Shown piece by piece: positions 1-64,000 of a stretch of DNA of 64,000 nucleotides. A program made the position numbers and the translations under genes. A model generated the notes under the pieces. That model searched no databases, had not been told where the DNA came from, and worked only from the letters and a program-made list of their open reading frames with translations. Origin of the DNA: Candidatus Latescibacterota bacterium (GTDB lineage: Bacteria; Krumholzibacteriota; Krumholzibacteriia; WVZY01); contig CAWBQK010000015.1 in NCBI GenBank assembly GCA_963791045.1, positions 192,001 to 256,000 on the forward strand. Reading direction: 5' to 3'. Each line of letters opens with the position of its first letter. The first letter of the stretch is position 1.

Positions 1-307
1 TCCGGAATTCGGATGGTCCAATATCAACCAGCCCCGAAAGAGTCGCATCGCGGTCGAGTTTGATTTCATCCCCGGCGATATCGAGAACGATGTAACCCTC
101 GGGTTTTTCTTCGACGCGGTGAATGTTTCCAAAGAATTTGACGCGGCGGCCGAGCTCGTTTTTGAAGAGCATCCTCAAGACGGCATCGATCAGAAGCGTC
201 TTGCCCCGTTCGTTGGGACCGTAGATGAGCGAGAACGGCGGAAGATCGTGGGGGCCAAACCCGGAGAGCGGACCGTACCTCTGGATGTGGAGTGTCTTAA
301 TCCGCAC
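1..307 (-). CDS. AAA/SMC-like ATPase (YhaN/SbcC/Rad50-like), only the N-terminal part is in the window
   Basis: Manual translation from GTG 307: MRIKTLHIQRYGPL...SLIYGPNERGKTLLIDA (Walker A); overlaps the stop of the Mre11-like gene; runs off the window edge. Confidence 0.8.
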   Translation of the reverse strand, partial: MRIKTLHIQRYGPLSGFGPHDLPPFSLIYGPNERGKTLLIDAVLRMLFKNELGRRVKFFGNIHRVEEKPEGYIVLDIAGDEIKLDRDATLSGLVDIGPSEFR

Positions 308-1361
308 GGCTTGCCTCCATCATCGCTTCGATGATCAGCCGGCGGACACGGGGTTTTTGATCTTCGTCCATATCCGCGGCGACAACCTTTGCAATCGAAC
401 GTTCGAAAAGTTCGTTTTCGAACACACGGCTCACATCGCTCCAGCGGTTCGAGATCGGTTCCGTTTGTGGGGTGGCGAGGGATTTGACTGCGGTCGCGAA
501 ATCGGTTTCGCTCATCCCCATCGCACCAAGATCGACAAACCCGCCGACGGAGACAAGAAGCCGAGCGCCGGAATCCGCCGCCGCAATCTCGCGACGGATG
601 ACATCGAGCGGTTCGTCGCCCGAAAAGGGATCGAGGACGACATCCACCGACTCGTAGTACGGAGTATCGAGAAGAACCTCCTCCGGAGGCGAGCCCGTCT
701 CGAACACATTGACTTTCCTCACTCCGGTTTCTTTTCGCGAAAGCGACACCGGCGACCCAGGGTAAACAAAATACCCGCCGTCATACTTGCTCGTCGTGAA
801 ATTCGAATGAAAGTGCCCGGCGAGCACGTAGTCGATTCCCATCCCGGCGAAATACGAGAGTTTTACCGGCATGTAACCGGCGTCCTCCTCCTCTCCGTAG
901 TCGTCGCGTGCAAACATCATGTCGACGAGTTCGCCGTGGAAGAGAAGAACGTTCGAGCCGTCTTCGCGGATCGATTTCTTCAGAGTGAAAATACTGTTGA
1001 GCGTTTTCTCGCCGCCGCGGCTATCGAACGGAAGACCAAAAACACGCGCGTCGTCGATATCAACGTACCGCCCCGGCTCGGTTAAAAGCGTCACGTTGTC
1101 GCCATAGAAATCACCCGGAGCGATCGCGTCTCCATCGTGATTCCCGGGGATAATCGCGACATTTAAGTTAGATTTTTGGAAGAGTTCGCGAAGGGGGATC
1201 TTGAGGCTATCGACGTCATCCACGCGGTCAAAAAGATCGCCGCTTATTGCGACGAGCGCCACACGATGTTCGGCCGCGACGGCGAGCACACGCTCGAGTG
1301 CATTCCACCTCGCATCACCCACATCCCTCAAATGTATGTCTGCCGTGTGGAGAATTTTCAT
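297..1361 (-). CDS. Mre11/SbcD/YhaO-like metallophosphoesterase (DNA repair exonuclease)
   Basis: Motifs LHTADIH, SGDLFD, PGNHD, FHGE, AGHFH, YPGSP; start taken at MKILHTAD. Confidence 0.88.
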   Translation of the reverse strand: MKILHTADIHLRDVGDARWNALERVLAVAAEHRVALVAISGDLFDRVDDVDSLKIPLRELFQKSNLNVAIIPGNHDGDAIAPGDFYGDNVTLLTEPGRYVDIDDARVFGLPFDSRGGEKTLNSIFTLKKSIREDGSNVLLFHGELVDMMFARDDYGEEEDAGYMPVKLSYFAGMGIDYVLAGHFHSNFTTSKYDGGYFVYPGSPVSLSRKETGVRKVNVFETGSPPEEVLLDTPYYESVDVVLDPFSGDEPLDVIRREIAAADSGARLLVSVGGFVDLGAMGMSETDFATAVKSLATPQTEPISNRWSDVSRVFENELFERSIAKVVAADMDEDQKPRVRRLIIEAMMEASRAD

Positions 1362-1407
1362 GCGGAGTATTATAGACGATCCACCCCGACACCGCCATAC
1401 GGAACGC

Positions 1408-1650
1408 GACGTTGCAGTCTTTCTCTGGCCCTCGCTCCGCTTCGCTCGACTAACTGTCGGCTGTGCCGACAGTGGATTCTCGCTCACTCCCGCGAAAGGG
1501 CCTTTCGAAAGACCGCACCGTCTTCTTCGAGAAAAGGCGCAGAGAAAGACCACATCGTCAGCTATTCGCGCGGGTCCTGTCGCCGATTACCCCACACGCG
1601 CTCGCTAACGCTTCGCGCGCTTTGGGGGCCCCATCGGCGAGCGAAGCGAA
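1408..1650. repeat. Nested palindromic (REP/MITE-like) intergenic element
   Basis: IRs GTCTTTCTCTG 1417-1427 / 1540-1550 and CGCTTCGCTCG 1438-1448 / 1638-1648; hairpin core 1446-1481 is shared with 10681-10716. Confidence 0.6.
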
Positions 1651-1715
1651 GTGCGGGTTGTCATGCTCAGAGGCTTCAACAACCCAGAACTCGAGCCGCC
1701 ACCCGCGCGCCTTCA

Positions 1716-2648
1716 TCAGCGGGGCTTGGCTCTGACAGTGGGGTGTTCGCGCTCGGGGCCGTACTCGGCCTGCAGAAACTCGAGAAACTCGCGACGTGTC
1801 GGCGTCAGCGTCCGGTTGGTCTTATGGTAAAGCGTGACCTTCTGTACGAGATACAGACCCGGCACATCGACACGCGCCAGGAGCCCCTGGCGGATTTCAT
1901 TACCGACGGCATCCTCGGGCAGAACCGACAGCCCCAACCCCGCCATCACCATGTGTTTGATCGTCGCGACGTTGGACGATTCGAGCGAGTACTCGATTGA
2001 GAGCGACAGCCGGCGGAAAAACGCGTCCATCATCATCCGGGCTTCGTTCCCCTCTTCGTACCCAATAAACGGGTGCTTTTCGAGTTCGTGGGGATTCGAC
2101 CCCGGCGCCGTTACGAGGTCGTGGTCGGGCGGCGCCACCAAGAACATCTTTGATTCCCTCAAGCTCGCGCTCGTCAAGCCCGTGTACTTCCGGCCCGAGG
2201 TGAGAATGGCGATATCGAGCTTGCCGGCCTGGACCAGGTCGATGATTTTGCGCGCGGAACCGATTTCGATCGATACCTTTACGTCGGGAAAGCGGTCGGT
2301 AAAACTCTTGAGCAGGATGGGGAGCGTGTACACGCCAAAGCTGTTTATCGTCCCGATCGCAAGAGTGCCCTTTACCTGCCGCTCCATGGCCTCGAGGTCG
2401 TTCCAGATCCGGTCGACGTCATGAAACGTCTCTTCCGCATACTGGAAAACAACTTCCCCGCTTTCGGTCAGCTCGACCCCTGTTTTGAGACGGTTGAAGA
2501 CCGTGTGCCCCAAATGCGCCTCGAACTGGCGGATCTGGACGCTTATAGAGGATTGTGATACACGCAGTTCCCTGGCCGCATCGGAGAAACTCCCCGCCTT
2601 GGCCACTATATAGAAGTAGTACAAGTGGTTGAAATTGAGAGGAAGCAC
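1716..2648 (-). CDS. LysR-family transcriptional regulator
   Basis: LNFNHLYYF...GSFSDAARELRVSQSSISVQIRQFE HTH plus substrate-binding domain; GTG 2648 preceded by AGGAGG. Confidence 0.92.
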   Translation of the reverse strand: MLPLNFNHLYYFYIVAKAGSFSDAARELRVSQSSISVQIRQFEAHLGHTVFNRLKTGVELTESGEVVFQYAEETFHDVDRIWNDLEAMERQVKGTLAIGTINSFGVYTLPILLKSFTDRFPDVKVSIEIGSARKIIDLVQAGKLDIAILTSGRKYTGLTSASLRESKMFLVAPPDHDLVTAPGSNPHELEKHPFIGYEEGNEARMMMDAFFRRLSLSIEYSLESSNVATIKHMVMAGLGLSVLPEDAVGNEIRQGLLARVDVPGLYLVQKVTLYHKTNRTLTPTRREFLEFLQAEYGPEREHPTVRAKPR

Positions 2649-2768
2649 GCCTCCTTCTCCTTTTTTTGGGTGAAACTTCGTGTGGGGTTCGGACGTATAA
2701 CTCAATAACCGCAGGCAATTATAAATATACTATACGCATTATGAATATTTCAAGTTTATTTTTTATAT

Positions 2769-2797
2769 TTTACATATGATAGAAATTGAGCTACTTT
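2769..2797 (+). promoter_or_regulatory. Putative sigma70 promoter divergent from LysR
   Basis: TTTACA-N17-TACTTT in an AT-rich region. Confidence 0.45.
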
Positions 2798-2803
2798 ATA
2801 TGT

Positions 2804-2900
2804 GAGGCCGGTGCTGTATTGAGCACATGCGGCAGCCGCTTCAGGTATCTCAGGCATCACCCAAATATGGACTGAGAGCAGACGGCACCGGTTTCTTTTT
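2804..2900 (+). ncRNA. Candidate small structured RNA
   Basis: 14-bp closing stem 2804-2817 / 2882-2895 (with G-U pairs), inner TCTCAG/CTGAGA stem, U-tract 2896-2900; starts at the predicted +1 of the promoter. Confidence 0.4.
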
Positions 2901-2979
2901 AAGAATTTATCGGACATTCGAGAGCACAGGATTGGGGAAACGCGAAAACCACTCAGCCAAAGTATCGGAGTCCCCACCG

Positions 2980-3030
2980 GACAAAGGCGACATGTCTCGG
3001 CCCCCGAGGATATGTTGCCTTTTGTCTTTT
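2980..3030. terminator. Long hairpin with T-tract
   Basis: GACAAAGGCGACATGTC...GATATGTTGCCTTTTGTC followed by TTTT; lies downstream of the dipeptidase gene. Confidence 0.55.
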
Positions 3031-3073
3031 CAGGACGAAAGCGCCTCGACTCATCCACCATCAACACCACCCA

Positions 3074-4138
3074 TCAGCCCTGACCCGGACCGCGCAAATC
3101 CCTTCTCCCCGGATCGCCGTCGCAAATATCTCTTATGACACGAAGCGCATTTGCTCCAAGAATCTTTCTTATCGATGACACCGGAATTCCCTCGCGTAGC
3201 AGCCGGTCGGTAAGACGCGGCATGTGACTGACGTCCCGCAGGTCGCTCGGCATGCTCGCCACCCACCCATCGAAATCCGACCCCAACGAGATGTGGTCAT
3301 CCCCGACGACGCGCAGCAGATGCTTGATGTTCCGGACCACGCAGTCCAACGTTTCGCGCCGCGACCCGGTCAGGTACCCCGGGTAAAATATGACACCGAG
3401 AACACCGCCCTTTTCCGCGACACGCTTCGCCTCATAATCAGAAATATTCCTCCACATCGGATGGACGCTTCGAAAACCCGTGTGGGATACGATTGGCGGG
3501 CGTTTGCAAAACTCCACCGCATCGAGGAAGCTCCGGCTGGCGACGTGCGCAAGATCGACTATCAGTCCCACGGCTTCCATTTCTTCAATGAGCTGATATC
3601 CGAGTTCGGGCAGCCGGCGATCGGCCCACCGTTTCCGGCGGTTGGGATACGCCGCGTCCGAACGCGTGAGGTGCGCCAATCCTATCGAGACCAGGCCGTT
3701 TCTTTTGTACCGCTCGATCTCACCGGGACGGCAGCGTACGCCGTGCGCACCCTCGAGGGTGAGGAAAAACGACGGAATCCCTTCCTCCCTCGCGCGAAGA
3801 ATATCGGCCGCCGTGCGCACCATCGTGAACCGTGTACCCACCGTCTGCGACCACTGGTTCACACGCTCGATCGATTTCTGGATGCGACCGCGGCGGCGGA
3901 GAATATTGAATGGCGGAGTCGGCACCGTCAGGCCGATCGACGTGACTCCACCTTCGACAAGACGCGGGATATCAACGTGACCAACAAGCGGGCTCAATGG
4001 AAACGGGTTCCGGTGGCGTTTCTCCATTCGGTACCGAAAAAGAAAAACGAGGAACAACGTGTCGGCATGGAGGTCGATCACGACAGACCGCTCGTGTATC
4101 TGCCATGCCTCGTGCGAGATTTCGGGGAGCTCTTTCAT
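3074..4138 (-). CDS. Membrane dipeptidase (peptidase M19)
   Basis: IDLHAD, VDIPRL..GG, TLEG, VDLAH, VSHT, LGSDFDG, ILGANALRV motifs. Confidence 0.9.
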   Translation of the reverse strand: MKELPEISHEAWQIHERSVVIDLHADTLFLVFLFRYRMEKRHRNPFPLSPLVGHVDIPRLVEGGVTSIGLTVPTPPFNILRRRGRIQKSIERVNQWSQTVGTRFTMVRTAADILRAREEGIPSFFLTLEGAHGVRCRPGEIERYKRNGLVSIGLAHLTRSDAAYPNRRKRWADRRLPELGYQLIEEMEAVGLIVDLAHVASRSFLDAVEFCKRPPIVSHTGFRSVHPMWRNISDYEAKRVAEKGGVLGVIFYPGYLTGSRRETLDCVVRNIKHLLRVVGDDHISLGSDFDGWVASMPSDLRDVSHMPRLTDRLLREGIPVSSIRKILGANALRVIRDICDGDPGRRDLRGPGQG

Positions 4139-4294
4139 GTTCGCCGTCCGCGGTTACCAACCAACTATCACTTAATAAATTACACTATTTGTGTTATAAT
4201 AGAAAGACAAAGGCTATCTCGTTGCACCCCCTGACCAGCTGCTAAATACGCACCAGCGCTTCTGGACCCGACCATGAGAACCGGAGGAGTCGCG

Positions 4295-5383
4295 ATGAAC
4301 AGGGCATCAATCTTTTTTCTCACCATATTTATACTCGCAGGAATGATCTGGGCCACCGGCTGCAGCGAATCCGACAATCCCGCCGCGGTCGACGATGGAC
4401 TCTACACGCGAGAGCAAGTACCCGATCTCAACGACGAATTTGGCGGATACAATCTCGCCGATGAGTCCCCCGGGTTTGGCGATCCCATGCTCCTCGACGA
4501 GTTTGGCGACGACGAGGAATTCAGTGACCCGATGGTCAGCGATCCGCTGGTCATCGAACGAGACCGCGACCACGAGGGGCAAGAGAGAGGCCGAATCTAT
4601 CTGATGATCACCTGGGGGAACCTCCACAGGGATTCGACGATCACACACAAGACCGACTGGACGGGCGGGCTCGCCGTTGACCCGGGCGCCTTGATCCTCA
4701 AAAAAACCATCCGCTTCGAGGACCACGATCAAATTCTTCCGAGAAAAGATCCGGGAGTCCTCCGTTGGGAATCATTTACAAAACCGGGCATCGACGGAGT
4801 CGTTGTGCGTATCGTGCCGGGCGCGAGTCCCGATGCGACCCTTGCCAACGCCGAAGCCGATTCGGCAAACACGATCGTACGTTTCAGAACCGCGCCCTTT
4901 AGTGTGTCGTTCTCGCTTCGCGAACTCATCGGGCTTCACAGGGTCGTAACGCTCGACGACGGTAACGCCGTCGCTTTCGAAGCCGTGTATGTTCCGCCCT
5001 TCGCATGCCCAAAGGGCTTTTTGCGCGGAGTATGGCGACAAACGCCGGAGCGGGAGGGTGGCGTGTTTTTTGGAAAGTACGTGGATCAGGTCGGATTTCA
5101 CAGAGGGTTCGTCAAAGGCCATTACGGCGCCAACAAAGACGGCGAGAAAGTCTTCTTCGGAAAATGGATAAGCCGGTCGGGGAGGTTCGAGGGAATCCTC
5201 CGCGGTGAATACGGCACCTATGAAGAAAACTCGGCCGGGTGGTTTGCCGGTGGATGGATGGGCCCGGACCGCCGCATAAAGGGCGGCCTCAAAGGTGAAT
5301 GGCGGCGAAAAGACGAATGCCGCGGCGGCTTCTTCCGAGGCCGCTGGAGACAGGAGTGCGCCCTGGATACCGCGAGACTCTGA
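4295..5383 (+). CDS. Hypothetical lipoprotein with Gly/aromatic repeats
   Basis: Lipobox IWATG-C; acidic linker; repeated G-x-F-x-G-x-W/Y motifs in the C-terminal half. Confidence 0.75.
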   Translation: MNRASIFFLTIFILAGMIWATGCSESDNPAAVDDGLYTREQVPDLNDEFGGYNLADESPGFGDPMLLDEFGDDEEFSDPMVSDPLVIERDRDHEGQERGRIYLMITWGNLHRDSTITHKTDWTGGLAVDPGALILKKTIRFEDHDQILPRKDPGVLRWESFTKPGIDGVVVRIVPGASPDATLANAEADSANTIVRFRTAPFSVSFSLRELIGLHRVVTLDDGNAVAFEAVYVPPFACPKGFLRGVWRQTPEREGGVFFGKYVDQVGFHRGFVKGHYGANKDGEKVFFGKWISRSGRFEGILRGEYGTYEENSAGWFAGGWMGPDRRIKGGLKGEWRRKDECRGGFFRGRWRQECALDTARL

Positions 5384-5395
5384 CATGCCGGGCGG

Positions 5396-6235
5396 CTACC
5401 GCACCGAGTAGTCCTTGCCCTTTGGAAAGACTTTCTGGATCTCTTCGCACATCCAATCGTGGAACGTGCCGTTGCTCGCAACGACGTGCCCGGTTGAGAG
5501 CGCATTCTTCTCTCCAAAGAAATCAGTGAATTTGCCTCCGGCTTCTTCGATGAGGATGATACCCGACGCTATATCCCACGGGCTAAGCGTCAGCTCCCAA
5601 AACGCTTCCGCGCGACCCGCGGCGACATAAGCGAGATCGAGCGCCGCCGACCCGGCGCGCCGGATCCCTCGCGAATTTGTGAAGAAGAATTTAAACGTTT
5701 TCAGATAGTCATCCAGATACTCTACCGACCGGAATGGAAATCCAGTCAAGAAAAGCGTCTTCGACTTGTCCGAAACCCCGCTGACGTGGATCGGTTTACC
5801 GTTGAGGTACGCCCCCTGCCCACTCACCGCGTGGAACATCTCGTCCCGCATCGGATCGAACGTGACACCGAGAACCATCCTATTGCCCTCGGGTTCCTCG
5901 AGGGCGATGTTGACGGCAAAGATCGGGAACGAGTGGATATAATTCGTCGTCCCGTCGAGCGGATCAATATACCAACGTCTCGACGTGTCCCGGTCGATCC
6001 CGTCGTTGACCGATTCGTCGAGATTCTCCTCGGCAATAATGAAATCACGAGGAAAGCTCTCGCGAATTATCGAGACGATCTCGTTCTGGGAATTGATATC
6101 GACTACCGTGACGAGATCGTTGAGCCGCTTTTCGGCGACGTCGCTCGGAACGAGCGCCGCGTATGATTTCGTTATGATTTTCGCCGCGGCGCGTGCCGCT
6201 TCTTTCGCTTTTTCCAGTTCGAGTTCGTACGGCAT
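5396..6235 (-). CDS. suhB: Inositol monophosphatase
   Basis: IIAEE, WYIDPLDGTTNY, RRAGSAALDL, PWDIASG motifs. Confidence 0.9.
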   Translation of the reverse strand: MPYELELEKAKEAARAAAKIITKSYAALVPSDVAEKRLNDLVTVVDINSQNEIVSIIRESFPRDFIIAEENLDESVNDGIDRDTSRRWYIDPLDGTTNYIHSFPIFAVNIALEEPEGNRMVLGVTFDPMRDEMFHAVSGQGAYLNGKPIHVSGVSDKSKTLFLTGFPFRSVEYLDDYLKTFKFFFTNSRGIRRAGSAALDLAYVAAGRAEAFWELTLSPWDIASGIILIEEAGGKFTDFFGEKNALSTGHVVASNGTFHDWMCEEIQKVFPKGKDYSVR

Positions 6236-6256
6236 GTTTTCCGCCTTTTTATAATT

Positions 6257-7147
6257 TCACAGGTATTTCTTCAACAGCATGTCCATGAAAGCCCTCACCG
6301 GTGGGGAGAGCGACCCGGGCTTCTTGTAGACTACGCCCAGGGTACGGGAGAATCGAATCTTCCCAGTGGGAATCAACGTGAGCTTGCCCGACCGGATCTC
6401 GCTCGAAACAAGTTCGGCGGGGAGAATACTCGCACCCAACTCCGCTTCGGTGAGTTTCTTTATCGCCTCGGGACTCGACATCTCCATCGCGACCCTCAAA
6501 CTCACGCCGTTGTCCATAAACACTTTCTCGATCAATCGGCGGGTCGTGGACCTGGCAGGATAGGTGATAAGGCTCGTTTCCGCAACCCTCTCGAGAATGT
6601 TCTTCCTGCGCCGCGTCTGGGCGAGCTCGTGACGCGGGCTCGCGACGAGAACCATTTCGTCCTCGTAGAACGGCACCACCTCGTGCGCGTGCCCGGCGAG
6701 CGGGAGCGTGACGATTGCGAACTCGATCGATCCGGCGTCGAGCGCGCCGAGAAGGCTCAGCGTGTCGGCCACCGTGACCTGCATATCGATCCCCGGATGC
6801 TTTCGCCGGAACGCACTGAACACCCGCGGTAGCACATAAGTGCTCGCCGCGTCAATAGTACCCATCTTGAGAACGCCGCTTTCGAGCCCCTTTATACCGT
6901 GAATTCTGTGCGCCAGCGCGTCGACACGGCGGATAATCTCTTCGGCCTCCGCGGCGAGCAAACTCCCCGCCTGTGTCGCCTCCAGACGCCGGCCACGACG
7001 GGCGTAGAGCTTCTCGCCAAACTCCTCCTCGAGCTTTTTAAGCTGTATGCTCACCGCCGGCTGTGTCACAAAATGCTCCGTCGCCGCCGCGCGGACGCTC
7101 CCATGCCTCATCGCCGACAAAAAGTATCTCAGTTGCCGGATTTCCAT
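6257..7147 (-). CDS. LysR-family regulator
   Basis: MEIRQLRYF...VTQPAVSIQLKKLEEE HTH. Confidence 0.92.
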   Translation of the reverse strand: MEIRQLRYFLSAMRHGSVRAAATEHFVTQPAVSIQLKKLEEEFGEKLYARRGRRLEATQAGSLLAAEAEEIIRRVDALAHRIHGIKGLESGVLKMGTIDAASTYVLPRVFSAFRRKHPGIDMQVTVADTLSLLGALDAGSIEFAIVTLPLAGHAHEVVPFYEDEMVLVASPRHELAQTRRRKNILERVAETSLITYPARSTTRRLIEKVFMDNGVSLRVAMEMSSPEAIKKLTEAELGASILPAELVSSEIRSGKLTLIPTGKIRFSRTLGVVYKKPGSLSPPVRAFMDMLLKKYL

Positions 7148-7190
7148 ATCAGAACCCCTTGCCGTGGGGGCCGTTCCCGCCCCGCATGAC

Positions 7191-7205
7191 ATAACTATTA
7201 CTTAT
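7191..7205. promoter_or_regulatory. LysR-type T-N11-A box between LysR and ino1
   Basis: ATAA-N7-TTAT palindrome in the divergent promoter region. Confidence 0.5.
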
Positions 7206-7335
7206 TCTACTCATAAGTTTATTAAATTATGCTTATCCTATCCCGTAGGGTAGATTCTGTCAAGATGGAAGCAGGAGCCGCGGGCGCACAGGCCCCGCAC
7301 ACTATTAATTTCATTACATAGACAGGAGAAATTAG

Positions 7336-8654
<1,319 letters not shown>

Positions 8655-8676
8655 ACTCGAGCTGCTGGCACAAGGC

Positions 8677-8710
8677 AAAACGGCGGGACCTCTGTGGTCC
8701 CGCCGTTTTT
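8677..8710. terminator. Bidirectional rho-independent terminator
   Basis: AAAACGGCGGGACC-N5-GGTCCCGCCGTTTT between convergent genes. Confidence 0.8.
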
Positions 8711-8741
8711 GCGTTTATATTCGTTTTTGTAGGTGCGGAGG

Positions 8742-9608
8742 TCAGATCTCGATTACGCCGACGGCTTGTTTGACCTTGAGATCAATATCGTCGTCCGATT
8801 CAATCCGCCCGAGAACCCGCCGGTGAATGTTGATTTTGCCGGCCGTCCAGTCGCCGCCCAGGTGTTTGTGGCCGCCGATGCAGTGTGTCACCTTGGGGTG
8901 GGCTTCGAGGATCTGGCCCAGCCGCTCACTCCCCGTGTAGGCGTCAAGATAGTACGGGGGGTTCGAACGCGGCAGGCCGGCGACAAACGGGAGCGTGTGA
9001 ATCACGGCAATGATTCTCTCGACCTCGCCTTCTATCTCGCGAATGTGGGTGTCGAGCAGTTCGGCCATCTCACCGCAAACCGCGGGATCCCACATCCGGT
9101 TGAGCGGCGCGTCGGGGAACTCGGCCTTCGACGGCGACCAGAAAGTCATTTTCTGATCCCACCAAATTTCGTCGCCGTATCTTCCCTTCCAATAATCCTC
9201 CTCGGACAGGCCGAGTCTCGAATCGGCGAATGTGTAGTCGTACCACCCCATCGAGCCCACGAAACCGATCCCGTCGATCACGACGGGACCGTGCCCGAGG
9301 TCATCAAAGCCGAGGCGTTGGCAGGCTTCGGGGATAAAGAGTTCGTACTTGGCACGGCTGTCGAGCATCTTGCCGGCGTAGGTTTCCGTCCACACATCGT
9401 GATTGCCGGGAACGAACATCCGCCGGGCATCGATGCCGTCGAAGAGCGTCAGTGTTTTCTCGAGAGCACGGAGCGTGTTGCCCGCGTCGCCCCCGATCAC
9501 AACAACGTCCGGGGAGAACTGCGCCATGCGTTCGGCGACACGCTTCGTCGCGTCGGGGTTCCACTTCGAGCTGTCGATGTGGAGATCTGATGTAAAAGCA
9601 ATTTTCAT
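8742..9608 (-). CDS. Calcineurin-like metallophosphoesterase
   Basis: FTSDLH, GGD, PGNHD, GWYDY, GHKH motifs. Confidence 0.85.
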   Translation of the reverse strand: MKIAFTSDLHIDSSKWNPDATKRVAERMAQFSPDVVVIGGDAGNTLRALEKTLTLFDGIDARRMFVPGNHDVWTETYAGKMLDSRAKYELFIPEACQRLGFDDLGHGPVVIDGIGFVGSMGWYDYTFADSRLGLSEEDYWKGRYGDEIWWDQKMTFWSPSKAEFPDAPLNRMWDPAVCGEMAELLDTHIREIEGEVERIIAVIHTLPFVAGLPRSNPPYYLDAYTGSERLGQILEAHPKVTHCIGGHKHLGGDWTAGKINIHRRVLGRIESDDDIDLKVKQAVGVIEI

Positions 9609-9769
9609 TAGAATTAAGCTATAGCCCCTATCTTGCCATCGAATCAACACCAATTTTTGTGCCTCGGCGGCCGCAACTCGATTCCGCTTGCCCCCCGCGG
9701 GCAGCGTTATTACCATTCTACTGCTTATAATTATGTGAAATCACCCCCGCATCCGGAGGCTCTTTTGAA

Positions 9770-10615
9770 ATGAACGCGATAAAAACAACCGCCCTTATGG
9801 CTCTCATGACCGTACTCCTCGTATTTATCGGCTCGCTCATCGGCGGGCGCAACGGCGCGATCCTGGCATTTGTCGTCGCCGCGGTTATGAATTTCATCGC
9901 CTACTGGTCGAGCGACAAGATCGCCCTCGCCCGTTACAAGGCCCAGGAGGTCACCCGCGAACAGGCGCCGAAGCTCTATGGCATAGTCGAAACGCTCGTC
10001 GCGCGCGCCGGGCTCCCCATGCCCAGGGTTTATGTTATCCCATCGCAAACACCAAACGCATTCGCCACGGGCCGCGACCCAAATCACGCCGCCGTCGCGA
10101 TCACCGAGGGCGCGCTCGGTCTCTTGAACGAACGTGAGATAGCCGGTGTGATCGCACACGAACTCGCTCACGTCAAAAACCGTGACATCCTGATATCCTC
10201 GATCGCCGCGACGCTGGGTGGCGCGATTACGATGCTCGCCATGTGGGCCCGTTTTGCGGCGATATTCGGCGGCGGCCAGGGTGGAGATGGGAGGCGGGGC
10301 GGCGGACTCGAACTGCTCGTGATGGCTATCGTCGCACCCGTCGCGGCAATGTTGATCCAGATGGGAATCTCGCGTTCGCGCGAGTACATGGCCGACGCAT
10401 CCGGCGCACGATTCGCCGGCAACTCGGACGGGCTGGCCAGCGCACTCCTAAAACTCGACGACTGGGCCACGCGCCGGCCGATGAACGCGTCGCCTACGAC
10501 GGCTCACATGTTTATCATCAACCCGCTCAGCGGCGGCGGAATGGCCAAGCTCTTCAGCACGCATCCCCCGACAGAGGAACGCGTCCGCAAACTCCGCGAG
10601 CTTCGAGTAGGTTAG
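9770..10615 (+). CDS. htpX: Zinc metalloprotease HtpX (M48)
   Basis: [28 protein letters not shown]. Confidence 0.95.
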
Positions 10616-10636
10616 GCTCGACATATCTTGAGTCGC

Positions 10637-10761
10637 GGCGGCGACAAACACTGTGTTGGCTCCGCGCTCTCCGCTGGCGGTCGGCTAACCGTCGGCCAAG
10701 CCGACGGTGGATCCTCCCTGGCTCCGAGCAATGCTACGCCAACACAGTGTTTGTCGCCGCC
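10637..10761. repeat. 125-bp palindromic element with perfect 24-bp arms
   Basis: GGCGGCGACAAACACTGTGTTGGC 10637-10660 and its exact reverse complement 10738-10761; core 10681-10716 is homologous to 1446-1481. Confidence 0.75.
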
Positions 10762-10811
10762 ACCCACGCGAATCGGCGAATAAGCAGGGAACTTCTGGGA
10801 CAGGACAAAAG

Positions 10812-10845
10812 AAAACGCCCCCCGGTGTCCGCTATGGGGGGCGCT
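10812..10845 (-). terminator. Terminator of the TPR gene
   Basis: CGCCCCCC/GGGGGGCG stem with T-rich tail on the minus strand. Confidence 0.55.
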
Positions 10846-10896
10846 TGTCTATGCGCGGATGCGCATGGGCCAAACCACTGATCTGTGAGTGAAAAC

Positions 10897-12072
10897 CTAT
10901 TCCGACATCTGGCTTGCCATTATCTTCTCACGCTTAATATGCTCCGACTGACGCGCAATCTGTTTCCTGGCGTAATCACTCCACGGCTCTTCCTGGAGTT
11001 GAACGGCTTTCGAAAACTTCTCTATCGCACCGTCATAATTCTTTGATTTCTCCAGAATCTTGCCCCAGAGAGAATACAGCCATGCTTCCTGGCTTCCCCG
11101 GCCGATGCCCTCTTTTATCGTCTCGACCGCACTGGCCGTTTGGCCGGTCGACATGTAGCAATCGACGAGCGGCCCGTAGAGATCGTCCATCTCGCCGCCG
11201 AGCGATGCATACTTCTCGAACGCGTCGCGCGCTTTCTTCTTCTGGTTCAGCTTATAATGGGCGACACCGAGATTGCGGTACGCGTTTACGTTTTCCGGTT
11301 CGAGCGCTACAAGTTTGTTGAGCGGATCGATCGCTTTCTCGAATTTCTTTTCCTTTATATAAACCACACCGAGCTTGCCGAGAAACTCCGTGTTCTCCGG
11401 GTCGAGTTCGATAGCTTTTTCAAGCAGATCGGCAACGGTGCCGTTGCCGCCGCGTTTTGCCTCGACCTTTGCGAGCGCCACGATTACATCGGCGTTTTCC
11501 GGATCGGCGTCCAGCACGCGTTTGTAATAATGAGATGCCGCGTCGAAGTTGCCAAGCTTGCTTTCCAGATAACCGAGCTGTTTGAGCGCGTCGATATCTT
11601 CACGGTTGGACTCTAGAATCGTCCGGTAACAATCCTTGGCGTCGTCGTACTCGCCGAGACGAATGTGGTTGTACGCCATTCTCGAAAGCACGTTGTGTTT
11701 GTCCGCGCCGAGTTCAATCGCCTTGCCGTAGGCTACGTTCGAACCGGCAAAGTCCGATGTCGCCGTACAGCAATATCCAAGAAGCATCCATCCCTTCAAG
11801 AACTCGGGATACATTTCGGTCAGTTCGGCCGACGCTTGTTTGGCCGCTGTGTAGTTTTCCGATTGGAGATGGCTCTCAACCGTTGAAACCATTCCGTCCG
11901 CTTTTGTCGCGAACGCAGGTTCCCCACCAATCGTCGGCAAACTACTGTAGGAATCTGCTGACGCAAAAACCGGACTGATTTCAAATATTGAAGTTGGAAT
12001 AACACCAGCGACGATAAAAATCGCCCCGGTCAGGAGAGCACAAACGAATGTCTTGTACACGGTAGATGTCAT
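10897..12072 (-). CDS. Tetratricopeptide-repeat protein, exported or membrane-anchored
   Basis: N-terminal hydrophobic segment and many TPR units (A..Y..A..LDP.N). Confidence 0.85.
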   Translation of the reverse strand: MTSTVYKTFVCALLTGAIFIVAGVIPTSIFEISPVFASADSYSSLPTIGGEPAFATKADGMVSTVESHLQSENYTAAKQASAELTEMYPEFLKGWMLLGYCCTATSDFAGSNVAYGKAIELGADKHNVLSRMAYNHIRLGEYDDAKDCYRTILESNREDIDALKQLGYLESKLGNFDAASHYYKRVLDADPENADVIVALAKVEAKRGGNGTVADLLEKAIELDPENTEFLGKLGVVYIKEKKFEKAIDPLNKLVALEPENVNAYRNLGVAHYKLNQKKKARDAFEKYASLGGEMDDLYGPLVDCYMSTGQTASAVETIKEGIGRGSQEAWLYSLWGKILEKSKNYDGAIEKFSKAVQLQEEPWSDYARKQIARQSEHIKREKIMASQMSE

Positions 12073-12098
12073 ACTTAAACCCTTTGATACGTTGTCTA

Positions 12099-12115
12099 AA
12101 CAAGTCCCGTGCCAA
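12099..12115 (-). promoter_or_regulatory. Possible sigma54 promoter for the TPR gene
   Basis: TTGGCACG-N4-TTGT on the minus strand (one mismatch at -12). Confidence 0.4.
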
Positions 12116-12540
12116 AAAGTCCTTATGTTTCAATAGCCTCAGGGATAATCCTACGAAGGCTTGTGGGGTTGGTGGTGGAGCCATTAATAATTAGTTGTAT
12201 TTACTGGTGTTTGTCAAGGATTTCCACGCTAAAAAAATCGATAAATATTTGCAATAATTTGGCTTGACGAACTCGCGCTCTCGCATTATAAGCGCGGGTT
12301 CGCCCTCAAACAGGTGCGCAATATTGGGCAAACTGCCCATGATGTTTACACCGCAAGTGATCAAAAAAAGCACGGTGCACGGGTGTGATTTCAAAAATGC
12401 GCGGCAAACCGGGGAGGGGCGCTTGACTTCGCGGCGGTTCATCCTATTATTGACGTTCGCACAAACACCCGGAGAAACCCGTCGATAGACCAAACGTTTT
12501 CAGTCGATTGTTCCGCCGTTTCCGAATCGGAGGACCCACG

Positions 12541-13107
12541 ATGCGCGGCTCAATTTCTTTTGTGAAGGTTCGACGGTGTGTCTTGTCCTGCCTCATTATA
12601 GTAGTGACTATCGCGGCCGGCTGCGGACCAAAGCAGCCGAGCTGGTATAAACCATCCTACCCCGGCGCCACATTCGTCGCGCTCTCCGACATCGAGTTCG
12701 ATGACGGCGACACGTTCAAAATAAAAGGAGAGTCGATCCGCGTCCTCGGAATCGACACACCCGAGATCGCTCACCCGGAAATGGGGAGACATGAGGATCA
12801 GCCATTCGGAGTCGCCGCGTCCGATTCGACCAAAGCGTGGATGACCCGGGCGCGTGTTCTCGAGGTCGTCATTGCGGGGCGCGACCGTTACAAACGACAG
12901 CTTGCCCATGTTTTTATTGACGGTGAACTTCTCGCATGCGAGTTGATCCGCCACGCGCTTGCGTACGAGACGGTGAGTCACTACGGCGACAATGGATTTC
13001 CCGATCTCGCGCAGGAGATTCTCGACACAGCGCGCACGTCGCCCAAACCCCAATTCCAACAACCGTACAAATGGAAAGCGAAATACAAGAAGAAGAGCAC
13101 GCACTGA
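12541..13107 (+). CDS. Thermonuclease (SNase) family lipoprotein
   Basis: Lipobox IAAG-C; DGDT, IRVLGIDTPE, DRYKRQLA. Confidence 0.88.
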   Translation: MRGSISFVKVRRCVLSCLIIVVTIAAGCGPKQPSWYKPSYPGATFVALSDIEFDDGDTFKIKGESIRVLGIDTPEIAHPEMGRHEDQPFGVAASDSTKAWMTRARVLEVVIAGRDRYKRQLAHVFIDGELLACELIRHALAYETVSHYGDNGFPDLAQEILDTARTSPKPQFQQPYKWKAKYKKKSTH

Positions 13108-13142
13108 CGACGCCGGCGCCGCACGGCAGCCGTCTCGAGGGG

Positions 13143-13955
13143 TTATTCGAGTGATTTGATAAACGCGCCGAGACCGTCTGTGTAGAGAGCGCCTGACTCG
13201 ATGAACCCGCCGTTGTGATCACCGCGGATTTCGAGAAGTCGTTTGGGTTCGAGGGCGAGGTCGAAGACACGTTGCCCCAACTCGAACGCGACGATTTCAT
13301 CCTGGCGGCTGTGGATGAAGAGCTTCTTGCACTCAACCCGGGTGATACTATCGGTCGAGTCGAAACGAACCCTCAGGAGCCGGCGCACGGGGAGCAGCGG
13401 ATAAGCGCGGGCGCCGACATCGGCCAGGGACGGGAAGCACGACTCCAGGATGAGTCCCCTCGGAGGAAACTCCGCCGCAAGGTCGACCGCCACCGCGGCG
13501 CCGAGCGAGCGGCCAAAAAACAAGATGTTCCGGGGCGCGATGTTTTGTTTCTCCACGAGAAATTGGTACGCCGCGCGCGCGTCCGCATACACCCCCTTCT
13601 CCCCCACCGATCCATCGCTTCGTCCGTATCCCCTGTAATCGACAATAAAAACCGACAGACCCAGGTCGTGAAATATCCGAATCGACTCGAGTCGGTGCGA
13701 TATATTGCCCGCATTGCCGTGAAAAAACAGAACGACGAGTTCGGATTCTGCGGATGGGACGAACCAGCCGTGGAGACGAATCCCGTCGGACGTGTCAACG
13801 AACACGTCGTCGTAGGGCATCCCCGCGTGCGTGGGGTCCGCGACCATCGCTCGGTCCGGGAAAAACACCATTTTCTTCTGGAATACAAAGGCGAGCAGGC
13901 AGACAAGGACATAAATCCCGGCCAGAATGGCGAGTATCATCATCGGATGGCGCAT
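13143..13955 (-). CDS. Alpha/beta hydrolase (YfhR/ABHD13-like)
   Basis: FFHGNAGN, DYRGYG, GRSLG, HSRQDEIV, GDHN. Confidence 0.9.
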   Translation of the reverse strand: MRHPMMILAILAGIYVLVCLLAFVFQKKMVFFPDRAMVADPTHAGMPYDDVFVDTSDGIRLHGWFVPSAESELVVLFFHGNAGNISHRLESIRIFHDLGLSVFIVDYRGYGRSDGSVGEKGVYADARAAYQFLVEKQNIAPRNILFFGRSLGAAVAVDLAAEFPPRGLILESCFPSLADVGARAYPLLPVRRLLRVRFDSTDSITRVECKKLFIHSRQDEIVAFELGQRVFDLALEPKRLLEIRGDHNGGFIESGALYTDGLGAFIKSLE

Positions 13956-14086
13956 CGTCCCCCTAATGTGGTATTATGTGCCGTCAGTGGTTTTGACCGA
14001 CAGCCCGTTGTCCGATCTTCTTCGGACCCGCCGACCTCAAGAGACAAACAACCGCTTACCGCGAAGGATCCAAAAAGGAGAGGCCC

Positions 14087-15241
14087 ATGGCCGACACGTA
14101 CAAAGATATCGAGACAAAACTCATCCACTCCGGCGAATCGCCTCGCTTTGAAGGCGCCGTCACCACGCCGGTGTTTCAATCCGCCATGTTCGAGACTTAC
14201 GGCGGCGAAGGCTATCACGACGTCAAATACATTCGTCTTAACAATACCCCAAATCACGAGGTTCTCCACAAAAAACTCGCGGCGATAGAAAACGCAGAAG
14301 CCGCGCTGGTTACATCGAGCGGGATGGCGGCGATCACAACGGCGCTCCTCTCCACCTTGAGTTCCGGAGATCATTTTCTTATTCAGAACACACTCTACGG
14401 CGGCACCGACACATTCGTCACAAACGACATCCCGCGCTTCGGGATTGAATTTGACTTCATCGATCCGCTCGACCCCGGTTCGTGGGAGTCAAAGCTCAAG
14501 CCGAACACGAAAGTGATCTACGTCGAGACGATTTCCAACCCGTTGGTCAGCGTCGGCGATCTCAAGGCGATCAGCGCGTTTGCAAAGGCTCACAAACTCA
14601 TATCGATGATCGACAACACTTTCGCCAGCGCCGTCAACTTCAGACCGATGGAGCACGGCTTTGACATGTCGCTTCACAGCTGCACAAAGTATCTCAACGG
14701 TCATTCGGACATCGTCGCCGGCGCGATTATTGGCAAGTCTGATCACATCGCCAGGGCCAAGCTCATGCTCGATCATCTTGGTGCGACGCTCGACCCGCAT
14801 GCGTGCTTTCTTTTGCAGAGGGGGATGAAGACGCTCGCCCTCCGCGTGGGCCGGCAGAATGAAAGCGCGATGAAGATCGCGACATTTCTCGAAAACCACG
14901 AAGCCGTGGCGAAGGTGAACTACCCGGGGCTCGAATCGAGTCCATATCACGCACTTGCAAAAGATCTCTTCGACGGTTTTGGCGGGATGCTGAGCTACGA
15001 AGTGGCCGGCGATGTTGACAAGGCCGATCGTTTTCTGAAGAAAACTACGATTCCACTCGTGGCGCCGAGCCTCGGCGGCACCGAGTCTCTTCTCACCCGT
15101 CCGGCCGTCACGTCGCACGCGGGAATGGATCCGGCGGCGCGAAGGAAAAAAGGAATCGTCGACACATTGATCCGTATGTCCGTCGGAATCGAGTCGGTCG
15201 ACGAGTTGATCGCCGATCTCGACCAGGCGCTCGCCGGATAG
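14087..15241 (+). CDS. PLP-dependent trans-sulfuration enzyme (cystathionine gamma-lyase/synthase or Met gamma-lyase family)
   Basis: SSGMAAI, ETISNP, IDNTFAS, HSCTKYLNGHSD, SLGGTESL, RMSVGIE. Confidence 0.92.
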   Translation: MADTYKDIETKLIHSGESPRFEGAVTTPVFQSAMFETYGGEGYHDVKYIRLNNTPNHEVLHKKLAAIENAEAALVTSSGMAAITTALLSTLSSGDHFLIQNTLYGGTDTFVTNDIPRFGIEFDFIDPLDPGSWESKLKPNTKVIYVETISNPLVSVGDLKAISAFAKAHKLISMIDNTFASAVNFRPMEHGFDMSLHSCTKYLNGHSDIVAGAIIGKSDHIARAKLMLDHLGATLDPHACFLLQRGMKTLALRVGRQNESAMKIATFLENHEAVAKVNYPGLESSPYHALAKDLFDGFGGMLSYEVAGDVDKADRFLKKTTIPLVAPSLGGTESLLTRPAVTSHAGMDPAARRKKGIVDTLIRMSVGIESVDELIADLDQALAG

Positions 15242-15265
15242 CGGATAATTCGAGGTTGGACGCGA

Positions 15266-16505
15266 ATGGAAATCTTACTGATTGAACCCTTTTTCACGGG
15301 TTCTCACGCCCAATGGGCGAACGGGTACGCCCGCCACAGCGAACACAATGTGCGGACGCTCAGTCTGAGCGGCGCGCATTGGAAGTGGAGAATGCACGGC
15401 GGGGCGGTGACGCTCGCGCGCAAGTTTCTCGAAGTCCACCATCGCCCGGATCTTCTGCTTGCCACCGACATGCTCGACATGACGACGTTCCTCGCGCTCA
15501 CGCGGGCGCGAACGGCGGAGATCCCGACGGCGATCTACTTCCACGAGAATCAGATCAACTACCCTTGGTCACCCAAGGACCGCGATCTCCACCGCGAGAG
15601 GGACAAACACTACGGATTCATAAATTTCGCGTCGGCCCTCGCGTGCGACCGTGTGTTTTTTAATTCGCAGTACCATATGGAATCGTTTCTCTCGGAGCTC
15701 CCCGAGTTTTTGCATCAATTCCCCGATCACCAGGAAATGGGACAGATCGATCAGTTGCGCGAAAAGTGCTCCGTTCTGCCACTCGGTTTCGAATTTTCAA
15801 AACTCGACCTGCCGGGGGGCCGGCCGGGATCAACACCAGCGCCGTCGGCCGCAACGACGGCCTCTCGCGTCACGGCGCCGCCACGCCCGACGGCCGTGCA
15901 GGGTCAAACGCCCGGCGCGGGGGCGCATCCGGCGCGGCGGAATCGAGCAAAGAGGTCGACAACCGGCCGCCTCTTATCCTGTGGAACCACCGTTGGGAAT
16001 ACGACAAGAATCCTGAAGAGTTTTTTGAAGCGTTGAAGATCGTAAAGGCGGCGGGAATGGAATTCGAGGTCGCGCTTCTCGGCGAGAGTTTCGACGTGAT
16101 TCCCGATTGCTTTGCCCATGCCGAGGTCCAACTCGGCGATCGCATCGTGCAGTTCGGGTACGCGGAGACCCACGAGGAGTACACGCATTGGCTCCATCGC
16201 GCCGACATCCTCCCCGTCACCTCCAACCAGGATTTCTTTGGCGCGGCGGTGATCGAGGCAGTGTACTGCAACTGCTTCCCGCTTCTTCCCAACCGGCTCG
16301 CATTCCCCGAGTTGTTCCCCCCGAACTCAGGCCCTCCTGCTTCTACAAGGATTCCGGAGATCTCATTCGCCGTCTCGGAACGGCCATCCAGCAGATCGAC
16401 CGGCTCCGGAAAATCAGCTTTAAGCCCATCGCCGAGAAATATGACTGGCGCCACATGGCACCGATATACGACGCCACCTTCCAGGACCTCGCGGCCCCGA
16501 AGTGA
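15266..16505 (+). CDS. DUF3524/GTDC1-like GT-B glycosyltransferase, with two frameshifts
   Basis: EPFFTGSH, WKWRMHGG, YFHENQ, FNSQYH in frame 1; LWNHRWEYDKNP, QDFFG...EAV in frame 2; KYDW at the end in frame 3. Confidence 0.82.
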
Positions 16506-16568
16506 CGATTGACACGGGGAACCAAATCGAGCAAGATATGTGTTCCCTCAAAAATGAAACGGAAGCCG

Positions 16569-17492
16569 ATGACAAACGAGACAGAAATTATGGTACGCCC
16601 GAACGTGGCGGCCATCGACGCGATTCTTGGCAAAACATTCAAGGTCCTCGATGACGGTTTTGTGCGTGTCGTGGATTACATGGGCTCGGACGGCGCCATC
16701 GTTCAGGCGGCCCGGGTCTCGTACGGCGCGGGCACAAAACGCGTGACCGAAGACCGCGGACTGATCCGCTACCTGCTCCGCAACCGTCACACAACTCCGT
16801 TCGAGATGTGTGAAATCAAACTCCATGTCCGCGTGCCCATGGATTGCTGGCGGCAGTGGATCCGGCACAGGACGGCAAACGTCAACGAGTACTCGACACG
16901 GTATTCGATCGCAATCGACGCGTCACAACGCACACCGGCGGCCGACTGGCGCAAACAAGCACTCGGCAACAAACAGGGCAGCGAAGGATTTCTTGAAGAG
17001 GATGCGGGCGCCGCGCTTTCGCAACAAGAGCTCGAAATCCAGAACACGAGCCGCGCGGTATACCAGGGACGGCTCGACGCCGGCGTCTCGCGCGAGCAGG
17101 CGCGCAAGGATCTGCCGCTCTCGACGTACACCGAAGCATACTGGAAGATCGATCTTCACAACCTGCTTCGGTTTTTGTCGCTGCGAATGGACGAACACGC
17201 CCAGATAGAAATCCGCGAGTACGCAAATATGATCGGCGAACAAATCGTCGCCGCCTGGTGTCCGATCGTTTGGGAAGCGTTCCTCGACTACCAGATGAAC
17301 CACCTGAGCTTCTCGCGTCTCGAGATAGCGATCGTAGACGCGCTCGGCCACGGCGACGCCGAAGCGGCCGTCGAACTCGCGAAGGGTTACGGCTGGCTCG
17401 AGATGGGCAAAAAGGGACTCAAGCGCAACCGCGAACGCAGCGAATTCGAAACCAAGCTCGCTCGCCTCAATCTTTCGATTCCGTGGAAGTAG
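16569..17492 (+). CDS. thyX: FAD-dependent thymidylate synthase
   Basis: AARVSYG, HTTPFE, RHRTANVNEYSTRY (RHRx7S), REQAR, HAQIEIR. Confidence 0.95.
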   Translation: MTNETEIMVRPNVAAIDAILGKTFKVLDDGFVRVVDYMGSDGAIVQAARVSYGAGTKRVTEDRGLIRYLLRNRHTTPFEMCEIKLHVRVPMDCWRQWIRHRTANVNEYSTRYSIAIDASQRTPAADWRKQALGNKQGSEGFLEEDAGAALSQQELEIQNTSRAVYQGRLDAGVSREQARKDLPLSTYTEAYWKIDLHNLLRFLSLRMDEHAQIEIREYANMIGEQIVAAWCPIVWEAFLDYQMNHLSFSRLEIAIVDALGHGDAEAAVELAKGYGWLEMGKKGLKRNRERSEFETKLARLNLSIPWK

Positions 17493-17496
17493 GGTC

Positions 17497-18630
17497 GTGA
17501 TGTTCGGAAAACGCTTCGACCTTTTTACCTTGTTCGGCTTCCGGGTTGGCATCGACACCAGCTGGTTTTTTCTCGCCGTCCTCGTCACGTGGTCGCTCGC
17601 CACGGGCATCTTCCCCTCATGGCACCCGCATCTCGCATCGGTGACCTACTGGGTTATGGGCGCCCTCGGGGCGGTCGGGCTTTTCTTCTCGATCGTTTTT
17701 CACGAACTCGCCCACTCCCTCGTCGCCCGTCAACACGGTGTCATGATGCGTGGGATCACGCTCTTTATTTTCGGCGGCGTCGCGGAGATGACCGACGAAC
17801 CGCCCAGCGCGCGCGCCGAGTTTCAGGTAGCCGTCGCGGGGCCGTTGGCGAGCCTCCTCATCGCACTCGTCTGTTTTACATTCACGTTCTTCGGCAACAT
17901 GCTCGGTTTTCCGGAGCCATTGATCGGCGTTATCAATTATCTCGGTCTGATTAACGGCGTGCTCGTGCTCTTCAACCTGATTCCCGCGTTTCCGCTCGAC
18001 GGCGGCCGCGTCCTGCGTTCGTTTCTGTGGCACTGGAAGAAAGACCTCTACTGGGCGACCTACATCACGTCGAGAATTGGCGTGGGGTTTGCGTTTGTGT
18101 TGATCGCGGGCGGCGTGCTGCGCGCGATCATGGGCGATATAGTCGGCGGGATTTGGAGTTTTCTGATCGGGATGTTCCTTCGCGGCGCGGCGAACATGTC
18201 ATACAAACAATTGATGATGCGGCGTTCGCTCGAGGGCGAGACCGTCCGCCGCTTTATGCGATCCGACCCGGTCACGGTACCCGCGGAAATACAAGTTCAG
18301 GATCTCGTCGCGGATTATGTTTACAAATACCACTACAAGATGTTTCCCGTAATGGATGGGGGGAAGCTTTTTGGATGTGTGCGCACAAGAGAAATCAGGG
18401 CGCTCCCGCGGGAGACATGGGCGCGGTACACGGTGCGTGAAATCGCCATCGCGACCTGCGATCAGAACAGTATCGGCCCCGACGTCCACGCGATCCACGC
18501 GCTGGCAAAAATGAACCAGACCGGGGCGACGCGGCTCCTCGTCATCGAACACGGCGAACTTGTCGGTGTGATTACGTTGAAGGATCTTCTGCAGTTTCTC
18601 TCGCTAAAAGTCGATCTCGGCGATTCCTGA
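17497..18630 (+). CDS. Site-2 protease (M50) with CBS domains
   Basis: HELAH, AGP, FNLIPAFPLDGGR, C-terminal CBS pair. Confidence 0.92.
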   Translation: MMFGKRFDLFTLFGFRVGIDTSWFFLAVLVTWSLATGIFPSWHPHLASVTYWVMGALGAVGLFFSIVFHELAHSLVARQHGVMMRGITLFIFGGVAEMTDEPPSARAEFQVAVAGPLASLLIALVCFTFTFFGNMLGFPEPLIGVINYLGLINGVLVLFNLIPAFPLDGGRVLRSFLWHWKKDLYWATYITSRIGVGFAFVLIAGGVLRAIMGDIVGGIWSFLIGMFLRGAANMSYKQLMMRRSLEGETVRRFMRSDPVTVPAEIQVQDLVADYVYKYHYKMFPVMDGGKLFGCVRTREIRALPRETWARYTVREIAIATCDQNSIGPDVHAIHALAKMNQTGATRLLVIEHGELVGVITLKDLLQFLSLKVDLGDS

Positions 18631-18640
18631 CGCGGTCCCG

Positions 18641-19858
18641 TCACGACCAGCCATTTTTTAACCGCGATTTCAGCCAGCGCGTCGCGAGAGTTCCCATCCC
18701 GGCAGCCCACGGCATCGGGTCGTCCCACGACCAAATCGGTTGCTTCGATCTCGACACCAGGCTCAACCATTCGAACATCCCCGGCGTCGTCTCCTTGGGC
18801 TGGTTCTTGATAGCTTGATAATCGTAGTAGGGGTAGACGAGCGATACTCCGACTTCGTAATCGACGGGCGGCGTTACGGCGAGCCCCAGCGCATCGCGAT
18901 AGGCCATCTCTACGACATCGACTCCGCACAGCGCCGCGAATTCGACATACCACCACGGCCGGCAGTTTACTTCGATAATCTTGAACGCGCCGTCGCGCTC
19001 GTCCTGCTTGAACTCGGCCGAGAATATGCCGCGGTACCGTGCGGTTTTGAAAAGATTTTTGAGCGCTTCGGTGGCCGGCTCAACCTTGTCGAGTTCTTCG
19101 GACACCACGTAGCTGCTGTTCCCAAAATCCGACGGGTGCATCCGTATTCTTTGCCGCGCAAAGAACGTCACGACATCGTGGTCGCGATTCACAAATCCGT
19201 CGACAAAATGATGGTTCGCCGATGTTCCCGGGATGTATTCCTGAAGGATGAAATCAAACCCCTGCGCGTGCGCGTCGGTAAAACGCGACACGGCTTCGTC
19301 AACCGAGTTTACCCGGATCGCTTTCTCGCCAAACCGCCGGTGAAAAAGCTGTGAGTTCGAGGGTTTTAGAAAAACACTCCCACCCCATTCGCCCACCAGT
19401 CTCGACACATCGTCGGCGGAATTCACCGGCGCGGATCTCGGGTGCGGCACGCCCGCCTCGCGAAGAAGCTCCTCAAAACCGCGTTTCTCGACAAAACGCT
19501 TGTTCACATCGAAAGACGAGACACACGCGGGAAAACGAGCCCGGAGATCGTCCGGCAAACGCGTTATTTCAAGGGTCCAATGATCCGAACATGACATCAA
19601 CACCGCGCGTTCGAACGGGAGCGATTTCAAACAGGCGGAGAGACTGGCCGCATCGTCAACCGCCCCAACTCTTGGGGACGCCTTCCGGCACCAGCGCGAA
19701 TGCGCTTCGTTGTCGAGGTTCTCGGAAATGCACCAGGAGGGGATTCCCCTCCTACCCAGACAGCGAATCACACCCAGTGCCGTCAAGCCGGTGCCGAGCA
19801 CGATTACCGGCACAATATCTCTGGATGAATTCTTTGTCTTTTCCGTGTTGTCCTGCAT
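18641..19858 (-). CDS. ATP-grasp carboxylate-amine ligase (D-aspartate ligase-like)
   Basis: LGVIRCLGR, FLKP, LQEYIPG, EFKQDERDG.FKIIEVNCR, DDPMP. Confidence 0.8.
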   Translation of the reverse strand: MQDNTEKTKNSSRDIVPVIVLGTGLTALGVIRCLGRRGIPSWCISENLDNEAHSRWCRKASPRVGAVDDAASLSACLKSLPFERAVLMSCSDHWTLEITRLPDDLRARFPACVSSFDVNKRFVEKRGFEELLREAGVPHPRSAPVNSADDVSRLVGEWGGSVFLKPSNSQLFHRRFGEKAIRVNSVDEAVSRFTDAHAQGFDFILQEYIPGTSANHHFVDGFVNRDHDVVTFFARQRIRMHPSDFGNSSYVVSEELDKVEPATEALKNLFKTARYRGIFSAEFKQDERDGAFKIIEVNCRPWWYVEFAALCGVDVVEMAYRDALGLAVTPPVDYEVGVSLVYPYYDYQAIKNQPKETTPGMFEWLSLVSRSKQPIWSWDDPMPWAAGMGTLATRWLKSRLKNGWS

Positions 19859-19887
19859 CCGTTCAACGCTCCGATGCTTCAATGTGC

Positions 19888-21996
19888 CTACTTGTTCTCG
19901 ATCATCCGCAATTGTTTCAACACACTTGAGTTGTCCGGCTGGCTCTCGAGACACTTCCGCCAGTGCTTGCGTGCCCTGCCGTAGTCTCCGGTCTGATAAT
20001 ACGCCCCCGCGATGTTGTTGTTGAGAACAAAGTGCCCGGGGCTATATTTGAGGCCCTTCTTGAAGTAACCGATCGCCGTCTTGAAATCCCGCTTCTCGTA
20101 GTGGACCGCGCCGAGCTGGCTGTAAGCCCCGGGATGGTGCGGGTCCTGCTCGAGCACTTTGTTGTACTGCGCCTCGGCTGCGGCGCTCATTCGTCTCGTT
20201 GTGAGTTCGAGGGCCGTCTCGAATGGTGTTTTTGGAATCGCCTTCGCGGTGACTCTGTCCCCGCCATCGGCAAGGACCACGCGTGATTCTGAGAGCGCCT
20301 TCGCCGCGTACGCGTGCCCCGGCTTGAGCGCGACGGCCGCCTCGAGTTCTGTGACCGCCCCCGAGAAATATCCGATGCGTTGGTACGCCACTCCGAGATT
20401 GTAATGGGCGTCGACCGAGAGCGGGCGGATCTCGAGCGCCTTCTTGTATTCGATGATCGCCTTTGTAATGTGATCGGCGGCATGTTCGGGTTCGCGTGTA
20501 GCAAGTTCGGAATACGCCGTCCCCATAACCGTGTGGCTGAATCCAAAATCATAGTCGACAATAAACCAGCCAACGACTATCGCCGCCGCCGCCGCCGTTC
20601 CCAGTGCCGCTGCCAGCCAGCGGTATGACCGTCTTCTTATTAGGTCGTAAAGATAGAACACGCCGAGGGCGGCGAAAACGATCAAGAACGGAACGACGGG
20701 CAGACGGTAACGCGCCGTGACAAAAAACGGCATGAGCGAGGCCATGTACACCAGGACAAACGTGATGTAGAGCCGTCTCGCGCGTGATGGACCGCCAAAT
20801 GTCAACAACAGCAAGAAGCCGGCGATTGCGAGCGGCGTCACCAACCAGAACCCGACGCCGAGATACGCGAGAAAAGGCGTGTAGTTGATTTCAACGAAGT
20901 ACTTGTTGTGATGGTTGGGGATTTCATAGTGATTCCAGAAGAGGAGGAATTTGCGACCAACAAGTGCGAGGGCTTTCACAGGTTCGCTCTTTACGAAATC
21001 AACTCCCCGCCCCATCCAGTAACGCGACACGCGAGACGGTTTGATGTCCTCCCGGCCGGTCGCCGCCCTGGCCGTTTCGCGCGAGCTGACGTAGAGGCGC
21101 GCGTTGTCGAGGCCCGACGAGGGCGGCAGCAAAAATATCCCGGTGGCATCGGGGTTATTCCCGATATAAAAGTTCACCCCGGCATTGCTCGAAACGAGGA
21201 CAAGGTCTTTTGAGACGATGTAGTTTCTTATCGTTATCGGCGCCACGGCGATCATGGCCCCAACGGCGAACAGCAGACCCGCGCGCCACCGCGCCGCGTC
21301 GAATCGCTTGTGGAGACCTGTAAATATCCAGAGGAGGCCGAACGGCGCGAACATGAGCACATTGGGTTTTCCCAGCCCGGCAAGGCCGAGGCTCACACCG
21401 GCGACAAAAAAGAGTCCCAGGGCGGTCGTGCCGCCGCCGGGCTGGCCGTCGGCCGATTTGCCGCCCACCGAGGCGGTTTTTGATTTCAAACGGTCGTCCG
21501 CCGAAACGAGCATGAGGAGCGACAAGTTTGTGAAGAAGAGAACAAGCGGGATCATTAAGAGATCGGCGTCGAAGAAAACAAATGTCCCGTATAAAGCGGC
21601 GAAGAGTCCGGCGAGAACCGGCGGCCCACGGCGCTTGCCGGCGAGTTTTCGTGTGAGTTGAAAAATAAGGACGCAGTTCAGGCTTCCGATAAGAATCTGG
21701 ATAAGACGGACGACGAAAAGGTTAAAACCGAAAATCTTGAAGATTCCCGCAAGAAAATACGGATAAAATGGACTGCTGTGGAAATAGGCGTCGCGCCCGA
21801 CGATGTCACCGGCGGCAATTTCCATCGCCCGCTCGCAGTAGATCTTTGAATCGCCGATGGGGTGGTTGAAAAACGGTGCCGTTCGGAGCTCCGACACGTA
21901 GATGAGCCGCACAACAAACGCGAGGGCGAACAGGCACACCAGCAGGTGCCAATCCCGGACAAGGGTGGGTTTTGAAGACCGTTTTGCCGCGCTCAT
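19888..21996 (-). CDS. GT-C (PMT_2/ArnT-like) glycosyltransferase with C-terminal TPRs
   Basis: Multiple TM helices, GDS..Y, PFYPYFLA, GVNFYIGNN, ARYRLP; TPR tail. Confidence 0.82.
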   Translation of the reverse strand: MSAAKRSSKPTLVRDWHLLVCLFALAFVVRLIYVSELRTAPFFNHPIGDSKIYCERAMEIAAGDIVGRDAYFHSSPFYPYFLAGIFKIFGFNLFVVRLIQILIGSLNCVLIFQLTRKLAGKRRGPPVLAGLFAALYGTFVFFDADLLMIPLVLFFTNLSLLMLVSADDRLKSKTASVGGKSADGQPGGGTTALGLFFVAGVSLGLAGLGKPNVLMFAPFGLLWIFTGLHKRFDAARWRAGLLFAVGAMIAVAPITIRNYIVSKDLVLVSSNAGVNFYIGNNPDATGIFLLPPSSGLDNARLYVSSRETARAATGREDIKPSRVSRYWMGRGVDFVKSEPVKALALVGRKFLLFWNHYEIPNHHNKYFVEINYTPFLAYLGVGFWLVTPLAIAGFLLLLTFGGPSRARRLYITFVLVYMASLMPFFVTARYRLPVVPFLIVFAALGVFYLYDLIRRRSYRWLAAALGTAAAAAIVVGWFIVDYDFGFSHTVMGTAYSELATREPEHAADHITKAIIEYKKALEIRPLSVDAHYNLGVAYQRIGYFSGAVTELEAAVALKPGHAYAAKALSESRVVLADGGDRVTAKAIPKTPFETALELTTRRMSAAAEAQYNKVLEQDPHHPGAYSQLGAVHYEKRDFKTAIGYFKKGLKYSPGHFVLNNNIAGAYYQTGDYGRARKHWRKCLESQPDNSSVLKQLRMIENK

Positions 21997-22103
21997 GACG
22001 TCGATCATAACGCACCTGATCACGAACGCTGAGCAATTCTTGCGCGCTCGATGGTTCGTTGTCACGACCAACCACTATTTATTGACTTTTGTCATGTTTT
22101 GCG

Positions 22104-22132
22104 TTGACAAATATCAGGGTTTATCCTACAAT
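22104..22132 (+). promoter_or_regulatory. Near-consensus sigma70 promoter
   Basis: TTGACA-N17-TACAAT. Confidence 0.7.
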
Positions 22133-22473
22133 TCCTATGTAGCAAATCCCCTCCTGTGCAAGCGACCGCAGCATAGCCTGAGGATTCGACCTCCAATCCG
22201 ACTCAGGCGACCTGCAGGGTGAGGGGCTTCTGACCAACCCTTGTCAGCCGCGAGACACGGTCATTAGTCCCTCCCCTGCGCCTCCCTTCTCCCGCAATAA
22301 TTTCCGTTCACTTCCGTAACGTCGCGATCAATGGTACCCATTGATAAAACTCGACTTGGCCGCATTTCTGCGATATCCTTCACTATTCACTTACTCAAAA
22401 CAGGATCGATCGCTCGCACGGGTACCCGATCTGGAGCGAACAATCCTTACGGCAATCGAGGAGGCAACATCTA

Positions 22474-24159
22474 ATGGCGAAGCGGAAAGCGAAAGCAAAA
22501 CCAGTCGATACATCCATCCAGTACTCGGTTTCCCCTTCAGGGGAAGAATTCCCGATCCCAAAATCCGATGACTATGCCGCTGAATTCCGGCGCGTCAAAC
22601 GGCTCTCGGACAAGGCCAAAAAAGACGGCAAGGAAGTCGTTGTGGTCATGGGCGTCGGATTCGTCGGGGCCGTCATGGCGGCGATCGTCGCCGACACGGT
22701 CGACGGCAAGGGAAACCCCAGCAAATATGTCATCGGTTGCCAGCGGCCCAGCACACGGAGCTATTGGAAAATCCCGATGCTCAACCGCGGCGAGTCTCCC
22801 GTCAAAGCCGAAGACCCCGAAGTCGATCTCATGATCGACCGCTGTGTGGTCCAGAAAAAATCCCTTATCGCCACCTACAACAGCGATGTGTTGAAGCTCG
22901 CCGATTGTGTGGTGGTCGACGTTCAGTGCGACTACACAAAACACGATGTCGGCGACATGCGCACCGGTGAAGCGGACATGGTGGCGCTCGAGGCGACCAT
23001 GCGCACCATAGGCGAAAAGATTCCACCGAAGTGTCTCGTTCTTATCGAAACCACCGTCGCGCCGGGCACGACCGAGTTTGTCGCCTGGCCGATCTTGAAG
23101 AAAGCATTCGCCGAACGTGGAATCAAATCGACGCCCCTGCTCGCACATTCGTTCGAACGCGTCATGCCCGGCCGTGAGTACGTGTCGAGCATCCGCGACT
23201 TCTGGCGTGTCTGCGCGGGGTGTACGCCCGAGGCACGGCGCCGTGTGGAGAAATTCCTCCACCAGGTGCTCAACACCAAGGACTTCCCTCTCACCGTTAT
23301 GGATCGTCCGATCGAGTCGGAGACGACAAAGATTGTAGAGAACTCGTACCGTGCGACAACGCTGGCGTTCTTGAACGAGTGGAGTCTCTTCTCCGAGCGC
23401 AACGGCGTCGACCTCATCAAAGTGATCAACGCAATCAAGATGCGTCCCACGCACAGCAATATGATTTTCCCCGGCCCCGGAATCGGCGGGTACTGCCTGC
23501 CCAAGGACGGCGGCCTCGGGTACTGGGCGTACAGGCACATCCTCGGATTCGAAGACGGCGACGATATTTTCCGCATCACACCGACGGCGATCGATATCAA
23601 CGATACACGCGGCCTTCATGTTGCGGAACTCGCACGCGACGCGCTCCGCAATATGGGCCGTTATATCGCCGGCGCCGATGTCGTCATTTGCGGCGCGAGT
23701 TATCGCCAGGATGTCGGCGACACGCGTTACAGCGGAAGCGAAATGGTCGTCCGCAAGCTCACCGAGATGGGAGCCGAGATGCGGATCCACGATCCATATG
23801 TCGAACACTGGTACGAGCTCGAATCACAGGACACCTATCCGGCGCCGGGGCTTTCGTGGGCGCGTTTCTTCCGCAACCAGGACGGCCTTGTCGGCGCGCG
23901 GGTCGAGAGCGATCTCAAAAAGACGCTCAAGGGCGCCGAGTGTGTTATCTTTGCCGTCCCGCACGAGCCGTACATGAACATGAACCCCAAGGACATCGTC
24001 AAGTGGGCGGGGAAACCGCTCGCCGTGATCGATTGCTTTGGAATTCTTACCGACGAAGAGATCCAGCACTACTTCGAACTCGGGTGTGAGGTCAAGGCGC
24101 TCGGCCGCGGCCACATCCAGCGGATCAAGGAATCGGTGAGGAAAAAGAAAAACAAGTAG
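22474..24159 (+). CDS. Nucleotide-sugar dehydrogenase (UDP-glucose/GDP-mannose dehydrogenase family)
   Basis: GVGFVG, ETTVAPGTT, ERVMPG, KIVENSYR, GIGGYCLPKD, DTRYS. Confidence 0.9.
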   Translation: MAKRKAKAKPVDTSIQYSVSPSGEEFPIPKSDDYAAEFRRVKRLSDKAKKDGKEVVVVMGVGFVGAVMAAIVADTVDGKGNPSKYVIGCQRPSTRSYWKIPMLNRGESPVKAEDPEVDLMIDRCVVQKKSLIATYNSDVLKLADCVVVDVQCDYTKHDVGDMRTGEADMVALEATMRTIGEKIPPKCLVLIETTVAPGTTEFVAWPILKKAFAERGIKSTPLLAHSFERVMPGREYVSSIRDFWRVCAGCTPEARRRVEKFLHQVLNTKDFPLTVMDRPIESETTKIVENSYRATTLAFLNEWSLFSERNGVDLIKVINAIKMRPTHSNMIFPGPGIGGYCLPKDGGLGYWAYRHILGFEDGDDIFRITPTAIDINDTRGLHVAELARDALRNMGRYIAGADVVICGASYRQDVGDTRYSGSEMVVRKLTEMGAEMRIHDPYVEHWYELESQDTYPAPGLSWARFFRNQDGLVGARVESDLKKTLKGAECVIFAVPHEPYMNMNPKDIVKWAGKPLAVIDCFGILTDEEIQHYFELGCEVKALGRGHIQRIKESVRKKKNK

Positions 24160-24254
24160 GTCGCACGCTCAACAAATGAGCTCGACCGCCGGCACGCTGC
24201 GTTGAGTTCGGCCGCCAGCACCGACTCGCACGTCGGCAGCCACTGTGGATATAG

Positions 24255-24291
24255 AACGGGCCGGAGTTAACATCTCCGGCCCGTTTTTTTT
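24255..24291 (+). terminator. Rho-independent terminator
   Basis: AACGGGCCGGAG-N7-CTCCGGCCCGTT followed by a T-tract. Confidence 0.85.
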
Positions 24292-24303
24292 AGATCTACA
24301 ATT

Positions 24304-24500
24304 CAAGGTGTTGGCCGATGCGGGGACGGGTCAAGTCAGGAACACCTTGTCACAAACAACAAAACACCAGGCATCGTTGCGACAAGCAAAACACGAGGCC
24401 CCGGCACGACAACCACAACACACGGTCTCGCTTCGAACTCCAAAAACACAACTGGCCCCGCAATGTTTAAACACTTCACGACCCCGGTGTTTTTTTGTTT
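24304..24500. repeat. Degenerate ~27-bp periodic array bracketed by inverted repeats
   Basis: AACAC cores at 24363, 24390, 24417, 24445, 24470; IRs 24304-24312/24341-24349 and 24354-24368/24486-24500. Confidence 0.45.
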
Positions 24501-24571
24501 TTTTCGCCTCGACGGGTTTTTGAACGCGTCGTTTCTGATTTCGCGAATGCAATGCGTTTCTGGACTTTACA

Positions 24572-24670
24572 CGCGATTGGGTGGCAGCCCTCAATCACTT
24601 TACGATGGTGTTTGAGGGAAGGATCCCGGAGTAGGAAATGAGTCGTTTACACAAAAAACTGGACAGTCTT
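24572..24670 (+). mobile_element. IS256-family remnant (transposase C-terminus plus right IR)
   Basis: Translates RDWVAALNHFTMVFEGRIPE*, like IS256 transposase ends, followed by GTTTACACAAAAAACTGGACAGTCT. Confidence 0.7.
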
Positions 24671-24727
24671 TCTCATTGTGCTTGACGACACACATTGAAT
24701 ACTGCCAATTGGCCTGCGTGACCAGTT

Positions 24728-26896
24728 TCACTTCAAAAGCACCATCTTCTTCTTGAGCGTTTGCTTACCCGCGGTCAGCCGGTAGAAGTAGATGCCAGTG
24801 CCTACTTGATTGCCACGGGCGTCCTTCCCATCCCACGTGACTTCCCTGGTGCCAGCGTCGAGCGGCTCGTCTATCAGCGTTGTCACCAACTTGCCTTCGA
24901 TGTTGTACACGGACAGATTCGCTTTCTCCCGCTTCGGCAGCACAAACGATATCGTGGTCGAAGGGTTGAACGGATTTGGATGGTTCTGGTACAAACTCAA
25001 CACATTGAGTTTGGTGTGAACCGTCACTTGCTGGGATATAATTTCAGAACCGTCTTCGAGGCTAACGCTCAGGCGATAGTAATAGTTCGTGCCACCGATT
25101 ACGTCGTTGTGGACGTATGTATTGACGTGCGCAGGAATCAGTCCTTCCATATTGACCAGTTCACCGTACGATTCTTTATCGGCACTGGCGTAGACATTGA
25201 ATCCCTTGACCGCTTCATCCGATAACACCTCCCACGACAGCCCCACTCCCCCATCAAGAGTTTGTGCCACGAAATCGTGTATGAATACCGGCACCGGCGG
25301 CTCAAACGTGCACACGGTCGTGCAAGAATCCAGCCAGGCAGAATCGGGTCCGCTACTCTCATATTCAATAACAGCCTGAAAATTGTCGACCCACACACCA
25401 TTGCCGAATTCCTGCAACCTGAAAAAAGCCTCGGGCTCATCCGTCGGCAAATCAAAGGTATAGGTCCCGCCGGCATCGGAGTTGTCGCCAACCTGTGTAA
25501 AGTTGACCCCATCAGAAGAGACAAATTTGCGCAGGTTATTGGAATCACCCGCAAATCCGACGACGTCAAAGGAAAGGACCCCAGAAGCAATTACGCCCCC
25601 GGGAAAGAAACGAAATGAGACGAACGTTCCACCTCCGCAGGCGAAATCCAGGATCGCCCAGTCATTGTTGGGCGGAAACCCGCCTCCGATGCCTCCATGG
25701 CCAACCTCTCGATCTCTTATCGTGAGTCGCCTTGGCGATACACAATAATCGTTGATCAGTGAGAAAGGCGAACTCAAGCTTGCGTCGACCATATCGGGAA
25801 CACTTCGACCCGCGACGAAGTCATCCTCGAAGCCTTCGAAATAGGTGACCGTGTCGAACGACATCTGCTCTCCAACTTCGAAGACATGGTACGTTATCCT
25901 CTGCTGCGCGAATTCCCTCAGTTTTGGAATAACTAAACCTGCTTCGGGCGGGTAATACGTGTGGCCGGGATCCAACAGCGGGGTCCTACCCGAAAGTGCG
26001 GCGGAATCGCCTTTGTCCACCAGCGTGGCCGGACCCTCCGCTGTCACGTAATAGTCGAATGCCGTCGGATGTTCGGCCTGGTTAGTGATACGAAATCCTA
26101 CCAGGGATAGAGACGGGATGGTTGAATAGCCGGAAATAGACATGTCATCCGGACACGTCATCGAGAACGGGGGACCCACCACCGTCAATGTTTGCGCACA
26201 TCCCGATATCCCCGTTTCCCATACTGGCGCATCGCATGTGATGTGCCAGTCGTCGCCGACATCCAGCCAGATCGGATAGGACCCCGGCGCTTCGAATGTC
26301 CGATCCTCGATTGGGTCCGAACCCCAGGGACCGGGATCAAAGCTGTAGTGGTAGTAATGGATGCTCCCGTCCAGGTCGTACGATGCCGAGGCGTCAAAAC
26401 GGACCGACTCGCCCACGACAACCGGATTCGGAGTGATGGTGAAAGAACAAACGGGCGGCTCGTTGCCCACGACGTAGACGGTGAATTCCCCGGTGCACTG
26501 GCCATAACATACGACCGAAGGACCGGGAGCGAAATACGCCTCATATCTTATCTCATATGAGCCCGTGTACAAACCCGGTTCGTTATAGTAGTGATAAAAA
26601 CTGCCGTAGCAGTCCCCGTTCGAGGAGCTGTTGCCATCACCAAAACTGACCATAACGTAATGACAATACCAGTCTGCCCAATCACTGCCGGGTGAAAAGC
26701 GGACATCAAACCGGAAATTGTCGCATGTGTAGTTGCCCTCCACCGGATCGACACTGGCTGATGGGTGATCGAGGGGATTTTGATCGCAATTGCCTGGAGA
26801 AAACCACTCGCAATTTTGCGCCCCCGCGCCGGACGCGACACAAATGATCGCGGTCACCAACAATGCCGTTCGCGTGAGATTTAACACAAGATTCAT
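24728..26896 (-). CDS. Secreted PKD-domain protein with FlgD-Ig/T9SS-type C-terminal domain
   Basis: Signal peptide; SFGDG..HYYNEPGLY and NEPPVCSF..FDASASYDLDG PKD motifs; QNHPNPFNPSTTI...WDG...GIYFYRL...KKMVLLK. Confidence 0.85.
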   Translation of the reverse strand: MNLVLNLTRTALLVTAIICVASGAGAQNCEWFSPGNCDQNPLDHPSASVDPVEGNYTCDNFRFDVRFSPGSDWADWYCHYVMVSFGDGNSSSNGDCYGSFYHYYNEPGLYTGSYEIRYEAYFAPGPSVVCYGQCTGEFTVYVVGNEPPVCSFTITPNPVVVGESVRFDASASYDLDGSIHYYHYSFDPGPWGSDPIEDRTFEAPGSYPIWLDVGDDWHITCDAPVWETGISGCAQTLTVVGPPFSMTCPDDMSISGYSTIPSLSLVGFRITNQAEHPTAFDYYVTAEGPATLVDKGDSAALSGRTPLLDPGHTYYPPEAGLVIPKLREFAQQRITYHVFEVGEQMSFDTVTYFEGFEDDFVAGRSVPDMVDASLSSPFSLINDYCVSPRRLTIRDREVGHGGIGGGFPPNNDWAILDFACGGGTFVSFRFFPGGVIASGVLSFDVVGFAGDSNNLRKFVSSDGVNFTQVGDNSDAGGTYTFDLPTDEPEAFFRLQEFGNGVWVDNFQAVIEYESSGPDSAWLDSCTTVCTFEPPVPVFIHDFVAQTLDGGVGLSWEVLSDEAVKGFNVYASADKESYGELVNMEGLIPAHVNTYVHNDVIGGTNYYYRLSVSLEDGSEIISQQVTVHTKLNVLSLYQNHPNPFNPSTTISFVLPKREKANLSVYNIEGKLVTTLIDEPLDAGTREVTWDGKDARGNQVGTGIYFYRLTAGKQTLKKKMVLLK

Positions 26897-27315
26897 TTTG
26901 AATACCCCCTCAAGAACGGGAAATCAACAGGCTACGTTTGCCCTACCCTTCAACCAGCCATGTCCGCATTTGCAGCATGGAATTTGTCTCAATGTGTGGT
27001 TTTCATGGTAGCCCAAACCCATGCCGTAACGTGAGGGAGCAAAGGAGGACAGGGGGGGTGTGTTGTCTCAAGGGCGATGTCGTCAGCGTTTGCGTCAGTG
27101 ACTCTTTGGCCCCTCATTAGCGTCTCCGCTGGATCCATCCATAGGCGCGCCTAACTTTAGCACGAGCTTGTGAGAGGGACAACGGTAAAATCACCGTTCA
27201 CTGAATAACAAATGACATGGAACGCCTGACTACCTATAACCTGCCCCACAGCCAAATCCAAAAGGGGGATGATCGCCGAAGAAACACCCATGCCTGCGCA
27301 CCACCCCATTGCGAC

Positions 27316-27426
27316 ATACTGGCGATCTTTAAGTGTAAGATAACTGTAAGATGGGGGTTTTGAGGGGATGATGCGAATGCCGTAAGTCGTTGTAGAATTT
27401 GGAGCTGGTGAGCGGAATCAAACCGC
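27316..27426 (-). repeat. att-like element, copy 1 (degenerate tRNA 3' end plus arm)
   Basis: Direct-repeat homolog of 32800-32910; TGTAAGAT x2 at 11-bp spacing; tRNA T-arm/acceptor/CCA on the minus strand at 27400-27426. Confidence 0.75.
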
Positions 27427-27532
27427 GCCCGCAAAATTTGAGACTGCTTGCTCTGCGATGGGTTGGTGGTATATGCTTTCTTTGTTGGGGGGTCCGTTAA
27501 CCGACGCCATGGTTTCTGAAGGGGGGCTTCTT

Positions 27533-28036
27533 ATGAAATTCATGACGATAACGGTTCTTTTGCTGCCACTCTTGTACTCTCAGTCTTTTTCTCAGGCCTG
27601 CACCAACTCTCTGACGCTGGAATGCCCGCCGGCAAACAACGGTGAAGGCGTGTGGGTTCCTGTTCGAGTGACAAACTGCAGCTCAACGATCGATTCGCTG
27701 GAGTTCGATGTCTACTTCTTCGATCTGGATGTGCAGTTCTATACTGTCGATAAAGCGGGTACGTTACTGGAGGATTGGACCTCGGTCGTGGGAAGCGTTA
27801 TCTGGCCGGGCGGCGCCAGAATAACGGCCTTCGATGCGGGGGGTGGATTCGGGCCGGTTGAGGATGAGCTGCTCATCACGCTCTATTTTGAAGTCGTTAC
27901 GACATCGACCAAGCACTCTTCAATTAGATTGACCAGTCTGCGCGGCGACATCATAGGGTTTGAGATTCAGGATTGTATGATGTCTGTGCCGAACAAACAG
28001 AGTACCTGGGGCCACGTCAAGTCGTTCTATGAGTGA
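27533..28036 (+). CDS. Secreted cohesin-like protein with TWGxxKxxY tail
   Basis: Signal peptide; VPVRV..DSLEFDVYF beta-rich pattern; ends VPNKQSTWGHVKSFYE. Confidence 0.7.
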   Translation: MKFMTITVLLLPLLYSQSFSQACTNSLTLECPPANNGEGVWVPVRVTNCSSTIDSLEFDVYFFDLDVQFYTVDKAGTLLEDWTSVVGSVIWPGGARITAFDAGGGFGPVEDELLITLYFEVVTTSTKHSSIRLTSLRGDIIGFEIQDCMMSVPNKQSTWGHVKSFYE

Positions 28037-28256
28037 TTGCATCATCATCCAGGCCTCGTCAATTGTTACAATGCGTTACAATCCTACCGAGTCGAACCGC
28101 TGCCCTGCCGATTACTATTTGACTTGATGCCGAGTTCCTAGACCATATGGAACCGGCTGGACTCCGGAATTCGTCGTGGATTAGTTTAGGAATGTAAAAC
28201 GTTCCAACTAGAGCCACATGAGTGTTCGCAGCACTCAAAGCAAAAGGAGCCCAGCC

Positions 28257-29354
28257 ATGAGTGAGTATATCTGGATTGGTCTAGACGTGCACGTCGAATC
28301 TATCACAGCTGCTATCCTCGAAGGTGACCAGGAGAAGCCTGACGTAGTTAAGATGTCAGGCGACCTCATGAAGGTCCGGCGTCTTTTTCGGCGGATGGCC
28401 AAGAGGGGGCCCATCCGGGCGTGTTACGAGGCATCGGGAGCCGGGTTTGTTCTGCATCGAGTTCTCAAGCGCGATGGCTTCCACTGCGAGGTTATCGCGC
28501 CGTCACTGATCCCCAGAAAACCCGGGGACAAGAGGAAGACCGATCGGATCGATGCGATGATGCTTGCGAAACTGTATCGGAGTGGCCACTTGACGCCTGT
28601 CCACGTTCCCACCGAAGACCAGGAAGCGATTCGCCGACTCATCCGTCTCCGGTATGCCTATCAAGAACAATGCAAGTCAACCAAACGTCGGATCTCCGGG
28701 ACCTTGCTCTCACACGGCCTGGTCTTTCGGGGAACCAAATCGAAGTGGACGAAGAAACACGTCGCGTGGCTTGAGAAACAGCGGCGAGAACTTACAGGGC
28801 CTGTGCACACGGCGTTAGTCACCGAGCTCGAGCATCTAGAGTATATGCAAACTCAACGTAATGCGCTCGACGGTGATATCGAACGGTATGCCCAAAGTCC
28901 ACCTTATCGAGGGGGCGTTGAGGCTCTTTGTTGTCTGCGGGGAGTTAAGACACTCACTGCCATGACACTCCTTTCAGAAATCGACGATATCCGCCGGTTC
29001 CGTTCACCAAGGGCACTTATGGCGTACCTCGGTCTCGTACCAAAAGAGAAATCCTCCGGGGAGAGAGAGCGAAGGGGATCGATTACAAAAGCTGGAAATA
29101 GTCACGCCAGAAGGGTACTTGTCGAAGCGGCTTGGAACAATCGCCATAGCGCCAGCGCTGATCTCGTCCTGCGCAGGCGACGTCAGGGGCAGCCCCCCGA
29201 AGTGGTTGCTATTGCGATGAAAGCGCAGCACAGGTTGTCACGTAAGTTCTATAGACTCCAGCAAAAGAAACACCCCAACGTCGCCGTGGTCGCCGTCGCC
29301 AGAGAACTATGCGGCTTCGTGTGGGCCATTATGAAAGCAGCGCCTCAGTACTGA
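28257..29354 (+). CDS. IS110-family DEDD transposase/recombinase
   Basis: IGLDVH, CYEAS, KTDRIDA, GV..LTA, YLGLVP..KSSG...GSITKAGN, VAVAREL. Confidence 0.95.
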   Translation: MSEYIWIGLDVHVESITAAILEGDQEKPDVVKMSGDLMKVRRLFRRMAKRGPIRACYEASGAGFVLHRVLKRDGFHCEVIAPSLIPRKPGDKRKTDRIDAMMLAKLYRSGHLTPVHVPTEDQEAIRRLIRLRYAYQEQCKSTKRRISGTLLSHGLVFRGTKSKWTKKHVAWLEKQRRELTGPVHTALVTELEHLEYMQTQRNALDGDIERYAQSPPYRGGVEALCCLRGVKTLTAMTLLSEIDDIRRFRSPRALMAYLGLVPKEKSSGERERRGSITKAGNSHARRVLVEAAWNNRHSASADLVLRRRRQGQPPEVVAIAMKAQHRLSRKFYRLQQKKHPNVAVVAVARELCGFVWAIMKAAPQY

Positions 29355-29379
29355 ACTGAGACGCTGCTTTGAGGAAACC

Positions 29380-29559
29380 TCGAGAGGAGAGCTGCGGTAG
29401 GAGAATCCTCGTTTCAAGTATGTGGTACGGGTCGTAGACCCTAACCCGCGTTCTCTAGACAGAGGCGGCTCCGGACGAACCACTGGGAATGCGGCACGCT
29501 GTTCACAGCCAACCCGCGGATATCAGTCTGATGATCGTCGGTAATCGCTCTCCTCTCGA
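29380..29559 (+). ncRNA. Putative bridge/seek RNA of the IS
   Basis: 180 nt closed by a perfect 13-bp stem TCGAGAGGAGAGC/GCTCTCCTCTCGA; two stem-loops with internal loops matching target and donor junction. Confidence 0.7.
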
Positions 29560-29591
29560 ACAAAACATACTTGACGCCAGCCGGTTCCATA

Positions 29592-32081
29592 TCATTTGAG
29601 AAGCACCATCTTCTTCGTGAGCGTTTGCTTCCCCGCGGTCAGGCGGTAGAAGTAGACGCCCGAACTCACGCGGTTTCCTGCGTTGTCCGTTCCATTCCAC
29701 GCGACATCGTTTGATCCCGTGGGCATCTCTTCGTTCACAAGTGTTCGAATCAATTTGCCGCTGGCGTCGTAGACGTTGAGTGTCACCCAACCCGCTTTCG
29801 GCGACGTGAACGTGATCGTCGTCGATGGATTGAACGGATTCGGGTGGTTCTGGTTTAGAACAAGCTCAGAAGCGTCTATTGTGACTGAAATCGTTTGAGA
29901 GCTGATTTCCCCGCCATCGGCCAGAACCACTCCAAGGGTATACTCGTAGGAGCGTCCCGCACCCGTGCTTGTATCTCTGTACTCCCTAACGTCGGTTGGA
30001 ATTACACTATCCGCGTTAATGAGCTCTCTCACACCGTCTTCTCCAGCGCTTCGATAAATCTTGAATCCGATCACTTCTTCATCCGCCTGAATATCCCACG
30101 TGAGTTCAACGACGGATCCCGCGTTGTGGACCGAAAAACTACTGATAAAAACCGGCACTGGAGCCATGAATACAATGTTCGTCGTACCCGTATACACCAC
30201 TCCCGATATTCCCTGCGGAGTCACACGGTACGTTACCGCCTGCGCCGTGGTCTCACTTATAGCGGGCACAGCAAGCGCAGCTGCCGGAGGGGAAAACGAT
30301 TCGCCCGGTGCCAGCACAGGAGTCGTTCCCGCTAGTGATACAGGATCGCCGTTGTCATCAAGGATTGCTGGACCTGTTGTGAGAACTTCATAACGGAATG
30401 AGAAACTTTCCCCCCACGACTTGTTCTCGATACTGAAACCCGAGAGCGGGAGAACTGGAATCGCCGTATAAGGCGCGATAACCTGATCAGCCGGGTATGT
30501 TGCATCCAAAACAACAGGGCGGTTGTAGAACACACAGACCACCCCTTCGTCATCTCCGCTTCCTATATCCTCGTTTGAAGCACCGACAGCCAGATCGTTT
30601 TTGCCATCACCATTAAAATCACCAACGGCGACCGAGAAGCCGAAATAGTCTTGGGGTTCCGGAGTTGCATAACCGGTGTCCCACTGGTCGAGGTCAAGCA
30701 TCGCCCAGTTTTCAAAATAATGGTAAGGAGGATCCCACTCATCCGCAAAAATCAATGTAACTTCGCCAGCGTCGGTATTTCCGGCAGGGTCGGCAAGGTT
30801 ACGTCCGGCGACAATGTCATCATACCCGTCACCGTTTAGATCCCCGGCAGCCAGGCCGTACTGGCCATTGCCTTCACGTGTTTCATCGAATTTATAGCGG
30901 CGAAGAGAATATCCCGTGACGGGGTCCGTGTCCCTGAAAAACCACTCGCCCCAATTAAGGAGAACATCCGCCGTACCAGAACTACCTCTAATGACGAGAT
31001 CTTCATACCCATCTCCGTCAAAGTCACCAGCCGCGAGAGAACAACCGAAACGATCTCCCTCGTATAGATACTTTCTGTGAATATGTTCATAATAGCCGGT
31101 ATTAGATAAATCCTCTATGGCAACAACGATTCCACAATTCTCTATTTCATCAGAGGAATCAAAATCTTTGTCCCACCCTGGAACTCCTATTGCAAGTCCG
31201 TTGTTACCGACGCTGGCTAAGGAAGACCCAAAAAGAAATTCCGGACTAGGGCCAAGACACTCCCAATCTAATAAGAAATCAAGCGGATCCAATACTTCAT
31301 TGGCAAACAATCCGTGTGCCCAGTTACTGTAGGAACTTCCCTCGACAATGGCAACAGTCCCGAGATCATCGTCCTCCCACAAACAGCCGTTTCCAAGATC
31401 TTCGCCCGGCGATCCTATGGCAAGATCATCATATTGGTCGTCGTTTAATTGAACGACTGCCAGGGCGTAACCGAAACGGTCATCTGCCTCGAGGGACATA
31501 TCGCTCATGTCATCTTGGGAAAACCAGACCGCTGATGCGGGTCCTTCGTTCAGGCCCGCAGCACTGCCAAAGATGATGGTGACACATCCCGCATTGGTCT
31601 CCCCAGCAATGTCGTCGTACGGAGCCCCAGCGGCCAGATCGTCGTAGCCATCTCCGTTAAAGTCACCGCAAGCAAGGGCAAAACCAAACTGATCCCCGGC
31701 TTCAATGTTGCCGCCGGCAACCGTTTGAAAAAAATAGACTCCTGGCCAGTCGGGATCGCCGCACAATCCATTCGCACTCCCGTAAGCTATCAAGACAACG
31801 CCAGCGTTCGACTGACCTGATTGGTCCTCAAGCGGGCATCCATTGGCGAGATCCTCGTAGCCGTCCCCGTTGAAGTCACCGACCGCAGTAACCATCCCAA
31901 AATGGTCGTTGACTTCTGGGAGTCCGCCAAAATCAGCCTGAGTGAGCATTGCAGGCGGGAGGCCACTGGTTGAACTGGTCTTAATCTGTCGCTCGTCTCC
32001 AATTCCATTCGCGGCGGTTGCGGGCGGCACAATCACAACGAAAATCAAGAGAATTAGCGCGGGAAGCATGAATCGATTCAT
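29592..32081 (-). CDS. Secreted FG-GAP (integrin-alpha-like beta-propeller) protein with FlgD-Ig/T9SS-type CTD
   Basis: Repeated FG..LA.GDFNGDGYDDLA.GAP motifs; QNHPNPFNP...KKMVLLK; GGAGGA RBS before ATG 32081. Confidence 0.9.
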   Translation of the reverse strand: MNRFMLPALILLIFVVIVPPATAANGIGDERQIKTSSTSGLPPAMLTQADFGGLPEVNDHFGMVTAVGDFNGDGYEDLANGCPLEDQSGQSNAGVVLIAYGSANGLCGDPDWPGVYFFQTVAGGNIEAGDQFGFALACGDFNGDGYDDLAAGAPYDDIAGETNAGCVTIIFGSAAGLNEGPASAVWFSQDDMSDMSLEADDRFGYALAVVQLNDDQYDDLAIGSPGEDLGNGCLWEDDDLGTVAIVEGSSYSNWAHGLFANEVLDPLDFLLDWECLGPSPEFLFGSSLASVGNNGLAIGVPGWDKDFDSSDEIENCGIVVAIEDLSNTGYYEHIHRKYLYEGDRFGCSLAAGDFDGDGYEDLVIRGSSGTADVLLNWGEWFFRDTDPVTGYSLRRYKFDETREGNGQYGLAAGDLNGDGYDDIVAGRNLADPAGNTDAGEVTLIFADEWDPPYHYFENWAMLDLDQWDTGYATPEPQDYFGFSVAVGDFNGDGKNDLAVGASNEDIGSGDDEGVVCVFYNRPVVLDATYPADQVIAPYTAIPVLPLSGFSIENKSWGESFSFRYEVLTTGPAILDDNGDPVSLAGTTPVLAPGESFSPPAAALAVPAISETTAQAVTYRVTPQGISGVVYTGTTNIVFMAPVPVFISSFSVHNAGSVVELTWDIQADEEVIGFKIYRSAGEDGVRELINADSVIPTDVREYRDTSTGAGRSYEYTLGVVLADGGEISSQTISVTIDASELVLNQNHPNPFNPSTTITFTSPKAGWVTLNVYDASGKLIRTLVNEEMPTGSNDVAWNGTDNAGNRVSSGVYFYRLTAGKQTLTKKMVLLK

Positions 32082-32715
32082 CGAAATTTCCTCCATGAAG
32101 AAGACACATCGTCTACGTCGAGTCGACACGGCAGGTTCTTACGGAATTGTTTATGGATCGTGCGGGAACGGAAGAATTTGAGGCTGTTCAATCTCATCGG
32201 TGTAAGCGCGATTCCGTTTTAAAATCTATACGAGCGGACTTTAGGGTCGGATAAACAAGCTGAACAACTGCGCGTTTGGTATCCGGCAGTTGTCGCATGT
32301 GCTCGTCAGAACGCCAGAGTTGTTACCAATTGTATCACAATCTCTTTAAAATTACCACCCCTGTAAAACCTAACGTTGTGAAACACACAATAAAAGCAAG
32401 TTTAGGGACGTGGTGATTCGTGATGTATCGTCGCAAATGCGTTTTCGAACGACTGCGAACAAGCGCGATCGATTTGTTTGTAAGTATAATCCTAAAAATT
32501 TTGCGACGTTATCGCCCGATACAGTCTTTTTGAAGATTCTCGCGCTTACGGAAAACTGATACGTGAGATAAAGTCCTGCTCTTGGCGCGACGCGATCGTC
32601 AACTTCGGTCTGATCTAGAACGTTGAAGGCAGACGAACACATACATAAACAAACGCCTAGACGATGAACGCCAGGTTTGAATCAGAGAAGACCGTCCCGT
32701 GCCAAATCCAAACTG

Positions 32716-32790
32716 GTAGAGTAGCCTCGCCCGGGTACTCAGACGAGGCCCTCGCCAGAACCGTACATGGAGATTGCGACCACTCACCCC
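32716..32790 (-). mobile_element. Group II intron 3' remnant (partial DV plus DVI)
   Basis: Minus strand AATCTCCATGTACGGTTCTGGCGAGGGCCTCG...CGAGGCTACTCTAC; ends in AC; no RT gene nearby. Confidence 0.65.
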
Positions 32791-32799
32791 GTTTGAGAT

Positions 32800-32937
32800 A
32801 TACTGGCGATTTTTTAGTGTAAGATAACTGTAAGATGGGGGTTTTCGGGGGAATCAGCGAGCGCCGTAAGTCGTTGTAGAATATGGAGCTGGGGAACGGA
32901 ATCGAACCGCTGACCTACGCATTACGAGTGCGTTGCT
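32800..32937 (-). repeat. att-like element, copy 2
   Basis: Homolog of 27316-27426; arm repeat TGTAAGAT-AAC-TGTAAGAT; CAA-N4-TTA IHF-like core; tRNA fragment. Confidence 0.8.
32884..32937 (-). pseudogene. 3' fragment of tRNA-Thr(CGT)
   Basis: AGCAACGCA-CTCGTAA-TGCGT-AGGTC-AGCGG-TTCGATT-CCGTT-CCCCAGC-TCCA; the 5' acceptor strand and D arm are absent. Confidence 0.8.
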
Positions 32938-33303
32938 TGGGCAGAGGTCAATCTGTTGATAATGCTGCAATTATAAAATGAACCAGATTGTTATGGGGAT
33001 TTCATATTTGGTCATTGGCACGACCGTGGTAATAGTGGACCATGCCGGATTCGATCGGCCAATGCTTCTTAACGCCCGTCAGTTTTTGCACTATACTATG
33101 ATCGACCGCCGATTATCGTCCGGCGAAGTTCCGGGGATACACGGCGCCAGAAAGGCTGAAGGGCAACCGCGCCGCGGGACGACATACCACTGCAACCTGG
33201 CGTTCACTCCGATTGTTTTTGATTACTCATCCTGTGTAACAGTTTCTTCCGCTTGTTGTCCTCTCACCACTCATACACGAACAAACCACCCAGGATGGTT
33301 TCG

Positions 33304-33855
33304 ATGAAATTACTAGCAGCGATCGTGATCGCGGTACTCATCTTCGCTCCGCCGGTCTTCGGACAGGCGGGCGCTCTCCTTCTTGCCGATGACGACCAGG
33401 GAAATGATTGCGACCTCGAGGATAAGACCGCGGGAATCCGTTCGTTCAAGGTGATACACGTGTCGGCCTCGGGCGTGACGGCAAGTATGTTTTCGGCCCC
33501 GATACCGGCGTGTTTTACAGGCACGTGGCTCTCCGACACGGCCCCTTTCCCCGTCACGGTCGGCGATTCGCAATTCGGCGTCGCGATCGGTTACGGGTCG
33601 TGCCTCTCGAGCCCGATCCATGTCTTGACGATTAATTATTTTTGCCAGGGCACGTCAGAGAACTGCTGCTACTACCGGATTCAACCCCACCCGGATGTTG
33701 AATCAGGCGAAGTCGAAGTGGTCGACTGTTACGAATCGCTTCAACCCGGTTTTGGCGGCCGTGCCGTCGTCAACCCGACGTCGAGCTGCCCGTGCGGGCC
33801 ACCAACACAGGACTCGACCTGGGGCAGAGTCAAGTCGCTGTACGATCAGCCATAG
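33304..33855 (+). CDS. Secreted Cys-rich protein with TWGxxKxxY tail
   Basis: Signal peptide; ends PPTQDSTWGRVKSLYDQP. Confidence 0.8.
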   Translation: MKLLAAIVIAVLIFAPPVFGQAGALLLADDDQGNDCDLEDKTAGIRSFKVIHVSASGVTASMFSAPIPACFTGTWLSDTAPFPVTVGDSQFGVAIGYGSCLSSPIHVLTINYFCQGTSENCCYYRIQPHPDVESGEVEVVDCYESLQPGFGGRAVVNPTSSCPCGPPTQDSTWGRVKSLYDQP

Positions 33856-34027
33856 AAATCAAAAGGACGCCGCAACGCGTGAGGCAACATTTCCTGCTCG
33901 GATTCGTATAGATAAACAGGTGACAAGCTTATGGGTGAGCTGGGCGACCATCCGTCGCTCTGGATGGAGTTTGAGTGTCTTTTTTCATCCTGTTGCCTGG
34001 GATACCTGCTCGAGACAACACATCGCG

Positions 34028-34092
34028 ATCGTGGGATGCCCGACACCGCAAACCGGATGATGGGCATCCCCGCGACCGTGATTTTTTTTGAT
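34028..34092 (+). terminator. Hairpin plus T-tract
   Basis: GGGATGCCC...GGGCATCCC followed by a T run. Confidence 0.45.
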
Positions 34093-34190
34093 TGCCCGGC
34101 CGCTGATAAACTGGTCACAGACCACCGCAAACCAACGCCACCAATAACCCATTACCAATAAAACAATTAAAAAACACCTGCAATAAATCT

Positions 34191-34230
34191 TAGTGTATTA
34201 CTTGACATATACACTAATGCAGTCTATACT
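34191..34230 (+). promoter_or_regulatory. Sigma70 promoter overlapped by a GntR(YtrA)-type operator
   Basis: TTGACA(34202)-N17-TATACT; palindrome TAGTGTAT-N10-ATACACTA 34191-34216. Confidence 0.75.
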
Positions 34231-34312
34231 GCTTTCAGAAGCAAATGATAAACGCCACACGCCTGCGGGGTCGCGCGAAAGAGGCGGCCGGACCGGTTGG
34301 AGGAGGTTGAGA

Positions 34313-34690
34313 ATGAAACGGATACTCCCACTAATGATGCTCGCGGCTCTTATCGCCATCACGACCCACGCGGGCCCTCTGGAGATAGACGGCAGCCGGA
34401 TTTCCCCGCTTTCCAGCATAGAAAGTATCGGGTCGCTTGAAATCCACCTCAAGATCCGAATCATACCCGATTCCACACAAGGTACACGGGTTGTGATTAT
34501 CGATGAGGATGGCACAAACGAGACCGCATATGTTCCGGCCTCGGCCGGGCGAAGAATCACGACATCGCGCGGAGACAAGAACCACTCCCCAATCGGCGGA
34601 GTGCGGGATGGTTTCGCTATCGCGCGGGCATTGCGGTGCGCGGCAAGAGCGCTCTTCGATTTTCTCATTTCACATACCACGGGCAGTTGA
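34313..34690 (+). CDS. Hypothetical exported protein
   Basis: GGAGG RBS; signal peptide MKRILPLMMLAALIAITTHA. Confidence 0.55.
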   Translation: MKRILPLMMLAALIAITTHAGPLEIDGSRISPLSSIESIGSLEIHLKIRIIPDSTQGTRVVIIDEDGTNETAYVPASAGRRITTSRGDKNHSPIGGVRDGFAIARALRCAARALFDFLISHTTGS

Positions 34691-34701
34691 GAGGACGCAC
34701 A

Positions 34702-35130
34702 GTGCTGATCGTTGTAGACCCACATAGCGGCGTTCCCGTTTACCGGCAGATCATCGACCAGGTGAAGTTCCACGTGGCGAGCGGCCTTCTGAAACCAGGC
34801 GACGAACTGCCATCGACACGCGCGCTCTCCTCCGAGCTCGGCATCAACCCGATGACAATTAGCAAGGCGTACAGCTTCCTCGAACGTGACGGCGTGGTCG
34901 GGAGACGTCCCGGTCGCCAGCTCGTCGTCAACGAATTCAAGAACGGCGAAATCGGTGACAAAAAAGAGATTCAACTTCGCGATAGCCTGTCTCAGACCAT
35001 GACCATCATCAGACAGCTCGGAATCGAAAGACAAAAAGCGCTCGATATTTTCACGGAAATACTCGACCAAAGCGGAACCCGCACCCGAGACGCGGAACCG
35101 CGCACACATATACCAGAGGACGAGGAATGA
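34702..35130 (+). CDS. GntR-family (YtrA-like) regulator
   Basis: VPVYRQII..LKPGDELPSTRALS.ELGINPMTISKAY; short C-terminus. Confidence 0.9.
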   Translation: MLIVVDPHSGVPVYRQIIDQVKFHVASGLLKPGDELPSTRALSSELGINPMTISKAYSFLERDGVVGRRPGRQLVVNEFKNGEIGDKKEIQLRDSLSQTMTIIRQLGIERQKALDIFTEILDQSGTRTRDAEPRTHIPEDEE

Positions 35131-36021
35131 ACCCGATAATCGAATTCAACGATATCCACAGGGCGTACACACGAGGCGTCGATGTCCTCCACGGCGTCAC
35201 ATTCTCCATCGAGCCCGGGGAAGTCGTCGGGCTCCTCGGAAAGAACGGTGCGGGAAAGACAACGCTTGTCCGCATTGCCATGGGGATGATCGAAGCTCAA
35301 AAAGGCCGCGTGAGCCTCTTCGGGATGGACCCCAGGACGCGCGCCGTCGAGGTCAAGAAGCGCGTCGGCTACGTGTCCGAGGACCAGATCCTCCCCGAGT
35401 TCATGAGGGTCGGGGACATCATCCGCCTTCACAAGGGGCTCTTCCCCGGCTGGGACGAGGCGCTCGAACGCGAGCTCACCCGGAAATTCAACATCCCGCT
35501 GGGGGCGAAGATCAAGTCGCTCAGCAAGGGACAGGCCCGCCAGGTGGCGCTTCTCTGCGCGGTGGCCCACAAACCCGAGCTTCTGATTCTCGACGAGCCC
35601 GCCGGAGGGCTCGACCCGGCCGCGCGGCGCGAGTTCCTCGAGACGTCGATCCAGCTCCTGAACGAAGCGGGGACGACGATCCTCTTCTCGTCGCACTATA
35701 TGTCGGACGTTGAGCGTCTCGCCGGACGAATCGTCATGATCCACGAGGGAGAGGTCTTGATCGACACGGATATGGACGCCCTCCGCGAAGGACATTCGCT
35801 CGGTTCTCGTCCCCCACGGTCCCAGCGTGACCCTCGAGGCGCTCGCCGCAGTCGACGGGTGCATCGGGGTGAGAGAGCGCGCCGATTCCCTTCACGGCGT
35901 TTTCCGCTTCGATCCCGCCATGTCGCGGCGCTTGATCGAGGACGGGCTCAAGGTGTCCGGAGTGGTTTGCCGTGACGTTTCCCTCGAGGAGATGTTCATC
36001 GAGCTTGCTGGGGGTCAATAA
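35127..36021 (+). CDS. ABC transporter ATP-binding protein (YtrB-like), frameshift near 35810
   Basis: GKNGAGKTT, LSKGQ, LILDEP, SSH; tail VSLEEMFIEL in another frame. Confidence 0.88.
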
Positions 36022-37826
36022 TGGACTGGGCGCTTCTCAGAAGAAATCCGGCGATCCGGACGCTTCCCCGCACCGGACTCATTGTGCTCGGGCTCGCCGG
36101 CCTCTTGACTATGATCCGGCTTGCGCTGATCGGAGCGGGAAAACTCGCCGCATCGAATGGCGGCATCGTCGAGGCCGCGGTCGTACTCGCCATCATTTGG
36201 TTCCCCGTTGCCTCGTTCCTGCTCTACGCCGGCGCGTTAAAACGGTGTGCTCGTCTCGACCTCGCGCTTCCCTATCCCGCCCGGACGCTCTGGTCGCACA
36301 ACCTTGCCGGGATGATCGTCACGGCCTCCGTGATGGTTGCGATAACTGCCGGCATGATGGGCGTCCAGGAAGTGGGCATCCGCAATTGGTTCCTGGGCCG
36401 CTGGGACACACCCGGTCTGAATGTGTTCGAACTGCTCCCTCATGTGTTCGGGATCCTCACTCTCTCCGCCGTACTGCTTCAGACCTTCAGACCGGCGCGT
36501 TTCAAGATCGGCTTCGACCGCCGCTTCGCCGCCGCGGCGACCGGCGTCATCACCGGCGGATTCGCAGCGAGTCTCGCGATGTGCCATCTCCCAGCCGCGG
36601 TATCGCTCGTCCCCGTCGCGGCCGGAATTATGATCGCCGTCCGGGCGCACCGGCGGCTGCCGGAGGCGCTCGATTTCGCCCCGGTCCCGCCGGAAGGCGA
36701 GGCGGCGCCCGTGGCCGTGACAACGGCGACGTACAACGGCAATCCGGCGACCGGCGCGCTTCGTCAGGCGATCGTTTTTCAGACAGTGTGGGGCTGGTGG
36801 TCTCTCGTCTATTTCCCGTTCATCGTTATCATGGGACTTCTACTCGCCGGGCTGCCGAACGCGCTTGTTGACGAAGTCGACACCCGTTTCGCCAATATTG
36901 CAATCATCTGGTACATGCTCCTTGCCCTCTTCCCCAACGTGATGAAGAAGCTACACCCTCTCGACGCGCTCCCAATCGCGAGAAAACAACTGTTCGCCCA
37001 CCTGATGCTCCCGGGGATGGTCTTTCTCGCGCTCGGATACGGAGCGAGCGAGATCGTGGTCGCCCTCAAGAACGTCGAGGGAGAAAGCATCCGTTTCTGG
37101 GAAAAAGACGCACATTACTACCTGTCGATACCCATGGAAAAATGCGAGATATCGTGGGACGGGTCGCCGCGCGTTAACATTTCGCCCGCGGGGGAAACGC
37201 ACGATGCGTGGAGCACATCGGTGACGGAAGCCGCGCCGATCACGATTTACTCGCCGTTCAGCACCCCGCCGGGAAGCTCGATCGATTTCGTAGCGTGGCA
37301 GCTGTCGAGGGCCGTCGAGGCCGTGTACGGAGAGATCATCCATCCGGAAGAGCTCGCGGCTGCGTATCTGGAAATCGACGAAACGGGCGGCGTGGCGCCG
37401 CGCGGCGGGATGCTTACGATCCACGCCGATCATCCGGAGTTTCGGAGGATAGGCGTGCGCGGCATGTTTCCGTTTGCGTTTGTCCTGGCGATCGTGCCCT
37501 ATCTGCTGCTCGCGCTGGTCTATTTCCGGGCGTTCCGTCCCGGCGCCGGGAGCGCGCGCCCGAAATGGACGATGGTTGCAATCCTCGCGGCGACGTTTGG
37601 CCTCCACATGCTGGTCAATCTCGGCGGCGTCGCGAAATGGTTCAACATCTGGTCGGCCACCGCGTTCGTCGAGATACTGATGCGACACGCGACGAATGCC
37701 ATCCTCGGCGGAGCCCCGACGGTGTGGTTTCTGTGCGGCATCGCCATCGTGGTGGTATACAAGCTGGTCGAGAGAGGTTTCGAGCGGATGGAGTTCCCGC
37801 TTCCCGCCCGCAAGCCGGTTGACTGA
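36021..37826 (+). CDS. Polytopic membrane protein, probable ABC permease
   Basis: Many TM segments with one large soluble loop; translationally coupled to the ATPase gene. Confidence 0.7.
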   Translation: MDWALLRRNPAIRTLPRTGLIVLGLAGLLTMIRLALIGAGKLAASNGGIVEAAVVLAIIWFPVASFLLYAGALKRCARLDLALPYPARTLWSHNLAGMIVTASVMVAITAGMMGVQEVGIRNWFLGRWDTPGLNVFELLPHVFGILTLSAVLLQTFRPARFKIGFDRRFAAAATGVITGGFAASLAMCHLPAAVSLVPVAAGIMIAVRAHRRLPEALDFAPVPPEGEAAPVAVTTATYNGNPATGALRQAIVFQTVWGWWSLVYFPFIVIMGLLLAGLPNALVDEVDTRFANIAIIWYMLLALFPNVMKKLHPLDALPIARKQLFAHLMLPGMVFLALGYGASEIVVALKNVEGESIRFWEKDAHYYLSIPMEKCEISWDGSPRVNISPAGETHDAWSTSVTEAAPITIYSPFSTPPGSSIDFVAWQLSRAVEAVYGEIIHPEELAAAYLEIDETGGVAPRGGMLTIHADHPEFRRIGVRGMFPFAFVLAIVPYLLLALVYFRAFRPGAGSARPKWTMVAILAATFGLHMLVNLGGVAKWFNIWSATAFVEILMRHATNAILGGAPTVWFLCGIAIVVVYKLVERGFERMEFPLPARKPVD

Positions 37827-37904
37827 CCGGTCCGCGCGAGGACATGCTCCAGACGTCCCCGCTTTCACTTCCCCTCGCCCGGTTCCGTTGCTATATTTAC
37901 CGGT

Positions 37905-39128
37905 ATGAACGATGGCCCGGACATAAACGAACGCTACGGCGGCACTATTATCACCCATGTCAAGATGCACCGGCAGTCGCTGGATCCGCGCAAGCGCGAC
38001 TTGTCACCGACGGTACTCGATTTTGGCCCGGTTCGTTTTGCCCTCGCCCGGCACTTCGGCTTTTGTTTCGGAGTGGAAAACGCCGTCAAGATCGCCTACG
38101 AAACACTAACCACGCACCCCGACCGGCGAATATTCTTCTTGAGCGAGATGATCCACAACCCGAAGGTCAATGGCGACCTTCACGACCAGGGGGTTCGATT
38201 CATATTTTCGCCGCACGGCAAACAGCTTATTCCCTGGAAGGAGCTCGGGGCCGACGACATCGTAGTCGTCCCCGCATTCGGCACCACGTTGGAGATGGAA
38301 CAAGAGCTTTCCAAACGCGGCATCGACCCATACAGCTATAACACCACGTGTCCCTTTGTCGAGAAGGTCTGGAAAAGAAGCGGAACACTCGGCGAGCAGG
38401 ACTACACGGTGATCGTTCACGGCAAAGCGGCACACGAGGAAACCCGCGCGACGTTCTCACATAGTGTCCAGAGCGCCCCGACCGTGATTATTTTAAACCT
38501 GGAAGAGGCGAACGTTCTCGCCGACGTGATAAAAGGCGACAAAACAACGGAGGATTTCTTCACACACTTCGGCCATAAGTGCTCCATAGATTTTGATCCG
38601 GCAATCGACCTGGCAAGAATCGGCATCGTCAACCAGACGACAATGCTCGCCGCGGAAACACGTGAGATCGCGGGTGTGCTTCGCGAAGCGATGATCGAAC
38701 GGTACGGGGAGGATGATATCGAAGATCACTTTGCCGACACGTCGGACACACTCTGTTACGCGACCAACGAAAACCAGAACGCGACCTACGCTCTTATCGA
38801 GCACGGTGCGGATATCGCCCTGGTTGTCGGTGGATACAATTCATCGAACACCTCGCACATAGCCGAGTTGTGCGAAGAAGCCCTTCCGACTTTCTTTATT
38901 CAAAACTCAGATGAAATCATCTCCGCCGACCGGATCCGTCACTATTCGCTCGGCAAGCGCTCAGCGATCACCACAGATAACTGGTTGCCATCGAAACGGC
39001 CCCTCGACATTATCCTCACCTGCGGCGCATCGTGCCCCGATGCAACACTCGACGACGTCCTGCAAAAGGTCCTGTCTTTCTTTGAAAACTCAGTCGCCAT
39101 CGAGGACATCCTGCGGAATTTTGAGTGA
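37905..39128 (+). CDS. ispH: 4-hydroxy-3-methylbut-2-enyl diphosphate reductase
   Basis: FGFCFGV, IHNP, PAFG, TTCPFV, HEET, NQTT, TLCYATNENQ, VGGYNSSNT, GASCP. Confidence 0.95.
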   Translation: MNDGPDINERYGGTIITHVKMHRQSLDPRKRDLSPTVLDFGPVRFALARHFGFCFGVENAVKIAYETLTTHPDRRIFFLSEMIHNPKVNGDLHDQGVRFIFSPHGKQLIPWKELGADDIVVVPAFGTTLEMEQELSKRGIDPYSYNTTCPFVEKVWKRSGTLGEQDYTVIVHGKAAHEETRATFSHSVQSAPTVIILNLEEANVLADVIKGDKTTEDFFTHFGHKCSIDFDPAIDLARIGIVNQTTMLAAETREIAGVLREAMIERYGEDDIEDHFADTSDTLCYATNENQNATYALIEHGADIALVVGGYNSSNTSHIAELCEEALPTFFIQNSDEIISADRIRHYSLGKRSAITTDNWLPSKRPLDIILTCGASCPDATLDDVLQKVLSFFENSVAIEDILRNFE

Positions 39129-39273
39129 TCGAAAAAAATTCGTGAAATGGCAAAATGGGATGATTCGCCGGAGAGATACCTCCACCTAACCCTATGAATT
39201 TTCTGTCGTAGTCCGTCTCATAGCCGATTCTCACAAAAAAAGACACGTTTTCCCGGGCCGAACGACATTGACG

Positions 39274-39421
39274 TAACCCTTTGATATGATGCAATTTAAA
39301 TTAACGCATCGCTTGAAGTGTAAAATCCTGTTGTCAGTTTTTTGTAAGGACATTCTTACAACTTAACTTCTGACAAGCACTTGCCTTTCTACCACCCTCC
39401 CCCTCTGGCACGCGGCTTGCG
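39274..39421 (+). promoter_or_regulatory. Sigma54 promoter with IHF site and candidate activator site
   Basis: TGGCACG-CGGC-TTGC 39406-39420 (consensus); TATCAA-N4-TTA on the minus strand 39274-39286; TGTAAG-N6-CTTACA 39343-39360. Confidence 0.7.
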
Positions 39422-39526
39422 ATAAGCCACATCACCGAACGTTAAATGTCGTGGTATATCTGCCACACGGCGGATTGCCCGGGTTCCGGTGTTCCGGAAC
39501 GGTTCTTTTTTAACAAAGGTTTATAC

Positions 39527-40474
39527 GTGAAACTCACATTGGGTGACAACAACCCAAAAGTTGATAGCTCAGAGCTGAGCGCGACGTCGCGTTCCGTCAG
39601 GACCGGTCTCAATAGACAGTCGTATCTGAACTGGTCGCTGCTGGTCATCGCCTTCCTGATCATCGCGCTCGGCGTTCTTACTGTTGTTCCTCCTTTGCTG
39701 AGCGAACAGCTTGCCGCGATCTGGCCGATGCCAAAACCACAGATGGTCCTCATCGTCGTGCTTTCGCTCGCGTTGTTGACACTCACCGGTTTGGCCCACC
39801 AGCAGCGGTACATAGCGATGCTTCGACGTGAATTTGAAAAATCGCAAGCGGACGAGATCGCACAGGCGAAGAAACACACAAATCGTATGTTCGCCTTGTT
39901 GAATATGAGCCGGGTGTTGGGGTCGTGGTCCGATCTCGAAAAGGTATTCGATTCGATAACCAATATGTGCGTCGAGGCGTTCAACTGCCACACCTCATCG
40001 CTCATGTTGTTTGATAACGAAACGCAAGAACTCGTCGTAAAATCGATCGCCGGCCCGTCGGTTCCGGCGACCATGCTGGGCGCACGCTTGAAACTCGGCG
40101 AAGGAATCGCCGGTTGGGCGGCGAAAAAAGGCGAGGCGCTTCTTATGGGACGTGGCTTTGACGCCGCCGACTATCCGGGGCTCAAGTTAAAAAACGCGTC
40201 GCTCACCTCCGCGATGGTTGTCCCAATTATGCTCAGGGATGAATTGGTCGGCGTGTTGAATGTAAGTACCAAGTCGCGGAAGATCGAATACGAGAAGGAC
40301 GACATTCGGGCTCTCCGCGTCTTCGCGGAAAATGTCGGGTCGTGTATTCGTCATACCGAGCAGGCCTCATGGATGCGGCAGACGATTCGCAATCTGCAGG
40401 AAGCCGTGAAATCGAATAAAAGCAACGGACACCAGCGTGCTCCGGTTGCGTCATCGCAATCGAGCGAGATTTAG
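39527..40474 (+). CDS. Two-TM plus GAF-domain protein with no output domain
   Basis: SSLMLFD, GEGIAGW, SAMVVPI..RDELVGVLNV; start uncertain (39446 possible). Confidence 0.8.
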   Translation: MKLTLGDNNPKVDSSELSATSRSVRTGLNRQSYLNWSLLVIAFLIIALGVLTVVPPLLSEQLAAIWPMPKPQMVLIVVLSLALLTLTGLAHQQRYIAMLRREFEKSQADEIAQAKKHTNRMFALLNMSRVLGSWSDLEKVFDSITNMCVEAFNCHTSSLMLFDNETQELVVKSIAGPSVPATMLGARLKLGEGIAGWAAKKGEALLMGRGFDAADYPGLKLKNASLTSAMVVPIMLRDELVGVLNVSTKSRKIEYEKDDIRALRVFAENVGSCIRHTEQASWMRQTIRNLQEAVKSNKSNGHQRAPVASSQSSEI

Positions 40475-40602
40475 AACGTCTGATTCCGCCTGCCCACCAC
40501 AAACTGACCTTCGTTCGCGGCGGCCATAACGGACGCAACCCGCTGTTATTACTCCACTAAAGGCCTATTTGCAAACGCTAATATTCGTCGAATAATGCGC
40601 GG

Positions 40603-42102
40603 TTATAAACCGGCGTTCGCGATGCTTGTGAGGGATATCTTCGCCCATTCGAGCACACTCTCGATACCGGGAACGACACCGGTGGGCCCGATGCCCAACC
40701 AGATAACGGCAAGAAGCGCGAACAAGAGCACGATTCGAACACCCAGATCGGCATGAACGGGAACGCGCTCTTCCTGCTTCTGCATATACATCGCGACGAT
40801 GACACGAAGATAGTAGTAGAGGGACAGTGCGCTGTTGAGGACGGCGATGATGGCGAGCCCCACCATTCCCTGATCAACCGCAGCGCTGAAGAGATAGTAC
40901 TTTGCGAAGAACCCGGCGGTGGGCGGAATTCCCGCGAGCGAGAACATAAAAACAGCCATACAGAAACCGAGGAACGGGTACTGGATCCCCAGGCCCGCGT
41001 AGTCATGTTCCTCGAGGCCGCGCGTAATACCCTTCTTCTCGATGGCGCTTATCAACGCGAAGGCGCCAAGGGTCATGAAAGCATATACGAGCGAGTAGTA
41101 CATCACACTCGAAGCGGCCCGTGAACTGTCCGAGCTGAGCGCCGCGATACCGATCAAGATGTAACCCGCGTGCGCGATGCTCGAGTATGCGAGCATCCGT
41201 TTGATATTCTTCTGAACGAGCGCGACGATATTTCCGACCGTCATGGTGATTACGGCGAGAATGACAATGAGCCCGGTCCATTCCGTCTGACTCGACATGA
41301 AGCACATATAGAACAGTCTCAAGAATGCGCCGAAGGACGCCGCTTTGACCGCCGTGGCCATGAAGGATGTGATCGGTGTCGGAGCGCCCTGGTAAACGTC
41401 AGGCGTCCACATATGGAACGGAACCGCCGATACCTTGAAACCAAAGCCGGCAAGAATCAGCGCAACGGCGAGAAGGAACAACGGATTACTCGCGAGACCC
41501 CGCTCTGACACCGCCGTCGCGATTTCCGCGAAGTTCGTGCTCCCGGTGAGCCCGTAAATGAGCGACACGCCATAGAGGAAGAAACCGATGGCAAACGCGC
41601 CGATAAGAAAATATTTGAGCGCCGCTTCGTTCGAGAGAAGATCGCGGCGACGGAACGCGACGAGAACATATATCGCGATACTCATGAGCTCGATGCCCAG
41701 AAACACCGAAATCAAATCGTGGGACGACACGAGCACAATCATGCCCATCGTCGAGAAAAACACCATCGACAAGAACTCGCCTCGGTCCATCCCGAATCTC
41801 GACAGATAATTACCCGAAGTAAGAACGGTTGCTATCGCGCATATGGTTACGATCACGGTAAAGAAGAGCGCAAACTGATCGACGATCACCATCCCGGCAA
41901 ACATCGGCTCACCGCCACTGCCCCAGAGCCGGACAACGTACAAGAGCGACACCACCAGGAGCGCCACGGCGAACATGCGCTGCGCGACCCCCACTGTTTT
42001 CGAGACAGCGCCTGAGACCATAAAGACGACCCCGCCGAGAAACATAACGAGCATCGGCCCGAGCTGGTAAATAACGCTGGCATCTACTGTCGGAAACGTC
42101 AT
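40603..42102 (-). CDS. nuoN: NADH-quinone oxidoreductase subunit N
   Basis: [45 protein letters not shown]. Confidence 0.95.
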
Positions 42103-43677
42103 CGTACCACCTCCCAGTCGTCCACTTCATCTTCGTCATCCACGTCGTCGGCCTCGACCACAACGAGCTCTTCGAGCGCACGTTTCGATTCCATCGCCAC
42201 GCGCTTCTCGGTCACATCGGAGATAAATTTGTTAACCGCCGGTTCCATCCGGGAGAGGAACGGTTTGGGATATACTCCCATGAAGAAAATCATAACGAGA
42301 AGGGGCACGAATACGACAATTTCCCTCAGATTAAGATCTTTGAGCGTTTCGTTCGCCGCATGTTTGATCGGGCCGAAAAACACGCGCTGGTACATCCACA
42401 GCATATAGATTGCGCCGAGCACCACACCCGTAGCCGCCAGGACCGCCCACCACGGATTGGCCTTGAAGGCGCCCAGAAGTATCAGGAACTCGCCGACAAA
42501 CCCGTTCAGCATCGGAAGACCGATCGACGACAATGTCACAATCATAAAGACGACAGCGTATACGGGCATCACTTTCGCGATACCGCCAAACTCCTCGATC
42601 ATCCTCGTGTGCCGCCGTTCGTAAATCACGCCGACGAGAAGGAAGAGCGCCCCCGTGGAGAGCCCGTGGTTGAGCATCTGGTAGACGGCGCCTTCGACTG
42701 CCTGCGTGTTGAGCGCAAACAGCCCCAGCATCACAAACCCAAGATGGGATACGGACGAGTACGCCACGAGCTTCTTGACGTCCTTCTGCACCATCGCCAC
42801 CAGGGCCCCGTAAATAATCCCAATGATCGCCAGCGTTATAATAAGAGGAATCGCCTTTATCGCCGCGTCGGGGAAAATCGGCATGGCAAATCGGATGAAT
42901 CCGTATCCACCCATTTTGAGGAGAACGCCGGCAAGGATCACGCTACCCGCCGTGGGCGCTTCGACATGCGCATCCGGAAGCCATGTATGGAACGGGAACA
43001 TCGGCACCTTAATCGCGAACGACAGCGCAAATGCGAGGAAGAGAAACCACTGCGTCCCGGGATCCAGCTGAACGCTGTAGAGTTTCGCCAGCTCAAAGGT
43101 GAGTACACCACTTTGCCCTTTGAACGTGAAGACGAGGACAAGGATCGCGACGAGCATGAGCAGCGATCCAACCATCGTAAAGATAAAGAACTTGACCGTC
43201 GCGTAGATCCGGCGCTCGCCGCCCCACATACCGATGAGGAAATACATGGGGATGAGCATCAATTCCCAGAAGATATAAAAGAGGAAAAGATCGAGCGACA
43301 CGAAAGCGCCGATCATCGCCGTCTCGAGCAGCAGCATGCAGAAGTAGAATTCTTTGACTCGCTCCGTGATCGCCGAGAACGTACTCAGCACCGAAATCGG
43401 CATGATAAAGGTGACGAGCAGCACCAGGAAAAGGCTGATCCCGTCGATCCCGACTTTGTAGGAGATCCCGAATGACGGGAGCCACGGAACGTGTTTCACG
43501 AACTGCATTTCGGCGTTGGTCTCGAAACCCCATGAGCAGTTTGAGCGAGAGGAAAAACACGACGGTCGTGAGCATCAGCGAGAACGTACGGATCGCCCCG
43601 TGCGCCGAACGCGGAAACGCGAGCAAAGCAAATGCCCCAACAATCGGAAGAAATGTCACCAGACTAATGAGATCCAA
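42099..43677 (-). CDS. nuoM: NADH-quinone oxidoreductase subunit M, frameshift near 43510
   Basis: [39 protein letters not shown]-terminus in another frame from TTG 43677. Confidence 0.93.
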
Positions 43678-43717
43678 GGTTCGATCCTTTTTTTCGCTAC
43701 GATAACCAAATCATCGA

Positions 43718-45788
43718 TCAATCAATGAGCTTGTAGATCAGCAACAACACACCGAGCAGGAAGAACAACGCATAGGTCCGGACAACGCCCGGTCTGGAAG
43801 AGCCGGATGGCCGAACCGAACAACCGGGCAAACATCCCCACACCATTGACGATTCCGTCGATGATCCAAACATCAACGACACGTGAAGAGAAACTTATCC
43901 GACACTTCGAACCCGGGTCGAACTATTGTTTTCTCGTAAGCTTCGTCGACAAAATATTTGTTATATACGAGGTTGTAGAGGCCTCCGGCTTTTTCGGTGA
44001 GCCGGCCGGGGATCCCGGATTCTTGAGATAGAGATGGCGCGCGAGCAATATTCCGACAACGCCGACGAGAACCGACATCACCATGAGAATGAATCTCGAG
44101 TTGATGCGATCCGTGCGCCGCCGGCCATCGCCATCGTCGGCGCCCGCGCCGCTTCCGCGGCGTGCCACCAGCCGCTTCCCCATGTCCGCAATGGCATCCA
44201 CGTGCCCGCATGACCATGCTGATGGCGATAGGCCCAAGCGCCGGCGCCAGATAATGGTGGAACCAATTTGCAGCCGCCAAGAATCGACGGGACACCGACA
44301 AATCCAATAAGGACCGATCCCGCGGCAAGAATTATCAGCGGCTATTGTCATTACCGAAGGCGACTCGTGCAGATGGTGCGCCGCCTCATCCGAATACCGG
44401 CGCTTGCCGAAGAACGTCAGAAACACGGCACGGAAAATATAGAACGCCGTCACGCCGGCGCCCACGAACAACATCGCCCACAACAAACCGGCGAGCCATG
44501 CCGGTCCCACATGGGCATTGAATACGTTCCAGAGAATTTCGTCTTTTGAGAAAAATGCGGCCAGGGGTGGTATCCCTGCGATGGTAATACTCGCAACCAC
44601 AAATGTTGCCATCGTCGTCTTCATGGTCTTGCCCAGCGCCCCCATCTTGAACATGTCCTGTTCGCCGCTCATCGCATGGATGACCGATCCGGCGCCGAGA
44701 AAGAGGCAGGCCTTGAAGAACGCATGTGTCATCAGATGGAAGACACCCGCCGCATAGGCGCCCACACCCACCGCGGCAAACATGTAGCCGAGCTGGCTCA
44801 CCGTCGAATACGCGAGCACTTTCTTGATGTCTTTCTGACAGATGCCCGATGGTCGCGGCAAAGATCGCCGTAACCGCTCCGACCGTGGCAACAACCATCA
44901 TGGCGACGGGGCTCTCCATATATATGTATGAAAGCCGGGCCACCATATACACACCGGCGGTGACCATGGTCGCGGCATGGATCAGGGCGCTGACCGGTGT
45001 CGGGCCCGCCATCGCGTCCGGCAGCCACACATACAACGGGATCTGAGCGGATTTGCCGGTGGCGCCGATAAAGAACAGGACGCCGATAACCGTGACCGAC
45101 GCGATGCGAAAGCCTCCGGGTGCGCGCTGACGAGTTCACGCAGTACGAGAAAATCGAGTGTCGGATGCCCGATCTTCACTGTTGCGAAAAACAGGACGAA
45201 GATGCCGATCAGAAACGCGAAATCGCCCATGCGGTTTACGATAAACGCCTTTTTCCCGGCGGCCGCGTTGGCGATATCCTTGTACCAGAATCCGATCAAG
45301 AGATACGAACAGAGCCCCACACCCTCCCAACCGACAAACATAACCGGGAGGCTCTTCGCCATCACCAGCGTGAGCATCGCAAACATGAAGAGGTTCAGGA
45401 TACGCGAAATACCGCGCAAACCCGTCGTCCTTCGTGCATGTAACCGATCGAATAAAAATGAATGACCGTTCCGACAAAAGTACACGACAAGCACCATGAC
45501 CATCGACAGCGCGTCGACCATGAACCCGAAATCGACATGGAGATCGCCCGAGATGATCCACGGGAAGAGCGTCTGCGACACGATCCGCTCTTCGGCGGGA
45601 AGCCCGCGGAAATGGAGGAAGATTCCAGCTGCAACGGCGAACGAAACGAGCGGCGCGAGACAGCCGATAAACGACACCAGACGTTCGTTGACCGTACGCT
45701 CGCTATTTGCGTTCGAAATCGCCAGCAAGCCATTTATTATGGCCCCGCAAAGCGGTGCGAAAGGTATGAGCCACAAATAGTTTTCCAT
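43718..45788 (-). CDS. nuoL: NADH-quinone oxidoreductase subunit L, multiple frameshifts
   Basis: [56 protein letters not shown] across frames. Confidence 0.92.
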
Positions 45789-45796
45789 GCCTCTTC

Positions 45797-46099
45797 CTAA
45801 TCCCGCATAAGCCGCAGGTCATCCGCCTGGACCGTTGCCCGATTCCTGAAAACCATCACAAGTATCGCCAGCCCGATCGCGGCTTCCGCCGCCGCCAGCG
45901 CCATAATAAAAAATGCGATCACGTGGCCGTCCATGCTCTGCGTGTACCGCGCAAAAGTGACAAACGAGAGGTTCACGGCGTTTAGCATCAATTCGACGGA
46001 CATAAAAATAACGATGAGGTTCCGCCGGAACAACACGCCAAACACGCCGATAAAGAAGAGCAGCGCGCTCAGAATCATATAATGATGAACAGTGACCAT
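45797..46099 (-). CDS. nuoK: NADH-quinone oxidoreductase subunit K
   Basis: RRNLI..MSVELMLNA, AAAEAAIGLA. Confidence 0.95.
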   Translation of the reverse strand: MVTVHHYMILSALLFFIGVFGVLFRRNLIVIFMSVELMLNAVNLSFVTFARYTQSMDGHVIAFFIMALAAAEAAIGLAILVMVFRNRATVQADDLRLMRD

Positions 46100-46111
46100 C
46101 GAATTGTCTTT

Positions 46112-46606
46112 CTAGATAACCTTTTTCGCGAGCAACACGACGCCAACGATCGCAACGAGGAGCAGCACCGATATAATCTCGAATGGGAACAGATACTTGC
46201 TCAGCATCAACATCCCCACCTGCTCGATATCACCAAATGTCGGCGCCACGTAGGGAACACCCTCGGGAAACAACCTCAAAACCCGCACGAACCCGAAAAA
46301 CCCGATCGCCGCGGCCGCCAAAATAAAGATCGTCTTGGCCCTCCCCACGGGCGCCTCTTTGAGCTCTTTCGGAGAGAGGTTGAGGAGCATGATGGTGAAA
46401 ATAATCAACACCATGATCGCACCGCCGTAGAGAAGAATCTGCAGAATAAACACGAACTCTGCGTGGAGCATCGCGAACAAACCGGCGAGCGCCACAAAAG
46501 AGAGCACGAGACCCAACGCTCCACCCAACGGGTTCTTGAGCGCGACCATTACGAGCGCCCCGAAAACGGCGATTGCGGCCAGTATGTAAAAAACAACAAG
46601 TTCCAT
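46112..46606 (-). CDS. nuoJ: NADH-quinone oxidoreductase subunit J
   Basis: QILLYGGAIMVL, PFEIISVLLL. Confidence 0.93.
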   Translation of the reverse strand: MELVVFYILAAIAVFGALVMVALKNPLGGALGLVLSFVALAGLFAMLHAEFVFILQILLYGGAIMVLIIFTIMLLNLSPKELKEAPVGRAKTIFILAAAAIGFFGFVRVLRLFPEGVPYVAPTFGDIEQVGMLMLSKYLFPFEIISVLLLVAIVGVVLLAKKVI

Positions 46607-46622
46607 TATTCAAATCCGGTGT

Positions 46623-47918
46623 CTAGGACCCCGATCGATCGATTAAAAGAAGGATTAATCCCGTAACAAAAATATTCGCAAACGCCAATGGAATCAGATT
46701 TTTCCACCCCAGCCGCATCAACTGGTCGTAGCGGAATCGCGGCAGCGTCCAGCGAACCCAGATAAATACCCAACAGAAGAAGAGCAGCTTGATAAGGAAT
46801 GTCGCTATCTGGGCAACGAGCGCCACCGTCGCACTTGCCCACTCGGGCAGGTTGATCGACCACAAGAAGAAGATCGCAACGGCGTGCGCGACGATCGCAA
46901 AAAACGACACAGCAGCCAGCAGTCGGCCTTCGTTGTTTCGTTTGTCGCCCTCGGGCCAAACGCCTCTCATTTTTTTGTCGAAAAAGAGCATGAGGAAAAG
47001 TCCGACGACCGACATTACCGTCCCCATAACCAGCATCGCCCTGAGAACCGTCTGCGCGTTCGCCACGAGCGAAGCGGTGGGAACATAGGGCACCTGCCAC
47101 CCACCGAAGAACAATGTGGCTATCATCGCCGAAGAGAGCGCGATGGCCACGTACTCGCCCATATAAAAGAGCGCGAAGCGAATTCCGGCGTACTCGGTAT
47201 GATAACCGGCGACGAGTTCTGATTCCCCCTCGGGAAGGTCAAACGGGTTTCGATTGGACTCGGCAAACACCGACGTAATAAAAATTATGAAAGCGAGCGG
47301 TTGGACAAAGACACCCCACTTGGGGAGGAATCCGAACAGCAATTCGCCCTGCCCCTGCACAATCTGGTTGAGCTGGACGGTTCCGAAAACCATGAAGACC
47401 CCGATGAGGCTCAAACCCAGCGGGATCTCGTAACTGATCATCTGTGCGGATGACCGCAAGGCGCCGAGGAGCGAGAACTTGTTGTTCGACGACCAACCGG
47501 CGAGAATCAAACCGTAGACTTCGAGAGACGTTATCGCGAGGATGTAGAGCATTCCGCCGTTCAAGTTGCTAACCTGCATCGGGATATCCCAACTGCCGAA
47601 GCGGAAGTTGTCCGCCCAGGGAATAACGGCGAAGGCGAATATAAGGACCGAGAACCCGACAAACGGCGCCGCGGCGAAATACCACCGGTTGGCGTGCGCT
47701 GGGATCATAATCTCTTTTACGAGCAACTTGACCACGTCCGCAATGAGCTGGATCATCCCGGCGAGGCGCACCCCACCGATCGCCGTCCGGTTGGGCCCCA
47801 CACGGTCCTGCATAAACGCCGCACCCTTACGTTCAAACCAAATCAGGATTGGTATGCACATAAGCGCGACGGCCCAGATAAATATGGCCTTACCCAAAGT
47901 TATAAGATAAAAAGCCAT
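46623..47918 (-). CDS. nuoH: NADH-quinone oxidoreductase subunit H, enlarged
   Basis: ERK..AFMQDRVGPN, QMISYE, PFDLPEGESEL..GYHTEY, RWTLPRFRYDQL. Confidence 0.95.
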   Translation of the reverse strand: MAFYLITLGKAIFIWAVALMCIPILIWFERKGAAFMQDRVGPNRTAIGGVRLAGMIQLIADVVKLLVKEIMIPAHANRWYFAAAPFVGFSVLIFAFAVIPWADNFRFGSWDIPMQVSNLNGGMLYILAITSLEVYGLILAGWSSNNKFSLLGALRSSAQMISYEIPLGLSLIGVFMVFGTVQLNQIVQGQGELLFGFLPKWGVFVQPLAFIIFITSVFAESNRNPFDLPEGESELVAGYHTEYAGIRFALFYMGEYVAIALSSAMIATLFFGGWQVPYVPTASLVANAQTVLRAMLVMGTVMSVVGLFLMLFFDKKMRGVWPEGDKRNNEGRLLAAVSFFAIVAHAVAIFFLWSINLPEWASATVALVAQIATFLIKLLFFCWVFIWVRWTLPRFRYDQLMRLGWKNLIPLAFANIFVTGLILLLIDRSGS

Positions 47919-47955
47919 CGTACCGTTGATTCTCCCAGAACAACCGCGCTACGGG

Positions 47956-49548
47956 TTACACCGCATGTGTTGTCGATTTCGCCCCGGTGGGCCCGAGGTT
48001 ATCGAGATCGACACCCGCGAACGCCGGTTCGTCCTTCCCAAGTTGCGACCTTAAGCCCGACAGCGTGTCGAGCCCGCTCTCCCCTTCAATTTTCTTTATC
48101 AGTCCGGCAATAATCTGCCAGGGGGACGTCTTGTCCCACAATCCGTCGAGCGCGGGCCCAAGGCCCTGGATGTGGCCATCAAAGTTGACGACGAGGCCGT
48201 CTTTTTCGGCAAACGTCAAACCCGGCACAAGAACATGCGCCATTCTCGTGAGATTGCTCTCGCGAGCGGCAACCATAACGATCCGCGAAAACTTTTCAAA
48301 AACCTTTTCCAGCGATTCCGGAATATCGTAATCAAACCCGACGCCGATCACCACCGCGTCATTCGGGATGTCGGTGTCGATACCGGGACCGTCGCCCGTC
48401 ACAAAATCCAGTACTTTTAGCCCAAGCATCTCGGCGCCGCGAACGTTCGGATGCCTGTCCGCTTTCCGAAGCAGCGCATCTTCGACGCCGTCGGGAACGT
48501 GACGAACTGCGTACACGAGCGCGCCCTGATAAGCGGCCGCGAGCTTTTTGCACGCGTACATTTCTTCGAGCGTGGCGGTCGCGGAGACAAAGATCGCCAG
48601 ATTCTTGCCGCCGCTCCCGGCGCCGCCAATGTTCAACGTGGCTTCGAGTTCGCTCATCGCGTTTTCCATCGACGCTTCGTACTTTTTGCCTTTTTTGTCG
48701 ACACTGCACGCCGTAACGCGGTCCGTGTTGACAAAACCGTAGTTCAACCGCCCCTCGTCACACATCCAGTAACCATTGACATCGGCGTTATGCCGAGGAC
48801 GAAGTCGTTTGACCTTGTTGTCACGGGAATCGACATCGACTTCGATCGAGCAGCCACGCGAACAAGTCGTGCAAACCGAGGGAGTCCGCTTGAGGAACCA
48901 CGTCGGTGTCGAGAAGCGGAAGTCCTTGCTGGTAAGCGCGCCAACCGGGCAAAGATCGACCGTATTCAGCGAATACGGACTGGTAACAGGGCGCCCAGGA
49001 AATATCGTCAGATACGCTCTGTGACCGCGGCCCGCGATATAGAGCTGTTCCTCTCCCGCGTAGTCACGGAGGAATCGGACACAGCGGTTGCAAAGCACGC
49101 AGCGTTCCTTGTCCAGGATCAGCGTCGGGCCGATATCCTCGGCCTTGCCCTTCTTGAACCGCTGGAATTCCTGCCGCCCGTCCTTCTGATCGTGATCCAT
49201 GTAATAGTTTTGCAGCGTGCACTCGCCGGCTTTGTCGCAAATAGGGCAGTCCAGCGGATGATTGAGGAGCAAAAACTCCTCGACGGCGGCGCGGACCCTC
49301 AAGACCTTCTCGGTCTTCGTCTGGACCTCCATGCCGTCATTCACTTTTGTATTGCACGAAATGGTGAGAAGCGGACCGCGGGGAGTAATGATCTCCACCT
49401 GGCACATCCTGCAGTTACCGTCCGGACCGAGACCCGGGTGATAACAGAAATGCGGGATATCGAAACCGTTCTCGTTGAGGACATCAATGAGCTGACGCCC
49501 CTCTTCGGTCTCGATGGTCTTGCCGTCTACTGTAATCTTGATACTCAT
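47956..49548 (-). CDS. nuoG: NADH-quinone oxidoreductase subunit G, short form
   Basis: CYH...NCRMC, HPLDCPICDKAGEC, CVLCNRC..CPVGAL, CTTCSRGC...C. Confidence 0.9.
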   Translation of the reverse strand: MSIKITVDGKTIETEEGRQLIDVLNENGFDIPHFCYHPGLGPDGNCRMCQVEIITPRGPLLTISCNTKVNDGMEVQTKTEKVLRVRAAVEEFLLLNHPLDCPICDKAGECTLQNYYMDHDQKDGRQEFQRFKKGKAEDIGPTLILDKERCVLCNRCVRFLRDYAGEEQLYIAGRGHRAYLTIFPGRPVTSPYSLNTVDLCPVGALTSKDFRFSTPTWFLKRTPSVCTTCSRGCSIEVDVDSRDNKVKRLRPRHNADVNGYWMCDEGRLNYGFVNTDRVTACSVDKKGKKYEASMENAMSELEATLNIGGAGSGGKNLAIFVSATATLEEMYACKKLAAAYQGALVYAVRHVPDGVEDALLRKADRHPNVRGAEMLGLKVLDFVTGDGPGIDTDIPNDAVVIGVGFDYDIPESLEKVFEKFSRIVMVAARESNLTRMAHVLVPGLTFAEKDGLVVNFDGHIQGLGPALDGLWDKTSPWQIIAGLIKKIEGESGLDTLSGLRSQLGKDEPAFAGVDLDNLGPTGAKSTTHAV

Positions 49549-49571
49549 TATAAAACTGGGTTCCTCGTCCG

Positions 49572-50861
49572 CTATCCGGCGGTCGTTTTCGAGGCGCCGG
49601 CCAGGGGGCACCTTTTCTCTTTAATATGCTGTTCGAATTCGTGTCTGAATTTCTCGAGATAACTTTTCGTTGGCATCGACATGGCGTCGGCAAGCACGCA
49701 CACCGTGGTTCCCATCATGTTGGGACACATCTCGAGCATCATGTCGAGATCTTCCATTTTGCCTTCACCGCGTTCGAGACGGTCCGCCATCCTCGCCATG
49801 TGATAGGTGCCTTCGCGGCACGGCGGGCACTGACCGCACGATTCGTGCGCGTAGAACCGGGTGATCACCTGGAGCGCTTTGACGATACAGTTGTCCTCGC
49901 TCAATACCATGATCGCGCCCGAACCCACCATCGATCCCGCCGCGGCGATCGATTCGTAGTCGAGGTTCACGTTTCGTGCCTCCTCGGCGGTGAGAATCGG
50001 TGACGACGACCCTCCGGGGATGACTCCCTTGAGCTTACGGCCACCCTTGACCCCACCCGACACACGTTCGATGAATTCCCACAGGTTGACGCCAAATTCT
50101 TCTTCGTAAACACCGGGGCGTTCGACCATCCCGCTGATCGAAAAGAGCATCGTTCCCGTGCTTTTTTCGGTCCCGAATGCCGCGTAGGCAGCAGGCCCTT
50201 CATTCATAATAAACGGCAGGGCGGAAAGCGTTTCGACATTGTTAACCACCGTCGGGCAGTTGAAGGCCCCAATCAATGCTGGGAACGGCGGCTTTGTTCT
50301 CGGCTGGCCCTTCTTGCCTTCGAGCGATTCGATCAGCCCTGTTTCCTCACCGCAGATATAAGCGCCCGCGCCCTGGTGGACGTAGACATCGAGATCGAAT
50401 CCCGATCCCTGAATATTCTTTCCAAGGTAGCCTTTTTCGTAAGCCTCATCGATCGCGCCCTGGACACGGGAGATCGGGAACACATATTCGCCGCGGACGT
50501 AGATATACGCCGTCTTGATCCCCACAGCCCAGCAGCAGATAATGATTCCTTCGATGAGCCGGTGCGGGTCGAGAACAAGAATCTTGCGGTCCTTGAACGT
50601 CCCGGGCTCTCCCTCATCGGCGTTGACGCAAAGATACTTTGGCTTGTCCGTATCCTTGGGCACGAAGCTCCACTTCATGCCGGCGGGAAAACCGGCGCCG
50701 CCGCGGCCTCGAAGGCCGGACTGCTTGACGGTTTCAATAACATCGGCGGGATCCGTCTTGAAGAGCTTCTCGAGCGATCCGTAACCACCGAGATCCTCAT
50801 AGACCGGGAGCTTGTACGCGTCGGGCTTGTCGAAATTTATGCTTATGATCTTTTTTGACAT
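49572..50861 (-). CDS. nuoF: NADH-quinone oxidoreductase subunit F
   Basis: GRGGAGF, NADEGEPG, AYICGEET, CGQCPPCREG. Confidence 0.96.
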   Translation of the reverse strand: MSKKIISINFDKPDAYKLPVYEDLGGYGSLEKLFKTDPADVIETVKQSGLRGRGGAGFPAGMKWSFVPKDTDKPKYLCVNADEGEPGTFKDRKILVLDPHRLIEGIIICCWAVGIKTAYIYVRGEYVFPISRVQGAIDEAYEKGYLGKNIQGSGFDLDVYVHQGAGAYICGEETGLIESLEGKKGQPRTKPPFPALIGAFNCPTVVNNVETLSALPFIMNEGPAAYAAFGTEKSTGTMLFSISGMVERPGVYEEEFGVNLWEFIERVSGGVKGGRKLKGVIPGGSSSPILTAEEARNVNLDYESIAAAGSMVGSGAIMVLSEDNCIVKALQVITRFYAHESCGQCPPCREGTYHMARMADRLERGEGKMEDLDMMLEMCPNMMGTTVCVLADAMSMPTKSYLEKFRHEFEQHIKEKRCPLAGASKTTAG

Positions 50862-50888
50862 TCTATATTCGCCGGGTTGTTCGCCGGT

Positions 50889-51413
50889 CTAGTGAATCCC
50901 CATGGGTTCTTCTTCTGGATCCACTCCCGCTTTACAACCTTCGATAATTTTCTCGACCTTTTTGATCGTCAAGTTTTCACAGTAGACATCGTTGACGCGC
51001 ATCACAGGCGCCGTCCCGCACGACCCGAGACACTCGACCAGCTCGAGGCTGAACAATCCGTCTTCGGTTACTTCGCCAGGGAAAATTTCGTATTCGTCGG
51101 CGAGGTGCGCGAGAATGTCTTCCGACCCGCAGAGCGTGCAGCTCAGATTGCGGCAGAGCTGGAGATGATACTTGCCCGGCGGTGTCGTCATGTACATCGT
51201 GTAGAATTCCGCAACCGAGAGAACGTGAACCGGGGATAACTCCAGTCTCCCGGCGATGTACTCCATAATCTCATCGGTGAGATACCCGTTCTGCGCCATC
51301 GCGATCCACAACGTCGGGAGAAGCGCCGCCATCTTCGTCGGGTACTTCTTTACCGTGTCCTGGAACTTTTTCTCGTTCTCGGTAGAGAATTCAAATGCTT
51401 TGATGTCTTCCAT
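50889..51413 (-). CDS. nuoE: NADH-quinone oxidoreductase subunit E
   Basis: CRNLSC...ECLGSC. Confidence 0.94.
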   Translation of the reverse strand: MEDIKAFEFSTENEKKFQDTVKKYPTKMAALLPTLWIAMAQNGYLTDEIMEYIAGRLELSPVHVLSVAEFYTMYMTTPPGKYHLQLCRNLSCTLCGSEDILAHLADEYEIFPGEVTEDGLFSLELVECLGSCGTAPVMRVNDVYCENLTIKKVEKIIEGCKAGVDPEEEPMGIH

Positions 51414-51493
51414 AATCAGCTGCTCTTAGAGTTATACCGTTTTTTGAGAACCTGTTTTGACTGTCCTATTTACGTACAGAGTCGTCTCTCCGG

Positions 51494-52759
51494 CTAACGG
51501 TCGAGTTCACCGGCGATGATATTCAACCCCGCAAGGATTGCCACGATATCCGCAACCATGTGCCCTTCGATGAGGCGTTTGAGGCCATTCATCAGATAAA
51601 AACACGGCGGACGAAGCTTGATCCTATACGGGTTGCCGCTGCCGTCACTTATGATATAAAAACCCAGCTCGCCGTTTGGCGATTCGATCGCGTCATAGAT
51701 CTCACCGGCCGGCGGCTGTATACCCTCAATGACCAATTTGAAATGATTGATTAAAGATTCCATTTTATTGTGAACATCGGCCTTCGGCGGAAGCATTATG
51801 TTCTTGTCTTCAATATTAATAGGGCCGTCGGGAAGTATTTTGAGAGCCTGTTCGATGATTCTCAGACTCTGCTTCATCTCTTCGATACGCACAAAAATCC
51901 TGTCGTGCACATCGCCACGCTCACCCAGCGGTACTTCGAAATCCAAATTGTCGTATTGATAGTAAGGAGTCTTTTTGCGGAGATCGTGGTTTACACCGCT
52001 CGCGCGGAGACACGGCCCGGTGAAGCCGTAGCTGATCGCTTCTTCGGGAGGCATCACACCGACGTCTCTCGCCCTGTCGATAAAAATCCGATTCTTCTTG
52101 ATGAGCCCCTCGACGTCGGCAATCGCTTTTGGCACCTCTTTGAGAGTCGCTTTGACTTTGTCCATGAATCCGGCGGGAAGATCCCACGCGAGGCCGCCGA
52201 TGCGAATATACGAGTAGGTAAGGCGAGCGCCGGTAAGTGCCTCGAGAATGTCGTTGAGTCTCTCTCGGCAGTTGAAGAAGTACCAGAAGTTCGTGAGCGC
52301 GCCGAGGTCGACGAGGTTTGCGCCGACGCAGATCATGTGGTCCATGATCCGCTGGATTTCCATGATGATCACGCGAATGATCTCGGTACGAGGCGTAATC
52401 GTCACGCCGAGCATCCGTTCCATCGCTTTGCAGTAACCGACGTTGTTCACCAACCCACTGCAATAATTAAGACGGTCGGTGTACGGGATCACTTGCGAGT
52501 AATTCTTAATTTCTACGATTTTCTCGAAACCGCGATGGAGATAACCGACCTCGACCGCCGCACGGCCGACCTTTTCCCCGTCGAGCTTGCAGAACACCCT
52601 GAAGGTGCCGTGCGTAGCCGGGTGCGTCGGACCGATGTTTATGAGCATCGGCTCCGTATCGAGATCGTCGAGCGTCAACTCGTCCGGGATATCCATCCCG
52701 GTCGTAAGCGAAGGCTCGTCGGCCGAAGGCGTGGTTTTGTCGAGTTCTTTCGGATCCAT
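51494..52759 (-). CDS. nuoD: NADH-quinone oxidoreductase subunit D
   Basis: GPTHPATHG, GYLHRGFEK, DRLNY, ESPNGELG, GELDR. Confidence 0.96.
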   Translation of the reverse strand: MDPKELDKTTPSADEPSLTTGMDIPDELTLDDLDTEPMLINIGPTHPATHGTFRVFCKLDGEKVGRAAVEVGYLHRGFEKIVEIKNYSQVIPYTDRLNYCSGLVNNVGYCKAMERMLGVTITPRTEIIRVIIMEIQRIMDHMICVGANLVDLGALTNFWYFFNCRERLNDILEALTGARLTYSYIRIGGLAWDLPAGFMDKVKATLKEVPKAIADVEGLIKKNRIFIDRARDVGVMPPEEAISYGFTGPCLRASGVNHDLRKKTPYYQYDNLDFEVPLGERGDVHDRIFVRIEEMKQSLRIIEQALKILPDGPINIEDKNIMLPPKADVHNKMESLINHFKLVIEGIQPPAGEIYDAIESPNGELGFYIISDGSGNPYRIKLRPPCFYLMNGLKRLIEGHMVADIVAILAGLNIIAGELDR

Positions 52760-52838
52760 TTTTCTTTTGTGTTCTCTTATGCTCAAAAACCGTTCAATTA
52801 TCTTCTATCTGACTAATCTAACATCGTGATCTCGCTGG

Positions 52839-53345
52839 CTATTCCCTCTCGAGATCGGGAGTGAGATCACTGAAACCAGTCGCCCACTGGCCTTTCATAA
52901 CCGGATAGTCCTTGCGAAGCGCATGACCGACAAACTCGCGGTGGCAAAGAATCCTCGCGAGGTTCGGGTGACCCTCGAAATTGAATCCAAACATGTCGAA
53001 TGCCTCACGCTCGCCCCAGTTCGCCGACTGCCAGAGATCCGTTACCGTCTGAATATTCATATCGTCCTCGGGGACAAATACCCGGACACGGATACGGATG
53101 TCGTCGCTTATCGCGTACAAGATATACACAACTTCAAATCGTTCTTTGCGGTCGAGGTGCAAACCATCCACGCCGGCGATATCGAGGAGCATATCGAACC
53201 CCTCCTGCCGGAGAAATGACAACACATCGTGCGTCCGTTCACGCGCCACAGTCAATACAACGTCGTCGTATGGACGTTCGATCTCTTCGACGGCGTCCGT
53301 GAAGTTCTGTTTGACTGCTTCTACTATGTTATTCAGTTTTTCCAT
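52839..53345 (-). CDS. nuoC: NADH-quinone oxidoreductase subunit C
   Basis: ANWGEREAFDMFG..F.GHPNL.RIL, GHALRKDYP. Confidence 0.94.
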   Translation of the reverse strand: MEKLNNIVEAVKQNFTDAVEEIERPYDDVVLTVARERTHDVLSFLRQEGFDMLLDIAGVDGLHLDRKERFEVVYILYAISDDIRIRVRVFVPEDDMNIQTVTDLWQSANWGEREAFDMFGFNFEGHPNLARILCHREFVGHALRKDYPVMKGQWATGFSDLTPDLERE

Positions 53346-53856
53346 GTTCTCTTCTAATCCAACGCGCACCCATCTGCGGTTCTGTATCGATCTTTTCCTG
53401 GAGCTTGATCAGCGCATCTATAACGGCGTCGGGACGCGGCGGACAACCAGGGATAAATACATCCACCGGGATGATCTGATCGATTCCCTGGATCGTCGCG
53501 TAGTTGTCGTAGAAACCACCCGAACACGCACAGGCACCCATCGATATGACGTACTTCGGCTCACACAGCTGATCGTAAATTCGCTTCAGAACGGGGCCAA
53601 TTTTGTAGTTGATCGTGCCGGCGACGAGAACCAGGTCGGATTGGCGCGGTGAAAACCGCACAATCTCGGCGCCAAAACGCGAGAGGTCGAAGGGGCTCGA
53701 TACGGAACCCATAAATTCGATTCCGCAGCACGCAGTAGCAAACGGCAGCGGCCAGAGCGAACTTCTTCTCCCCCAGCGGAGAAGTTCATCGATACGTGTC
53801 GTGATAATTCCGGTTTCGTGCTTTGTAAGAGGAGTTCCTTTTTCGTCTATTCCCAT
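53329..53856 (-). CDS. nuoB: NADH-quinone oxidoreductase subunit B
   Basis: TACCGIE, SPRQSD, MGAC, PGCPPRP. Confidence 0.96.
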   Translation of the reverse strand: MGIDEKGTPLTKHETGIITTRIDELLRWGRRSSLWPLPFATACCGIEFMGSVSSPFDLSRFGAEIVRFSPRQSDLVLVAGTINYKIGPVLKRIYDQLCEPKYVISMGACACSGGFYDNYATIQGIDQIIPVDVFIPGCPPRPDAVIDALIKLQEKIDTEPQMGARWIRREHGKTE

Positions 53857-54209
53857 TCCAGAGCTCCTTTCTTCCATACGTAGAAAAGACCGAGCAGCAG
53901 GATAATGAGAAATACAGCCATTTCGATAAAACCGAACAATCCCAACCGGCGGGACAAAACCGCCCACGGGAAAACAAACACGGTTTCAACATCGAACATG
54001 AGAAAAAGGAGGGCGACGAGAAAGAACTTCACTGAAAAACGGCTGCGCGCGTCACCGACCGGGTCGACGCCACTTTCAACCACGGTGTGCTTTTGCGGAG
54101 CCGGTCGTTTCGGACCGGCCTTGGAAGCAATTGCCACCAGGGCCGCCGGTATCGCAACGGCAAGCACGAGCAGAATGACCAGAGATGAGTACTTCAGACC
54201 GAGTGGCAT
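53847..54209 (-). CDS. nuoA: NADH-quinone oxidoreductase subunit A
   Basis: ESG, FLMFDVE, FPWA, WKKGALEW. Confidence 0.95.
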   Translation of the reverse strand: MPLGLKYSSLVILLVLAVAIPAALVAIASKAGPKRPAPQKHTVVESGVDPVGDARSRFSVKFFLVALLFLMFDVETVFVFPWAVLSRRLGLFGFIEMAVFLIILLLGLFYVWKKGALEWE

Positions 54210-54305
54210 TTATCTGTAGCTTTTTTTGTTTAAAGGGTTTTTGAATTACTTGATTGAGAGAACGCGGGATGCGATCGCGTTCGGGTACACTTGTCGAGGC
54301 AGGAT

Positions 54306-54363
54306 TTGTGTATCCTTTCACAATAAGTTTATTCAAGGTAGGTGCAAACTTGATTATTGTCAA
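54306..54363 (-). promoter_or_regulatory. nuo promoter with downstream Rex-like operator
   Basis: TTGACA-N17-TACCTT on the minus strand from 54363; TTGTGTA-TCCT-TTCACAA 54306-54323. Confidence 0.7.
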
Positions 54364-54672
54364 GGTTTTTTGAAATCCGCCTCCCGGCCGAAATCTGCAT
54401 CCTGAAGCGAGTTAGGCCGCCTTACTCCTGAAATTGACCGGGCGGCGCCTTCCGTGTCTTTTCGACACTTTTGGCGGTTCGATTACTCGTGATTCGTGAC
54501 CATCGGCCAACCACCACGCTCAACCCCGCGTGCGGGGATGAGTGATCTTTCGGCGTGTCGCGGGGGGCGGACCCGTGGTAGAATTCTCTTCGGCCGCAAC
54601 GAGCGCCCTCGACCCCGGCCGTCGATTTTGCCAGTCGCGCGCACGTGCCCGCAACCACACGAACGGAATCTT

Positions 54673-55356
54673 ATGGCGTATCCAAAAAAGCTTGGCGTGT
54701 TCGTCAAGGTGCCCGTGCCCGGCGAGGTCAAAACGCGTCTCGTCCCACCCCTGACACCCGAAGGGGCGTGCGAGCTCTACCGGGCTTTCATAATGGATCT
54801 CTTCGTGAGGCTTGCGAAAACAAAAAAGGTCTCAGGAACGGTATTCTATGCCGGATCCGGGCCCGAAATTCTCAAGAGAATCATCCCCAGCCGCTTTGAA
54901 CTTGCTCCACAACAAGGAGATACTCTCGGTGAGCGGATGGAAAACGCCTTTCGCGTGCTTCTCGCGGATGGAGCCAGCCAGGCCTGCATCATCGGCTCAG
55001 ACAGCCCCGACATCCCCCTCAACTACATCAAACGCGCGTATCTTAAACTAAAACATAAGGATGTAGTATTTGGGCCGGCGTGCGACGGCGGTTACTATCT
55101 CATCGCCCTCAATCGAGTTATACCGCAACTATTTCATAATATCGAATGGAGTAGCGGCAACGTGCTTGCCTCATCCCTACAACGCGTTGACACACAAGCA
55201 CTTACTTGCTCGATGCTTCCGGTCTGGTATGACGTCGATGATGCTCACACACTCGCTCTGTTCCGAACCGCTCTTCTGGCCAAAAGGATTGAGCGGAGCG
55301 ATCGGCTCCTCAATTGCGAACGCGTCATCAAAAAAATCGATGGCGGACTCCTTTAG
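54673..55356 (+). CDS. DUF2064 / TIGR04282-like (CofC-like fold) transferase
   Basis: KVPVPGEVKTRL, QQGDTLGERM, IIGSDSP, GPACDGGYYL, YDVDD. Confidence 0.85.
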   Translation: MAYPKKLGVFVKVPVPGEVKTRLVPPLTPEGACELYRAFIMDLFVRLAKTKKVSGTVFYAGSGPEILKRIIPSRFELAPQQGDTLGERMENAFRVLLADGASQACIIGSDSPDIPLNYIKRAYLKLKHKDVVFGPACDGGYYLIALNRVIPQLFHNIEWSSGNVLASSLQRVDTQALTCSMLPVWYDVDDAHTLALFRTALLAKRIERSDRLLNCERVIKKIDGGLL

Positions 55357-55364
55357 CGCGCAAA

Positions 55365-56423
55365 ATGAACTACCCCGTACGAACTCTTATAATAGAAGAC
55401 GGGCGCGGAGGCGCGGGCGGCGACGATCGCCACGACCTGGATACAATGGTACGCCGCTTTAAGGAGCATTTCCCCAGCCTCAACATCATCGGCGACACGG
55501 ACGACGCCGGCAGTGGGGATGAAAACCACGGCGACAGTCGACCGGAGACCAGGACTGGTGTGAGACTCCTGCGCCACCCCGGCTCATTCATAAAAGAATT
55601 TCCCAACCACTCCTGGTATGGAAATAGGGGTTGCGACTACAGTCTCATCCTCGGTTACAACTGTTTTTGCTCGTGCACCTATTGTTTTATCCAGACGATT
55701 TTTGACGATCGTACGCCGACGCTTTATGTCAACACGCCCTCCCTCGTCTCCGAACTGAGCGCGTTTCTCGAGGATAATCCCGAGGCATGGGTTTCCACAG
55801 GAGAGTATCTCGACAGTTTTCAACTCGATGATATAACCCGAACCAATGAACTTCTCATTGATGTTTTTCGGCACCATCCCAAAAGCACACTCGAACTCAG
55901 AACAAAAATCGATAATGTCGCGCATCTCCCCGACGATCCACCCGGAAACATTCTTGTGACTTATTCGATAAATCCTCCTGAGGTTATCAAGCGCGTGGAG
56001 CCCGGAACGGCATCCTTCGAGAGACGGCTCGAAATGGCCGGCGTTCTTTTCTCAAAAGGGTATCGGGTGGCGTTGAGGATCGACCCCATCATACCCACGA
56101 AATCATTCGCGTCTTCGTACAAGGAGTTGCCCGTCCTCATTCAAAATCAATTGGGTTGGGAAAAGGTCGATACGGTTTTTGTTGGCGTGTTGCGATTCGA
56201 CGAGGCGCTTCTCACACGCATGTCGACAATGCCGCACGCACCGCTCTTGCTGGATGCGGAGTATGTTCGCTGCCCCGACGGCAACTTCCGGCCGCCCAAA
56301 CATGAACGGATCGCCCTTTACCGTTCTCTTTCCAAAGCGATTCGCACACACGCTCCGCAGTTACCAATCTCGATCACAATGGAACCCGTCTACGTCCGCC
56401 GAACCGTCCTTGGCGATCTTTAA
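55365..56423 (+). CDS. Spore photoproduct lyase-like radical SAM protein
   Basis: CFCSCTYC (CxxxCxxC), TGEYLDS, LELRTK, EPGTAS...RL, RIDPII. Confidence 0.75.
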   Translation: MNYPVRTLIIEDGRGGAGGDDRHDLDTMVRRFKEHFPSLNIIGDTDDAGSGDENHGDSRPETRTGVRLLRHPGSFIKEFPNHSWYGNRGCDYSLILGYNCFCSCTYCFIQTIFDDRTPTLYVNTPSLVSELSAFLEDNPEAWVSTGEYLDSFQLDDITRTNELLIDVFRHHPKSTLELRTKIDNVAHLPDDPPGNILVTYSINPPEVIKRVEPGTASFERRLEMAGVLFSKGYRVALRIDPIIPTKSFASSYKELPVLIQNQLGWEKVDTVFVGVLRFDEALLTRMSTMPHAPLLLDAEYVRCPDGNFRPPKHERIALYRSLSKAIRTHAPQLPISITMEPVYVRRTVLGDL

Positions 56424-56460
56424 AAATCACCGAACCACGCGCCCCCCGTCTACTGCCTTC

Positions 56461-57078
56461 TCACCACGCCGCGCCGTCAAGATGACTGATGTCATTCAGC
56501 ACATCTATGCGTGGCTCGTTCAAAGGAAAGATCAATCTTGTAATAGAAGCATTTCGGATTTTAAAACGCCACAAGTCGTCGAGTTTCAAACCAAGAAGGG
56601 CGGTCAGATAACTGCATATCACTCCGCCGTGCGCGAACACAACGATAGAAGAATCTTCGCCGTTCGTGTCGAGAATTTGTGTAATCTCTCTCGTCACACG
56701 CCGCCTAAACGACCGCAGTGATTCCGCTCCCTTGATTGTGACCTGCGAGGGTTTGCGAAACCAAAGTTCCGTGTCCCGCGGAAATTGCTTTTTCAAATCG
56801 GAAACAAGAACACCCTCCCACACACCAAGGTTTATTTCCCGCAGCGCCCCGCGCGGCTCCACCTCAATACGGTGTCCAACTGCGATTCGGCCGGTTTCCA
56901 CGGCGCGGGTCGCGGTACTCGTGTACACGGCGTCAAATTTCTCCCCCGCCAGCCGATCCCGGAGATGCCCCGCCTGCAGGCGGCCGAGATCACTGAGATC
57001 ACAGTCCATATCCCCCTGGATCCGCCCTTCCCTGTTCCAATCGGTCTCGCCGTGGCGTATCAAAGTCAACGTTCGCAT
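56461..57078 (-). CDS. Histidine phosphatase (PGM/CobC/PspA-like)
   Basis: LIRHGETDWN, RAVET, LREINLGVWEG, AHGG. Confidence 0.9.
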   Translation of the reverse strand: MRTLTLIRHGETDWNREGRIQGDMDCDLSDLGRLQAGHLRDRLAGEKFDAVYTSTATRAVETGRIAVGHRIEVEPRGALREINLGVWEGVLVSDLKKQFPRDTELWFRKPSQVTIKGAESLRSFRRRVTREITQILDTNGEDSSIVVFAHGGVICSYLTALLGLKLDDLWRFKIRNASITRLIFPLNEPRIDVLNDISHLDGAAW

Positions 57079-57466
57079 TACCCGACCCCTCGCATAGCGG
57101 CCACGACGATCCCGCCGCAGCGCGTCAAAATCAACTTCCGTATAATCGGCCGTTCGCGAAATCACAACGCCTCAACGATCACCTCGCCGGTCGTACAAAC
57201 TGGCCCTTCTGCGCCCGGCCATGGTTCGGCGCGATACGAAACGATAATACGAAGTCGCCCAAAAACCAAGCCCGACGGCACTCCCGCGCCGCGGCGGAGT
57301 TCGGCAACCCAAAGTAACATAAGCGATTCCACCGGCATGCCCCTTGACAACCGCCCCCTATTCGTGGCAAGGTTAGCAAAGAACCGATAATCCAACGAAT
57401 CCACACAGCCACGCAGATCGGCACACTGTCCAGCCGTTACATAACTCAGACCGGAGATGTTGATCG

Positions 57467-58975
57467 ATGAGTCGACTTAGATTGCCGAGACTCGCTTATA
57501 ACAAATTGAGTTTCGCCGGCGCCATTATCGCCGTTATCACGGCCATTCTCATTATACTATTGCTGGCCCTCGAATCCGTCGAAGGTGGCTCGAATCCTTA
57601 CGTCGGCATTTTCGTGTTCATGGTTCTCCCGCCGGTCCTCGTCTTCGGCCTGGTGTTGATACCGTTCGGGATGTGGCGTCAGAAAAAGCGAATTCAAAAA
57701 TACGGCAATGACATCGTCCCGCAATGGCCCCGCATCGATCTCAACCTGCGTCCCCACCGAAATGCTTTCTTTGTTTTCCTTTTTGGGACGCTCTTTTTTG
57801 CCTTGATAAGCATCGTTGGAGGATATCACGCGTTCCATTTCACGGAATCGGTCACGTTCTGCGGTACAACCTGCCACGTAGTCATGAAGCCGGAACACAC
57901 CGCTTACCAGAACTCTCCGCACGCCCGCGTGCTCTGCACGGAGTGCCACGTGGGATCCGGCGCGAACTGGTACGTCAAATCGAAAATGTCGGGACTCTAC
58001 CAGGTTTACGCGACTCTCAGGAATATTTATCCGACACCGATTCCAACACCGATCGAAAGTCTACGCCCCGCCGCACAAACATGCGAGCAGTGCCATTGGC
58101 CCGAAAAATTCTTCGGCACGCAGCAGCGCCGCTTCGATCACTTTATGTACGACGAAGGAAACACGCACTGGCCGATCAGTATGCTGGTGAAGACAGGCGG
58201 CGGTGATCCGAGAATCACACAGACCGCGGGAATTCACTGGCACATGAACATTTCGGTGAAAATGGAATACATCGCGCGCGATGAACGGCGGAACGATATC
58301 CCCTGGATTCGTGTCACGGACAGGGACGGGCGTGAAACGATCTATCAGGACGAGGGCTCGCCGCTTACCGAAGAGGAGATCCGATCCGCTTCAGTCCGCA
58401 GGATGGATTGCATCGACTGCCACAATCGCCCCAGCCACAAATATAACTCTCCCGACCACCTGGTCGACCTGGCGCTGCTTACCCGGCAGATTGAACCCGA
58501 GATTCCGGGAATCAAAGCGGTCGCCGTCGACGCGATGAACACCGAATATGAAACCGAACCCGAGGCCCTCGACGGTATTGCCGCGCAGATGCTCAACCAC
58601 TACGCCGAGAATGAACCTGAGTATCTCGAAGCAAACGGTCCCGCGATCGAACGGGCGATTGCGGCAACTCAACGCGCGTTCTCACAAAACATGTTTCCCG
58701 AGATGAAGGTACGATGGGACCGCTATCCGGATAACCTCGGTCATTTTATATACCCCGGCTGTATGCGCTGCCACGACGGCGAGCACGTGAATGATTCCGG
58801 AGACATGATTTCCCGCGATTGCAGGAGCTGCCATAACATCATTCTCCAGGGCACAGGCGACCGGGCGGAAATGGCGACGACTGCTGATGGACTTGATTTC
58901 GTCCACCCCGAAGATATCGGGGAGGCGTGGATGGAAATGGAATGTTTCGAGTGCCACTCTGGCACGCAACCATAG
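57467..58975 (+). CDS. ImcH-like inner-membrane multiheme cytochrome (NapC/NirT domain), 7 heme motifs
   Basis: 3 TM helices; CGTTCH plus CTECH, CEQCH, CIDCH, CMRCH, CRSCH, CFECH. Confidence 0.85.
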   Translation: MSRLRLPRLAYNKLSFAGAIIAVITAILIILLLALESVEGGSNPYVGIFVFMVLPPVLVFGLVLIPFGMWRQKKRIQKYGNDIVPQWPRIDLNLRPHRNAFFVFLFGTLFFALISIVGGYHAFHFTESVTFCGTTCHVVMKPEHTAYQNSPHARVLCTECHVGSGANWYVKSKMSGLYQVYATLRNIYPTPIPTPIESLRPAAQTCEQCHWPEKFFGTQQRRFDHFMYDEGNTHWPISMLVKTGGGDPRITQTAGIHWHMNISVKMEYIARDERRNDIPWIRVTDRDGRETIYQDEGSPLTEEEIRSASVRRMDCIDCHNRPSHKYNSPDHLVDLALLTRQIEPEIPGIKAVAVDAMNTEYETEPEALDGIAAQMLNHYAENEPEYLEANGPAIERAIAATQRAFSQNMFPEMKVRWDRYPDNLGHFIYPGCMRCHDGEHVNDSGDMISRDCRSCHNIILQGTGDRAEMATTADGLDFVHPEDIGEAWMEMECFECHSGTQP

Positions 58976-58985
58976 GGTGATAGTC

Positions 58986-61766
58986 GTGAAACGTGGATTC
59001 TTTCTGGGTATCTTTGTGATTTTTCTCACGTGTGCGGCGACCGGGTTCGCGGTCGACAACGACACGTGTTTCGACTGCCACTCGGACGAGGACCTCACCA
59101 AGGAAATCAAGGGCAAGTCGATTTCCTTGTTTGTCGACAACAATGTATTCAAGCTGTCCGTGCATAAGGACCTCGATTGCACCGACTGCCATATGGACGC
59201 CGATGTTGAAGATTTCCCTCACGAGGAAAACCTTGAAAAGGTCTACTGCGGCAACTGTCACGACGATCAACAACTCGATTTTGACGCGAGCAGCCATGGC
59301 CAGGCGCTCAATCGCAAAGCGCCCTATGCGCCCACATGCAAAGAATGCCACGGGGTGCACGACATTTTTTCGCCGAGCGATCTCAGGTCGATAGCGTACA
59401 AAATGAATATCCCTTTCCTCTGCGGCGGTTGTCACCGCGAGGGAGCGCCCGTATCGCGGGTCTACGATATCGGCGAACACAACATCGTCGAAAACTACAG
59501 CCAGAGTATCCACGGCGAGGGACTTTTCAAAAAAGGCCTGACCGTTACGGCAACATGCTCGGACTGCCACGGCGCGCATTTGATTCTTCCGCACACGGAA
59601 CCAAAAGCGACGATTTCACCAAGGAACATCGCGGGGATGTGCATGAAATGCCATTCCAGAATCGAGGACGTTCACGAGAAAGTGATCCGCGGAGAGCTAT
59701 GGGAGAAAGAGCCAGGCGCAATTCCGGCGTGCACCGACTGTCATCTTCCACACAAGGTGCGCAAAGAAACAGTCGCTCTGACTATTTCCGACAGGGACTG
59801 TCTGAAATGCCACGAAAAGCCCGACCAGTTCATGATCTCACACGGCGACACGATTTCATTGACCGTCCTCAAGTCTGACATAGACGATTCTGCGCATGAG
59901 AATATTCCATGCGTCAAATGCCACACCGATATAGACCCCCGGCTCAAACGCCCGTGCGAACCCTCGGGCAGAGTCGACTGTTCGAACTGTCACGCCAAAA
60001 TATCGGAAGAGTACTTCGAAAGCGGGCACGGGAAGGCCTACGCCGAAAAATCCCCCGATGCGCCGTACTGCACGACATGTCACAGCGACCACAAGGTGAA
60101 GAGCCACAGCGATGAAAGCGCGCCGACATACCGCGCGTCGATCCCCGAGCTGTGCGGGCGCTGCCACCGCGAAAACGGCCAGGCGACACTCAACGCCGAG
60201 CTGTCGGAAACAAACGCCTTCACCGACTACTCGACGAGCGTCCACGGCAAAGGGCTCGTGGAAAAGGGACTGCTCCCGAGTGCGGTGTGCATCGACTGTC
60301 ACAGTTCACACATGGTGTTGAAGCACACCGACAAACGTTCAACCGTCCACGAGAACAACATACCGGCAACCTGCGCCTCTTGTCACAGGGGAATATACAA
60401 GCAGTTCATAAAGAGCATCCACTACTCAACCGACGACGAAAAAGAAGAGAAACTCCCGAACTGCAGCGATTGCCATTCGCCGCACACGATCACGGAGACC
60501 AAGCAAGACCAGTTCATGACCGAGGTAACCCATCAGTGCGGCTCGTGTCATGGCCATCTCTCGGAAACGTATTTCGATACAATGCACGGCAAGGCGTACC
60601 GGCTCGGTTACGCGGAGGCCGCCAAGTGTTCGGATTGCCACGGCGCGCACGAAATCCTTTCGGGCAACGACCCTAACTCGTCGGTGGGATTCCGGAATAT
60701 CGTGACCACATGCCAGAAGTGCCACGAAGACGCCAACATACGCTTCACTGGGTATCTCACCCACGCCACTCATCACGATCCGGTCAAATACCCGATTCTC
60801 TACTATACCTATTGGGCCATGACGCTGCTTCTCGTCGGCGTGTTTTCATTCTTTGGCATCCATACGCTTCTGTGGCTTCCAAGGTCGTTCAGACAGTTGA
60901 GGAAACGAAGACAGCACGCAAAAGAAGAGAAGGAATCCCGCTACTATATTCAGAGGTTTACGCTGCCTCAGCGGCTGACCCATCTCTTTGTCATCATCAG
61001 CTTCATGTCGCTCGCGCTTACGGGGATGATGCTCAAATTCTCTTCGATGCCCTGGGCTTTTGCTCTGGCGAACTTCCTCGGCGGCGTCAAGGTCGCCGGA
61101 GTCATCCACAGGACCGCGGCGGTGATCACGTTCGGTTATTTTGTTTTCCACATTGCATCGCTTGTCAGGTTCAAACGGCAGCGCAGGATTAGCTGGATGC
61201 AACTCGCGTTCGGGCCGAATTCCTTGATGTTCAACAAAAAGGATATAGCCGACTTCTGGGGAACTATTAAGTGGTTCTTCGGCGCCGGGCCGCGTCCCGA
61301 GTACGGACGTTGGACGTACTGGGAAAAATTCGATTATCTCGCCGTGTTCTGGGGAGTGGCTGTCATCGGGCTTTCAGGGCTCATGCTGTGGTTCCCCGAA
61401 CTGTTTACAAAGATCGTTCCCGGCTGGTTCATAAACGTGGCCACTATTATTCACAGCGATGAGGCCCTTCTCGCCGTTGGATTTATTTTCACGGTGCACT
61501 TCTTCAACACGCACTTGCGGCCCGAAGCGTTCCCGATGGACACGGTTGTCTTCACGGGAGTCGTGGGCCTCGAAGAATACAAAAAAGACCGCCCGCATGA
61601 ATACGAGCGGCTGATCAAGACGAACGAATTGAGAAAGCGCGTCGTCAAAAAGGACATCTCGAAGAACTGGGATCTCGCGATCCGGATATTTGGTTACACG
61701 TTCCTCACGATCGGAATTGTTTTGATTGGCCTGATTATTTACTCGGTTCTGTTCGGCTACAAGTAA
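58986..61766 (+). CDS. CbcL-like fusion of a 19-heme cytochrome c and a cytochrome b domain
   Basis: Signal peptide; 19 CxxCH counted; C-terminal TM domain with RLTH, IHR, WEKFDY, IHSDEA, VHFFNTH. Confidence 0.88.
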   Translation: MKRGFFLGIFVIFLTCAATGFAVDNDTCFDCHSDEDLTKEIKGKSISLFVDNNVFKLSVHKDLDCTDCHMDADVEDFPHEENLEKVYCGNCHDDQQLDFDASSHGQALNRKAPYAPTCKECHGVHDIFSPSDLRSIAYKMNIPFLCGGCHREGAPVSRVYDIGEHNIVENYSQSIHGEGLFKKGLTVTATCSDCHGAHLILPHTEPKATISPRNIAGMCMKCHSRIEDVHEKVIRGELWEKEPGAIPACTDCHLPHKVRKETVALTISDRDCLKCHEKPDQFMISHGDTISLTVLKSDIDDSAHENIPCVKCHTDIDPRLKRPCEPSGRVDCSNCHAKISEEYFESGHGKAYAEKSPDAPYCTTCHSDHKVKSHSDESAPTYRASIPELCGRCHRENGQATLNAELSETNAFTDYSTSVHGKGLVEKGLLPSAVCIDCHSSHMVLKHTDKRSTVHENNIPATCASCHRGIYKQFIKSIHYSTDDEKEEKLPNCSDCHSPHTITETKQDQFMTEVTHQCGSCHGHLSETYFDTMHGKAYRLGYAEAAKCSDCHGAHEILSGNDPNSSVGFRNIVTTCQKCHEDANIRFTGYLTHATHHDPVKYPILYYTYWAMTLLLVGVFSFFGIHTLLWLPRSFRQLRKRRQHAKEEKESRYYIQRFTLPQRLTHLFVIISFMSLALTGMMLKFSSMPWAFALANFLGGVKVAGVIHRTAAVITFGYFVFHIASLVRFKRQRRISWMQLAFGPNSLMFNKKDIADFWGTIKWFFGAGPRPEYGRWTYWEKFDYLAVFWGVAVIGLSGLMLWFPELFTKIVPGWFINVATIIHSDEALLAVGFIFTVHFFNTHLRPEAFPMDTVVFTGVVGLEEYKKDRPHEYERLIKTNELRKRVVKKDISKNWDLAIRIFGYTFLTIGIVLIGLIIYSVLFGYK

Positions 61767-61860
61767 CATCCGGGCGAATGAGCCGTCCGACCACTTAGAC
61801 ACGCCGGGCGGTCGCTGTCACCAACGACAACCCCGCCCCTTCAATCACGCGCAAAACAAA

Positions 61861-61886
61861 GAGGGTGCCCTGGAAAGGGCACCCTC
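61861..61886. terminator. Hairpin between convergent cytochrome genes
   Basis: GAGGGTGCCCT-GGAA-AGGGCACCCTC. Confidence 0.7.
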
Positions 61887-61912
61887 GATCGAAGAACCAA
61901 TTTCCAAAAAGA

Positions 61913-62953
61913 TCACTGTGGGAACTGGAGCGGGAAATCCTCTTCCGCGATCGGCTCGCCGTAGAGCATGTCCTGCTGAAGATCCGGTTCGTCCTTGAGA
62001 TACGTCCACGTCTGCCCACCGTCACTCGTAGTCACGAACGCCCACTTCATCGCGGTCTTCCAATCGGCGGGAATGAACACGAAGCCCTTGAAATAGTCCA
62101 GGGCCTGTGCGTTGTCATCCCACCACGCGACGGTCATCGATCCCGTATCTTGGTATTCCTGGATGAGCTCGTTGTAGTGACACTTGTCGCAAAAGTCGTC
62201 GGTGTCTTCCGGTGTGTACACCGAGTGACCGGCGTACGGCGCCCACACCATGAACGTTTGTCCCTGGTATGTCGCGGTCATGCTGTTCGCCTGGTGGAGT
62301 TTGCCCTTCCATTTCACGAGCGGCATCCACTGGTGGAACATCGCACCAAAAATCTTCGTGTCGTCGCTGATCTCGGTGTCGAAGTGACAACTCTGACACG
62401 ACGTGGTTGCCTGCATATGGCACGCCGTACAGTGGACTTTCTCCATATGCTTTTCGTTATGTGCGCGGTTTTCCGACGGGCTGGGATGACAACTCTCACA
62501 CTCAATCTTTATCGCTCCGTCGAGAAGCGAATTGTACTTGTTACCGTCGCCGTGAACCTCGTCCATTGTGTGGCAGTTCACGCATTGAAAACCCGCGTCG
62601 CGGTGAACGTCACTGTACCCGAGTTTGAACGCCTCGGCCGCCTGCCTCCCATGGCACACATAGCACATCTCGTCTGTCGGCGCCGTGCTGGAGGTCATGT
62701 GGCATGTTTCACACTTGCTCGCCTCGACATGACACCCGATGCAGGCCAGTTCCTCGTACGGTATGTTCGTCATCAGTTCCATACCGCCGTTCGCCGCGCT
62801 GTAAAAGTACGCCTGCCCGTCCGTCGTGCCGTGCAAAGACGAAGCGATCGTCGAAGAAATCGACTCATTCTTCGGGCACGTGGGACAATCATCGTCACTG
62901 CAACCTATAAACAGCAGTGAGACGACAAGGATCAGAGCCAAGGTTCTTCCCAT
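61913..62953 (-). CDS. Octaheme cytochrome c lipoprotein
   Basis: Lipobox LFIG-C; CIGCH, CETCH, CYVCH, CVNCH, CESCH, CTACH, CQSCH, CDKCH. Confidence 0.88.
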   Translation of the reverse strand: MGRTLALILVVSLLFIGCSDDDCPTCPKNESISSTIASSLHGTTDGQAYFYSAANGGMELMTNIPYEELACIGCHVEASKCETCHMTSSTAPTDEMCYVCHGRQAAEAFKLGYSDVHRDAGFQCVNCHTMDEVHGDGNKYNSLLDGAIKIECESCHPSPSENRAHNEKHMEKVHCTACHMQATTSCQSCHFDTEISDDTKIFGAMFHQWMPLVKWKGKLHQANSMTATYQGQTFMVWAPYAGHSVYTPEDTDDFCDKCHYNELIQEYQDTGSMTVAWWDDNAQALDYFKGFVFIPADWKTAMKWAFVTTSDGGQTWTYLKDEPDLQQDMLYGEPIAEEDFPLQFPQ

Positions 62954-63107
62954 AACATTCCTCCTGAGTGTGGCTCAAAAATCTGTCAACGGCAGGCCAG
63001 AATAATCTCAGAGCACATCTTCGTCCCCCGACTGCTTCCATCGCTCTGTCGCCGCCGACGCTGCTCTGCGATCCACCGACCTCAAACTCCATGGACCGCC
63101 CGCGGAA

Positions 63108-63191
63108 AGGTGAAACCGTTCACAAACTACACCGCGCAAATTCAAACGTTGCCATTTCAGGAATTCTAGTTAGAGCCGGTTTTGTTGTCAA
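63108..63191 (-). promoter_or_regulatory. Sigma70 promoter plus Rex-like box upstream of the octaheme gene
   Basis: TTGACA-N17-TAGAAT (63191-63163); AGGTGAA-ACCG-TTCACAA 63108-63125. Confidence 0.6.
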
Positions 63192-63311
63192 CGTTGATAA
63201 TCAACACGGATAATAAAAAGGCAGCCTTCAAACGGAGGCCTAACACCACCAAGAAAAACGGGGCCCGTTTTCACGCGGACCCCGTCGAATCGTTTTCACA
63301 AAGCAGGAAAC

Positions 63312-63899
63312 CTACTTCGCGTATTTCGCCTTCCGCTCCGCGGGAAGGTTGTGAGCTATAGCCGCCATGGCTTTTTCGTAATCGAAACCCTTGAATGTCG
63401 GGCTCTTCTCGTTATGGCATCCTTTGCAGGCGTCTGCCGTCGGACGCACATAACCCATAGCCGCGCCATCGTCATCGCCGGAGGTGATCGCCTTCATTGC
63501 GGCCGACTTGTAATAGTCGCCACCGGCCCCGTGGCAGGCCTCACACTGGACACCCTGGGTCGCATCAAACTTCTCGCCGTAGAATTTCGCGTCGAGGCCA
63601 TGACCCGTCGCGTGACAGGCGAGGCACTCCGCGGCTTTCTGCGGATCCTCGATGCCTTTCTCGGTCGCGATCTTCTTCGCTGCTTCCCCTGCGAGGGTCG
63701 CGAAGGCGCCCGCGTGCTTGCTCTTTTCCCAGATCGGGAACTGCTCGCCCTGCGCGGCGGACTTGTGACACATCGTACACTTTGCCACACCCAAGTACAC
63801 GTGCTGGACTTCTTCCGAAGCCGCCGGGGTTGTGAGCGTATAAAGCGCCGCCACGACAACAAAAGTCGTGATCAGCGTACCAATAACCAACTTACGCAT
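63312..63899 (-). CDS. Tetraheme cytochrome c (c554-like)
   Basis: Signal peptide; YLG..KCTMCH, W..SKH..AF.TL, CLACH, GVQCEACHG, CKGCH. Confidence 0.88.
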   Translation of the reverse strand: MRKLVIGTLITTFVVVAALYTLTTPAASEEVQHVYLGVAKCTMCHKSAAQGEQFPIWEKSKHAGAFATLAGEAAKKIATEKGIEDPQKAAECLACHATGHGLDAKFYGEKFDATQGVQCEACHGAGGDYYKSAAMKAITSGDDDGAAMGYVRPTADACKGCHNEKSPTFKGFDYEKAMAAIAHNLPAERKAKYAK

Positions 63900-64000
63900 A
63901 ACGGTTTCCCTCCCTATGATTGTTACCGCTACAAATGACCCCGGCATTATACCAGAGGTCATCGTCGTTTGCCACACTTTCTCGCCGGAACATCTCCCGG

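What the first reader, a model, noticed from the sequence alone, without database searches (positions are those of the whole stretch)
29380..29559. Readable bridge/seek RNA with guides for both target and donor
Seen: a 13-bp stem closes 180 nt. Loop 1 (CCTC/GAGG stem) carries TTTCAAGTA and GTTCTCTA. The reconstructed empty target is GAGTTCC-TA-TTTGAGAAG: its minus strand TCTCAAATA matches the first guide 7/9 with both mismatches wobble-compatible, and GTTCCTA resembles the second. Loop 2 (GACGA/TCGTC stem) carries ATATCAG, identical to the predicted circle junction CCATAT-CA-GACC. TTGACG at 29571 could be the junction -35. Established: IS110/IS1111 elements use RNA-guided recombination. Inference: a new programmable recombinase-RNA pair.
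Basis: partly seen in the sequence, partly recalled or inferred. Interest (0 to 1): 0.75.

Follow-up and report, generated by a model that had tools for sequence, protein, structure and literature searches.

The report
Guide RNA of an IS1111-type element
This is the guide ("bridge" or "seek") RNA of a jumping gene of a known RNA-guided family, and it steers the element to the stop codon of genes for proteins exported by the type IX secretion system.

Summary
It is a new member of a known kind, not a new kind.

- **Element.** Window 28141-29594 is a 1454-bp IS1111-group (IS110 family) insertion sequence. It has an intact DEDD/Ser transposase, a perfect 16-bp subterminal inverted repeat and a 240-nt 3' non-coding region.
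- **RNA.** The region 29380-29559 folds into a 13-bp closing stem around two internal loops.
- **Conservation.** A covariance model finds this RNA directly 3' of the transposase gene in 115 of 127 distinct sources searched. 96% of cells are paired and 23 of 40 pairs show compensatory changes.
- **Target loop.** Five nt plus UA pair with the first five nt of the right flank and the core. The 3' side copies 1-2 nt of left flank, the core, and three nt of the element's own left end (a "handshake").
- **Donor loop.** It copies the last six nt of the right end (92 of 94 loci) and pairs with left-end nt 3-5.
- **Target.** The target is the stop codon plus the last codons of T9SS C-terminal-sorting-domain genes (60 of 68 right-flank ORFs). 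The element's end supplies a replacement stop codon.
- **Cores.** Donor and target cores differ (CA versus TA here).

Activity, RNA expression and cleavage chemistry are inferred, not shown.

The parts
28141..29594 (+). Whole IS1111-type insertion sequence (1454 bp), from left-end nt 1 (G) to the right-end terminal TCA
   Evidence: The conserved ends are aligned in homologs. Near-identical copies in metagenome runs share sequence from 28137 onward but not the flanks. It is a single copy in its own genome.
28137..28140 (+). Left junction. Left-target nt -2 and -1 (CC) plus the target core TA. On the minus strand, nt 28138-28140 (CTA) read TAG, the orphaned original stop codon.
   Evidence: Identity to the loop-1 3' side across 55 loci: LT-1 0.80, Y 0.98, A 0.96. 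Paralogous T9SS gene ends in the genome read CTCAAA+TAG.
28145..28160 (+). Left arm of the subterminal inverted repeat
   Evidence: I1: 16 nt, 100% complementary to 29577-29592.
28141..28146 (+). Left-end nt 1-6 (GACCAT). Nt 1-3 are copied in the loop-1 handshake, nt 3-5 pair with loop 2, and the hexamer is a candidate junction -10.
28218..29354 (+). Transposase gene (378 aa; an alternative ATG lies at 28257)
   Evidence: Pfam DEDD_Tnp_IS110 (2e-17) and Transposase_20 (1.1e-22). It aligns to the IS621 and ISCro4 transposases. The IGLDV, CYEASG, KTDRIDA and GLVPKEKSSG motifs are present.
29380..29559 (+). Bridge/long-seek RNA (covariance-model hit 29377-29562)
29414..29420 (+). Loop-1 5' side. 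The right-target guide UCAAG pairs with flank 29595-99 (4 Watson-Crick pairs plus 1 G.T). UA pairs with the target core TA.
   Evidence: n=84; z 4.2-8.9; window 5 of 5 with wobble.
29454..29460 (+). Loop-1 3' side. The left-target guide is UC (only C matches here). It is followed by core UA and the handshake GAC, which equals left-end nt 1-3.
   Evidence: (n=55): LE2 0.93, LE3 0.71 (z 7.5).
29484..29486 (+). Loop-2 5' side. The right-donor guide UGG pairs with left-end nt 3-5 (CCA, 28143-45).
   Evidence: (n=55): 0.75, 0.82, 0.75; z 8.5, 7.0, 6.8.
29520..29527 (+). Loop-2 3' side. ATATCA equals the last 6 nt of the right end (left-donor guide including core CA). G equals left-end nt 1. U equals right-flank nt 2 (handshake).
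   Evidence: triplet identical in 92 of 94 loci; nt 9 equals RT2 in 76 of 88 (z 7.4); at least 10 changes on the tnp tree and 5 of 5 independent pairs co-change.
29571..29576 (+). Conserved -35-like TTGACG, 18 nt before the right end
29577..29592 (+). Right arm of the subterminal inverted repeat
   Evidence: I1.
29592..29594 (-). IS-borne TCA, which is the TGA stop codon now ending the T9SS cargo gene
29595..29599 (+). Right-target nt 1-5 (TTTGA), the reverse complement of the last codons (..L K) of the target gene
29595..32129 (-). Target gene: an FG-GAP repeat protein with a T9SS C-terminal sorting domain (845 aa including the IS-supplied stop)
   Evidence: FG-GAP 2.9e-45, FlgD_ig, Por_Secre_tail 2.9e-07, CHU_C.

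Best explanation
Window 28141-29594 is an intact IS1111-group (IS110 family) insertion sequence. Its 3' non-coding region encodes a ~180-nt bridge RNA (a long seekRNA), closed by a 13-bp stem and holding two internal loops.

**Target loop (loop 1)**
- Its 3' side (C-UA-GAC) has the sense of the top strand of the last left-flank nt plus the core.
- It then runs on into the first three nt of the element's own left end. This handshake fits only the recombined left junction.

**Donor loop (loop 2)**
- Its 3' side (AUAUCA-G-U) has the sense of the last six nt of the right end plus left-end nt 1.
- It then carries one nt that copies right-flank nt 2 (the reciprocal handshake).
- Its 5' side (UGG) pairs with left-end nt 3-5.

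**Inferred mechanism**
- The transposase (DEDD plus Ser) excises the element as a circle.
- The abutted ends form a promoter (conserved TTGACN plus GACCAT) that drives tnp and the RNA.
- The RNA-protein complex recombines the circle junction with a 9-bp site: the stop codon plus the last five coding nt of a T9SS C-terminal-domain gene.
- The element's terminal TCA replaces the gene's TAG, so the cargo gene stays intact.

**Shown here:** the anatomy, the conservation, the covariation of all four guide segments and both handshakes, and the target class.

**Inferred:** RNA expression and its ends, RNA binding to the transposase, circle formation, the cleavage positions and present-day activity.
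For: **Family membership**
- Pfam hits to both IS110-family domains.
- IS621 and ISCro4 transposases are the only PDB hits, and the catalytic motifs align.
- 16-bp perfect subterminal inverted repeat.

**RNA conservation and structure**
- The model R1 finds the RNA just 3' of tnp in 42 of 48 and 74 of 80 sources. Five of the six misses have under 70 nt of contig after tnp.
- Structure on A4: 96.4% of cells paired, 23 of 40 pairs with changes on both sides, and 0 of 500 shuffles reach any measure. Slid controls give 37-58% paired.

**Guide-DNA covariation**
- Right-target guide against RT1-5: Watson-Crick fractions .68.95.92.62.94; z 5.2-8.9; n=84.
- With wobble, 53 of 82 distinct pairs score 5/5 and 23 score 4/5. 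Shuffled sets give 19.8 and 30.0.
- The target core is read on both strands: 101 of 102 loci concordant, and 13 of 13 phylogenetically independent pairs co-change, p=0.0002.
- Left-junction identities are given.
- Donor guides.

**Target class**
- 60 of 68 distinct right-flank ORF tails hit FlgD_ig, Por_Secre_tail or CHU_C.

**Junction promoter**
- 43 of 45 circle junctions would have an A2/T6 hexamer 16-19 nt from TTGACN. The inserted-state control gives 6 of 85.
- There is no sigma-70-like promoter in the inserted state.

**Mobility**
- Sediment metagenome runs X1 and X2 hold near-identical pieces (0-3 other letters in most) over most of 28137-29559. X3 holds pieces from 28309 with somewhat more differences. 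None holds the flanks.

**Agreement with published work**
- The layout matches the IS1111 order, with the top-strand match 5' of the bottom-strand match (PMC11187229, sections 9, 10 and 12 read).
- It also matches the IS621 handshake model (PMC11208158, passages read).
Against: - There is no direct evidence of RNA, circle or transposition. The only RNA-library signal is one contig of a relative, and that may be DNA.
- The element is single copy, although at least 13 vacant compatible sites exist in the genome.
- The window's own guides are imperfect. RT1 is a G.T wobble, LT-2 is mismatched, the right-donor guide is only 3 bp, and the junction -10 matches only 3 of 6.
- No empty site could be found in relatives. 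The exact boundaries therefore rest on family comparison.
- Six of 82 loci pair at 3 or fewer of 5 positions.
- The structural alignment was fitted to the model, which flatters pair counts.
- For ISEc11, an 82-nt RNA holding the two target-matching segments was enough (PMC11187229), so the donor loop may be dispensable.
- Rfam gives no hit.
Confidence: 0.85

Rival explanations
1. The RNA guides target choice only. The element's ends are recognised by the transposase through the 16-bp subterminal repeats, and loop 2 is a structural or protein-binding module whose likeness to the right end is inherited rather than functional.
For: - An 82-nt seekRNA containing the two target-matching segments sufficed for ISEc11 (PMC11187229, section 10).
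- Long subterminal repeats are the hallmark of IS1111 elements (PMC11187229; PMC11208160).
- The window's right-donor guide is only 3 bp.
- Loop 2 and the right end lie 60 nt apart in one element, so they are inherited together.
Against: - The right-end triplet and loop-2 nt 5-7 agree in 92 of 94 loci through at least 10 changes on the tnp tree. All 5 independent pairs co-change.
- Loop-2 5' nt covary with left-end nt 3-5, which lie 1.3 kb away (z 6.8-8.5).
- Loop-2 nt 9 tracks right-flank nt 2, which lies outside the element (76 of 88, z 7.4). This is hard to explain without loop 2 meeting DNA.
Confidence: 0.1
2. The RNA gene is genuine but the copy in this window is an inactive relic that no longer moves in this host.
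For: - It is single copy despite 13 vacant compatible T9SS gene ends.
- The junction -10 is weak.
- There are a wobble and a mismatch to its own site.
- No promoter was found in the inserted state.
Against: - The 378-aa ORF is open and carries all catalytic motifs.
- The subterminal repeat is perfect.
- The RNA scores 178.6 bits, like its relatives.
- Near-identical pieces occur in other sediment metagenomes without this locus's flanks.
- Silence in the inserted state is the expected behaviour of this family.
Confidence: 0.15
3. The fold is an ordinary 3' UTR, terminator or chance palindrome, and the matches to the flanks are coincidence.
For: - Short matches of 5-9 nt are common by chance.
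- The 246-nt context folds only at z = -1.9.
Against: - Conservation across about 115 loci with compensatory changes.
- Guide-flank covariation against shuffled pairings.
- No terminator-like site.
Confidence: 0.01

Closest known systems
IS1111-family seekRNAs of ISEc11, ISPa11, ISKpn4 and ISPst6 (Siddiquee et al. 2024, PMC11187229)
   Same: - DEDD transposase with the GL-P----SG motif.
- Subterminal inverted repeats.
- A long non-coding region downstream of tnp.
- An RNA with the top-strand target match 5' of the bottom-strand match.
- A long form of 145-170 nt, co-transcribed from a junction promoter.
   Different: - The transposase is longer (378 aa against the 330-350 quoted there).
- The target is a T9SS cargo-gene end, not REP, attC or Tn21 ends.
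- Donor guides and handshakes are resolved here by covariation. In the sections I read, that paper reports no matches to the element's ends.
- Nothing is shown experimentally here.
IS621 bridge RNA (Durrant et al. 2024, PMC11208160; Hiraizumi et al. 2024, PMC11208158)
   Same: - Two internal loops, one for the target and one for the donor.
- Each loop reads one strand on each side of a shared core.
- Handshake nucleotides fit the non-cognate partner after strand exchange.
- Read on the opposite strand, the layout is the same: the longer guide on the 5' side, and the short guide plus handshake on the 3' side. The donor core then reads CT.
   Different: - The RNA lies 3' of tnp, and one closing stem encloses both loops.
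- The right-target guide is 5 nt and the left-target guide 1-2 nt (IS621 has a 7-nt left side).
- The loop-2 5' guide skips the two nt next to the core.
- Donor and target cores are often unlike (TA versus CA), so only one A is common.
- Transposase similarity is low (E 2.7e-6).
ISEc21 (IS110 group), which targets conserved codons of IS3-family transposase genes (PMC11187229, section 12)
   Same: An RNA-guided IS whose multi-copy target is a conserved protein-coding motif.
   Different: - ISEc21 interrupts the gene. This clade inserts at the stop codon and brings a new stop, leaving the reading frame unchanged.
- The RNA is upstream in ISEc21.

Membership tests
IS110 family, IS1111 group | N-terminal DEDD (RuvC-like) domain | tested here: met
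   PF01548, 2e-17. IGLDV, CYEASG and KTDRIDA align with the IS621/ISCro4 motifs. The IS621 residue numbers D11/E60/D102/D105 come from PMC11208158.
IS110 family, IS1111 group | C-terminal Tnp domain with the GL-P----S(T)G motif | tested here: met
   PF02371, 1.1e-22. GLVPKEKSSG aligns to the IS621 Ser region. The motif is as worded in PMC11187229, section 6.
IS110 family, IS1111 group | Subterminal inverted repeats of 7-17 bp | tested here: met
   16 bp, 100%, set 4 and 2 nt in from the ends.
IS110 family, IS1111 group | Longer non-coding region downstream of tnp | tested here: met
   240 nt (29355-29594) against 77 nt upstream.
IS110 family, IS1111 group | Circular intermediate with a junction promoter | not testable with these tools
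   Only indirect evidence: a conserved TTGACN 15-19 nt from the end, and an A2/T6 hexamer across the junction in 43 of 45 loci.
Bridge RNA / seekRNA | Conserved structured RNA gene in the non-coding end with two internal loops | tested here: met
Bridge RNA / seekRNA | Target loop complementary to both strands of the insertion site, overlapping at the core | tested here: met
   The left side is only 1-2 nt.
Bridge RNA / seekRNA | Donor loop complementary to both ends of the element | tested here: met
   The window's right-donor guide is 3 bp.
Bridge RNA / seekRNA | Handshake positions fitting the non-cognate DNA | tested here: met
   Loop-1 GAN equals left-end nt 1-3. Loop-2 nt 9 equals RT2.
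Bridge RNA / seekRNA | Identical core dinucleotide in donor and target (the IS621 rule) | tested here: not met
   Window: target TA, donor CA. Cores are unlike in 40 of 49 loci judged from junctions and in 68 of 95 judged from RNA-encoded cores.
Bridge RNA / seekRNA | RNA binds the transposase and is required for transposition; guides are reprogrammable | not testable with these tools
Rfam families | Match to a curated covariance model | tested here: not met
   0 matches at E<=1 over 27500-30200.

The most novel reading that the evidence does not exclude
This is a widespread clade of RNA-guided IS elements in T9SS-bearing (FCB-group) phyla. It has specialised on a protein-sorting signal.

- **Target.** Its guide reads the stop codon plus the last codons of T9SS cargo genes. 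This gives dozens of harmless sites per genome.
- **Stop-codon swap.** The element's terminal triplet is the reverse complement of a stop codon in 92 of 94 loci, so it swaps the stop and leaves the gene intact.
- **Unlike cores.** Donor and target cores are usually unlike. Each junction always keeps the information of one strand. This suggests that the outcome is set by the first strand exchange, as if by replication or biased repair.
- **Possible immunity.** Core non-identity may also protect an occupied site from re-insertion by the same element while opening it to sister elements (the tandem in L102).
Probability: 0.3. Interest if true: 0.55.

Novelty: new member of a known kind. Interest (0 to 1): 0.38.

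Why it matters
- **A readable guide code.** It gives a complete, comparatively derived guide code for an uncultured IS1111 clade: 5+2 nt right-target, 1-2+2 nt left-target, 6 nt left-donor, 3-4 nt right-donor and two handshakes. That makes the recombinase-RNA pair directly testable as a programmable tool.
- **Handshake logic.** It extends the IS621 handshake logic to the IS1111 arrangement.
- **Core rule.** It shows natural elements whose donor and target cores differ. This bears on how strictly core identity is needed.
- **Biology.** It identifies T9SS cargo-gene ends as a multi-copy safe landing site, with the stop codon replaced by the element.

Tried and rejected
- **Rfam.** An E-value scan of 27500-30200 gave nothing.
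- **Own genome.** There are no further IS copies. Only the right flank recurs, as other T9SS gene ends.
- **Empty site.** The left-flank ORF has only 28-32% identical hits in 2 of 12 family genomes, so there is no orthologous uninterrupted site. The empty-site reconstruction stays indirect.
- **Sequencing runs.**
  - No run held half of the stretch.
  - Laid contigs gave no joint across 28141-29594 and no circle junction.
  - The flanks were uncovered, so this says nothing about excision.
  - The RNA-library contig over 29400-29594 is from a relative with a 45-nt insert. It cannot show transcription.
- **Promoter and terminator scan.** None was found in the inserted state.
- **RT6-7 pairing.**
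- **Left-flank nt -3 to -5.** No signal.
- **Loop-2 nt 10 against RT3.** No positive signal.
- **Self-complementarity.** The 10-nt match 29414-23 / 29565-74 as a regulatory pairing is not conserved in relatives, so it is probably coincidence with the -35 box.
- **Core non-identity as target immunity.** 27 of 95 elements have like cores, and the independent-pairs test is underpowered (3 same way, 0 opposite, 2 no difference). It is kept only as speculation.
- **Literature.**
  - Three full-text searches were run.
  - They used 'IS110'+'T9SS'+'insertion sequence', 'IS1111'+'stop codon'+'target site', and 'type IX secretion'+'bridge RNA'.
  - By title and abstract, none of the listed papers concerns this target. 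I opened none of them apart from PMC11187229, in which 'stop codon' does not occur.
  - Figures, the supplementary tables of Durrant 2024 and Siddiquee 2024, and ISfinder could not be seen. They may already list relatives.
- **Earlier notes of this scan.** None for this genome or this sequence.

Full report
**Observation.**
- A 13-bp perfect stem (29380-29392 with 29547-29559) closes 180 nt (I7).
- That stretch folds at -77 kcal/mol. Its z-score is -3.6 and 0 of 200 shuffles fold as well.
- With 25 nt more on the 5' side and 41 nt more on the 3' side, the z-score falls to -1.9.
- Inside are two internal loops, each capped by a UGYGG/CCGCG hairpin.
- Loop 1 is closed by CCTC/GAGG. It has GTTTCAAGTA on its 5' side (29411-20) and TTCTCTAGACA on its 3' side (29451-61).
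- Loop 2 is closed by GACGA/TCGTC. It has ACCACTGGGAA (29479-89) and GATATCAGTCTGATGA (29519-34).

**The element.**
- Immediately upstream lies a 378-aa ORF (28218-29354). It has both Pfam domains of IS110-family transposases.
- The only solved structures it matches are the IS621 and ISCro4 transposases (E about 3e-6).
- The DEDD motifs and the GLVPKEKSSG serine motif align with them.
- A perfect 16-nt inverted repeat sits just inside both ends (28145-60 and 29577-92).
- The long non-coding region is downstream of tnp.
- These are the marks of the IS1111 group as set out in PMC11187229 (section 6 read) and PMC11208160 (passages read).
- From the family comparison below, the element runs from G 28141 to A 29594 (1454 bp).
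- It is the only copy in its 3.66-Mb, 81%-complete genome.

**Conservation of the RNA.**
- Transposase homologs occur in 50 of 208 genomes of the phylum at E<=1e-30.
- Further loci came from a genome collection (32 loci) and a metagenome collection (79 loci kept of 146 relatives).
- A covariance model built from 13 aligned 3' regions finds the RNA in 42 of 48 and 74 of 80 sources. It is always on the tnp strand, directly after the gene.
- Four extra weak hits are antisense echoes of the same places.
- Of the six sources without a hit, five have under 70 nt of contig after tnp.
- On the 73 distinct rows of alignment A4, 96.4% of cells are standard pairs and 23 of 40 pairs show changes on both sides.
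- None of 500 shuffles reaches any measure. Sliding the partner by 1-3 columns drops pairing to 37-58%.
- The alignment was fitted to the model, which favours it. The apical helix of loop 1 nevertheless changes on both sides in up to 28 rows.

**Guide code.**
- I cut the four loop sides out of the model alignments for 115 loci, of which 108 are distinct. I compared them with each locus's own ends and flanks, using re-pairing of loci as the control.
- *Loop-1 5' side.*
  - Its nt -3 to -7 are Watson-Crick complementary to right-flank nt 1-5. The fractions are .68, .95, .92, .62 and .94, with z 5.2, 8.9, 7.2, 6.7 and 4.2 (n=84).
  - Flank nt 6-7 give no signal.
  - Counting wobble, 53 of 82 distinct pairs have 5 of 5 and 23 have 4 of 5. 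Shuffled sets give 19.8 and 30.0.
  - Six loci have 3 or fewer: L007, L058, L074, L102, L108 and L131.
  - The last two nt are UA or UG.
- *Loop-1 3' side.*
  - It has the sense of the left junction. The identities are LT-2 .49 (z 3.3), LT-1 .80 (z 4.6), core Y .98 and A .96.
  - It continues into the element: G 1.0, left-end nt 2 .93 and nt 3 .71 (z 7.5).
  - LT-3 and beyond, and left-end nt 4, give nothing (n=55).
- *Core read on both strands.*
  - The two sides of loop 1 read the same core. UA goes with YUAG and UG with NCAG in 101 of 102 loci.
  - There are 14 changes on a tnp tree, and 13 of 13 independent pairs change together (p=0.0002).
- *Loop-2 3' side.*
  - Its nt 2-7 equal the last six nt of the right end.
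  - The variable triplet (TCA, CTA or TTA) agrees in 92 of 94 loci (z 9.6).
  - There are at least 10 changes on the tree, and 5 of 5 independent pairs change together. The sign test cannot go below 0.06 with five pairs.
  - Nt 8 is G, which equals left-end nt 1.
  - Nt 9 equals right-flank nt 2 in 76 of 88 loci (z 7.4). Nt 10 shows no positive signal.
- *Loop-2 5' side.* Its nt -4, -5, -6 and (-7) pair with left-end nt 3, 4, 5 and (6). The fractions are .75.82.75 and .65, with z 8.5, 7.0, 6.8 and 3.3 (n=55).
- *The window itself.*
  - UCAAG-UA pairs with TTTGA plus the TA core (four Watson-Crick pairs and one G.T).
  - C-UA-GAC equals the left junction, although LT-2 is mismatched.
  - AUAUCA-G-U equals the right end plus G plus RT2.
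  - UGG pairs with CCA of the left end.
  - The first target guide and the donor match are right.
  - The second target guide is mostly core plus handshake.

**Cores and junctions.**
- Target and donor cores vary independently. From junctions, the counts are target TA with donor CA 31, CA with TA 9, TA with TA 6, CA with CA 1 and others 2 (n=49).
- From the RNA-encoded cores the counts are 49, 19, 25 and 2 of 95.
- In every informative case the left junction keeps the target's pyrimidine and the right junction keeps the donor's. Only the A is common to both partners at the crossover.
- Read on the opposite strand, the layout becomes that of IS621.
  - The longer guide is on the 5' side of each loop.
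  - The short guide plus handshake is on the 3' side.
  - The donor core reads CT.
  - The handshakes fall on the positions found for IS621 (PMC11208158, passages read).
- IS621's rule of identical cores is not met here.
- Which bonds are cut cannot be read from sequence.

**Target.**
- The right flank is the reverse complement of the last codons of a gene on the other strand.
- In the window this gene is an 845-aa FG-GAP protein with a T9SS C-terminal sorting domain.
- Of 101 loci with a called right end, 18 had under 40 codons of flank.
- Of the remaining distinct tails, 10 were ORFs under 40 aa and 68 were scanned.
- 60 of the 68 hit FlgD_ig, Por_Secre_tail or CHU_C at E<=0.01, and 58 hit one of the two T9SS models. 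Many are below Pfam's cut-off because only 100 aa were given.
- The misses were L033, L034, L058, L061, L075 (a reverse transcriptase), L086, L115 and L142.
- The tails read ..SGVYFYRL..(K/R)MVLLK.
- The element's last three nt are the reverse complement of a stop codon in 92 of 94 loci. The cargo gene therefore ends where it did, while its old stop codon is left at the left junction (CTA in the window).
- The host genome has 83 ORF ends with such a tail by my pattern. 13 vacant ones fit the window's guide.
- Record titles place relatives in Krumholzibacteriota, Latescibacterota, Gemmatimonadota, Bacteroidota, Ignavibacteriota, Fibrobacteraceae and Eisenbacteria bins.

**Expression and activity (inferred).**
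- No sigma-70-like promoter or terminator lies in 28000-29700.
- TTGACN is conserved 15-19 nt from the right end.
- Across the abutted ends, 43 of 45 distinct loci would have a hexamer with A2 and T6 at 16-19 nt. In the inserted state the figure is 6 of 85.
- The window's own hexamer is GACCAT at 18 nt, which is weak.
- This fits the junction promoter known for the family (PMC11187229, introduction and discussion passages).
- Runs X1 and X2 hold near-identical contig pieces (0-3 other letters in most) over most of 28137-29559. X3 holds pieces from 28309 with up to 8 other letters. None holds the flanks. One contig diverges 4 nt left of the element.
- So the same element sits elsewhere. No empty site, circle or transcript was seen.

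**Comparison and novelty.**
- Bridge RNAs were predicted in the right end of 93% of IS1111 elements (PMC11208160).
- IS1111 seekRNAs were shown to bind the transposase and to be reprogrammable (PMC11187229).
- This element is a new, well-resolved member of that kind.
- These points may be new:
  - the T9SS cargo-gene stop codon as target;
  - the stop-codon replacement;
  - the very short left-target guide;
  - the frequent non-identity of cores.
- By title and abstract, three full-text searches listed no paper on this target. I could not see figures, supplements or ISfinder.

Noticed in passing
L102:876-3188: Two different members of the family lie in tandem. The right end of the first (..ATATCA) abuts the left end (GACTAC..) of a second, whose tnp runs from 2353 to the contig end. 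The second seems to have used the TCA-plus-flank site recreated by the first.
   Followed up: partly
window 29414-29423 and 29565-29574: There is a 10-nt perfect complementarity between the loop-1 5' guide and a stretch of the element's own right end. That stretch contains TA+CTTGA, the ideal target of this guide, and overlaps the -35-like box. It is not conserved in relatives with other guides.
   Followed up: partly
window 29334-29370: A 16-nt hairpin (94% complementary) spans the tnp stop codon (-23.5 kcal/mol; homolog median -15.9).
   Followed up: partly
right ends of 94 loci (for example window 29592-29594): The terminal triplet of the element is TCA (51), CTA (39) or TTA (2), always the reverse complement of a stop codon. 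The exceptions are CTG and TCG, once each. CCA is never seen.
   Followed up: partly
own genome G000 (21 contigs): 83 ORF ends have a T9SS-CTD-like tail (stops: TAA 39, TAG 32, TGA 12). 13 vacant ends fit the window guide (TCAAR plus TAG or TAA), yet the IS is single copy.
   Followed up: partly
window 29529-29534 and the same place in relatives: UGAUGA next to the GACGA/UCGUC stem of loop 2 is nearly invariant and does not match any end or flank. It may be a protein-binding or kink-like motif (recalled idea, untested).
   Followed up: no
L015, L030: Two relatives appear decayed. L015 has no RNA hit. L030 has only a partial, low-scoring one (67.7 bits, model positions 15-160), although the right end and a T9SS flank are present.
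   Followed up: no
window 27458-28036: A 192-aa ORF left of the element has no Pfam family. It has only 28-32% identical relatives in 2 of 12 family genomes.
   Followed up: partly
run X20 laid on window 29400-29594: A metatranscriptome-library contig of 238 nt covers the RNA region of a relative. It has a 45-nt insert at 29539-43 and stops one nt past the right end. It cannot be told from DNA carry-over.
   Followed up: no
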